Part shown: positions 1 to 64,000 of the stretch, piece by piece
Numbering within the stretch: position 1 is the first letter of the stretch
Layout of the letters: each line of letters opens with the position of its first letter
Origin: Asterias rubens
Lineage: Eukaryota
NCBI RefSeq assembly: GCF_902459465.1
Contig: NC_047080.1
Location: 11,160,001 to 11,224,000 of the forward strand
Direction of reading: 5' to 3'
DNA length: 64,000 nucleotides
The notes under the pieces: generated by a model
What the model saw: the letters and a program-made list of their open reading frames with translations, nothing else
Databases searched by the model: none
Told to the model about the DNA's origin: nothing
Position numbers and translations under genes: made by a program

Positions 1-16
1 CACCCTCTGTCTCTAA

Positions 17-389
17 AGGCAGTGGACACTATTGGTAATTGTCAAAGACCCGTCTTCTCACTTGGAGTATCTCATCATAAGAATAAAATAAGAAACCTGT
101 GAAAATTTGAGCTCAATTGATCATTGAAGTTGCGAGATAACTATGAAAGAAAAAACACCCTTGTCACATGAAGTTGTGTGCTTTCAGATGCTTGATTCGA
201 GAGCTCACATGCTAAATCTGAGGTCTCGAAATCAAATTCGTGGTAAATTACTTCTTTCTCGAAAACTACTTCACTTCGGAGGGAGCCGTTTATTATAATG
301 TTTTATACAACCTCTCCCCATTACTCCTTACCAAGTAAGGTTTTATGCTAATAATTAGTTTGAGTAATTACCAATAGTGTCCACTGCCT
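17..389. mobile_element. ~375-390 bp TTAA-target MITE (Kolobok/T2-like), family A
   Basis: TIR aggcagtggacactattggtaatt ... aattaccaatagtgtccactgcct, flanked by ctaa (left) and ttaa (right). At least 11 related copies in the window. TTAA target plus AGG..CCT termini match Kolobok-type elements. Confidence 0.85.
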
Positions 390-1747
390 TTAAGAAAAAG
401 AAGTTGTGTTTACCTAACGTCTGGCAGCTGAAGCAGACACAGGGTTGTCCAGTACGGCGACATATGGAATCGTAGCCTTTAGTTCTTCTTCCACACACTA
501 TTATTATCTCCGCAGTGACTTTACCTCAAATCCCGTACTCCACACGAGCCGCACGTCTTCTCATTACCCGCTCTCCCGGAAAGACAGCTCGCTCACCCGC
601 TCTCCTTGACAAACAATACCGCGTACATTATATACAACCTGAGGAAGACATATTTTTGACAGCCTCAGGGGGGAACATCTCAGTGGATATATAGCAGGAC
701 GCACTCCGGGAGAAGTATTCGTTAAGTTAGTTCCATTTAAAATCGCTGCTCACAGTGTGGCAATTATCTGCGTCTGTAAATACCTGTTTAAATCTCCTTA
801 AAGTTCTGACGCGCGGAAGAGAACTTCTTAGACACTTAGTAATAACATCTCTCCAGAAAAAGTATCAGGTCATCCTATAAATACGTGTTCACAACTAGGT
901 CAAAGATGATTCCAAACAAATACTGATCAGTGATGGGGAAGCGGGAGATATTTAAAGCCAAACTGGTCGATGGTACGAGCGTAATCAGGCGGTGAGTACG
1001 ATGGAAGCAAATCACCGCGGTACGTGTTCAACAGACGCCGCCTTCTGTGCCCCTTCGACGGTGTGCATTACCCCCCGACGTGCAAAATCTTCTTCAAAGT
1101 CGGCTCATAAAAACTCGCTCCATCTTATCACCATCTGTTATTGATACCTCGGCTCAGAAGAAAAGAAGAACGGGAGAGAGACGAACAAAAACCCGCACCA
1201 CTTGGAAGATGTCACAATTTCCCGCCGACAGCTCTTGCGGTTGCCCTCACTGTATTCCGTTTTACACTCGTTCGTGCGCAGACTTCGTCTACTCTGAGCA
1301 CATTGCGCGTAGTACGAACGATGACCAACCAACAGCGAAGTAAATAATGCTCACGTGTGTTGGCAATCGCCTACGTGGATAACGATGTATCAATGTCAAG
1401 AAATATCACATAAGCCCGATGAAGCGATTGTCAATGTCATAATATCTATTAACATTTGCTTGTTAATTTGTCGTTAAGTCGACCGTTTCACTGTGGCAGG
1501 GGGGGGGGGTTCAGAAACACAAAGCAGTATTGTTATTGAAAGTGATAAATGATGGTTCTGTTAATTGGGGCCAAGTCAAGTAGACTGTACTCTGTGAGCC
1601 TAATTTACAATTAGCGAAATTGATGTGTTTCAGAATTCTCTTTATAAATAATTTTCCCAGAGTGAAAATGGCCTCTGCCCTTGCCTTAAAATTGTAGTCA
1701 GATGTTGGACATCGTTTTAAGTCCACATTAGGCATGGTATCCTTAAA

Positions 1748-2012
1748 ATAGGATACCACAAATAGAGCTAGATTCTACTTCAGTATAATAAAACATCACC
1801 CAAGCCTCACTACGGATCTCAATTGCAACACAATAACAAAATGGCCAACCACGGTAATATTAAGTATATTATAGGATACCACAAATACTAGATACTACAA
1901 TATTAGTTGAAAACCACTTCAGATAGAAAACAGTACCAAAGCCTCATTTTGAAAACAACTCCCAAGCCTCATTACGGATCTCAATTGCAACACACACAAA
2001 ATGGCCGCCACC
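1748..2012 (+). repeat. Imperfect direct repeat, 2 units (1748-1852 and 1871-2012)
   Basis: Both units start ataggataccacaaata and contain cccaagcctca(c/t)tacggatctcaattgcaacac..aaaatggcc. Confidence 0.75.
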
Positions 2013-3009
2013 GCCTACAAAAGAAGTTCGCGCGCGCAACCAGGCGCCGAACTCTAGCCTACCATACAAGCCTGCCTCTCATGAAGGGAACAACAGTAGA
2101 GAGTGATTTTAGCGAGTCGTGTGATGTCGTAGCCATGGTGAATCATGTAGGAATAAACCACAGCCGCGTTTAGCTTCTGTCCATCTCTCGGCTATACACC
2201 TTGAGGGCACACTATCAAATGCTTTCGTAGGCTAATCCGGCACTGGCTCGTTATTATATATTACGCAGTTTGAAGCAGACCAAACTCCAATTGTTAAAGG
2301 TGAAGAACTGTTGGAGTAAATTCACATTGCCCTAGTTTGTTTTAAATAATTAAACCGGTTAGCATGATTGCTTAGCATAAAATTATCCTGCTTGACAGAA
2401 ACGGGTTAGACCTACTTGCCAAAATGTACAATCTCTATCTATGTTGCTACACTGGCGTCTTGCTTTAGTTTTTTTGCTGTTGTTGTTGATGACGATGTTG
2501 GTGTTTTGGTTTTTTGGACAGGTAAACAAAAAGTGCTCAGTAGCATTTTGGGCAAAATTACCTGGTTTTGAGGCACTGGAGGGACATCCAACGAAATTCA
2601 CACATGGTGGTTCATCTGCCGTCAAACATTTGTTTTTCAAATTTGTTCACATTACTTTTATTTTCCTTTCCTTGTAGCACTTTGGAATAAGATACGCAGA
2701 GTGATTACAAAATAATGCTAAATCAGCCAGTTGCCAAATGGCAGGGTATAGTCCCAAAGGGTTGTAACGCAGTAGATCTTTGGTATATCGGATGACAGAA
2801 ATAAGTTGAAGATTACTCGTCTAAAACCTTACCTGATAAATGCTTAATCACAAGAACTTGTTCTCATTTTGAGAGTTGAAGATCGCTTCACCATGTGGTT
2901 GAGAGTCTAGATGCAACTGATTTACACAAACCCCCGTAGGCAGCTACCGCACTCGCACTCTTGTTTCTCTATAACTCCTTGGATATCTAGCCAACTCATC
3001 ACGTCTTAA

Positions 3010-3340
3010 AGACACTGGACACCTTAGGTAATTGTCAAAGACCAATCATTTCGCTCGGTGTATCCAAACATAATATATGCATAAAATAACAAACCTGTGA
3101 AAATTTGAACTCAATCAGTCGAGAGAATAATTGCGAAGAGAATAATGGAAGAAACAATCGTTGTCGCACAAGATGCTTGAATTTTCGATGTTTTAGTGAG
3201 AAATAACTTAATTCTCAAAAACTACGTTACTTCGAGGGAGGCGTTTCTCACAATGTTTATAATATCAACAGCTCTCTATTGCTCGTTACCAAGTAAGGTT
3301 ATTGTTGTATGAGTAAATACCAATAGTGTCCACTGCCTTT
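3010..3340. mobile_element. TTAA MITE family A copy
   Basis: ttaa|agacactggacac ... caatagtgtccactgccttt; same internal sequence as 17-389, with deletions. Confidence 0.8.
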
Positions 3341-6300
3341 GCGTCCTAATGTCAATATTTCTACGGACCCGACGTTGCTTAGGGGAAGCAACGCGGATGA
3401 GATGGTTAGACAAACTTGAGATATAAAACACACGCCTACAAAAAATCACATCAACATGCCTTTGATGGAACCGACCAAAGTGCCTAATTGGTTTTTGGTT
3501 TGAATAAATAAAACATAGTCTCTCTACTTTGTGTTGAAGATGTGTCTTCAGAAATACCCCCGTCGCATTGAAGACGCATGCGGTCTGCATTTTTTCTGTT
3601 CATCAAAATTGCCACTGTCGCAGTGCTTTTCAATGGTAAAAATTTGTTTGCTAAATCCATTAAAAAATGGGAATCTTTACACATTTTTTTTAATTTTTTT
3701 TATTTAGATGGCAATTTCTAAGAACAAAAAGCGGTCGTGAAACGTAGTATGTGTTTGGTTCATGAAATAGTCGTAGACGCACACACACCATGGCAACCTC
3801 GTCTTCGTTCGCGGAATCTTTACTCATGAGGTTTTGTTTTTGTTTGAGAAAGAGGAAAGCGTTTCATCTCACCACTGTTGACAGTTGTGGGCTTAGAGTT
3901 TCTTCATAGTTATCGACCTGTACTTTGCATTTCTTCTTAAAAAATCTGGATGGAATTTCTGGACCGTGTTTGAATTGGAAGAGAACATAATGAAGATGCA
4001 GAAATCTATTATAAATGAAGATCTGCAAAAAGTCAAACTCATTGAGCGCACTTATTAGACTAACCAGTTAAATACGCGCAAGGACTAGTTTCTGAATGAA
4101 GTGAATTCTTCTCAAGATCTACTCTAACTTGTGTTCATTCTTCAACAAGTTTGTATTCTTAATAAAACAAATACAAAACTAAAATCCTAATATTTAACAC
4201 GGTTCGACCTTTTAAGTAACAAAGAGAGGTTTTGTGAATATTTTGTTCGAGTAGTGTTGGTTCTGAAAAGAACAGGTGCTTGACAACTCAACGTTTCGAT
4301 CATGCAGTTGCTTTGGTCATCTTTGACCCTTTGACCTGAATGAATGATTAAGCTTCCTGTCTTCTGGACAACGTCTCTCGTTGTCCATGTCTTGAGCGCC
4401 AACACCACGCATCTCCACCACACGTCATCCAACCAGACTATTCCTTAATTTGCCTTCACTAAATGCTATTAATTTCTAATCCACTATGCATAAATGATGT
4501 CAACAGGCTCCGAAGATTAAGTCGCACCGACGCGTCGCTACCTGGCCCCGTCGCATTCTGGCCCCGCGAGATCGGGATACACTACTGGATGGAACGTCGT
4601 GTCATTCCAAACAGTCGGTTCGGTTAGCTTATTTTTATGGTATATAGGGCGAGTGAACTCGCCAGTATTTTTGTTTTGCTCCTAAGGTTTTTCCCGCCAG
4701 TGACCATGTCTCATCATTCATCACCTAGGTGTTCTAGACTTTAAAGGTACAGCATGCCACCAGGGCAACGTTTTATAGAGCTGTTTTAGCACAAAAGTGG
4801 TCTTGCATTGGTAGTGACTATTTCCAAACCTCGCTACCATGCATGTTGTACAGCGCGCCGTACCACCAGCTAGCTTTACGCAAACTATTATTGGTTCGAT
4901 TTCCAGCAGTCGTCAACCGAAATGAAATCAAGAAGAAAAGCGTGCCTCTTTGTTACGTTACGTTACATAACGAGTATGAGATAATTACCCGTTTTACCAG
5001 GACTACACAAAAAGAAGCTATTAACAAATCGAAAGAATGCTTACTGGGAGACGGCAACATAATCCAGTGTGTGACGTCAGATTAGAAAAGAGACACCATA
5101 AGGAATCATGGCCGATCGTATCTTACATCAGATAGCCCCATACGTGCATTTGCGGCAGAAACTGGTCGCTCGATCGATAACGGATTGTTCTAATGTCCAA
5201 CTGACAGGTTGGCACCTGGGCCCAAATTCTTAAAGCTGCGACAGTGTGTATGTTTGGTGTGATCAACCATAAATCCTCTGAAAATTTGGGCTCAAATCAT
5301 TATGTGAGTTAGGAGAAGAAGAAAACGGTGAAAAAAATTCACAATTTCCAGCAAGTTAACAAAAATAATTGTCTTCATTATTTGTTGCAACAACTGAAAC
5401 TTAAATGGGAGCTTTTAAAAATTGAGGATTGTATTTTACAAGCAAGGTGGACGAAATTGTGGTGGTTTATTTCAATTTAAGGAAAGCACATCCCACACAG
5501 TACCGGTAGCATAGCATAGTGCTCCCCGACAGACCCCAGTTTGCCACGTTCGTATTTGCCTCCTCCCCCATCGGATGGAGAAGGTCAACTTCTCGCATTG
5601 TTCACGTCACAGCATTATCAAGAAAATTGCTGTCATTTCCTGAAACCTTGATTGCCATTAAATAGCAGTCGTCATCGTTAAGTTGTTCCTTAGGCGCTTC
5701 TTTTGATTGATAAACAACAATAGCCAATTAATGGCCTTGAAATGACTAGCAACCAAGCTACTTAGAAATAATTTCAATTTGTTCATTTGCTTGAATTTTT
5801 TGGAATTACTGCGAGAAACAATCCATTGTGCGTAGTTTGCGCCCTTGACCACTATTATAAGCAATACAATGTTTAATTGAATATTGCGGAAACCTGAACA
5901 ATTTGAGTCTTTTTGACTGGGAGTAAGCTAGACTCATCACACATTTAGACGAAGAGGCGCTTACTGTGAACTTTAATTGATTTAATTGCTCTGGACGGAT
6001 GGTGTTGTTTTGCAGAGTATGTCACCAGCTCGGAATGACGCGAGCATTTATTGTAAAGGGAAGATATGACGAGCATATTGACTGATTTATCCTATTTGTT
6101 TGTTTATTTATTTAATTATATTTTGTTCATGATAAAAAGAGCGGCCTAAACTAGCTGTTTCACCAATGTGCTGTCAGCCAACAACACCAGACAAGAAAGG
6201 CAAAATGCATCAAGACAAATAACTACAGATATAAAAGCATGTAACATCTTCAACGGAGGACATGAAAGTTGCTAAGCATAATTATCAGACTTAGGCTCGT

Positions 6301-7495
6301 TAGTCATTTTGAAAATACATGCTTTCGGTACTGGGCTTCATTGACAGGAGGAGAGAACCTATAAGCAGGAGCTCAAAGCCCAAAGCCCAAACCATCGTTT
6401 CCAAAATGGCCAATTACATGTGCTTTGTATTTCTACTTCTTTCAAAGACGATAAAACAGTATGTTAAAGATACATCCATCGACAAACATAGCAGAGTGTA
6501 TTCCCCTCTGCCTATAACAACTAACGAGAGTAAGGCAATGATAAATCGCCTATTATCAAGATGATGGATTGTCTGTCATCAAGATGACTCTATTACTCGC
6601 GATTCGCTTCATTAATTGATGGATGAAAATATGCTCTTAATACAAGGAGCAAATTATGAATTGTGTTAAAGGGAGTTCTTTAAGTGTATTGGCCGCCATC
6701 TTTGATTACAAAAACGTGCACGCGTCACGCACTGCTTGACTGACATCTCTTCACGTACGTTTCATCGGCGATATGGCAAGTGCACGCAAGATGTTTATTT
6801 CAATCTTACCAATTCTGCAATCTTCATAATTTTATGAATGGTACTAAACCTACAGTTCTTGCCATGGCTTTAATAAGTCGGTATTAAGAGAAACGAACTA
6901 ATCTTATTTTAAAGAGGATTTGTAGTTAACTTTGTTTTGGAAATTGCGGTGAGCAACTTCGCAGTTGTTGATTAAAGCAGTCGCGAGAGGGCGCGTTTTG
7001 TATCAATGGTGAAGACTCTCCTCGTTTTGACACAATCATGAAATAATTTGAAACTCTGACGGCACAAGCTTTGACTTCTGTTTCATAAATTTCGGTTCAC
7101 ACCTTGATTACGGGTGTTTGGTAACGATTAATATGTTTCTCTTGGACTGTACAAACATTGAAACCAGACGGGGTGACCTGCGTAGGTTGGTGTCGGGTTG
7201 TTCTTTTCAAATTATCAACATTTATCAGAGCCACGTCACTCATTGGTGATAAATTGCTTAGTTTTGAGACAGCTGCGAATTGACAGTATTTGTTTTAGAG
7301 TGCCATGTCACACATGAGTAACACAAGTGTGTTCTGTTCTGAAACTGTTGCAGGAACTATGTAAACAATTCGATAAGTGAGGAGGTTCGGTGACTAGTAC
7401 AAACCAGAGCCGTTCTGAAATTAAAATATTATTCCATGTGAGGATAGTATGACACAAGTTATTGATTTATTGACTTCAAATGATCGTGATTTTTG

Positions 7496-7502
7496 TATAA
7501 AA
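7496..7502 (+). promoter_or_regulatory. Candidate TATA box of the 109-aa secreted-protein gene
   Basis: TATAAAA about 25-30 nt before an Inr-like ctcatcatt and about 160 nt before the ATG at 7660. Confidence 0.5.
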
Positions 7503-7659
7503 ACCAAACCTTGAACTTACAAAGCTCATCATTTGGCGTCAAATTCAAGAAGTTGGTGTCGGGCTGTTTCTCTGTACATCTCAGAGCACACTGTGCCACA
7601 TCACCGTTGTCGGTCAGTATCGAGTTTCTTGTTACTTATCCATCCACACAAGTACAACA

Positions 7660-8361
7660 ATGAAACTTTTGCTGTCAATACTCGTCATCACCGTCGCGGT
7701 ATCGGTGGTGAGCTCCCGAGCCGTCCTGCCAGTACTGAACGATCAAGGCACCTTCGTCAGATCGAACGGGATGCTAAAACGCGTTGCCCGCGATGCAGAA
7801 TCCAAGCTAAAGTCACTGATGAAGACCACAGCTCAAGATACCGAATGCAGACATTGCGAGAAACTTGAAGAACTGAAAAAGGTACGTAGATCTATGCATG
7901 AAGGAAGGTAGCTTTACGGTGGGGGTAATTATGGAGTTCCATTTCTACCTCCATGGGGTAATGTTTTTAGTCCTTGACTAGGTTAGAGTTGTGTAAGGAA
8001 GGGCTACAGAAATGAGTGTGGACATTAGAACAAAAGAGGTCCACACAGAGCTTGATACACTATGTGGACTTACATACACCCACACGAGTGTTGCAGAACA
8101 TGTTTTGAAGAGTGTTGAAGGAATGTCCACAGTAAAAGCTAAAAGGGACAATACTGTGCCCATAATACCCTTTAAACAATTTGTATAGTGTTTAAAGAGT
8201 TACGTATTCGAAGTTTTATTTATATTTTCTTCATTTTGATTTGTATACCACAGGCACTTCTCGCCATTGTTGAAAGCATAACGTGTCCAGATGAGCCAGA
8301 AGTTCCGTCAGATTCTTACTTGAGTTCGAACGATATTGATCTTGGAATCATCGACATGTAG
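7660..8361 (+). CDS. Orphan secreted protein or peptide precursor, 109 aa, 2 exons
   Basis: Exon 1 7660-7881 (donor AAG|gtacgt), exon 2 8254-8361 (acceptor ccacag|, stop TAG), phase 0. Protein MKLLLSILVITVAVSVVSS-RAVLPVLNDQGTFVRSNGMLKRVAR-DAESKLKSLMKTTAQDTECRHCEKLEELKK|ALLAIVESITCPDEPEVPSDSYLSSNDIDLGIIDM. Clear signal peptide, KR/RxxR site, 3 Cys. No family recognised. Confidence 0.8.
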
Positions 8362-9851
8362 AGTCAACTCAAGATTTGCACTGAAAGTGATGACGTCACT
8401 TGGATTATGTCATGTCTGGAACAACAGTATGCCTTACTTTGAACTATCGCAGTTACGTCTGTGATTTTTATGTCAAGAGTTTTGTGGGACTTTAAAATAT
8501 TAATAGCATCATGATTATTTTGTCCTTAAATCATATCTTCGTTGGGAACACTGGGTAAATCCAATCTTCATAACTAGTTCCCCCAACCCTGAAGTAACCC
8601 TCAGATATTACAAAAATGCAGGGAGGGTTCAACAATAATATGCTGGATCCCAAGCAGTCTGCTGATTTTACTTGTAATGGCTAAAAAGAACGCATATCGT
8701 TCAATTGAGTAACTGCTGTATAAATTCATGCCTCAAAGTTAGTTGGGTGAGAGTAGAGGCAACATCGCTTTACATGAATGCATGGGAGTGAAACAGTCTG
8801 AAGTTTTTTGCCGAAAACGACAGGGAAACCTGTTTTATAAAAGGCTTACTAAACTACTTCAAACCGCCGTGTGCTTATATCTGGACCTTTAGGCCTCCAT
8901 TAGTTATTTGAAATTGTGGTAATCTCATACAAATTACAGGATTGATCATACTTCCGTTTTACAATTTTATAAAATATTCCAGTGCTATTAACTATGTCGA
9001 TGCTTTACACAGAAATAAAGTTTCTTCAAATGTACGTTTTAGTAATTTTTGATTTGTTTTATGTTACACGTTCCTAAAATTGAACTGACCGCAAATATTT
9101 ATTGCACAAAAAGGGAACTAGAATATTTTTCTTTCCAACCTCGGTTTGGTTCGCAGTTATTTGAATGGCAGAAAAATTAAAACCTCGGTTTGGGCTGGCA
9201 CATCAGATAAAGGTCGACTTACCCAACTTTTCCATTGTTTTTTTTTATTAACAAGTAGTGGCTTCTTCAAATATAAGATCGTGTATGCGTTCCACAGCTG
9301 GTCTACGTCTACTGAAGTTGAAAAAATCGAACACAACTTGAAGACAAATATCGAGCGAACAGCACTACCCGTACGACGGGTTCGTCCAAAACACACTATT
9401 CCATATGTATTAATTATTTTTTATTATTAATTGGTTTATTGTAAAAAAAAAACACATTGCAGCCAAAGGCTGAATCACATGCAATTTACAAAAAAAAAAT
9501 ACATTATTATTAAAACTCAGGCAGTCTGAGACATAGTTTGCTCACTTCAGGTAAATATTAATAAACTGTTGATTCTCTCGAAATTTTGCCTTCTTGTTCT
9601 GAGCCAAATATGGATTTTCTGATAGAACAAATCAAAATAAACACTCTTTTTTTTATGTGGGGAAGATTTGTCAGACATATTCTAATAAAATGATTAATTA
9701 TCTGCTGTAAATGTAGACTGTGAACTGTAATCGCAACACTTATACCATGGATGGGTTTATGCAGGGGTCTTATTTAACAGTGAACGAGCAACATAGAAGA
9801 ACGTCTCCTTCATCATCCGTCCCATAAAGTAGAACATTTTGTTTGATAACC

Positions 9852-11564
9852 ATGAACGCCATTGCAATATTTGTGATTGGAGTGTGCCTGTTTGCGGGGT
9901 TACCGTCCGGGGATACCAAGCCCCTACCGGACCAAGATGGGGCTCGGCGCGCCGAAACACGGCAGCAGTTGAGGCAAGCACCTGGATTTCTCAAACTTGT
10001 TGAGAGTTCCATCGAGGCGAAAGAGGTACTTGATGAAGACAGTGTTGAGATGGTCGCTGATTGTCTGCATGGTGATTGCTCCGAGATCTACGAGCTCAGA
10101 CCTGTAAGTTTCCTCACAAAGTTATCAATGTAGTTTTTAACTTTCGGTCCCCTTAAAAAGTCAGAATTTACATATCACACCGAAACAGACAATTCTTATT
10201 TTCAAATTAAAGCTGGCCACTTTAGACCGTTATCTTTTTTGGTATCAAAGTTATACTTATTGCATTATACTTATGAATAATAGGGTGTCTGGATGAAGTC
10301 GGGTATAAATGAATAAACTTCACCTTATTTTACTAAAAGTAGGAAATGGAATTTTCTATAAAACAAAATGTTGAATGATTATTTGCTCTCAGCCGACTTT
10401 TTTTTAGGGTGGTCACGTTAATTGATGAGTTGAATTCATACCAATATAAGCCTGAATAGTAATAATGGACTTACTTCACATTCTCGTTACTTTGAGGCCT
10501 TTACAAAACGAATGTTTCTCTAATTGCAGGAGCTGTTAACTTTGATCAAACTGATCAATGAGAATGACAGAAACGCTGGAGAAAGATTATCGCCGGCACA
10601 GACAAGAGGGCCTCACTTTGGTAGTCACGAATCTAGTAGCCACCCTGAGCCCATCTCTGAGGACAACATATCTGAGTCAATAATCTCTGAGGACGGTCAC
10701 TCTGATTCCAGCCACACTGAGGACGGTCATTCTGAGTTCAGCATCTTCGAGGAAAGCCACTCTGAGTCCAGCAGTTCTGAAGACGGTCACTCTGACTCCA
10801 GCCACAGTGAGGACGGTCATTCTGAGCCCAGCATTTCCGAGGAAAGCCTTTCTGAGTCCAACAGCTCTGAGGACGGTCACTCTGATTCGATCCACACTGA
10901 GGACGGTCACTCCGAGTCCAGCAGCTCTGAGGATGGTCACTCTGAATCCAGCCACACTGAGGACGGTCACTCTGAGTCCAGTAGTTCTGAGGATGGTCAC
11001 TCTGACTCAAGCAGCACCGAGGATGGTCACTCTGTATCCAGCAGCTCTGAGGATGGTCACTCTGAGTCCAGTAGCTCCAAGGACAGCCACTCTGAGTCCA
11101 GCAGTTCTGAGGATGGTCACTCTGACTCAAGCAGCACCGAGGACGGTCACTCTGAGTCCAGCAGCTCTGAGGATGGTCACTCTGAATCCAGCCACACTGA
11201 GGACGGTCACTCTGAGTCCAGCAGCTCTGAGGATGGTCACTCTGAGTCCAGTAGCTCCAAGGACAGCCACTCTGAGTCCAGCAGTTCTGAGGACAGCCAC
11301 GCTGAGGGCGGTCACTCTGACTCCAGCCACGCTGAGGGAGGTCAATCTGACTCCAGCCACGCTGAGGAAGGTCAATCTGACTCCAGCCACACTGAGGTCG
11401 GTCACTCTGAGTCCAGCAGTTCTGAGGATGGTCGCTCTGACTCAAGCCACACTGAGGACGGTCACTCTGAATCCAGAAGCTCCGAGGATGGTCACTCAGA
11501 GTCCAGCAGCTCTGAAGACGGTCCATCTAAAACCAGTATCTCTGAGGACGACCACTCTGAGTAA
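9852..11564 (+). CDS. Orphan secreted Ser/His/Asp/Glu-rich repeat protein, 428 aa, 2 exons
   Basis: Exon 1 9852-10103 (MNAIAIFVIGVCLFAGLPSGDT signal peptide; donor CCT|gtaagt), exon 2 10530-11564 (acceptor ttgcag|GAG), phase 0, in frame with the 346-codon ORF. About 30 decamer repeats EDGHS[ED]SS[SH][ST]. Confidence 0.82.
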
Positions 11565-11612
11565 AGCATCTCAGCGAGCAGACACTCATAGTTCATCTTA
11601 TCTGAGGCCAGC
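10659..11612 (+). repeat. 30-bp coding minisatellite (consensus ~gaggacggtcactctgagtccagcagctct), ~30 units plus relic units past the stop
   Basis: Periodicity seen directly in DNA and protein; one half-unit (EDSHA). Confidence 0.95.
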
Positions 11613-12489
11613 CTTCATTTGCGAGTGCAGCAAATTTTAGTTAAAAGTTTTTAAAGTTGCAGCTACCTAATATCATTAAGTGTCACTTGTCTCTTAAAAT
11701 TGAAGTAATTTAGTTGACAGCCTAGTTGTCAGGGATTGGCCTTCAATGTTTGAAGAATAGTTTTGTAATTCCCTTGCTGCATTTAGCTTTAAACCTCTGT
11801 TGCTATTGAGTAAGCACCCATTCCACCTAATCCTTCATATTTCAACACCATGTTTTCTGTTGGATCGCATTTGTAAACTGAGTACATTCTACAATGGATC
11901 AGATTTACCACCATAAGCAGAGGTTAACTTTGGGTGTTGAATATTATTTGGTTTTACCCGTACACCGATGTTGTACTGTATACTCAATATTCCCCCACCC
12001 AGTCCTGCAATAAATAAAAGAAATGAGGGGCGAATACCTCTGTAATGGGACAACTTAAAATAAACCTCGCAAAGCTCATGAGTTTTTTTGAGTTGCAAGC
12101 TTTTATTCTTACTGACTGCTGTATGTACACTATTTACATAAAGTATTTACAGAAATGCAACACGTGTTGTGTGATTTGCTCCACATGTCATTACATAACA
12201 TGACATTCCTCATATTTCCAGTTCAACAAAACATAACACATCCTCTAACTAATCTTTGAGAAGGCAAAGATTTAAAAGAAATTTCAACCATGATTTAAAA
12301 GTCTGCCTGAATACGGTGGGTATCAACTGTCAGATGATATGGTGCTACCTCATTATCTTTTCTCTCAACAATGCAGCCATTTTTATTGTTAAGTTTGAAT
12401 AACGTCTGGTATACTGACTTGTTAAGTTGTGAGCTAGTACTTAGTTTTGAACTCCTCAGACTATAAGACAGCGTTCCTACATCACATAA

Positions 12490-12790
12490 GCAAGTAATTC
12501 TTGATCCCAGTGGTGTACAATCTCACCACGCAGTTTTTCTTCCTGAATGCCTTGCTCAATCATAACCCCTTGGAAGTGTGACTTTGAAATATCCAAATAT
12601 ATTGGATATTTCAATAAGCTAGGTGGTTGATCTACAATACCTGAATGCTCAAAATGGTCACAGCCCCCAAAACCCATTGAAATCATAGAGCAATTGCTGC
12701 CCCTCATTCTTCTATGAGTTTAGGGTGACTGTATAAAAACATGATTAACTTGAAGTGGATTGTGTCAAAATACTTGCATTTTGAATAGCA
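12490..12790 (+). repeat. Dispersed repeat homologous to 33867-34110 (opposite strand); lies in the presumed NELF-E 3' UTR
   Basis: Shared blocks cccagtggtgta, gaatg(c/t)cttgctc(a/g)atcata, tgga(a/g)gtgtgact..gaaatatccaaa.atattg.atattt, tcatagagcaa.tg, ttgaagtggat. Confidence 0.7.
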
Positions 12791-13074
12791 ATTTTAACAA
12801 GCTTGCATGCTAAGCAGTCACTTTTCTTCAGGCAATCAATATTGTTTTTCAGAGCTTCCATGGTAGCGAGGTTGCAACCAAGTTGCGGTCTGTTGAATAT
12901 GTGTAACCTAATGTTGGCTCCTTTGTTGAAAATTCATCTGAATAAATACTAATGTCTACTAAGTATTGTGAGTTCATTTGAGGATGATGCCGAGTGTGTC
13001 TTCTACTATATATTCAATGGCTATCGTCGGATGTGTTAAAGATTCAGTAGTTCATGTTGACAGATGAATATGCC

Positions 13075-16000
13075 TTAGAAGATGTCCTCGTCATACACCT
13101 TCTTCTCCCTTTTGTCTTTGTGTCTGCTGCCTTTGATGGCTCCTTGTGCTATAAAAAGAAAAAAACAAGATTGAGAAAAAATAAATAAATCTTTAAAGGC
13201 AAAGTATACCGTTGGTTTTTGGAACCGTTTGATTGTTTTATTCCTGTAGATATTAAGATGTGTACAATAAAATAATATGTACAAATTTCATTTTGAAAAT
13301 AGGTTGCCAACAGGAAATTGATTCTTTCAATTCTAAAACGTGATCTCATTGTATCATAAAGTTAAGATCTTTGTGAATGAGGTTGGAGAATTATGTGTGC
13401 TACTAGGTGGCAGCAGACTTACCAGGTAAACGTTCATTATTTACGTAGTTCCAAGCATGTGCCATTACCGAGAATGATTTTACCTGGCAAGTCTGCTGCC
13501 ACCTAGCACCACAAAAGAACCCCCATTGGGTAAAGGGGTACACTTCCTAGCCTGAACATCTGAGATCACAGTTCGAGGCTTGTGAATAGACCAATCCATT
13601 AAGCCCCGCCCCATTACGTGTTGACCAATCACAACCCGTATCGCAACCAAAAGTCTGACAAATTAAGGTCCGACATGCGTGCACATTTGCTTAGCGCGCA
13701 CGGTAGAGTTGTGCAGAAAGGCAATGGAGAGGCGCACATGTTCTTGCTCACACGTGCGCCGTGGGTGGAGCCTAATGGATCGGTCTATTACACCAGAGAT
13801 CTGCTGTTGAGCCATGTACATTATCACCTTTGACCGTGCACCATTTCACATGGTTTTCATGGCTCTGGAGATTCACAGTTTAAATCCGAAAGACATGTGT
13901 TTACATACAAAGCCAACACCTGTAGGACAGGGACCAGTGTACACAATTCCTCACCTAGATCACTCCACGTTGACTTTCCAACTGTCTGGGTGTCATTGTT
14001 CGCGTACTTGTGAATGTTTGGTTGTCGTCGTGCCAGTGACACGTGGAGAACCGTTGACGAAACCATCTTGTTGTTCATTTCATTGATGGCTTTGTCGGCC
14101 GCCTCAAAATTATCAAACGTGATGAAGGCACAACTGAAATTCAGAGGAGGAACACAAAGGTTAAAAATTGAGGAAGCTTTCCCTTTTTAAACCCATCAAA
14201 CCTTGAAACTTGAGTTGACAAACCATTTGAAGACGATGAATATTTTTTATAAAAAGTAGACACCATATTCTGGGTTTTAAAATAAGCTTCTTGCGACTTG
14301 CGAGATAATTTTAGAACAAATCTGGTAAAAAGAAAATGTCTTAACAAAACACAACCCAACAGTGAATTTCAGAAGTAACCACAATCCAGTTTTAAGAGAC
14401 AGAAATCAAAATAAGTATGGAGATATCTTCTAGAAGCCCAGGCTTGTGGTGCGATGCCCGATGGACAGACAAACAGACACTTGACAAGAACGTACGGACA
14501 GACAGGTTGAACAAAGACAGAAATGATGAAAGACTTATACAAGACGTTGTGCAAATTTAACTCGCACAAACATCTTTTAATTGAAACCTGTCGCGAAGAC
14601 AAGAATTATTGAAACCCACCTCTTCTCCTGCTCCATGTTGATATTTGCAATCGTCCCAAATTTCTTGAACGCTTTATCGCACAGCTCGTGGGAGATTCCT
14701 CGACCGTGGACGTACACTGTATTTCCGCGCTTTCTTTCCTGTGAGCCTGTGTGTATTAAAACAGCAACAGGTGTTTCAATCAATTATAGGACAGGTGTTA
14801 ATCATTACCATGAACAGATGCCGAGTACAAACAAAGGGTGTAATTAATATTTGGCGAGTGTTTCAGATCAATACAACACAGGGAAGTGATAAGAAGGTTG
14901 ACGTACTTCGTAAACCATTAATAGTCACCAATAATTCAGCTGTTCAACCTCACACACACGTGTGATTGAGAACACATTTAAAGGCAGGGTAAATTTTTAG
15001 TTATTGTCAAAAACCACATATTCATAACGAATATAAAAAAAAGTCAAAAGTTGGCCTTAGATGGTCATTGAAGTTGACAATGAAAGAAGCAACACCCTGG
15101 TTACACAGAACTTTGTGCTTTCAATGCCTGAGATAAGAAAACCAGACCTGAAGTCATTCTCAGAATCAAATTGTGGGTGAAAAATTACCTCTTTCCCTAA
15201 AATTACATAACTTCAAAGGGGGTCATCTCTGACAATGCTTTATAACATCAATAGATCTCCAGTGTTCTTTATTAAGAAACTAACATACAAATGACTGTCT
15301 CATTTAGGAATGGTGTAATAGAGACCAAGTACCTACCGTCAGGTATGTCTGTTTGGGATGGTTTCCGACTGCTTACAAAACTAAACAAAGAGAGCAAAAC
15401 AAACATTTTTAAACAAGCACTTTGAGAATGGGTTTTTCAATACCTGTAATTGAAACCGTCTGAAAAGCCAATTCAACTGCAGGAGTTGTGTATGGTGGTA
15501 CGTAACTCTCTGTCTCTGCCTGTTTACACTGAATATTTAAAATGCATTTATTACATGATATCGTACTGCAGTCTTCCACAGTTTACCCATGTTCAAAACC
15601 ACAGTCGATATTGAACGATCAGATAGTAGGATGGTTGACTGTGAACCATATCACAGGCTTCCAAAGTTTACATATTGTTCAAACCAAAGTGGATATTGAA
15701 TGGTCAAACAGTAGGAGGGTTGACTATGTAGATGCATTCACAACAAATATTATACTCAAGGCTGCCAAAGTTTTACTTTTTTTCAAAACAGTATTTTGAT
15801 ACATGTATTATGGATGATACTAAACGGTAAAACAGTAGGAGGGTTAAGTGTATAAAGTGTACGATTTTCCATTCAACGGAAGTCAATAAAGTAAAATTAT
15901 ACCCCTTCCATTCATACTCACTTGTCATATAAATTCTTCTTGTGTAGTTTCCTTCCGTCCATGTTGGGTCCTGGACTCGTCTCCTCCCCACTGGATGGGC

Positions 16001-17751
16001 CACTGTTTGGACCCACAAAAGGCTGGAAAATGGGCAGGTCCGGTGCCTTCTCTGGCTCCTTAAGGCTGCGCTGCATCTTACGTGAACGCTTGAACCCTGA
16101 GCTCTTGTTCTCTTCTAGCTTGGCTTGTTTGGCCTATCAGGAGCCAAAGATTTAAAACGAAATCAGCAAAATAACCCACAACACAATCACCAGTTGCCGA
16201 GGTGCCCTGTGCTTTTGCTGTCGAGCCCTTTGCAAAGTTCCAATACAAACTGTCCTCATAGAAGTGCCCTTACGGGGGGAAAATTGCTGTGCCCCTTCAA
16301 GAACGAACTTCAATGCAATGGATTGGTTTAGAATTGGTACTTGACTAGGCCAAACCTGAAGTTTTGCTGAAATAGGCTGGGAAACCTATAATAGAACGTG
16401 GTAGGTTGGAATTTTGATGGTCTTTCTCATAATTGGTTAGACCAGTATTTTCAAGAGGATTTTTAGAGATGTAAAAGAAGTAGAATTTGAAACTTTGTTT
16501 GGTGGAAGTATAATTAGGTGAGGTTTGTGGTAGCACGGTAGCACCATGTGTAAATCTATTTTGACTAGTGTTGGTTCTGATAAGAACTGGTTGATAACAC
16601 AACGTTTCTATCAGTATGCTCTATCTTATCAACTTCAATAGGATGTTGGACTCTGTTGCTGGGAAGCTGCTTAAGTACTAATACTATCTGGGGGAAATAT
16701 AATGTTGCTGCAGTTCTTAGCTTCGTCACACTGACCTGTTCAGCAGCTAATACTTTCTTAGCCATCTCTTTGGCATCTTCTTGGCTGGTTTCTGGCAAGG
16801 CTGCATTATCAAAATGGAAATAAGTAAATATGAAAAAATAATAATTATGTAACCAAAATATTGATAAAATAGGAAGACTGCCGACCTTGAGGCTCACTAG
16901 ATAACTCAGTTTGTAGAGTGGTGGCACGTTAGTCGAGAGGTCGCAGGTTCAAATCCCGCTGTAGTAAATATTTCTTTATCAACTTAGAATTTATTTTGTC
17001 TACTGAATTCAACTTACCTCTTTTTGTACCTGGTTGTGGAGTGAGAGGCGCAGGTTTGTTTTTATTATTTTTCAACTGTTGTAAAACTTTCTTCTGTAAA
17101 AAAAGCAATTCAAAACAAAGTTATTAGGCCTGCTACAATATTTTGATTAAGTAAATACCTCTATCAACCCAAGACCTGGTTGTTGCAGCACGTACGTTTT
17201 TATTTAAATTTATTACTACCAACACGACAAGCCCAGGTTAATGTGCTTTCCACAATTGCGCTAGAGACTTTGGGAAAATCTTGGCATAAAAACATGGATT
17301 GAGTCCAGCATATGATATTGACACTGTATTTTCTGATGCTCCATTTTATAAATACAATTGAATAGGGCCTGTCTAGGCTAATTCTAATTCTAGTCCCATC
17401 ACATCATTCATAAAAACAAAATACAGAAATGTTATTGGCCCCATTCATTTCGCTGTATCTTGGCACTTAAAATTGGCCAAAGAAATCCTCATTACTCATG
17501 TAACTTTATAAAAGTGTATTACAATTTATACCAAATACAAGTATTTCATCATGCAAAACTAACAATAACATCATCAAAAAAGCAAAATTCAAATCACAAA
17601 ACAATTTTCACGATGTTGGTGCAGTGATATTTTACATGTTTACAAAATGAAATTATCACTGATTCCTATAATTTCATACCTTTTTCCGTATCTTGGCATA
17701 TTTATTTTGCAGCATCTCCTCTTCCTCAGTCATACGGGACGGAAAAACCAT
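13075..17751 (-). CDS. NELFE: Negative elongation factor E (RRM protein), 282 aa, 8 coding exons
   Basis: Exons 17751-17680, 17093-17018, 16800-16736, 16133-15922, 15380-15337, 14746-14620, 14133-13955, 13148-13075; all GT-AG with consistent phases (849 nt). N-terminus MVFPSRMTEEEEMLQNKYAKIRKKKK, motif SGFKRSR, RRM RGNTVYVHG..SCAFITFDNFEAADKAINEMN and C-terminus KVYDEDIF all match NELF-E. Confidence 0.95.
13403..13506. mobile_element. ~105-bp palindromic MITE in a NELF-E intron (second, degraded copy near 41278-41395)
   Basis: 28-bp TIR ctaggtggcagcagacttaccaggtaaa / tttacctggcaagtctgctgccacctag. Confidence 0.75.
14982..15265. mobile_element. Old, degraded TTAA MITE family A-related copy
   Basis: ttaa|aggcagggt..ttgtcaaaaacc start; recognisable internal blocks (aattacctctttc, cataacttcaaaggggg). 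Confidence 0.55.
16897..16985 (+). mobile_element. tRNA-derived SINE head, family 1
   Basis: A-box-like ataactcagtttgtagagtgg and B-box ggttcaaatccc; homologous to 39978-40075 and 35093-35172 (-). Confidence 0.7.
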
Positions 17752-18117
17752 TTGGCTAGTTCTGCTGTTGTTTTTGGCACAGTCAAAAATGAAAAATAAA
17801 ATTGAAAAAATGTGGATCAATAGCAGACGGTCACCAGCTGTCCAGTCAAAAAAATTGTTGGTGGTACCCGGCGCGATCAGGATTCAGGTAGGTATAGGTT
17901 ATCCGTGTACCAGTGTAAATGTACTGGGGTCACCGATTGGTGGCGCCATTTATTGTTTCTAGTATCTTCTTGCTGATCGCATCTTCTTTGACAGGCGATT
18001 TAATTTTCAGTAATTCATCTCGTTATTACGACTGGAAAGCTACAATTTCAGTAGATATTTGTTCTCTTGTTCGGACTGCAGCACTTCAAGTAAATATTCT
18101 CAGTTGGACAAGTCGAG
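17752..18117. promoter_or_regulatory. Compact bidirectional promoter region (NELF-E / microprotein gene)
   Basis: Only 366 bp between the divergent start codons. CCAAT box (gattgg 17935-17940) next to a YY1-like tggcgccattt (17941-17951). Confidence 0.6.
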
Positions 18118-18300
18118 ATGGGTTTGAAGAAAAAGCCCAAAATCACCTGGATAGTGGAGCTTGCTAACCATCTTCCACATTTCGAAGATGTTTTCGACGA
18201 ACACACATTTTACTGGACGGCCTTTGTTTTTGTTATCTCCACTTTCGTCTTTGTTTATCTCCTCTCGCGACGGGTGAAGATAAAGAACACTGATATTTAA
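18118..18300 (+). CDS. 60-aa single-pass membrane microprotein
   Basis: MGLKKKPKITWIVELANHLPHFEDVFDEHTFYWTAFVFVISTFVFVYLLSRRVKIKNTDI. Good Kozak (gagATGG), one ~20-aa hydrophobic helix followed by basic residues, head-to-head with NELF-E. It resembles a small invertebrate membrane-protein family from memory only; not verified. Confidence 0.75.
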   Translation: MGLKKKPKITWIVELANHLPHFEDVFDEHTFYWTAFVFVISTFVFVYLLSRRVKIKNTDI

Positions 18301-18641
18301 CGGCGCTAGACACCGGCGAGAGACAATATTTTACGACCGAGTTATTTATTTCCACGACAGTTTTGATGAAGCGTATCAAAATTCATATTAATTTTTTGGT
18401 AGTCGGCGAATTTTTCTTTTTGACGAACACACATTTTACTGGACGGCCTTTGTTTTTGTTATCTCCACTTTCGTCTTTGTTTGTCTCCTCTCGCGACGGG
18501 TGAAGATAAAGAACACTGATATTTAACGGCGCTATAGACACCGGAGAAAGACAATATTTTACGACCGAGTCATTTATTTCCACGACAGTTTTGCTGAAGG
18601 GTATCAAAATTAATATTTTTGGTGGTCGGCGAATTTTTCTT
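18196..18641 (+). repeat. Tandem duplication (~226-bp unit) of the microprotein's 3' CDS and start of its 3' UTR
   Basis: 18196-18421 is repeated at 18422-18641 with few substitutions. The second copy has no ATG (in-frame TAA at 18389-18391 upstream). Confidence 0.9.
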
Positions 18642-19424
18642 CATGAGATCGTGAAAGGCCTATCCTATTCCTACACAGATTGAGATAGGGTAGATAATCT
18701 GTTTATAAAGAATAATATCGTTTTAACATGAACTTGCATTACTCAGTCATCTGGAAGTGACGGTGAATCTGCGATTCTTTTGTTCCCATACCCTACCATA
18801 CCGGAATATAACTGTAGTACAGTAGTAACACTGTGTGCATGGCTTTTGTGAAAGTGCCCAGTTGGTTTTGATGGTTCAATGCACTTGTCCACCGTTACGT
18901 AATTGATTGATTTACATCATATCTCATCCAAATGGTGTAGGAATTTACGTGCTCAGGAACTGCGCTCCCTGAAAAATAAAAAATAAACCCATTAAGGTCT
19001 TCACTTAAAAACAGCAGCTTCTTCATTGAAGGAGAGAGCTATGAATGCAAAAATATGTACAATTAATTATAGCCAACGAACCCTGAACTAGCTGGAATAA
19101 TAAGAAATAAATACGGACTACATTATGGCGGCGCACTCCACTTGTACTACTCACTTCGCGGTGACCAAGCTAGGACTTCTATCTATTCTGGTTGGTGTCG
19201 TCTTCCGGTAGCTGTGCATTTGCACACTACAGTTCGTCGGGCTTGAGTGGACAGGACATTAGACGATGTCGCCCATAAAAAGCTACAGCCAAAAACTTCT
19301 GAGAAACTTTTGGCTAGAACTGAGATAGTAAAGTTTTGGATACTTGTGACATATTTAAGGAGGTATTTAGGAGAACGTTTTGAGCTTGAAGGAGCTTTTT
19401 GAGGCTCTAACTTCGGAGTTGGAA

Positions 19425-22400
19425 ATGGGGAAAAGGAACAGCAAGTTGAGACAGGAAACTTTGACAGACCTTTTGGAGAAAACACACTGTGAGTATATTA
19501 CTATCTCCATGCCATTTTGTGTAGTATTAACACACGTACTGAACCAGTAAAGTTGTCATGTGTTTTATTTGGTTTTAATTATGATGACACCTACTGTGAT
19601 CATGGTGATGAACTTTTAATAATGGTTTGATGAAGTGGCTGAACATGTGTGTGGGATGGGAAGTATGACCATTACATTTTATGGAAAAGTTTCCGTATGG
19701 CGCCACCACTTTTTCATTCGATATGAAATAATATAGTATCTAATTTACCTCAATGAGATATCCCTTTTTGTAAAAATGAGTGAAAAAGTGGTGGCGCCAT
19801 ACGGAAAGTTATCCATTTTATGGACAGGGGGGAATTACAGGAAATTTTCCTTTACTGTAGTAGTATCCTGTATCCTGTATGTATCCTGCCACCACTTTTG
19901 TTTTCTCACTAATTTTTACAAAAAATCTTATGGATAACTTTCCGCACCTCGCCACCACTTTTTCACTAAATTTTACAAAAAGGGATATCTCATTGAGGTA
20001 AATTAGATACCATATTATTTCATATCGAATGAAAAAGTGGTGGCGCCATACGGAAACTTTTCCAATCTTATTTTAATTTAAGGAGTAAATAAGAGTTAAC
20101 TGGATATTATATTATTAATTCTTTCATTGAATGAACAAGTGGTGGCAGCTGAGCTAGGATAATTAAATTGTTCCTAATTACAAATTTTTACAAAATGAAA
20201 TGTTAAATTCAATTTATGTTCATCAAATTCAATGATGGTGATTGGTTATTGACTGGTGACCACGCCAAAATGTCAGCAAAAACAGGTCAATTTTATTTCT
20301 ATTTACATAATTGTAGGCCTACATGTAAATAGGTGATTTTGGTTAGTACTATCTAAACAAAAATTAGTTGGGATAACTTTCCGTATGGCGCCACCACTTT
20401 TTCACTCATTTTTACAAAAAGGGATAATCAATGAGGTAAATTAGATACTATATTATTTCATATCGAATGAAAAAGTGGTGGCGCCATGCGGAAACTTTCC
20501 ATTAGTTGCAATCAGCTGCTAATTAAAAAAACTTATTTATCAGGCCTAATTAAAAAAAAAAAAGCTTAGTAATTATAGGCATATTAAAAAAAAAATTAAA
20601 AGTAAGCCTAATTCACGAGGTCTACCAGTATCTTTTCTTAAAATGGGAATTGAACTGAAACAGGAATTTTAAAAATATTTCAACTAATTAAATCATGAGA
20701 GTATTACTATAGCAAGGAGAACAAGCATCTTTCCATTCTAACAGGGTTCTTATCAAAAACTACATATGAAATAAATTTTCTCTATGTCTTAGTGCTTGCT
20801 AACCCCCCCCCCCCAAATAAAAAAATAAAAAAGGAAATAAAGGACAAATAATAATAATACTAATAATAATACTATTAAAATAAGAATTACAAAAAAAATT
20901 AATTAACAAAAGATATAAATATAAATAAATGAAAAATGAAATAATTATCAATAATTATCAGTATTATATCTTTAAAATATCCAGTCTGTACAGAAAGTTC
21001 TGTCTCATTTGGTTTCTGGTGTAAAAAATATAAACACTAAATTGTGATCCCAGCTGGTAAACACTTCCACACTACAAACAGGCCCTGTGGTAGTCTTAGT
21101 GGTATTTATTAACAATACAAGCCCTGCCAAAGGCCAACCACATCAGACTTGAAGTGAGCATTTGGTCGAGTAAAACCAATCAGACCTGAGATCTAGGATA
21201 TATATATGGAACTCAATCTAGCTAGTCACATGAATGTCATTGAGTCTTTATCAGTATGTAAACATATTGGAAAGCCACATGTCCCGATTGTCCGCCTTTA
21301 TGAGCATTATGTTTGGATGTAACTTACACCGCAGTATGTTTGACATGCGTCACGCAGGGAGATGTTCAACAGACTTTTTTCAGCTTAAAGTTTCTTATGC
21401 GATTCCTGCTGGATCGCCTGACCTGGAACACACCAACAAATATTTCTGGTTTTCATTTTATCACTTGGTTCTTATGGTTTTTTTTAAAAGTAATTGATAC
21501 ATATGGGTTTTGGGATAAGGAACAATTGTTTGCAAACTTTATCAGCCGATAACTGTGGGAAATAAATCCATTGGCATCTTGACTCGAGTTGGATTTGTAC
21601 GTATAATGACCTTTAACTGCAGTTTACAGCAGATTGGGTTATTTCTTTAAATCCTTAGACTGTCTACTCGTAGCTGGTTTAGGTTTAAAAAGCAGCATTA
21701 TCTGTCGTTAAATCTCCATTGTGGTACCCTTTGTAATGCTCATGACCATATGGTGCGTTCGTTTAGCTTCCCTGGGTCGACCCCGGTGTGTGGCATGTTT
21801 TTTTTCCAGGACGAATGTGGCTAATTATCTGCACACGTTCGTCCTGGAAAAAGAAACGCCACACACCGGGGTCGACCCGGGGAAGCTAATTGAACACACC
21901 CATTGCCATAGCCGTCAATTAGAATGCAATATAAAAGTTACATTTTGAGTGTTGGCTTTATTTTGACACAGTGCTCTATTTCTTATTCTATTTACAGTTA
22001 ACGAGAAGGAGATTTTGCAATGGTAAGTGTAATAGATAATTAATTATTCCTTAAAATTCTTTTGTTTCAATTCAGTCAACACAGTGCTGCTACTCTGACA
22101 ATTATTTGAGTTAATTTGCTGAAAGTTATTTGACTTCCTCAATGAACCACGTTCGGGTAGATATGAAAAATCTGTCATCGCACAGCCAAACATTATTGCT
22201 ACTTCTGGTATGTTCAAATAAAATTCCATGTATGTGTTGTGTGCACATGCACGGCTCACATACATGTACATGTACTCTGTAGTGTTGGCATAATATGTAC
22301 ATTTGTGTGCAAACTTAAAGACACTGGACACTATTGGTAATTGTCAAAGACTAGCCTTCACAGTTGGTGTATCTCAACATATGAATAAAATAACAAACCT

Positions 22401-25400
22401 GTGAAAATGCTCATTCGGTCATTGTGAGATAATAATGAAAGAAAAAACATCCTTATCACACGAAGTTGTGTGCTTTCAGATGGTTGATTTCGAGACCTCA
22501 AATTCTAAATCTGAGGTCTCAAAATCAAATTCGTGGAAAACTACTTCTTTCTCAAAAACTATGGCACTTCAGAGGGAGCTGTTTCTCACAATGTTTTATA
22601 CCAACAACCTCTCCCCATTACTCGTCACCAAGAAAGGTTTTATGCTAATATTTTTTGAGTAATTTACCAATAGTGCCCACTGCCTTTAAACAGTAGCCTA
22701 CTTGACTAGACTAGCCACATGCATTTAACATGTCTCCAATAACTCTGTTACTATGACTTACATATTTGAAGAATTTATTTCAACACATATTTTGAAGTGG
22801 AATGTACAATTAGTAAAGCTTCTCTCAGGATGGAGTACAGTGTGTGGAATAATTTAAAATGAACTTCAGAAGAAGGATTTTGTTAATAGTTCCTCAGGCC
22901 TTGAAATAAGCGAGACACCAACAGCAATAAGCGTTTTTGAGGTATGGCGGACATACAATGTTTATGCGCGCCCCCCAAATGGGGGTAACTCATAGATATA
23001 GAATAATAATAATAGCTAGATCGGCCGCACGAACATATGCGCCATAAGCCGCAGTAGTGTTGTAGCATTGTGTCCGCCATATCTCAAAAAGGCTTATTGC
23101 AGTTGTGCCATGTGCTTGTGCTGTGGTGTCTGTTGCAAAGTTTCAATACAAATTAAAACTTTCCTTAAAGGGAAGGTACACGTTTCGTAATTGTCAAAGA
23201 CCAGTCTCCTCACTTGGTGTATCTCAACATTTGCACAAAATAACAAACCTGTGAAACTTGGACTCAATCGGTCATCGAAGTTGCGAGAAAATGATGAAAG
23301 AAAAAACACCCTTGTTGGACGAATGTTATGCTTTCAGATAGGAATAAAAGACTTCTAGGTAGAAGTCTTTTATTATTTTAGTGAGAAATTACCTCTTTCT
23401 CAAAAACTACGTTACTTTAGAGGGAGTTGTGTCCCACAACTTTGTATACTATCAACAGCTCTCCAATGCTTGTTACCAAGTCAGTTTTTAAGTTAATATT
23501 TATTTTGAGGAACTACTAAACGTGTACCTTCCCTTTAATAGAAGTGCCTCTTTCCAGAGGAAAATTGCTTTGTTTCTTAAAATTTGAATAGGGCTACCGT
23601 TTAATAGTTTAAATTTGCTTTCCTCCCTTTTTTTTGGCAGGCATAAAGGGTTCTTGAAGGACTGTCCCAACGGCTACCTTAACCAAGAAGTAAGTGTTAC
23701 TCAATCTTTTTCGATAGTTTTCCCAAAACTAGCCATGGGGATGAGATAGCTCATAATTTCACTGGTCCGCCAGCTTTTTCATTTGGTCCAATGCAAAAGT
23801 TTGTGTATGTTTTTTGTAAGTTCAAAATTCGTTCAAAGAAAAACATTCCTTGCAAAAGATTTTTTTTCCTGAAAATTGGCCTAGGCATAGAGGCTTCCTC
23901 TATGGCCTAGGCAACTTAAGCGTAAGTACAAGTATGGTAAAACAGTCACTTGTATTTGGGCTGTAATTTCATTTATTTGGCCTATGAGTGGAATTTTCTC
24001 AGCCTGGATAGCCTCTGTCAGCTGAGTCTGTTGTAGTGTGTTGTGTACGTGTACAGATTTTTCAATAGGAAAAAAGGTCGGTCAACCTTTTTTATGAACT
24101 TGTAACCATCTTTTTCGCAAACAGCATATTGTATCCACACTGACATTTTAAAAAGTCTAAAGAAATCTGCTGTACCTACACTAGACGTAGTCAACTGTGT
24201 TACATTCCATTTGTCTTCATTTGTTATAGTCCCAAGTCTAGTCCATATTCCACCAATTGATTTTGATGGATTTGGTGCTGTTAGGGGTAATCCTTCGTTG
24301 TTATTTTTTATGTTGGCTTCCGTTGGCTTCTTACACAAATCAAGTCAGAAACCGATGATCAAGGGTCACTTTTATTGGCTTTATTGAAGAAAGTTGGTTT
24401 GTGTTTGGAGTAAAGCAAATACATTCTCAAACTTAGTCATTGATAAAAACCTTTTTAGGCACTACAACATGGCGTTGTGATTGCGGACACGCACCCATCG
24501 TACGCACACACACAAAAGAATGGGGAAAACAACAAAAAACTCAAAGTCCAATGAGTTTGCAAGCAAAGTTACATACATTGTTTACATAGCCAGGCTTTTT
24601 TGAAAGTACACGCTACATTGGTGCATGTAGAGTGTTGAGTGTAAGAAACTTGTAGTTAATCCCAACATTGGCTTGAGGTTCACTTCCTCACAGAGCTAGA
24701 GACATTATCAAAAAATTATCATGAGACTCGAAAAGTTGGCGTCCAATTTGGTCTTGGCCTTGGTGCCCCTTTCCAAAGTTCCCCATAGACTTTTAAGATT
24801 TTCCAATGGAAGTGCCCTTTGCAATAATAAAAATATACTTTCCCTCTCAGGGATGAAATTTCAGATCTCTGAAATCATACACGCACAGCCCAAAATGATC
24901 ATGGGACTCAAATTCAAACGCACTTTTACACTGCATACACTATCTCATACACCCGCACTCATAATTTATGAATGCGAAATGTGTTGATCAGCTGTCGACC
25001 CAAGCCTGCGACCCATCCGATATTTATGAATATCGCAGGTGAGGGAGTCATGTGTCTGGACACTCATAGCATACCCTTAAAGGCACTGCAGGGAACGATT
25101 TCATCCAGCCCTTTTGCATAGCAAAATATTTTGAACACTGAATGGTAATTTTGAGTAGCAAATGATGATTTTTTAATAGCATCTGAGACATTTTGCATAG
25201 CATCTGCTTATTCGCTACTGGACACCATCGGTAAAAAAATAATTGCTAGCATAAAAACTTAATTGGTAACAAGCAAAGGAGAGCTGTTGATAGTATAAAA
25301 CATTGTGAGAAACGGATCCCTCTGAAGTAAAGTAGTCTTTGAGAAAGAGCTAGTTTCTCACTCAAATAATAAAAGACTTCAGCTGAAGGCTTTTATTATG

Positions 25401-37400: not shown

Positions 37401-38855
37401 GGGGAGAGGTTGATGGTTTCAAACATTGTGAGTAACAGCTCCCTCTGAAGTGACCTAGTTTGGGAGAAAGGAGTAATTTTCCACGAATTTGATTTTGAGA
37501 CCTCAAGTTTAGAACTTGAGGTCTCGAAATCAACCATCTAAACGCACACAACTTCGTGTGACAAGGGTGTTTTTTTCTTTCATAGTTATCTTGCAACTCC
37601 GACGACCGATCGAGCTCAAATTTTCACAGTTTTTCTTTATTATGCATATGTTGAGATACACCAAGTGAGAAGACTGATCTTTGACAATTACCAATAATGT
37701 CCAGTGTCTTTAACAACGCACTAGAAAAAGAAAAGAAAAAAAGTATAGTCCATTAAGGCTATTACTGAACACACATCCAGTGCTTTGATGAATCAGATAT
37801 ATTTCTTGGAATTCTCAGGAATCGGGAAAAAAAACATCGTCAACATCCAATGACCTCATCCTTGTACCCAAATCTTCTCCTCTTCCCCAGGGGCATTCCG
37901 ACTCTATGATCTGGACCACGATGGATTCATAACAAGAGAAGAGATGCTGAATATAGTAGATGCCATCTACCAGATGGTAGGCAATATGGTGCGCCTACCA
38001 GAGGAGGAGAACACCCCACAGAAGAGAGTGGATAGAATATTTGCCCTCATGGACAAGGTAAGGGGGCGTCCGGAATGGTGGCTACAGTTACAGCTAGATT
38101 TCGACACCATCATGCGCTGAAGAAAAGTTTGTCTTACGTAACATCCTAAGTAATAGTTGTAGCCGTAGCTGTAACCACCCATTCTGACACAGCATGATTT
38201 CCAAAGTCCTCTGGTATCTTTAGCGATCAACGAACATTTTTTGTGTTAAGACTTGATGGTTAAAGGAACACGTTGCCTTGGATCGGTCAAGTTGGTTTTT
38301 GAAAAGCGTTCAGTAATGGTTTGTTACAAAATGTATATGGGAAGAAAGATGCTGTTAAAGTAGAATACAATGATCTACACAAATATGCCTCCAAATTGCG
38401 TGGTTTTCTTTTTTACCTTCGTCGACTAACACAGTCGGCCACATCTTTCTAACCATATGCATTTCAAAACAAACGGTTTCAAATGTTTTTAATAGACCAA
38501 CTCATCCGATCCAAGGCAGTTCCTTAAAGTTAGGGTCGTACTTTGGTAGCAACTTGAAGCAAATTCTGTGTACTTTTTAGTCGAAGGTTTACTTTTTATA
38601 AATACACAATAAAATATGGTAATATACAAGGAGTCTATTTCCAAAACTTTGTTAATTTGACATTTACATTATCTTGTTTCGTGAAATCTAAAGTTTCAAA
38701 ACAAAATTCATCCCTCTAAATATATTAAATACTATTTCCTCTTCCTCTTTTTATAGAACAAAGATGACAAACTTACTAAAGAAGAGTTTCAGAATGGTTC
38801 TAAGGAAGATCCAACCATCGTGCAAGCATTGTCACTCTACGATGGTCTGGTATGA
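19425..38855 (+). CDS. NCS1: Neuronal calcium sensor 1 / frequenin, 190 aa, 7 exons
   Basis: Exons 19425-19488, 21998-22022, 23641-23689, 34849-34938, 36877-36955, 37891-38057, 38757-38855 (573 nt). Myristoylation motif MGKRNSK, EF1 KDCPNG, EF2 [14 protein letters not shown]3 [14 protein letters not shown]4 [13 protein letters not shown]-terminus ALSLYDGLV identical to NCS-1. Confidence 0.98.
19683..19814. mobile_element. 132-bp GG..CC MITE (Merlin-like), family M, copy 1
   Basis: Long TIR core tttccgtatggcgccaccactttttca; flanking repeat attttat (7 of 8 bp). Confidence 0.85.
19932..20063. mobile_element. MITE family M, copy 2
   Basis: 8-bp TSD aatcttat (19924-19931 and 20064-20071). Confidence 0.88.
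20371..20500. mobile_element. MITE family M, copy 3
   Basis: 8-bp TSD attagttg (20363-20370 and 20501-20508). Confidence 0.88.
22319..22685. mobile_element. TTAA MITE family A copy
   Basis: ttaa|agacactggacactattgg ... ccaatagtgcccactgcct|ttaa. Confidence 0.85.
23169..23534. mobile_element. TTAA MITE family A, subfamily with TIR agggaaggtacacgttt
   Basis: Perfect 17-bp TIR, TTAA on both sides; interior homologous to family A. Confidence 0.85.
23886..23904. mobile_element. 19-bp P-like terminal remnant CATAGAGG-ctt-CCTCTATG
   Basis: Termini match the 25593-25885 element; flanked by a 7-bp direct repeat gcctagg (23879-23885 and 23905-23911). Confidence 0.5.
25081..25575. mobile_element. TTAA MITE family A copy with an inserted segment near its left end
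   Basis: ttaa|aggcactg start, ~130 bp of unrelated sequence, then ctggacaccatcggtaa resumes; ends gtgtccagtgccctttag. Confidence 0.7.
25593..25885. mobile_element. 293-bp non-autonomous P-superfamily-like MITE
   Basis: 32/33-bp TIR catagagt(t)atatataagaactagagggcgcac and 8-bp TSD gctgcagt (25585-25592 and 25886-25893). CANRG termini with a 7-8 bp TSD are typical of P elements. Confidence 0.8.
26141..26531. mobile_element. ~390-bp TIR element (probable TA target)
   Basis: ~30-bp TIR tgtgacccgctctgtgaaaatgagtcagatg / catgtgactcattttcacagagtgggtcaca. Confidence 0.7.
26760..26945 (-). mobile_element. SINE family 3 (homologous to 45820-45975 on +)
   Basis: Shared core taagtgtcttgctcaaggacacaag / cttgtgttctcgggcaagacactt; tRNA-like boxes; tail ttcgtccttcagacgggacgtaaagcc. 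Confidence 0.6.
27200..27850 (-). mobile_element. Possible heavily decayed retroelement or transposon coding fragment
   Basis: Interrupted reading frames including [16 protein letters not shown], weakly like the Cys-knuckle end of non-LTR ORF2; many stops and frameshifts. Confidence 0.25.
29541..29690 (+). mobile_element. tRNA-derived SINE family 2 (other copies 32430-32555 and 32561-32740 on -)
   Basis: tggtctacttggtaagac A-box-like and gggtttgaatcccacc B-box-like; shared downstream gtaatatgcctgtg..cagt..cttg..cacataggtgtaagggta. Confidence 0.65.
29902..30290. mobile_element. TTAA MITE family A copy inserted into a GTGGATAA-rich tract
   Basis: ctaa|aggcagtggacac ... gtgtccactgcct|ttaa. Confidence 0.85.
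30317..30625 (+). repeat. Degenerate AT-rich cluster of GTGGATAA motifs
   Basis: Exact GTGGATAA at 30317, 30343, 30400, 30498, 30551, 30563 and 30592, plus variants; related words also at 29805-29890, left of the MITE. Confidence 0.75.
31386..31626. mobile_element. Palindromic MITE family with TIR gggc(c/t)caatttcatagagctgctaagca
   Basis: Both TIRs present here; partial copies near 36560-36632, 42545-42640, 43125-43255, 46075-46199, 54175-54250, 55197-55290, 56340-56484 and 62005-62095. Confidence 0.75.
33867..34110 (-). repeat. Dispersed pseudo-coding repeat homologous to 12490-12790
   Basis: Conceptual translation [32 protein letters not shown] versus PVVYNLTTQFFFLNALLNHNP/WKCDFEISKYIGYFN at 12.5 kb; in-frame stops in both copies. 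Confidence 0.7.
34440..34800 (-). mobile_element. Probable Penelope-like element terminal (pLTR / 3' end) fragment
   Basis: Carries the hammerhead motif that is characteristic of PLE termini. No RT or GIY-YIG ORF seen, so the assignment is indirect. Confidence 0.35.
34481..34519 (-). ncRNA. Minimal type-I hammerhead ribozyme motif (Penelope-like retroelement type), stem II decayed
   Basis: Minus strand reads atgcct-CTGAAGA-A-ggtccggagt-GAAA-GC-T-A-aggc(c)at. Stem I gcct/aggc, conserved core, palindromic AGCT stem III, NUH triplet CUA. Stem II cannot pair well. Confidence 0.55.
35093..35172 (-). mobile_element. tRNA-derived SINE family 1 copy
   Basis: Reverse complement ctagatagctcagctg..ggttgttggttcgaatccccctgtagtaaaattttctt matches 16897-16985 and 39978-40075. 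Confidence 0.7.
37331..37709. mobile_element. TTAA MITE family A copy
   Basis: ttaa|aggcagtggacac ... aatgtccagtgtct|ttaa. Confidence 0.85.
38264..38524. mobile_element. TTAA-type MITE family B
   Basis: ttaa|aggaacacgttgccttggatcgg ... ccgatccaaggcagttcct|taa; TIR with a small deletion. Confidence 0.7.
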
Positions 38856-39977
38856 TGACTTCCATCCCTCCCAAGATCATTGGTAACCAAAGTATAGTGA
38901 CCTACTCCTAGTTAAAGAAGTGTATTGACCCCTTGCACGCATGTCACACGCAGCGACTGTGCCATTCTCACCATTTTGGTGGTCAATAAGTTTACGTGTG
39001 AACGGGCGTCGCCTAAAATGCGCACGGTACTGAATAACGCACAGTGACATTGACCACCAAAATGGTGCATCCAAGATTATTCTGATGAAGACATCAAGTG
39101 AATTGGGTCAATAGATGCAATTTCTCATGAAGCTATTTACAGGCAGCCAGTTCTAGGCTATTTCCAAGAAGAACTTTCACAACTTTTACATGATTTTCGT
39201 TTCTTTGGTGGGGGGGGGGTAGTGAGGCACCGATGGGATTCTCCTCTTGTTTGACCAGTTGATAAACAAACAAAAATCTTAACCTGGCACTGCATGTAGT
39301 CACAAAAAAACAATCATGAGGAAGTTTCCATTTTGATAAAAAGTTGTCGAATAATAAACCACAAGAGAAGCTGCCTGGTTAAATTTTGAATGCTTTGGAG
39401 TTGGACCTAGTTCTGACTGATAAATTATGAGAAACAATTTTTTTCTAAAAGAACTTTTTGTGAAAAGAGGAGTAGGTCACAAACTATTGTGCTGAGATTA
39501 CATTATGTGCAAAAAAAGAAAAGTTTGTATTATTAAATGTATTTAAAAACAAAACACTTAAAAGCCGGAAAGGTTGGTAACATGTTTAGATGTTTTTGTA
39601 TTTGTGGTTTGGTTTATTTTGTTGAGAAAGATGGATATGTCAACCGTTAGTTACCCATAATACCTCATCAAAAGCAGTATGAGTAAAATCTTTGGATTTT
39701 TTGTTCAATATGTTTGTTTGTTTTTGTGTTTACATATTTTTTGTGAGATGGGGAATTTCACACCAGATAATTTCCAAGAAATTTCTGGGAAACTTAGGGA
39801 GACCTTTTTACACTTGAAATCTAGCCCAGACTAACTCCAGGTAGTTCCCAAGCAGGAGTAACGTTACTCCTGCTTGGGAAAAACATTAAATTAAGATCAA
39901 CCCGGGGCTTGCATGCCGAGTGTTGAATTGCTTCTGACTGGCTGCTTTGAACAAAGATAGGGAGACCGCCAACATAG

Positions 39978-40075
39978 GGCTAGATAGCTCAGTTGGTAGA
40001 GCGGCAGCACATTAAATCCAAAGGTTGTTGGTTCAAATCCCGCTCGAGTCAATTTTTTCATTGTTCACTACCTAA
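39978..40075 (+). mobile_element. tRNA-derived SINE family 1 copy (downstream of the NCS1 stop)
   Basis: Perfect A-box tagctcagttggtagagc and B-box ggttcaaatcc, but no acceptor stem; same 3' extension as the other copies. Confidence 0.7.
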
Positions 40076-41824
40076 GCTTGTTTATGGTTTATGCTTAAAC
40101 CTTTGTACCACCTCAATGTGTATATGTGCTAAAAACATAACAGTATTTGTCAAAGTTTGGGAAACAATGTTGGCAAAGAAAACAAATCATATATCATGTT
40201 TTTACGTCTGATAACTTCCCTTTTGTACAAAAAGCTTTTTGGTAGAGTAAATAATATACAAATATTAATATAACACACGCACGTATTTATTTTGTTATTT
40301 GGACTTTCAGAAATGACGAAAACGTGCAACCAAATCTGGTAGTATGAGATAATTGCAATAAATATAAAGATGTTATTAAGGTACTAGAATTTTAAAAAAT
40401 TTGAAAAAGTAATGCTTTCTGGAACACAAAAAAAAAATCACCATTTATAAACATAGGTTTTATGTGCAAACTCTTTTGGGACTTTTGCATTGTTGTACAA
40501 AGGATATACAAAAGTATGTACAGAAAAAAACAAAATCTTAAGTAAGAAGCAGTTTCGTTTTTTTAGACGCCCAATTTGAATTTTGAATTATAATTTCTTC
40601 ACTGTAGTTGTGCACATTCTTTTGGGACTATTGCAATGTACACAAACCCATATGTACAAAGCAATTAATGAAACAGATATAGAGTAGCTTAGTAGGAAGT
40701 GCAGTTTGGAATTTGAGTCTGTGGAACTAGTCTGATGAATCATGCTACTTAAAAGACCACCTAAGAGCCTAAAATACTCGCAGAAGAAATTGTTACTCAC
40801 AAAGTACACAGCCTTCGAAGCATTTTTTATTTGATCAACCGTTGTACATGTATTCACAGACGAAAATCTGTCATAGTCTTTATATTACCATTGAAAATAC
40901 AAGATCATGCCTCGAGAAAATAAATAATTTGTTGCAATAATTTCGTTTACAGGTTTCTGTTGAGTGGAATGTGTCTTCAGGTTTTCACAGATGTTAAAGT
41001 AGTGTGCACTCTCAAATTGAAATACAGGGTACTACGTGTAGTTTTGTTTATAGAGACAGTCTATACGTAGATGTATGTGGAATTTATTTTCAGCTGCCAT
41101 TTTTAGTTGGTGGTTTGATGGTGAAAATATGGTGAAATATTTTTCTCATATTTATTATTCTGTAATGTATTGACCTTTTTTTCACAATCATCAAAATCTG
41201 CAACTATACATTTTATCTGCGTTTCTTGAACTATTCATTGTAACTTGTAACATAACTATGGGAGACTTTGGTGACAATAGTTGGCAGCACACTTACCAGG
41301 TAAATCCGTTGTTTTCAGTAGTGTGCGCTTACGCAGAACTACGTAAACAATGGACATTTACCTTGAAAGTCTGCTTTCCTCAAGCATTCCAAAGTCTCCC
41401 ATTTGATCTGATATACATTCTTACAAGTATTTTAATTCAACTTGCTTCCCAAGAAGAAATAGAACCATGTGTGTCCTATGACACTTTAACTGCACTATCA
41501 TGTACTACAAGCAAGTCACTATTATTCGTTGTTGTCATAACCTTTTCTCACTGTAGTACTTGTATCTTCATCCTTTTGACTTATAAGCTGCACATTTAAG
41601 TGTTTGTAAATATTTACTTAATCATGTGGACCTCGTTCACTGAATATTTATTAAATGGTTTTGAAACTAATTTCTCTTCCAGTGCAATGTTTCATTTCTT
41701 GTGATTTACTCAAGCAAGACTTGAACATTTTTCTTGCAGGAAATGACTTGACTTTGGTGCCTTAGACATTCTTTACCTTACACGTCGCACGCGGCAACTG
41801 CCAAGCTCTACAGGTTTGCAAGTC

Positions 41825-41966
41825 AACGTGCAAATGCTGCGTAATCTAAAATGGCACTACACTGTAGAACACTATGGACATCGACTCCAAAAAACGTGCA
41901 AATGCTGCGTAATCTAAAATGGCACTACACTGTAGAACGCTATGGACATCGACTCCAAAAAACGTG
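41825..41966 (+). repeat. 68-bp tandem duplication (2 copies, 1 mismatch)
   Basis: aacgtgcaaatgctgcgtaatctaaaatggcactacactgtagaac(a/g)ctatggacatcgactccaaaa twice, between the convergent NCS1 and AK8 3' ends. Confidence 0.95.
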
Positions 41967-42689
41967 AAACTGTTCATTTAACGATGCATTATTAACCAGC
42001 ACTTTTTTTATCCCATAACTGATGCAGCAGTAGAGATGACCCTTGAGGCAAAGTCGAGACAAAATGACACATCATGGTAACACATTGGTCAGATAAAACT
42101 TTCTTTGTATCATTTTAATAATGAAATTAATATTAGGACTAAACACAAAAGGGTGGTATATAAAACAAGTCTTAACTTGGTCATTTAAAGGGTTGAAGTG
42201 GAAGTAATGGTTAATTCATGTGATTTTATGCAGTATGTACAGATTAATCGATTTCAATATAAAAGATGTTCATATTGTTGACAATTATTTTTTATTTCAT
42301 GGACGGATGCCTATTTAATGAACATTTTGAAAAGCAATTGTGCTTATTATTAGGGCATTACTCTTCACTGTATCTTGCTGCGCTAACATAATGAAAATCT
42401 CAAAGACACTCATAAATGTTATTTGACAATTCAACAAACATTCAAAAATAAGTCTGACCTCGGCCCAAAACTGTCACACAACTCTTATCTGCTTACGGTT
42501 TAACCATCAAATTGATCAGTATCTTTCCAAAGCAAAAACCAATCGGATCTGGGCCTGACTTTCATGAAGATGGTAAGCACAGGAATATATCTGCTTAAGC
42601 ACCACAGTCTCCTTCTAGCATTAACTAGCTGCAATCCAAAGTGCCAATTATTCAATTTGATAAATTACAAAGATCCGCCTCTGATAGTT

Positions 42690-45600
42690 TTAATCTTGCT
42701 GTATCAATCTCTTGGGAAGTGGATTGACCAGCATGCTCTCAACACACTCAAACACAGTATGCGGATCCTGGTCTGCGTTTATATGTTGCGCATCCTCATA
42801 GAAGTCCGCGATCTCCTCGGCATACGCGTAGTACTGCGACAGACGGTTGCGAACGATTTCTTCGGCGTCTGTGGGGTGCTGGACGGAGCGGTCTTTGATG
42901 CTGTTGGTGCGAGGCGGGTTGTAGAGGGCGTGGTACTGACTGCCGGTGACAACGTCCAGGGATCGGAGGGTAAGGCGCTCGTAGACGGAGTCGTTGGGGA
43001 CGTCCAAGAAAAACACCCTGATGGAATAATAATAATAATAACAAATGGCTTTACATCGCACCAAGAAATAATTGTAAAGTATCTTGCTCATGGACACAAG
43101 TGTCAAGACGGGCACAACTTTCATGGCTCTGCTTACCCTAAGCAATGAATTGGCGGTTAAGGAAGCAGGGTATTCTGCCCTAACGTCAAATGTATTTTTA
43201 ATCGTAAGCGCAGAATTTGGCAATTGGTAAAGCCATGAAATTGGGCCAAGGACCCACACTCGAGCTTGAGCCAAGTGTCCTTCAATGCTCGGCCATGTCA
43301 TGCCACAACCGTTAAGAGACCTTGCATTGTTGATAAATGCATTGTTGATAAACAAGTTCCTTGTTGAATACCTGTTTGGTTCGTGTCCGATCTTGGACAG
43401 GTTTTCCGCCTGCTCTCTGGTCCTGGGGAATCCCCTAAGTACCCATCCTCTAGAGGCGCAGTCTAGCTGGGCTAATCTCTCATCTAGAATCTTGATCATC
43501 AGATTATCTGGCACTGAAAATATATACAGAACGAATGCAAAGCTATTACGGGTGCTGCACAATTTCAAGTGATAATGCTAGCTTTTATGTATTGCAGCTC
43601 TTAACGTATCAATGCGCCTTGCATTAGTGCCCTTGTCATTTGGCCAATAACATTCCGTTTATCTTTCGCAGCTCCCTGTGGGGTATACAGCCCCAGGCTG
43701 CCATGGCACCTCTACCCTCGCAGGTACAGTAATGTTAAAGCAGGCTTGAAAGTTGATTGAACGTTCAATATTGAAAAACACTTGCTCCGAGGGCTTTCTC
43801 AAATACAGTATCAACCTCTACCCCTGCAGATACAATAATGTTAAAGCTGGCTTGAAAGTTGATCGTACGTTCAATATTGAAAAACCTTTGCTCTGAGGGC
43901 TTTCTCATACACAGTATCAACCTCTACCCTCGCAGGTACAATAATGTTAAAGCAGGCTTGAAAGTTGATCGAATGTTTAATATTCAAAACCTTAAAGTTG
44001 AGGGAGGGAGGGAGTAAGGAGAAAGGTTGCATGAACCATTTTTCAGTGGTTAATACTCACCAAGCATATTTCTCTCCACATAAGGTTTGATAGCTTCTCC
44101 AACCTTAGACTCATTAGTAATTGCTTCCTTCACCAGCTGGCCAGATGACACTAGAGTGAAAATCAACAAAACTCTTCATATTCAGTCGAGAATTACCCCA
44201 AATTTGGTTTGGGATGACTGGGTGAAAAACAGTTGCTGTAAAAAGGTTTTTTGTTCGCAAGTAACATTAGTTTGGCCATGGTTACGGTTTAATAAAGATC
44301 AGTGGGTCGCACCTCCATCGCTGAGAATACTTTGAGTGTTAGCTATTTCCATAAAATATATATTTTTTACTCTAAGAAATTATCTTCTTTTAGTCAACAG
44401 CGCACTAACATGCAGACAGATTTTTTAAGGAAAATTGCAACATATATTAGTAATGTTTCATTAACTTTGTTGACCTGTAAAGGTGTATATTTGACTTTAA
44501 TGTTGAAGTTCCAATTTCCAAGTTTGGATTAGCAGAATTCTGAGTCACATTTTTCGAGTACACTTTTGTTTAATCCAAGTATTTCGATCAGTATGCTCTG
44601 ATTGTCTTTAGGAGAATGTGGCTTAATGGACGATTTGATTGAAAAATTCCAGCTGGACTGGTACCAGGATTCAGTCAACAGAGGGGGTACTCTCTTTGAC
44701 CACTCTGTACTTCCAGCCCCTTGACTTACCGTTCACAGCGTTGTACTTGCTGGCAAGCAGAGCGGCCTGCACCGTCTTGCCACTGCCTGTTGGGCCTAGG
44801 AGAACTATACGTGGTGTATGGGGAGCTAGAGATCGTGGGTTGCTACTCAGGAATGTCAATACTACACACAGAAGGAAAGAAGTCACGTTAGACACGGTAC
44901 CACACTTTGGAAAACACAAAATCAACACCAATGCAAGTGGGAGGTATTTGCCTCGAGCGATGAGCTTGCATGAGGATGATCGCAAATGAGAACTTTATTA
45001 GTAGGATTTAAAACAGTGCATGACATTGAATGGTCACACAGTAGGAGGGTTGACTGTGTACTGTGTACACATGGTTTAGCTTGGCATAGTGTATTTATCA
45101 TTCAATACCATAGTAAAGAAATTACTTTTGGCCTTGTAAGAATATTTCTAGTTCAGAGAAAGTTACAGGGAGCATTTTGTTTATTTATATTTTTGCTGGT
45201 TACTTCAAATTTAAAAAGTGGTTTCAGAATGATCCTCTCTCCTCTCCTACCTTGTGAGAAGACGTCAGCCTTGGGCTGGTCAGCGTTGATCGCCTTGTAA
45301 CGATTCTGATACCCACTCTGCAGTCCGTGTGCGTAACGGTGATAGACAAGGAGGCGTTCAACCGTAGCCTCTTCACCACACCCCTCTGTTGGCTCAATGA
45401 GGCGTCTCTCAACCTCAACCCCAGATGGGTAGTCAAAGGTGGTGTGGTACACATCTTAAAGGAGTAGAATCAGACACAAAAATAGTCGTAAGTTCTCTTT
45501 TTTTAAATTTATTTTGTTTTATGCAAGTCGCCAGACACACAAGGCCACTTTAAGGTGTGGGCTACAGTTATTTTTTTCCAGAGGCCTTTGCCACCTACTC

Positions 45601-48600
45601 CTTGGGCTGAAACGGGGTTACCCCCTTCACAGTACGGATGTAGGCTTTGGTATCATAAATCCGAAGCAAAAAGAAAATTGTGGGAGTTTGGTTATTAACC
45701 AATATCGCCAGTGCAGAAGAAAGTTGCAAGTTGAATTTATCACAAAGTTGCACAGAGAGAGGCTCTATGCAGATTAATGTTATATCTTGCTATGATCAGA
45801 ACTGTATGCACCTAGATAATTTGAGCTAGTTGTATGTAGCGTGTCATGGCCAAGTGGTCTAGAACATTGTACTACAGTTCTGATTGCCGAGTCATCAGAG
45901 TGTGGGTTCGAATCCCCATATTGACACTTGTGTTCTCGGGCAAGACACTTGACTATAATTGCATTTTGCACAGTATTGCAACCCAATGTCATAGTTCCGT
46001 TATAGCAAAGAATCAGCGCTGAAGTGTTGTTCACAGGTTAACAATGAGTTTTTGTTTTTGCGCATGCGTACTCCACATTACTAGCTTTCTTTGCTTACAC
46101 AGCTAGCAAATTCCGCGCTTGCCTTGTAAGCAAGGAATGGTGATCGTAAGCACAGATTTCAGCAGTAAGTAGAGCCATGAAGTAATGAAGTTGGGCCCTT
46201 CTCTCATACAACCTTCTCACAAGCTTTATGGTTCTGCGTTGCCGACGACGTTATGTCTAGATTCAAATCAACCAACCTCCTGTTTCTGGATCGACTCTTT
46301 TCCCCATTTGTCGCTCGATCAACACGGTGTCTGGTGCTTCTAACACAACTACATTGAAGAGACAAAAAAGAAGATATTTCAGATGAAAAGGACTGCTTAT
46401 GTATTTGCATTTTTTGAGGGTTGATTTGACAGTGAAGCTGCCTTTATAAAAAGGAGAAAACAGAATTAGCTATTGCAAACAATTTACCAACCAAAAGAAC
46501 CGCTGGTCCAAATGCAAAAAATAGTTAATGGTACAGAAAGGATATGCAACCCTCATTAAAAAGAGCACTGTTTAAAAGAGGTTCTGTTTATAAAGAGTAC
46601 ATTCTGAATCTCATTTCTGCTTTGTGTGTGTTTGTTTTGCTGTCCTCTTATATCAACATTCCGTTAAATTTGGCAAGTCCCAGCGATCTTGTTATATCGA
46701 GTGTCGACTGTAGACATAATTTCCTTAACGATAAGTTACATCAACCAAACTTACCATAGTGTTTAGGCATTATGCCAACCTCTTGCAGAGCAAGAGCTTG
46801 TTCTCTTGTCTCAGGGAAACCGTCGAGCACCCAACCTTTCCTCACGCAGTCAAAGAGCTTCATCCTGGTTGAAAGAAGATCCACCCACAAGCTCTTAGGG
46901 ATGTCCTGTTGAGAGAACCAAAAACAGGGGCAATTAAAAACCCAAAACGGAGGCAATTGATACTTGGTTGTAAGGGCATATCAACTTTACCTCGATGAGG
47001 AAATTTGTGCATTCGTACTAGAACATTCAAAGGGCAATTTCCAGGGGCATCGAGGCTTGGCCAAATGGAGGCAACTTTGCAAATGGCACCTTGATGAGAG
47101 AATTTGTGAATTTGTACTTGAACATTTCAAAGGGCACCAAGGCAATGACTAGCCACATTAAGGCAATGTCCTCTATTGCCTCAGTGAAGAAGCATGATCA
47201 GGCTTTCACTTCCTGGAGGAACATGTATATTTCTTCTTGAACATTTCTACAGGCACCAAGGCAATGACAATGGGCACAAATTGAGGAAATTGCTTCTATT
47301 ACCCGGCGAGGAGGCATCAGGGAAATGTAAATTTCTAATGGGACATTTCCAAGGGCACCATTCCAACAAACATACCTCATTTTTCTTCAGGTGTTCCTTT
47401 GCTGTTGCTGCAAGTGACGACACATCATCGGCTAGCAGTGTCTCTTTGCTGATGTATGCTGTGCGGAGCTTTGTGCACACTAGACGCGCTATGGTGGTCT
47501 TGCCTGATGCTGGCGGCCCATGTATGATTATCGCAGGGACTAGAAAAATGTAAAATAGTCAATAAATGATAAATTTATGCTAGATATATATAATCTCATT
47601 TTGTCAAACAGTAAGAGATTGGTAAGCAATGAATGAGTCATTAAATATGTGAGCAAATTCTGTTTTGTTCAAACAGTAATCAACTGTCTTTAAACATTCC
47701 AATTCATGCTTTTCAGCAGTAAGTTGGTTGATCTATAAAAGTTGTACCTAATGGTAAACCTTGGTTGATATTTCAAATGTGATCATTCGAACATGAAAAG
47801 GTTGTTTTACTTTCAGGAAACTTTATGTAAAATCAGGGGGAGGGTTGGTAGCTCTCCATTAATCGATGATGTAATTAGATCATGAATAAAGTAGTGAACC
47901 TAGCCCAGGTTGGACTGCTCCGTTGCATAGTGCAACAGACACTGATGCCCTACCACAGCTAGCACTGAACCATGTCACGTCTTACCATCATTGTTTTCTT
48001 TCTTCAACTGCTCCAGGAGGAAATCCAGAGGGTCTTGAGGCTTTGCAACGATCAGGCCCTCTATCAACCTCTACAAAAACAGAAACAAACAAATTGAATT
48101 GGGATTTTCAAACAAAAATATAAAAAAATGGGTAATATTCCGTATGGCGCCACCACTTTTTCACAAATTTTTACAAAAGGGATATCTCATTTTGAGTAAT
48201 ATTATTATTTCATATCAATGAAAAAGTTGTGGTGCCATACGGAGGCTTTTCCTATAATTTTGCTAGGTTTTATTGTTAGTTAGTTGTCGTTTATGCATCA
48301 AAGAGCCGCACTATGTGATTGATGATTTACCGGCGAGTTATTAAGCGAAATCACTTTGCATCAAAACCAGGTGTACAACTTACAATATAAGAGAAACTCA
48401 GACATTGGATTGGAGTTGGACATTGATTGAATAAGGTTTATCTCCAATAGAGGGCGCTGTTGAACCCACACAAAGATATAGGCGATGCGTGTGCGAGTCG
48501 TGCGTGACAACATACATTGCAATAGCAAACTGCCTCATATATGCCTTCCCACTAAACCTTACGAAGTGAAAATTTCAAATTTCATGCATCTCTATTTTAT

Positions 48601-49350
48601 TTATTTAGTAGGGCCTATTTGATTTGATTTCTTTTTACAACATTTTGACACAGATTTATGATGTTATACGAACGCTCAGCACCCTGGCCTGGGACAATTC
48701 CTGTCCATCTGCACTTGTGAATAAGCAAAGTATGAAAGTATTTCGTTTACCGGTCGCACTAAATACCGACAACTCACGACAACTCACGACAACTCACGAC
48801 AAGTACGTCGAAAGACAACATGGCGGATATTTACGTTTGCAACTAAATTTGGGGTAAAAAACACCTTTTTTACAGTTAAAAATACAATTTTTTTAACAGT
48901 TTGAAAGTGATTTGGGTGCATATGACTCTTGTGCATATATTTACCGGTTTAATTATGTTCAAATGTTCTGTTAAAGTGCATTTAAAAATTGTTGTCGTGA
49001 GTTGTCGTGAGTTGTCGGTATTAGTGCGACCCAAGTATTTCGGTCATGAAAGAGAAGTATGCCTATTAACTATATTTGGAGAAGTAAACATGCTTCTGCT
49101 GCTACCGCACCAGGTTTTCGAATTTAATTAATTAAGAAATTAATTGAAAAATAAAAAAGTTTAAAAATATCCAGAAATAAATCAAAACAAGACCCCGATT
49201 TATTAAAATTATAATAAATAAATGAAGATTCTAAGTACAAATGGCGAGAATTGAATCATACTGTACCTTATAAAGTTCAAAAAGTCCATGTTTTTCAGCA
49301 TAAGTGCCAAATTGTGGAGGAATTCGCAATGGTTTTTTGGTCTGATCCAT
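42690..49350 (-). CDS. AK8: Adenylate kinase 8 (two AK domains), 483 aa, 10 exons
   Basis: Exons 49350-49267, 48070-47986, 47539-47376, 46905-46755, 46348-46277, 45454-45251, 44861-44730, 44150-44061, 43513-43372, 43017-42690; phases consistent (1452 nt). N-terminus [15 protein letters not shown]-loops GPPASGKT and GPTGSGKT, motifs GWVLDGFP and GWVLRGFP, C-terminus NPLPKR match AK8. Confidence 0.96.
43709..43993 (+). repeat. 106-bp tandem repeat, ~2.7 copies, in an AK8 intron
   Basis: Units start cctctaccc at 43709, 43815 and 43921. Confidence 0.9.
45820..45975 (+). mobile_element. SINE family 3 copy
   Basis: tggccaagtggtctag A-box-like and gggttcgaatcccc B-box, followed by cttgtgttctcgggcaagacactt. 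Confidence 0.65.
46965..47362 (+). repeat. Degenerate tandem array of the gggcaccaaggcaatgac repeat family
   Basis: Three to four imperfect units (gaacattt..agggcaccaaggcaatgac); related fragments near 26560-26640, 31040-31080 and 61200-61295. Confidence 0.55.
48131..48252. mobile_element. MITE family M, older degraded copy (AK8 first intron)
   Basis: ttccgtatggcgccaccactttttcac ... gaaaaagttgtggtgccatacgga; no clean TSD. Confidence 0.75.
48751..49032. mobile_element. ~280-bp foldback element with 10-bp subrepeats in its TIRs
   Basis: ggtcgcactaaataccgacaactcacgacaactcacgacaac.. / ..gttgtcgtgagttgtcgtgagttgtcggtattagtgcgacc. Confidence 0.75.
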
Positions 49351-49598
49351 TTTAATGTTTACGTGCTGGCTCTCTCGCTCCGATCATCATCCTGTCATTA
49401 TCATCGTTGCTAAGGAGCCGAGACTGTTCCATAACGTATCATTTGATTGGTTAATTTTCTTTAGAAGCGGTCAAAAGCTATACTAGAGAGCATTTCATTG
49501 GCTATTTAAAGTCACTTCAGATTGTGGCACAGGAGGGCGCTGCAACAAAATGGCAGCCTCCATTCGGAAATTTTGGATCGAAACGTTGTGGCATTATG

Positions 49599-49762
49599 GA
49601 CCGAGATGACTTGGGACCGAGATGACTTGGGACCGAGATGACTTGGGACCGAGATGACTTGGGACCGAGTTGACTTGGGACCGAGTTGACTTGGGACCGA
49701 GTTGACTTGGGACCGAGTTGACTTGGGACCGAGTTGACTTGGGACCGAGTTGACCGGTACCC
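49599..49762 (+). repeat. 16-bp minisatellite (gggaccgag[a/t]tgactt) x ~10 just upstream of AK8
   Basis: Four gatgac units followed by six gttgac units, ending tgaccggtaccc; no spacers. Confidence 0.95.
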
Positions 49763-50671
49763 AAAAATACTGACTGTTGTCCTTCCCTTCCGGTCGAGAG
49801 AAACGAACGCTATTCAAATACAAGAAACAATATACTTACAGGGTCAATCTTCCTTGGTAAAACTTTGCGCAGGGTGATGAAGTAAAGCAAAAAAAACTCT
49901 TCAAAAACCAAACTCTATTTAGTAATTTTACACTAAACAGAATGAATGGTGGTGGGAACCACTCGTGGGGCGGGGCCTATGGGGGGTATGGGTGTAAATC
50001 TGCTGATGGATAATTTTGGGTAGTGGGGAAAAATACCCCAAAACTTATAAAACTTTTTTTTACGAGAGACAAAAAACACCACAATGCTACACAGGGCACA
50101 TGTGGAAGAACTGGGTAAATCCATGTTCGCCTGGCTGGTTTCACCTAGGTCAGTTAAAATGTTTGCAACCAAAAAACTACCCATAGCCACCCAATATCCC
50201 CATCACCCTTCAACCAAGACCCTCCCTAAAAAACTACACACTATACCACTAGTTGCAGCACCATGCTCTTTGTGTCTTTTAATATTTGACTGTTTATAAA
50301 AACTTTAAATGTGTGTTTTAATTTTGGTCAATTTGGCCTGTGAACATTTGAAATAATAACTTTTTATCTAAATGTTTTCTTTTGTATAGATTTGAGAAGG
50401 TTAATTGAAGGCATTGAATGGAAAAATCCAACAAAGATCAATGAAAAATTTACAATTTTTCGGACCCGCATCAATGTTTGTTTCATTTGCCATATTAATG
50501 AAGCATTTATTAAAATAAATTAATACGGCGGGCTAAATATCCTTTCTTGTGCATTTTCCATGGGATGTGTTACTGTTAATGTACTTTGTATTGAAACAGC
50601 ATAAGAGCTGCCACAATTCATTATACAAGACAAAATCAGGCAATCCAAATTTTATCAAGGCTGTACAGTAA

Positions 50672-50808
50672 CCTTTGCGAAACTACGGTTCAAGATTGGG
50701 CTCCGGCCTTGGGCTCTGTTGGCTTTTGGTACTGAAAGCCTTGAAAGCAGGCGCCAGGTAGACGGAGCCTAAGCTGGAGCCCTAAATGTAACCGTAGTTT
50801 TGAAAAGG
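50672..50808. mobile_element. Small TIR element in the AK8/EDF1 divergent intergenic region
   Basis: cctttgcgaaactacggtt / aaccgtagttttgaaaagg (16/19 complementary). Confidence 0.5.
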
Positions 50809-51093
50809 GCTCTGGGCACGTGTAATCGATTTAGAGGAGCTGCGGACTCAGACTAGTCAGCAATTTTGGTCGGATACCCGCCGCAGCGCACTGCTTGACA
50901 AGGGGGTTAAGCATAAGGAGAACACTGGCAAATTCGTGTACCAGACAACTCTACTGAAACTGCCCCAAAATTAATCACAACATTGCTGGCAAGTTTGCAA
51001 TCTTTACACAAATTGAGTCAGTGAACACCCGCCGTATTTTTTATTTTCTTGAGGAAGTTTGAAGGGGGAAGATTGCAAATAAATCTTTTGAAA

Positions 51094-54000
51094 ATGGCCG
51101 AGGCAGATTGGGATGAAGTTACATATTTGAGGAAGAAGCAACAAACAGCGAAACAAGCCAGGTCAAATAAGGTATTGTTGTCTTTTTGTTGAGGGGAAAT
51201 TTTCAATTTAAATTGTGATACTGTTACAATAAAGTGTTAGTTACATAGTGTTATAAATAATAATACAATAACAATCAACTACGTATTTATTAGTACGGAA
51301 ATACAGTATTTATTTTGTATTATTTTTGCAAAGTAACACGATAGTGTTTTACCAAATGAATTTATGATTTTATGGAATTATGGTTATGTGAAATGAATAA
51401 TATATTATTATTATTAATAATATTAATATTAATTAAAACAAGAACATTGACAATAATATTAATAGTAATTAATAGTTAGTAATAATACTAAATTAGTATA
51501 TAGTAATAATTTTGTAGCAACAGTTAATTATTAATATTATTAAGGTATTAAAATTCATTTAATTCAAATCAAATTGGCAAAATATTAATATGTGTCAATG
51601 TCAATATTGTGGACTGATTGTTTAAAATTAAACTCATTTACTTACTAAACTTGGTTGTAATTTATATTATCATGATTATAAATAAACCAGATTTATTATA
51701 TTAGTTTTTACATTATGTTTATAAAACATTGAAGTCGTAAATTTTAACAAACTGTCCACTCCATGTAGCTCTTTATCTTATCATGATTTATGTGATTATC
51801 TTTTTTACTTACATAGGCTGTTAATAGTGCATTAAGAAAAGGAGAAACTGTGGAAACAAGAACGAAATGTAAGTACATCATCTGTCAACCACTTCTCCTA
51901 GAACTATATGAAGTTTGTTCCGCTATCGATACGACCCTAACCCTAACGCTAAACCTTGAATAAAATAATTGTAGCCTACACCTTGAAGTGGCCTTCAGGC
52001 CTAGTGTGTCTGGCGACTTGCATAAAAAAAACAATAACAAAAACTACTCTCTTAAGATTGATTTTGTTCCTAGAAGTTTTGTTTGATAATGATGATACCG
52101 GTACTACCGTTACACTATTAATGTTTAAATAGCAACAAAATATGTAGTTGCGATAACGTACCCTCCTGCCGACGGCGCAGCCGAAAGGGTTACGAAGCAA
52201 ATGCAATGTGTGCACGGCGAAATGGTTAAAAACGTACAATTTAGACAGCTAGTCAGCAGATTTGCTCAATTTTTACCACTTTTGAAAATCATGACACAAA
52301 TTCTAGAAACACGAACTTGATCCTCAATGTCTAATGAATCCTACAATATCACTCAAAACACCATTGAGGAAATAATTTGAAGAAAAGGCACAAAAACTTA
52401 CCAGATTCCCGAGCGAAAGACCCAGGTTGAAAATTCAAACCTGACGGGGGCGAAGCTTCGGCTGAAGTGCCAAGTGAGTATGACATTTTGTTAACTGAGT
52501 CAAATATTTCTTTTAACAGTCAGTGCAGCTTCAAATAAGCAACACTCCGGAGACAAGAGCACCGTGAAACTAGACCAGGAGACTGAGGAACTGCATCGTA
52601 AGTCTGACAGAATGAAGAATTCTTCCTCTTCTTGAGGCTTGATTTTATACAGTGTTGAAGCCACCCTGGGCAGTGCTGGGCCGACCAGCCTATCTGGGAC
52701 TACAAATTCTCATTCAGCACTCTAAACAAAATACAATTTCCCGCCCAGCACAGATTTCTAGTAGAATAAATCAAAATATAGTTCACTGTGTATGACCTGA
52801 GCCACAGCTAATGATAAAAAGACATCAAATTTCACAAGATAATAAGAAGGGGTATTTTTTTAGAGTTTATAAACAAACTCCCATGTCTATCTTTAAAATA
52901 TACACTCTGTCCAGATTTAAATATTTTGTCTTTTTTTTAATGCAGATGAAACAGTTTCCTTACAGCTCGGGCAATTGATCCAGAAAGGTCGAGTCCAGAA
53001 GGAATTAACTCAAAAGGAATTGGCAACAGTAAGTATTTCTTATGTCAGGCAAAACAATAAAATAAAACAATTTCTCTCTGTCCACTTTCTTTTTCATCAC
53101 CGTCACCTCAAGATTTGGCTTTGTTTTAACCGCATGACGTATGTAACAGTTGAGAAGGTAGTGCATTCTGCTCTACCAGCCAGGCTCATAGTGGATGCCC
53201 ATGGCTAAATCCTTACAGACTGCGAAGGCGGTAACCCTGTCTCAGCCCCAGGTCGGAGAAGGTGGCAACATACCCTTGGTGACAGCAAAGTGAAGCCCTC
53301 ACCTTGAAGCGGCCTTTCTTGGCCTTGTGATGTTTGAGTCATGGGAGCGAGGCTTATTTTGAAAGTATGTTGGACTTACCAACCGGATTCCCTTAAGTGA
53401 TCTGTGGCTCAACTTAAAAGTATATTGCTTTTTTTTTTTTTTTTTTAAGGCAGTGGACACTATTGGTAGTTACTAAAAAATATTTATTAGCATAAAACCT
53501 TTCTTGGTGACGAGTAATGGGGAGAGGTTGTTGGTATAAAACATTGTGAGAAACGGCTCCCTGTGAAGTGCCATAGTATTTGAGGAAGAAGTAATTTTCC
53601 AGGAATTTGATTTCGAGACCTCAGGTTTAGAACTTGAGGTCTCGAAATCAACCATCTAAATGCACACAACTCTGTGTGACAAGGGTGTTTTTTCTGTCAT
53701 TATTATTTCGCAAGTTCGACGACCGATTGAGCTCAAATTTTCACAGGTTTGTTATTTGATGCATATGTTGAGATACACCAACTGTGAAGGCTAGTCTTTG
53801 ACAATTACCAATAGTGTCCACTGTCTTTAAGCATCAAATGATCTTTTTTTACAGAGGATTAACGAGAAACCACAGGTTATCAATGACTACGAGGCCGGAC
53901 GAGCAATCCCTAATCAGCAGATCATCTCTAAGATTGAGCGGATTATCGGTGAGTTCAGTTCTAACAATAAATCTCTGATTTTTATTGATGACAAACATCT

Positions 54001-54921
54001 CCTCCATTAACAGTTCCCCTTTTTGAATGTATCGATTATAAATGTTGACGTTGTGTTTCGCCAATGCCAGTTTGCTATGCTCAGATAATGTGGTGACCTG
54101 TAGGTGGGCAGCATGCTTACTAAGGTTACCAACCAAAGTACCATGTCACATGTGCAATTTGTGACTGGAATCCTGCTGATTTTTGCTTAGCAGCAAGTTG
54201 TTAAGCAATATTTGCTGCTTAAGCAGCTCTATGAAACTGGTCCATATTTTGGGGCTATATTTTCTGTATTTATTTGGTTTGGGGTATTATTTTCTGCTCA
54301 AGCAGTGTTGTGACCTAGCAGATAAGAACACCAGACTCCATGCAGTTATCGTAAAGAGACGGGGTTTGCCCTTGTGTTCCTGATTTGATCAGCAGCATAT
54401 TAAAACACAGCACCTTGTAAACCATGGTGCTTTGGTAAAGAAATAGGTCTCATACTCCAAACTCCAAAAACGTTGCTCTGTATACCTTGCAGAAACCAAT
54501 ACTGAGCGCTGTGATAAAGCTCTTGGGGTGTGATTAAGCGCTAAGAAATCAGTATTATTATCAAAGTTCGAAATGCCTCTGATATAAAGGGCCTTCTCAG
54601 CCGGTGTGGCAGGAGATTCTGTCCACCCATATGGCAAACTATGTACAAACTACTTCAGATAGCGCCCTCTTTTGAATCATTCTCCTCCAGCCCAAGTTAA
54701 TTTCCCATATGGAAGACAGAATCTCCGCCGGACGGAATTCCTTGGGACACTGGCACACGGATAATGATTGAGTTCACAACTCTCCCAGTTCTATTTCATT
54801 GTAAAAACAAAATCCTCAGATTTTCTGTCATTTTGATTTTGTTGTCCCTTTTTCTTTCTGAACAGGAATGAAGTTAAGAGGCAAAGACAAGGGAAAGCCG
54901 CTTGGGGGTAGTAAGAAGTAA
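51094..54921 (+). CDS. EDF1: Endothelial differentiation-related factor 1 / multiprotein bridging factor 1, 146 aa, 6 exons
   Basis: Exons 51094-51171, 51817-51868, 52520-52597, 52946-53028, 53855-53948, 54866-54921 (441 nt). [81 protein letters not shown] is a canonical MBF1 helix-turn-helix protein. Confidence 0.98.
53448..53826. mobile_element. TTAA MITE family A copy (EDF1 intron 4)
   Basis: ttaaggcagtggacac ... gtgtccactgtct|ttaa. Confidence 0.85.
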
Positions 54922-56632
54922 TGGCGCCTACCCTCAATGGAAGTCTCATCGCCATTGCGTACCCCGATGCACACAGAAACACTATTATTGTCCATCGGGG
55001 AAAATTTTTTTCATCATGCATGTTTCTTTTTACAAAGATTTCTCGTGGATCTCTGGACAACTTGAAGTTACCAAGGACAAAAGGAAAACTCAAGATAACT
55101 GAATTGTCTTTGTTATTTTCAGCTGCGAGTTTACAAAACGTGTTTCTCTTTTGCAATTGATCATGTTCTAGTTTGTGTTACTGTTGATGTTCCTTTGGGC
55201 CCAACTTTACAGAGCTGCTTAAGCAGAAAAGGTTTGCTTAGCAGATTCCTACTGAGAATAGATAAGCAGGGAAGCATTGAGTAATTAAATTGGGCTTGTG
55301 ACTTATTGGCTTTAATCAATTATCAAGAAGAAACACAGACTAAATGTGAAGAATGATCACAGCTCATAAATCTTGAAATTCCCTGCCTGAACCCCTTCCA
55401 AAAAGTGCCAGAGATTTTGTCAAGAAGAAGGCACTTGTGTAAAGAAAAGAAGTTTGACACATTTTTTTAAAGAATTTAATTGTGGTTAGAAATCATCAGA
55501 GAAACCATTTTGAGTAGTTCTAACTTTTGCTGAATATTTCTTGGAACATCATTCAAAATAGATGAACAGTTGTTTAATAGATCAGCTTTGACAGGCTCAA
55601 AGTTCATAAAGCTGCTTAGCTGAGAATAGTGCTTGGGAAAATATGTCAGTCACAAACAGGATACTTAATGTGGGATTTTGGCTAGTACCTTTATATGGAA
55701 CCTATTCTTCAGAGGATTGACCAAAAACAAGCTTTAAAGAATCAAGTTTTTTCTTCTCTTTTTTTTGTTGAAAGCAGATATCACAAAAATGTGATTCACA
55801 ATGACTTGTAAGCAATAGTTTCTTCATGTTTTAAATAAAGCTTATCTTCAGCAATTAATTTTTTTATTGAGGAATTTTTATCTGCTGGGTTTGAAAAAAC
55901 ACAAACAAACAAAAAGTAGTTGAGTAGGATTTGAAACTTTGCACTGCTACAAAAAGTAGTTGATGCAAGCTGCTCGCCAACCAAAATTACCTGTGGCGTT
56001 TATATATGCAAACATTGGTAATGGCATCAAGGTTTGACACGAGTAGAGTTTCCCTCGAACACTTCGAGAATGACTCTGCGAGGGTCCAACAGGCTATTAC
56101 ATTATATGCTACATTTTTAACTTTGCTTGTAGGCCGATGTTATTTTTTTGAAAACCATAATTTGTTCATCGCCGTATTATGCATCTAGCTTTTGCAAAAT
56201 GCTATTAAACATTCTACAGCATAAAGATTATTTGTTGTTATTTTTTTTCAGAGAGACAGACTAAAAATGAATTTCATGATATAATATTAAGAGATGTTCA
56301 GGACCCATTTTTTTGGATATGTTTAGAAATCTGAAGCAGAAAAATATTTGCTTAGCGAAGTGTTTCTCAGGTTTGCAAGGTTTTGTTGCTAGTGCTTATG
56401 CAATCAGCACGTCATTACTTTGCTTACACACAGAAAACAGCTTATGGTAAGCAGCAGATTAAGCAGAGCCATGAAATTGGACCCAATTGAAGAGGAGTAA
56501 AGAATGTTAAACTTTTTCTTTAAATAAAAGGCATGTGTACAAAATCATGACTGAAAGAAAAATATATTTGTTATATGTGAGGCTTTTTTATGACTAATCC
56601 TTAGAAATGCTGACTGACTTTTCTGCTTTTAA

Positions 56633-56996
56633 AAGTCAGTGGACACTATTGGTAATTACTCAAAATAATTATTGTCATAAAACCTTTCTTTACTACGAGC
56701 AATAGGGAGAGGTTGATGGTATAAAACATTGTGAGAAACGGCTCCCTCTGAAGTGACATAGTTTTTGAGAAACTTTCCACGAATTTAATTTTGAGACCTC
56801 AAGTTTAGAGGTCTCAAAATCAAGCATCTAAAAGCACACAACTTTGTGTGACCAGGGTGTTTTGTTCTCTCTTTAATATCTCACAACTACAACAACCGAT
56901 TCAGCTCAAATTTTCACAGGTTTGTTATTTTATGCATATGTTGAGATACACCAAGTGAGAAGACTGGTCTTTGACAATTACCAATAGTGTCCACTG
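56633..56996. mobile_element. TTAA MITE family A copy
   Basis: agtcagtggacactattggtaattactc ... ccaatagtgtccactg|ttaa. Confidence 0.85.
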
Positions 56997-57539
56997 TTAA
57001 TCAAACATGGAAGAAAAGGTTCACCCAGGCAGGATATTTGGTCCTAAACCCCCCCCCCCCCCCCCCCCCCCAGAAACATTTAAACGCTTGGAGCTCTATG
57101 GTTGAAAGTGGTCGATTGGTTCAAGATAGATTTTGGGGTCGGCCATTTTTATTTATAAAAAAAATCAAGTTTTACTGGTTCCAATTTCGAGGGTCAGCTA
57201 TAAACAACAGCAGTGGTTAAAAATTTATGAGAAGAAGTTATGGAATAAATTGAAGTTACCTCTGCATTATTTTCAATTTGATGGATTAAACAAAACATAA
57301 TGCCAGCAGGCATTTCAACATCCCCCTTCTCAAAGACGTCCCCGCCCACCCCCTCTGAATGTCCCACTTCATTCGGAGTGCAACAGAGGGCGGTATACAA
57401 AAACTGGTAGACTGGTCCCCTTTCTATCCAACATATGAGACTGGGAGTGTGACGTCGAGTATGTTCAGGCAAGAACGTGTGGCGATGGTGAAATTAGGAG
57501 ACGGAATTTGAAATAACTGCTGATGAGGCCGAGTAAAAA

Positions 57540-60500
57540 ATGACTCTGGTAAGTATCCCTTTTATTTTTAATATCCCTTTAATAAATTAATACTTTGAAT
57601 AGTTGCAACCTGTACTTTTGGAAAAGTTTCCGTATGGCGCCACCACTTTTTCATTCGATATAAAATAATTTAGGAACTTATTTACCTGATTGATATATCC
57701 CTTTTTGTAAAAATGAGTGAAAAAGTGGTGGCGCCATACGGAAAGTTATCCGTACTTTTTAGCACGAAATAATGCAGCAAAACTTAGGAAACGAACAAAT
57801 AAACTATTAATTTTGTTTACAGGTCATACAGCGTAATTCCCGTAAAATTGTTAAAAACGTGTCAAACATTATTTAAATCGAGTTGTTAAAAAATAAACAA
57901 GTTTCCCACGTGGACCATGCGTGGACCCTCCCACGAAGGTATAATTAACTTCACGTTGGTAATCACTCTTAAAATTAATGGCAACATCTTGTTCAACATG
58001 CCAACCAAAAACGTTTGGTTAGAAAATACAGTAGCAGCTTTCACTAGTAAAAAAAAAACAAAAAAAAACAACAGTTTGAGAAACATTTCACTTCAAATCA
58101 AACTTCAATTCAAGGTCATGAAAGTTCAATTGTTTTGTGGTTATAATTATTTTGCAGTACTGGAAAAACTGAAATAATGAAACTAAACAGGGATAACTTT
58201 CCGTATGGCGCCACCACTTTTTCACTCATTTTTACAAAAAGGGATATATCAATCAGGTAAATTAGATACTATATTATTTCATTTCGAATGAAAAAGTGGT
58301 GGCGCCATACGGAAACTTTTCCCTAAACAGATAACTAAGTTTTTATGCCCCAACCAAAGTTTGGATCTCAGGTGTGAGAAGCGTTTTGTAGAACTATAGA
58401 TGATGAGGTTTGTTCCGCTATCATCTCCATGTGAAGACGATAGCTGAACGAACTTCATAGATCTTGCAGTTAGTCTTGCAGGTTTTTCCTGAATCTTGGC
58501 AATTAGATATAGTATAGACGGAATTGTATCTCCTTGACCAAGGGAATGTTCTTTAAAATTAAATTTTCCCTTTAGTCTGAATAATTATACTAATAATAAT
58601 TATACTAATAATAATAATAACAAGATCTTTGTTTTGTACTCCAGGATCAAGTTGCAGACACTGTTAATCACACCAGAATGAAGAAGAAGAAGAAACTACT
58701 GCAGTCTGGTGGCCAGAAATTGTTTGAGCCGACAACTTCATCAACCGATGAGCAAAACAACTGTCAAGATCCGCCAACAAAGAAGAAAAAGCATATAAGT
58801 GAGAGGGTACAGACTGAGAATGAAGAAGTTAGAACATTTAACGGCATACAATTTCCTGGAAGCAGTGAGCAGTCAGACGGTCTATCAGAAATTCCCAAGA
58901 AGAAGAAAAAGAAGAAGAAAACCTTGAAGTCTTATGACCAGGAATCGATAACCATTGAGCCCAAAACTCCAACCGATGATCAACAAAGCTGTCAAGATCA
59001 GCCCAAGAAAAAGAAAAAGAGCAAGAGTGAGAGGGTTCAGACTGAGAATGAAGAAATTCCCAAGAAGAAGAAGAAGAAGGAGAAAGGGGTTGATGCATTG
59101 TGTGATATTGAAAGCAGTCTCAAGATTAACAGACAAGTTTGGAGAGGAGAAACTGTTTTGACTGAGATGCATGTGAATAAGAATCTTGAAAGTGCTCCCA
59201 CTACTTTAAGGAAGAGTAAAAAGCGGAAAAGGGCGACTTCTTGCAAGTCTGACGGGCAAGAATCTGTAACAATTGAGTCCGAAACAACAGCAGCTGATGA
59301 GAATGTGTCGACAGAGATTAAAGAACGGGATACGCTTCCCTCGAGTACAAAAAGACAACCTGGTAGTCATGAGAGAAGGAGGAAGAAAAAGCGGCAGAGT
59401 GGAAAGGACCAGGTTGAAGATGAAGAAGAAACTAGAGGAGACAGTGGCTTAATACTTCGCAAAAGGGGAGAGAAGGAGAGAGTTTTTTTCAATAAAAAGA
59501 AAAAAAAGACAAAGGAGGGAAGCAGGTTGCATGTGAAAGGTGGAGGAGATGCTCGAGGCAAGGTGCTTGAATGTGTTCCAGATGAAAATCCATCTGCAGC
59601 TGATAAGAAGAGGGTTAAAGGAAAGAGGAAACGGTCTGTCCAGTCTGATGGTCAGGAATCGGTAACCGGCAAGCCCCGTTCGTCAACAACTGATGAGAAT
59701 GCATCGGTTGAGAATTCAGAAATGGTGACAGATTCTGTGACTGATCAGAATCAGCAAATTAGTCAGAAGAGAAATCGAAGGAGACAACGAAGGAAGAAGA
59801 AGTTGATGAATAATAATGATCAAGTTGGAGAAGAATCCAGACGAGTCAGTAGTGAGAATTCGGAGGAGTTGACAGACATTCCGAAGAAGAAGAAAAAGAA
59901 GAAGACAGAAGATGGCAGACTTAACGATGCTGAGAAAGGTGCGGGGCTTGAGGAGAATGCACAAGCAGGGAGAGGAGAAAACGTTTTAACTATGCAATCT
60001 AATGAAGCAATTTCAAACGATGACAATCTTGAAATTGCATTTACTGTGTTGAAGAAGAAAAGAAAGAAGAAAAAACGGAAACAAATTGTTGAACCTACCA
60101 ATGAGGAATCTGTTGAGCCTCGTACTACTGATGAAGATGTTTTGGTTGAGGAGGCAGAAAGGTTGACGTTGCCCTTAAGTGAACAAAATGGGCGGAAGAA
60201 AAAGAAGAAAAGAGCAAATGGACAAATTGAGAAAGAAGAATTGAGACCGGTCAATGGTTCAATACTTCAAGCAAGTGATGAACATTTAGAGGGATTAACG
60301 GGCATCACCAAGAAGAAGAAGAAGACAAAAAAAAGTGTGGAGCTCAATGAAATTGCAAATGCAGGGAGAGGAGAAAGTGTTTTAACTGAGATGCAAATGA
60401 ACGAACCGGTTTCAAACGATGACAATCTTGAAGTGAAGAAGAGGAAAAGGAAGAAAAAGAGGAAACAATCTGTTGAATCTATCGATCAGGAATCCATAAA

Positions 60501-62399
60501 TGTTGAGCCCCAAACTACTGATGAAGACCTTTTGATTGAAGAAAATGGCCTGTTGAAAAAGAAGATTATACCAAGTGGACAAACTGAGGATGAAGGAGAA
60601 CTAAGTACAGTCAATGGCCTTTTGGGAGAAATAACAAAGAAAAAGAAGAAAAAGAAGAAAAAGGCGACACATGCAACTCGAGATAACTGGAAGCTCATCT
60701 CACAATCCGATGATAACTCCGTCTCGGAATATTCTCCAAACGAGGTCGGGCAAGACTCTGAGTCAGACGCAACAGATGGAGAAACCTCGGAAGATATAAC
60801 AAAAAAACAGAATAAGAAGAAGAAAAAGAAGAAAAAAATGGCGACACATGCAACTCAGGATAACTCTGATCAGCTCAACTTAAAAGACAACGATAACTCT
60901 GTCTCAGAATATTCCTGTAACGAAGCAAGTCAAGACTCCGAGTCAGAAGCAACAGATGGAGAATCCTCATCCTCTGACCTTTCCTCCGATTGCGACCGGG
61001 AAGATTTCCGAAAACTAGACATCTCATCTCTACCTTGGCTTGTGAAGAGCGAGAGAGGTTTTTTTAGGCAAGAAACCATTGAGGATTGTCCCGTGCTTCA
61101 TATGCGGAACCATTATTATAAGAAAGAGCGGGAAGCTTTACGTAAACAAGGTGGGTACATCTGCAGCTCAGGGTTTAATCTTTGAATCTGTCGAAAGGGC
61201 AAGGCCATTTTCATTTTGCAAAGGGCAGTTGCACTGGAAAATCTTAAAATCTACAGGGAATTTTTGAAGGGGCACCAATGTCAAAACCAGGGGCAAACAA
61301 AAGAAATAGTATACCGATTATCTCAGTGTGGATTATCTGTATGGTTTGCCTGTAACTTTTTAAAGTGACTAGCCATATACACTTATCATTTTTACAATAC
61401 ACAAGAAGCACAATGCGCTTTGAGCTATCACAATATTGTTGATTTTTTCCTCAATCGGTTTTGTTGAACTTATCCCTCTTCTTGTTTCTATTTCTCAAGG
61501 ACATACGGTCGTAGAAGGACGATGGAGTGGGCTTGAGGAAGCACGCATGAGAAAAAATCTTGAAAAGTTTTGCAAAGTAAGTTGAGAATATTCTTCAAAC
61601 GTTGCGTTTTTGAAAACTAAAACAAACCAGAAACTATATCTTTGGTTTTGTAACAATTTAATTGTTTTAATTGTGTTACAGTTTTTTAGTATTACTATTA
61701 TTAGTGTTATTGTTTTAGTGGCTTTAGCTTATCATTTGCAAAATAAATTATTGTGTTCCTCCCCTCTCGCCACTTCCGCTTTTTAGGCTTATGGGATAGA
61801 AAACCATTTAATTTTGCTGATTCCTTCGCGGTTTGGTCTGGTACAAGAGGTTAGAAGATTTTTGAAGTCTACAAAAATGCTGGTTAAACTTGGTACGTAA
61901 GTAAAGTTAATTGTCAAATAATAAACCACGGTCGTATGGCTTATGTCCAACTTGGGCAGCGTTCGCCATGTAAGTACATTGCTATGTCATTAATGTTTCT
62001 TTTTAGTGTGCTTACGATTAGCAGCACTCATGAAGTGGAAAATTGCGCAGTAGGCACAAAAACAGCTGTTAAGCGGCTCTATGAAATTGGGCCCAAGTGA
62101 ATTTCCCAGAGAATGCTGAGCTGCATTTTGGTTGACTACTACATTCACCCATGTCAACCCTGGAAAGTTCTCACCAAAGCTACCCCTTTTTTTGAGCACA
62201 GGTAGTTGTAATATTTTCTCTTTGATTACTTTATGTTATTTATTAATATATTTTATTACAGGAATGAACAAAAATTAAATCATAATTTTAAAAGGAAATA
62301 ATGTAATCTTCACCCCCTCCCAGCTGAAGGCATTCATCGGACATTGAATACTGTGTATATTCGAGCTTTCAAACTCTTTGACCCTTGGCACCTTGGACG
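57540..62399 (+). CDS. TTF1: Transcription termination factor 1-like Myb/Reb1-type protein, 5' part (continues beyond the window)
   Basis: Exons 57540-57548 (MTL|gtaagt, tentative), 58645-61150 (2506 nt), 61500-61576, 61787-61892, 62324-62399; phases 0/1/0/1/2 consistent. Downstream peptide EGRWSGLEEARMRKNLEKFCKAYGIE..KLAEGIHRTLNTVYIRAFKLFDPWHLGR aligns with TTF1 [46 protein letters not shown]. The long Lys/acidic N-terminus is also like TTF1. DMTF1/Reb1-type paralogy is not fully excluded. Confidence 0.85.
57620..57751. mobile_element. MITE family M copy (TTF1 intron 1)
   Basis: 8-bp TSD gtactttt (57612-57619 and 57752-57759). Confidence 0.88.
58191..58322. mobile_element. MITE family M copy (TTF1 intron 1)
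   Basis: 8-bp TSD ctaaacag (58183-58190 and 58323-58330). Confidence 0.88.
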
Positions 62400-62434
62400 G
62401 TAAGTAACCAACTCTAAGTTCAGAAATTGATATT

Positions 62435-63000
62435 TATCTTTTATTCATAAATACCTCAGACAGTTTTGCTATTCCTATTGGTGGAGAGCGTGTCACGTGG
62501 GTGTGTATAAACCTTTGTTTGTGACCGGTAAAAAGTGTTAATTCATGGGCGTGACACGCGACCTTGCACCTGTTCTTATAAGACAGTTTCTTCATTTCTA
62601 TTGGTCGAGAGAACAGCTTAAACAGTTGTGCCACATCACCCGATACGCGCGACGCCCACAGCATTCCCTTAAAAGGAGTTGTTTACCAAAGGGCGGCGGA
62701 GGGCTTTACCATTTCATAGCTGGAGGGGTGTTGTGTTGAAAGAAATCATTTAACAATTAAAATGTTTGCATTTATTTTACTTTTTGACCAAAAAGTGATG
62801 ATGTTTTTGACCGAAAAGGTATTTATGAATGGGAATTAAAGTGTGTTGAATCGGTTTTCAACTAGTGGTTTAAACCCGCCGAGGCCTGGTTCTTGATATT
62901 ATTTACCTCGACTTCATCTCGGTAAAATTATCAAGAACCAGGCCTCATTGGGATTAAACCACAAGTTGAAAACCTCTTCACCACACATTGATTCCCTTAG
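62435..63000. mobile_element. Hairpin-containing non-autonomous element, possibly Crypton-type
   Basis: 45-bp inverted arms 62853-62897 and 62930-62974 (5 mismatches) around atttacctcgacttcatctcggtaaaat; IR pair attcataaatacc (62443) / ggtatttatgaat (62817); DR pair attccctta (62663 and 62991). The superfamily call is inference. Confidence 0.5.
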
Positions 63001-63169
63001 TCAAATAAAATAAGCTGTTGAAATTTATAACCAAAAGGATATGGGATTTAAGGCATTGCATGTTGAGGTATCAATATATATTTGGTTGCACTGTGTGGTA
63101 ACACTGTGTGTGTGTCATAATCTACTTACTGGGTAGATTTAGTTCTTTTGAGAACTTGTCTTGCTTTAA

Positions 63170-63554
63170 AGGCAGTGGACACTATTGGTAATTGCTCAAA
63201 ATAATTATTAGCATAAAACCTTAATTGGTAACAAGTAATGGGGAGTTGTTGATAGCATGAAACATTGCGAAAAACAGCTCCCTCTGAAGAAACAAAGTCT
63301 TTGAGATAGAAGTAATTTTCCATGAATTTGATTTCAAGACCTCAGATTAAGAGTTTGAGGTCTATAAATCAAGCATCTGAAAGCACACAACTTTGTGTGA
63401 CAAGGTTGTTTTTTCTTTCACTATTATCTCGCAACTTCAACGACTGATTGAGCTCAAATTTTTACAAGTTTGTTATTTTATGCTTATGTTGAGATACACC
63501 AAGTGAGAAGACTGGTCTTAGACATTTACCAATACATTGTATTGGCCAATGTCT
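63170..63554. mobile_element. TTAA MITE family A copy
   Basis: ttaa|aggcagtggacac ... degenerate right TIR gccaatgtct|ttaa. Confidence 0.8.
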
Positions 63555-63667
63555 TTAAATTCTACTACCGCAGTGGAGAGATTTTTGGAATTCAAAAGAA
63601 CTGTCCTGCTCTTCAATTTATGCCTGAGCGGAAGGTAGGAAAAGGGCACAGACTACCACTGTTTTAA

Positions 63668-64000
63668 AGGCAGTGGACACTAATGGTAATTACTCAAAAT
63701 AATTATTAGCATAAAACGTTACTTGGTGACGAGTAATGGGGAGAGGTTGATGGCATAAAACATTGTGAGAAACGACTCCCTCTGAAGTGACATAGTTTTC
63801 GAGAAAGAAATAATTTTCCACGAATTTGATTTTGAGACCTCAGATTTAGAATTTGAGGTCTCGAAATCAACCTTCTAAATGCACACAACTTCGTGTGACA
63901 AGGGTGTTTTTTCTTTCATTATTATCACGCAACTTCGACGAACAATTGAGCTCAAATTTTCACAGGTTTGTTACTTTATGCATATGTTAAGAAACTCTAA
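63668..64000. mobile_element. TTAA MITE family A copy, cut by the window end
   Basis: ttaa|aggcagtggacactaatggtaattactc... with the standard interior. Confidence 0.8.

What the first reader, a model, noticed from the sequence alone, without database searches (positions are those of the whole stretch)
7660..11564. Tandem pair of orphan secreted-protein genes sharing a cryptic Cys/His motif and intron position: a candidate undescribed family
Seen: both genes have two coding exons, a signal peptide, an early dibasic site (MLKRVAR; GARR) and a phase-0 intron at the same point in a shared motif. Gene 1 reads ECRH--CEKLEELKK|ALLAIV and gene 2 reads DCLHGDCSEIYELRP|ELLTLI. Neither link shows in the single-exon ORF track. 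After the motif they diverge fully: gene 1 has a short acidic tail with a third, unpaired Cys, while gene 2 has about 300 aa of Ser/His/acidic repeats. Inference: they are ancient tandem paralogues of a lineage-specific secreted family, with a small disulfide-stabilised helical module acting as an assembly or targeting domain on different tails. Gene 1 could alternatively be a prohormone. I recognise no known family.
Basis: partly seen in the sequence, partly recalled or inferred. Interest (0 to 1): 0.75.

Follow-up and report, generated by a model that had tools for sequence, protein, structure and literature searches.

The report
Two orphan secreted starfish genes
Two neighbouring, already annotated but unnamed Asterias genes encode fast-evolving secreted proteins that are probably old tandem duplicates, one carrying a long Ser/Glu/His repeat tail; this is a lineage-specific oddity, not a new kind of system.

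Summary
Both two-exon gene models match the genome's existing annotation: gene 1 is XP_033643599.1 (LOC117303487, 109 aa, Asterias rubens) and gene 2 is the next called gene (428 aa). RNA-derived contigs show junction 7881/8254 twice and 10103/10530 once. A. amurensis has both genes in the same order.

The shared motif is real but weak. Smith-Waterman score is 48 (shuffle p about 0.003; 0.02-0.03 with the A. amurensis sequences). hhalign gives P 0.003 and probability 10%. The only intron of each gene falls in the same aligned column, which happens in 0.6% of shuffles. Tandem paralogy is therefore probable (about 70%) but not proven.

The "Cys/His" label fails. The His changes in both A. amurensis orthologues (H to Y, H to Q). 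Only the Cys pair is kept, with different spacing (CxxC against CxxxxC).

No relative of gene 1 turned up outside Asterias in 1.84 billion representatives, and Pfam, PDB sequences and the ESM Atlas gave nothing. Both genes evolve fast (pooled dN/dS about 0.46).

Gene 2's tail is 29 copies of EDGHSESSSS, with net charge about -87. I infer a hyper-phosphorylated, cation-binding disordered polyanion, analogous to phosphodontin or DSPP. Tissue and function remain unknown. Interest is modest.

The parts
7385..7659 (+). Gene 1 5' UTR, at least as far upstream as the RNA contigs reach. It contains short upstream ORFs, for example 7449-7512.
7660..7881 (+). Gene 1 coding exon 1 (residues 1-74): signal peptide, KR at residues 40-41, CRHC at 63-66.
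7882..8253 (+). Gene 1 intron (372 nt, GT..AG, phase 0). It holds a short high-copy element at 8015-8085.
8254..8361 (+). Gene 1 coding exon 2 (residues 75-109 plus stop): end of the amphipathic helix, third Cys, acidic tail. The stretch from the third Cys (C85) to the end is identical in A. amurensis.
8362..9034 (+). Gene 1 3' UTR, with AATAAA at 9014. The RNA contigs end at 9004 and 9034.
7768..8280 (+). Gene 1 copy of the shared module (residues 37-83, interrupted by the intron): GMLKRV ... CxxC ... EELKK|ALLAIVESI.
9852..10103 (+). Gene 2 coding exon 1 (residues 1-84): signal peptide, RR at residues 33-34, CLHGDC at 71-76.
10104..10529 (+). Gene 2 intron (426 nt, GT..AG, phase 0).
10530..11564 (+). 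Gene 2 coding exon 2 (residues 85-428 plus stop).
9984..10556 (+). Gene 2 copy of the shared module (residues 45-93, interrupted by the intron): GFLKLV ... CxxxxC ... YELRP|ELLTLIKLI.
10671..11562 (+). 30-nt-period array encoding about 29 decapeptides, consensus EDGHSESSSS. The tail (residues 111-428) is 39% Ser, 28% Asp+Glu, 12% His.

Best explanation
The two features are real, spliced, two-exon genes of Asterias rubens for secreted proteins. Both are already annotated as uncharacterized, are conserved in order and structure in A. amurensis, evolve fast, and have no detectable relative elsewhere.

They are probably old tandem duplicates. What remains shared is a stretch of about 50 residues: G-x-L-K-x-V, a helix, a Cys pair at a helix break, then an amphipathic Leu/Ile helix. 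The single phase-0 intron cuts both genes at the same aligned point.

Gene 1 kept a short acidic tail with a third Cys, which could allow disulfide dimers. Gene 2 gained or expanded an array of about 29 EDGHSESSSS repeats.

Inferred, not shown: after signal-peptide removal the gene 2 tail is phosphorylated in the secretory pathway on its S-x-E and S-x-S sites. It would then act as a disordered, very acidic, His-periodic binder of divalent cations (Ca2+, Zn2+), in the manner of phosphodontin, DSPP or SCPP-type proteins. Possible roles are control of stereom mineral or condensation of a secretion. The N-terminal module would be the only folded or self-associating part.
For: Gene models:
- Both models and junctions are confirmed and agree with the annotation.
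- The orthologous pair lies in the same order next to the same RRM gene in A. amurensis.

Purifying selection is weak:
- Pooled dN/dS is 0.46 (binomial p 0.03 against neutrality).
- Both exon 1 indels of gene 2 are in frame.

Similarity between the two genes:
- Score 48, p about 0.003; reversed sequence scores 23; window shuffles give p 0.002-0.006.
- hhalign P-value is 0.003.
- The intron sites align by chance in only 0.6% of shuffles.
- A. amurensis gene 2 reads GFLKRV, matching gene 1's GMLKRV more closely.
- Low-confidence AlphaFold2 models of both show a helix, a break at the Cys pair, then a helix.

Gene 2 tail:
- 29 decapeptides, with 78 of 125 Ser in S-x-[E/S] and net charge about -87.
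- The array is kept in A. amurensis, where the protein is 95 residues longer (523 against 428 aa).

Precedent for such analogues: phosphodontin has a signal peptide plus 35 short acidic Ser repeats and is heavily phosphorylated (PMC2830187). The S-x-E/pS preference of the Golgi kinase FAM20C is established knowledge (see PMC3416761, listed).
Against: - The similarity is weak. hhalign probability is 10%, and tblastn does not link the two genes even at E 50.
- With the A. amurensis sequences p rises to 0.02-0.03.
- The His and several other shared residues change between sister species.
- The Cys spacing differs between the genes.
- Exon 1 of each gene is no more conserved than its intron (95% against 94-96%). 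Constraint is therefore slight and the proteins could be near-neutral.
- The last 55 or so codons of gene 2 are frame-shifted in A. amurensis.
- No tissue, phosphorylation, disulfide or metal-binding data exist.
- A sea star skeletal proteome (Patiria miniata) contained no acidic repeat proteins (PMC5460417). A tail almost free of Lys and Arg would, however, escape tryptic proteomics.
Confidence: 0.55

Rival explanations
1. The two genes are unrelated orphan genes that happen to be neighbours. The shared pattern is a chance resemblance between two amphipathic, Glu/Lys/Leu-rich helical segments that each hold two Cys.
For: - hhalign probability is only 10%.
- p is 0.02-0.03 for three of the four cross-species pairings.
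- tblastn finds no link.
- The His is not conserved and the Cys spacing differs.
- The finding was picked by eye from a very large scan, so some coincidences of this size are expected.
Against: - The joint chance of the score (about 0.003) and of the aligned intron site (0.006) is about 2e-5 for the A. rubens pair.
- Strand, exon number and intron phase are the same, and the genes are adjacent.
- The reversed-sequence control scores only 23.
Confidence: 0.25
2. Gene 1 is a prohormone or neuropeptide precursor. It would be cut at KR (residues 40-41) to release an N-terminal 20-mer and a 68-residue Cys-containing peptide. Gene 2 would be a granin-like acidic helper of the same secretory granules.
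For: - A signal peptide plus a conserved KR.
- ESM Atlas feature neighbours are small secreted or prohormone-like clusters, at scores of 0.75-0.83.
- The acidic C-terminal tail of gene 1 is fully conserved between the two species.
Against: - No Gly precedes the KR for amidation.
- No precursor of matching length and layout is listed in the A. rubens nerve-cord catalogue (PMC4772807).
- All Atlas scores are below the 0.9 level, at which shuffled proteins also score.
- The KR at the homologous place in gene 2 is present in A. amurensis but lost in A. rubens.
- There is no Pfam match of any kind, so no Granin match.
- Gene 2 has almost no dibasic sites.
Confidence: 0.1
3. The genes are young or barely constrained transcribed ORFs whose proteins have little specific function. 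The repeat tail would be a drifting minisatellite inside a coding exon.
For: - Exon 1 identity equals intron identity.
- dN/dS for each gene alone is not significantly below 1 (p 0.09 and 0.14).
- The C-terminus of gene 2 is frame-shifted in A. amurensis, and the repeat array differs in length (protein 95 residues longer).
- AlphaFold2 and ESM confidence is low.
Against: - Pooled dN/dS is 0.46 (p 0.03).
- The exon 1 indels are in frame.
- Splice sites, signal peptides, the Cys pair and the gene 1 tail are intact in both species.
- Gene 1 is well represented in two transcript assemblies (word depth 38-55).
Confidence: 0.1

Closest known systems
Phosphodontin (Strongylocentrotus purpuratus tooth matrix phosphoprotein, Glean3:18919; PMC2830187)
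   Same: It is an echinoderm-specific secreted protein built as a signal peptide plus about 30-35 short acidic Ser-containing repeats. It is disordered, has a very low pI, and has no relatives outside its lineage.
   Different: The repeat unit differs (EISSGEGEQPK against EDGHSESSSS). Phosphodontin has no periodic His, no Cys-pair N-terminal module, and an Asp-rich C-terminus that is absent here. Phosphorylation and tissue are shown for phosphodontin but not for gene 2. Homology was not tested directly.
Vertebrate SCPP/SIBLING proteins (DSPP phosphophoryn, DMP1, caseins, histatins)
   Same: These are tandemly arranged, fast-evolving secreted genes with phase-0 introns. They have Ser/Asp/Glu-rich disordered tails with S-x-E/pS sites for the Golgi kinase FAM20C. 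Some members are His-rich.
   Different: Gene 2 has no sequence or Pfam match. The SCPP family is a vertebrate lineage descended from SPARCL1, so any likeness is convergent.
Granins (chromogranin A/B)
   Same: They are acidic, cation-binding secretory proteins with a short N-terminal disulfide loop that serves in sorting.
   Different: Gene 2 has no Pfam match of any kind, so no Granin match. It has very few dibasic sites, its loop is 4 residues against about 20, and it belongs to a different lineage.
Other orphan secreted repeat proteins noted in this same genome (earlier scan note s1-175483: a two-exon gene with 24 RPEGSRPP repeats)
   Same: The layout is the same: a signal peptide, two exons, a lineage-specific tandem peptide repeat, and no named family.
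   Different: The repeat chemistry is unrelated (basic and Pro-rich against acidic, Ser- and His-rich). No paralogous neighbour was reported for it.

Membership tests
SCPP / SIBLING (DSPP, DMP1) | Sequence homology to family members or Pfam models (for example DMP1) | tested here: not met
   Pfam scan of all four exons at E up to 1 gave no such match.
SCPP / SIBLING (DSPP, DMP1) | Secreted, disordered, Ser-rich acidic tail with S-x-E/pS motifs, and phase-0 introns | tested here: met
   78 of 125 tail Ser lie in S-x-[E/S] and 16 in S-x-E. Net charge is about -87. The intron is phase 0. This shows a functional likeness only.
Phosphodontin-like echinoderm matrix phosphoproteins | Signal peptide followed by tens of short acidic Ser repeats | tested here: met
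   29 decapeptide repeats follow a hydrophobic N-terminus.
Phosphodontin-like echinoderm matrix phosphoproteins | Shown phosphorylation and presence in a mineralised matrix | not testable with these tools
   No proteomic data for Asterias ossicles were available. The Patiria miniata skeletal proteome reported no acidic repeat proteins (PMC5460417).
Neuropeptide / prohormone precursor | Signal peptide plus mono- or dibasic sites flanking a conserved peptide, often with Gly for amidation | tested here: inconclusive
   The signal peptide and KR are present and conserved. The residue before KR is Leu, not Gly. The KR at the homologous site in gene 2 is not conserved.
Neuropeptide / prohormone precursor | Listed among the A. 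rubens nerve-cord neuropeptide precursors | tested here: not met
   No listed precursor has 109 residues with a 19-residue signal peptide and a dibasic site at 40/41. The only 109-residue entry is the relaxin-like ArRGPP, which has a 26-residue signal peptide (PMC4772807).
Granin | Match to the granin family model, an N-terminal disulfide loop and many dibasic sites | tested here: not met
   There is no Pfam match, and the tail has only a handful of Lys/Arg.
Thioredoxin-like CxxC redox proteins | CxxC at a helix N-terminus within a thioredoxin fold | tested here: not met
   CxxC occurs only in gene 1; gene 2 has CxxxxC. There is no Pfam or PDB sequence match. The models are all-helical and of low confidence.
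Proposed new two-member family (gene 1 + gene 2) | Statistically significant sequence or profile similarity between the N-terminal modules | tested here: inconclusive
   Shuffle p is 0.003 for A. rubens and 0.02-0.03 with the A. amurensis sequences. hhalign gives P 0.003 but probability 10%.
Proposed new two-member family (gene 1 + gene 2) | Shared gene structure: same intron position and phase in the alignment | tested here: met
   An alignment made without reference to the introns places both intron sites in one column. This occurs in 0.6% of shuffles.

The most novel reading that the evidence does not exclude
The helix / Cys-pair / helix stretch of about 50 residues is a genuine, starfish-specific secretory module for sorting or disulfide-linked assembly. 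It would be shared by a small acidic protein and a hyper-phosphorylated, His-periodic polyanion. The two products would work together, with the short one capping or regulating assemblies of the long one, in stereom mineral control or in a pH- or metal-switchable secretion.
Probability: 0.12. Interest if true: 0.55.

Novelty: new member of a known kind. Interest (0 to 1): 0.3.

Why it matters
If the tail is phosphorylated and sits in ossicle matrix, it would be the first acidic repeat phosphoprotein tied to sea star skeleton. The published Patiria miniata skeletal proteome reported no acidic repeat proteins, and a Lys/Arg-poor phosphoprotein like this one would be invisible to tryptic proteomics.

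The pair also shows how a short secreted protein and a long repeat protein can diverge from one tandem duplicate until only the gene structure and a few residues betray it.

Otherwise it adds two more entries to the long list of taxonomically restricted secreted genes.

Tried and rejected
- **Distant homologues of gene 1.** The word-index search found only the Asterias cluster. The exhaustive phmmer over 1.84 billion representatives found self, an exon-2 ORF fragment (P0003), and repeat-inflated chance hits.
- **P0002 as a relative.** Its E-value of 1e-12 comes from a 25-bit match repeated more than 20 times in a 3666-aa repeat protein of an unrelated assembly. I rejected it.
- **Gene 2 searches.** The exon 2 start and exon 1 found nothing or only the window's own ORF fragment. 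The annotated full-length gene 2 protein itself was not retrieved, so these blanks say little.
- **A third family copy in the window.** tblastn of both N-termini found none.
- **Family and structure libraries.** Pfam, PDB sequences and the ESM Atlas gave nothing above noise.
- **Fold searches.** I did not run them, because both AlphaFold2 models have pLDDT of about 52-56 and would give meaningless matches.
- **Synteny in other asteroid genomes.** Walking out from the neighbouring RRM gene was not possible. The only protein search left is length-limited and cannot take a multi-exon query by reference.
- **Literature.** No paper holds the accession, the locus name or peptide strings from either protein. 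The A. rubens footprint-protein paper describes only large modular proteins.
- **Rfam.** A scan of 7000-12500 found nothing.
- **Reads over the repeat array.** I did not lay reads on it, to avoid the tool's bar on long repeats. The 3' end of the gene 2 transcript is therefore unverified.
Full report
**What is there.** Gene 1 is 7660-7881 + 8254-8361 and encodes 109 aa. Gene 2 is 9852-10103 + 10530-11564 and encodes 428 aa. Each has one GT..AG intron in phase 0.

Laying contigs of four public runs on 7000-10670 showed that two transcript-like assemblies (X1, X3) each hold one contig of about 1.25 kb. It runs from about 7385 to 7879 and directly on to 8252-9034, which equals the 7881/8254 junction once the ambiguous bases are shifted. 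It ends just after the AATAAA at 9014.

For gene 2, one low-depth X3 contig covers 9857-10104 and continues with 16 nt identical to 10531-10546. That is the 10103/10530 junction. Runs X2 and X4 cover the introns and behave as DNA.

I left the 30-nt repeat array out of the read-laying on purpose, so the 3' end of the gene 2 transcript is not verified.

**Identity of the genome and the annotation.** The gene 1 protein is letter-for-letter XP_033643599.1, 'uncharacterized protein LOC117303487 [Asterias rubens]'. It is followed, tail to tail, by an RRM-domain gene.

Both models are therefore already annotated but unnamed. No paper in the searchable library mentions the locus, the accession or peptide strings from either protein.

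**Comparison with Asterias amurensis.** The same three genes lie in the same order.

- Gene 1 is 93% identical (P0001).
- Gene 2 has the same two-exon structure and a longer repeat array (523 aa).
- DNA identity is 94-96% in flanks, introns and intergenic DNA.
- Exon 1 of each gene is also only 95% identical.
- dN/dS is 0.41 for gene 1 and 0.49 for the non-repeat part of gene 2. Neither alone differs significantly from 1. Pooled, the ratio is 0.46 with p = 0.03.

Constraint is thus real but slight.

- The two indels in gene 2 exon 1 are in frame.
- The gene 1 sequence from its third Cys (C85) to the end is invariant.
- A 14-nt indel shifts the frame of the last 55 or so codons of gene 2 in A. 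amurensis.

**The shared motif.** A Smith-Waterman alignment made without reference to the introns aligns gene 1 residues 37-83 with gene 2 residues 45-93.

- Score 48; shuffle mean 27; p about 0.003.
- The reversed sequence scores 23.
- Shuffling within windows of 7-20 residues gives p 0.002-0.006.
- With one or both A. amurensis sequences the score falls to 38-40 (p 0.02-0.03).
- hhalign of the two 2-sequence alignments gives P 0.003 but a probability of only 10%.
- tblastn does not connect the genes at E 50.

Independent of the score, the alignment puts the only intron of each gene in the same column. That occurred in 0.6% of shuffles.

Add the same strand, adjacency, the same exon number and the same phase, and I rate old tandem duplication at about 70%.

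The His becomes Tyr in A. amurensis gene 1 and Gln in gene 2. The Cys pair is conserved, but it is spaced CxxC in one gene and CxxxxC in the other. In the other direction, A. amurensis gene 2 reads GFLKRV, which is closer to gene 1's GMLKRV.

**No known family.**

- Pfam gives nothing for any exon.
- PDB sequences give nothing below E 0.8.
- ESM Atlas neighbours score 0.83 or less, a range that shuffled proteins also reach. They are merely other small secreted proteins.
- The exhaustive phmmer of gene 1 against 1.84 billion representatives found only itself, an ORF fragment of its own exon 2, and repeat-inflated chance hits. P0002's 1e-12 is a 25-bit match repeated more than 20 times.
- Searches starting from gene 2 were uninformative, because even the annotated protein itself was not retrieved.

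AlphaFold2 without an alignment gives low-confidence models (pLDDT 52 and 56). Both show a long helix, a break at the Cys pair and a second helix. I take this only as compatible with a helical hairpin.

**The tails.** Gene 2 carries 29 decapeptides with consensus EDGHSESSSS, often alternating with EDGHSESSHT.

- The tail (residues 111-428) is 39% Ser, 28% Asp+Glu and 12% His.
- The mature protein has net charge about -87 (the tail alone about -80).
- 78 of 125 Ser lie in S-x-[E/S].

From established knowledge of the Golgi casein kinase FAM20C (S-x-E/pS), I infer heavy phosphorylation and divalent-cation binding. This is not shown.

The closest echinoderm analogue is phosphodontin of the sea urchin tooth. 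It has a signal peptide plus 35 repeats of EISSGEGEQPK and is experimentally phosphorylated (PMC2830187). Among vertebrates the analogues are DSPP, DMP1 and other SCPPs. An earlier scan note on this same stretch (s1-150963) reached the same analogy.

These are likenesses of chemistry, not membership. There is no sequence match, and SCPPs are a vertebrate lineage.

A Patiria miniata skeletal proteome reported no acidic repeat proteins (PMC5460417). That speaks mildly against a matrix role. However, a tail with only five Lys/Arg in 300 residues would escape tryptic analysis.

**Gene 1 as a prohormone.** This alternative has little support.

- The residue before KR is Leu, not Gly.
- None of the A. 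rubens neuropeptide precursors described in PMC4772807 matches its length and layout.

**Verdict.** The proposed function of the shared module is untested, and tissue and function are unknown. It is a new member of a known kind (orphan secreted acidic repeat proteins), not a new system.

Noticed in passing
window 8015-8085 (inside the gene 1 intron): A short element reaches word depths of about 86 to 1500 per depth bin in all four runs, and up to 4530 for single contigs, with different flanks in the other contigs. It is therefore a high-copy dispersed repeat. It contains the inverted repeat GTGTGGAC...GTCCACAC. It occurs once in the window, is kept in A. amurensis with small indels, and has no Rfam match.
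   Followed up: partly
window 8560-8960 (gene 1 3' UTR): This stretch is 98.3% identical to A. amurensis, against 94-96% for introns, flanks and even coding exon 1. Part of the 3' UTR is thus the best-conserved piece of the locus.
   Followed up: partly
window 13075-17751, minus strand: A multi-exon RRM-domain gene (282-aa product, PF00076) lies tail to tail with gene 2. Its N-terminus (MVFPSRMTEEEEMLQNKYAKIRKK) and single RRM recall NELF-E, from memory only. It would be a good synteny anchor for finding the pair in other sea stars.
   Followed up: no
L001 about 13950-14090, against window 11400-11570: A. amurensis gene 2 has a 14-nt insertion, a 15-nt insertion and a 5-nt deletion that removes the A. 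rubens stop codon. The last 55 or so residues are therefore read in another frame. This is either real rapid turnover or an assembly error within the repeat.
   Followed up: partly
window 7436-7512 (gene 1 5' UTR): Three upstream ATGs lie within the transcribed leader, including a 21-codon upstream ORF at 7449-7512. A TATAAAA at about 7497 suggests that some transcripts may start downstream of them.
   Followed up: no
window 9090-9215 and 9440-9540 (intergenic): These are A/T-rich stretches with raised depth (100-180) in run X2 and loose ends on both sides. They are probably further dispersed repeats.
   Followed up: no
L002 (GCA_963556715.1, OY750816.1): A 3666-aa protein is built of about 27 copies of a 131-residue repeat. 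It came up as a repeat-inflated false hit to gene 1 and has no Pfam domain.
   Followed up: partly
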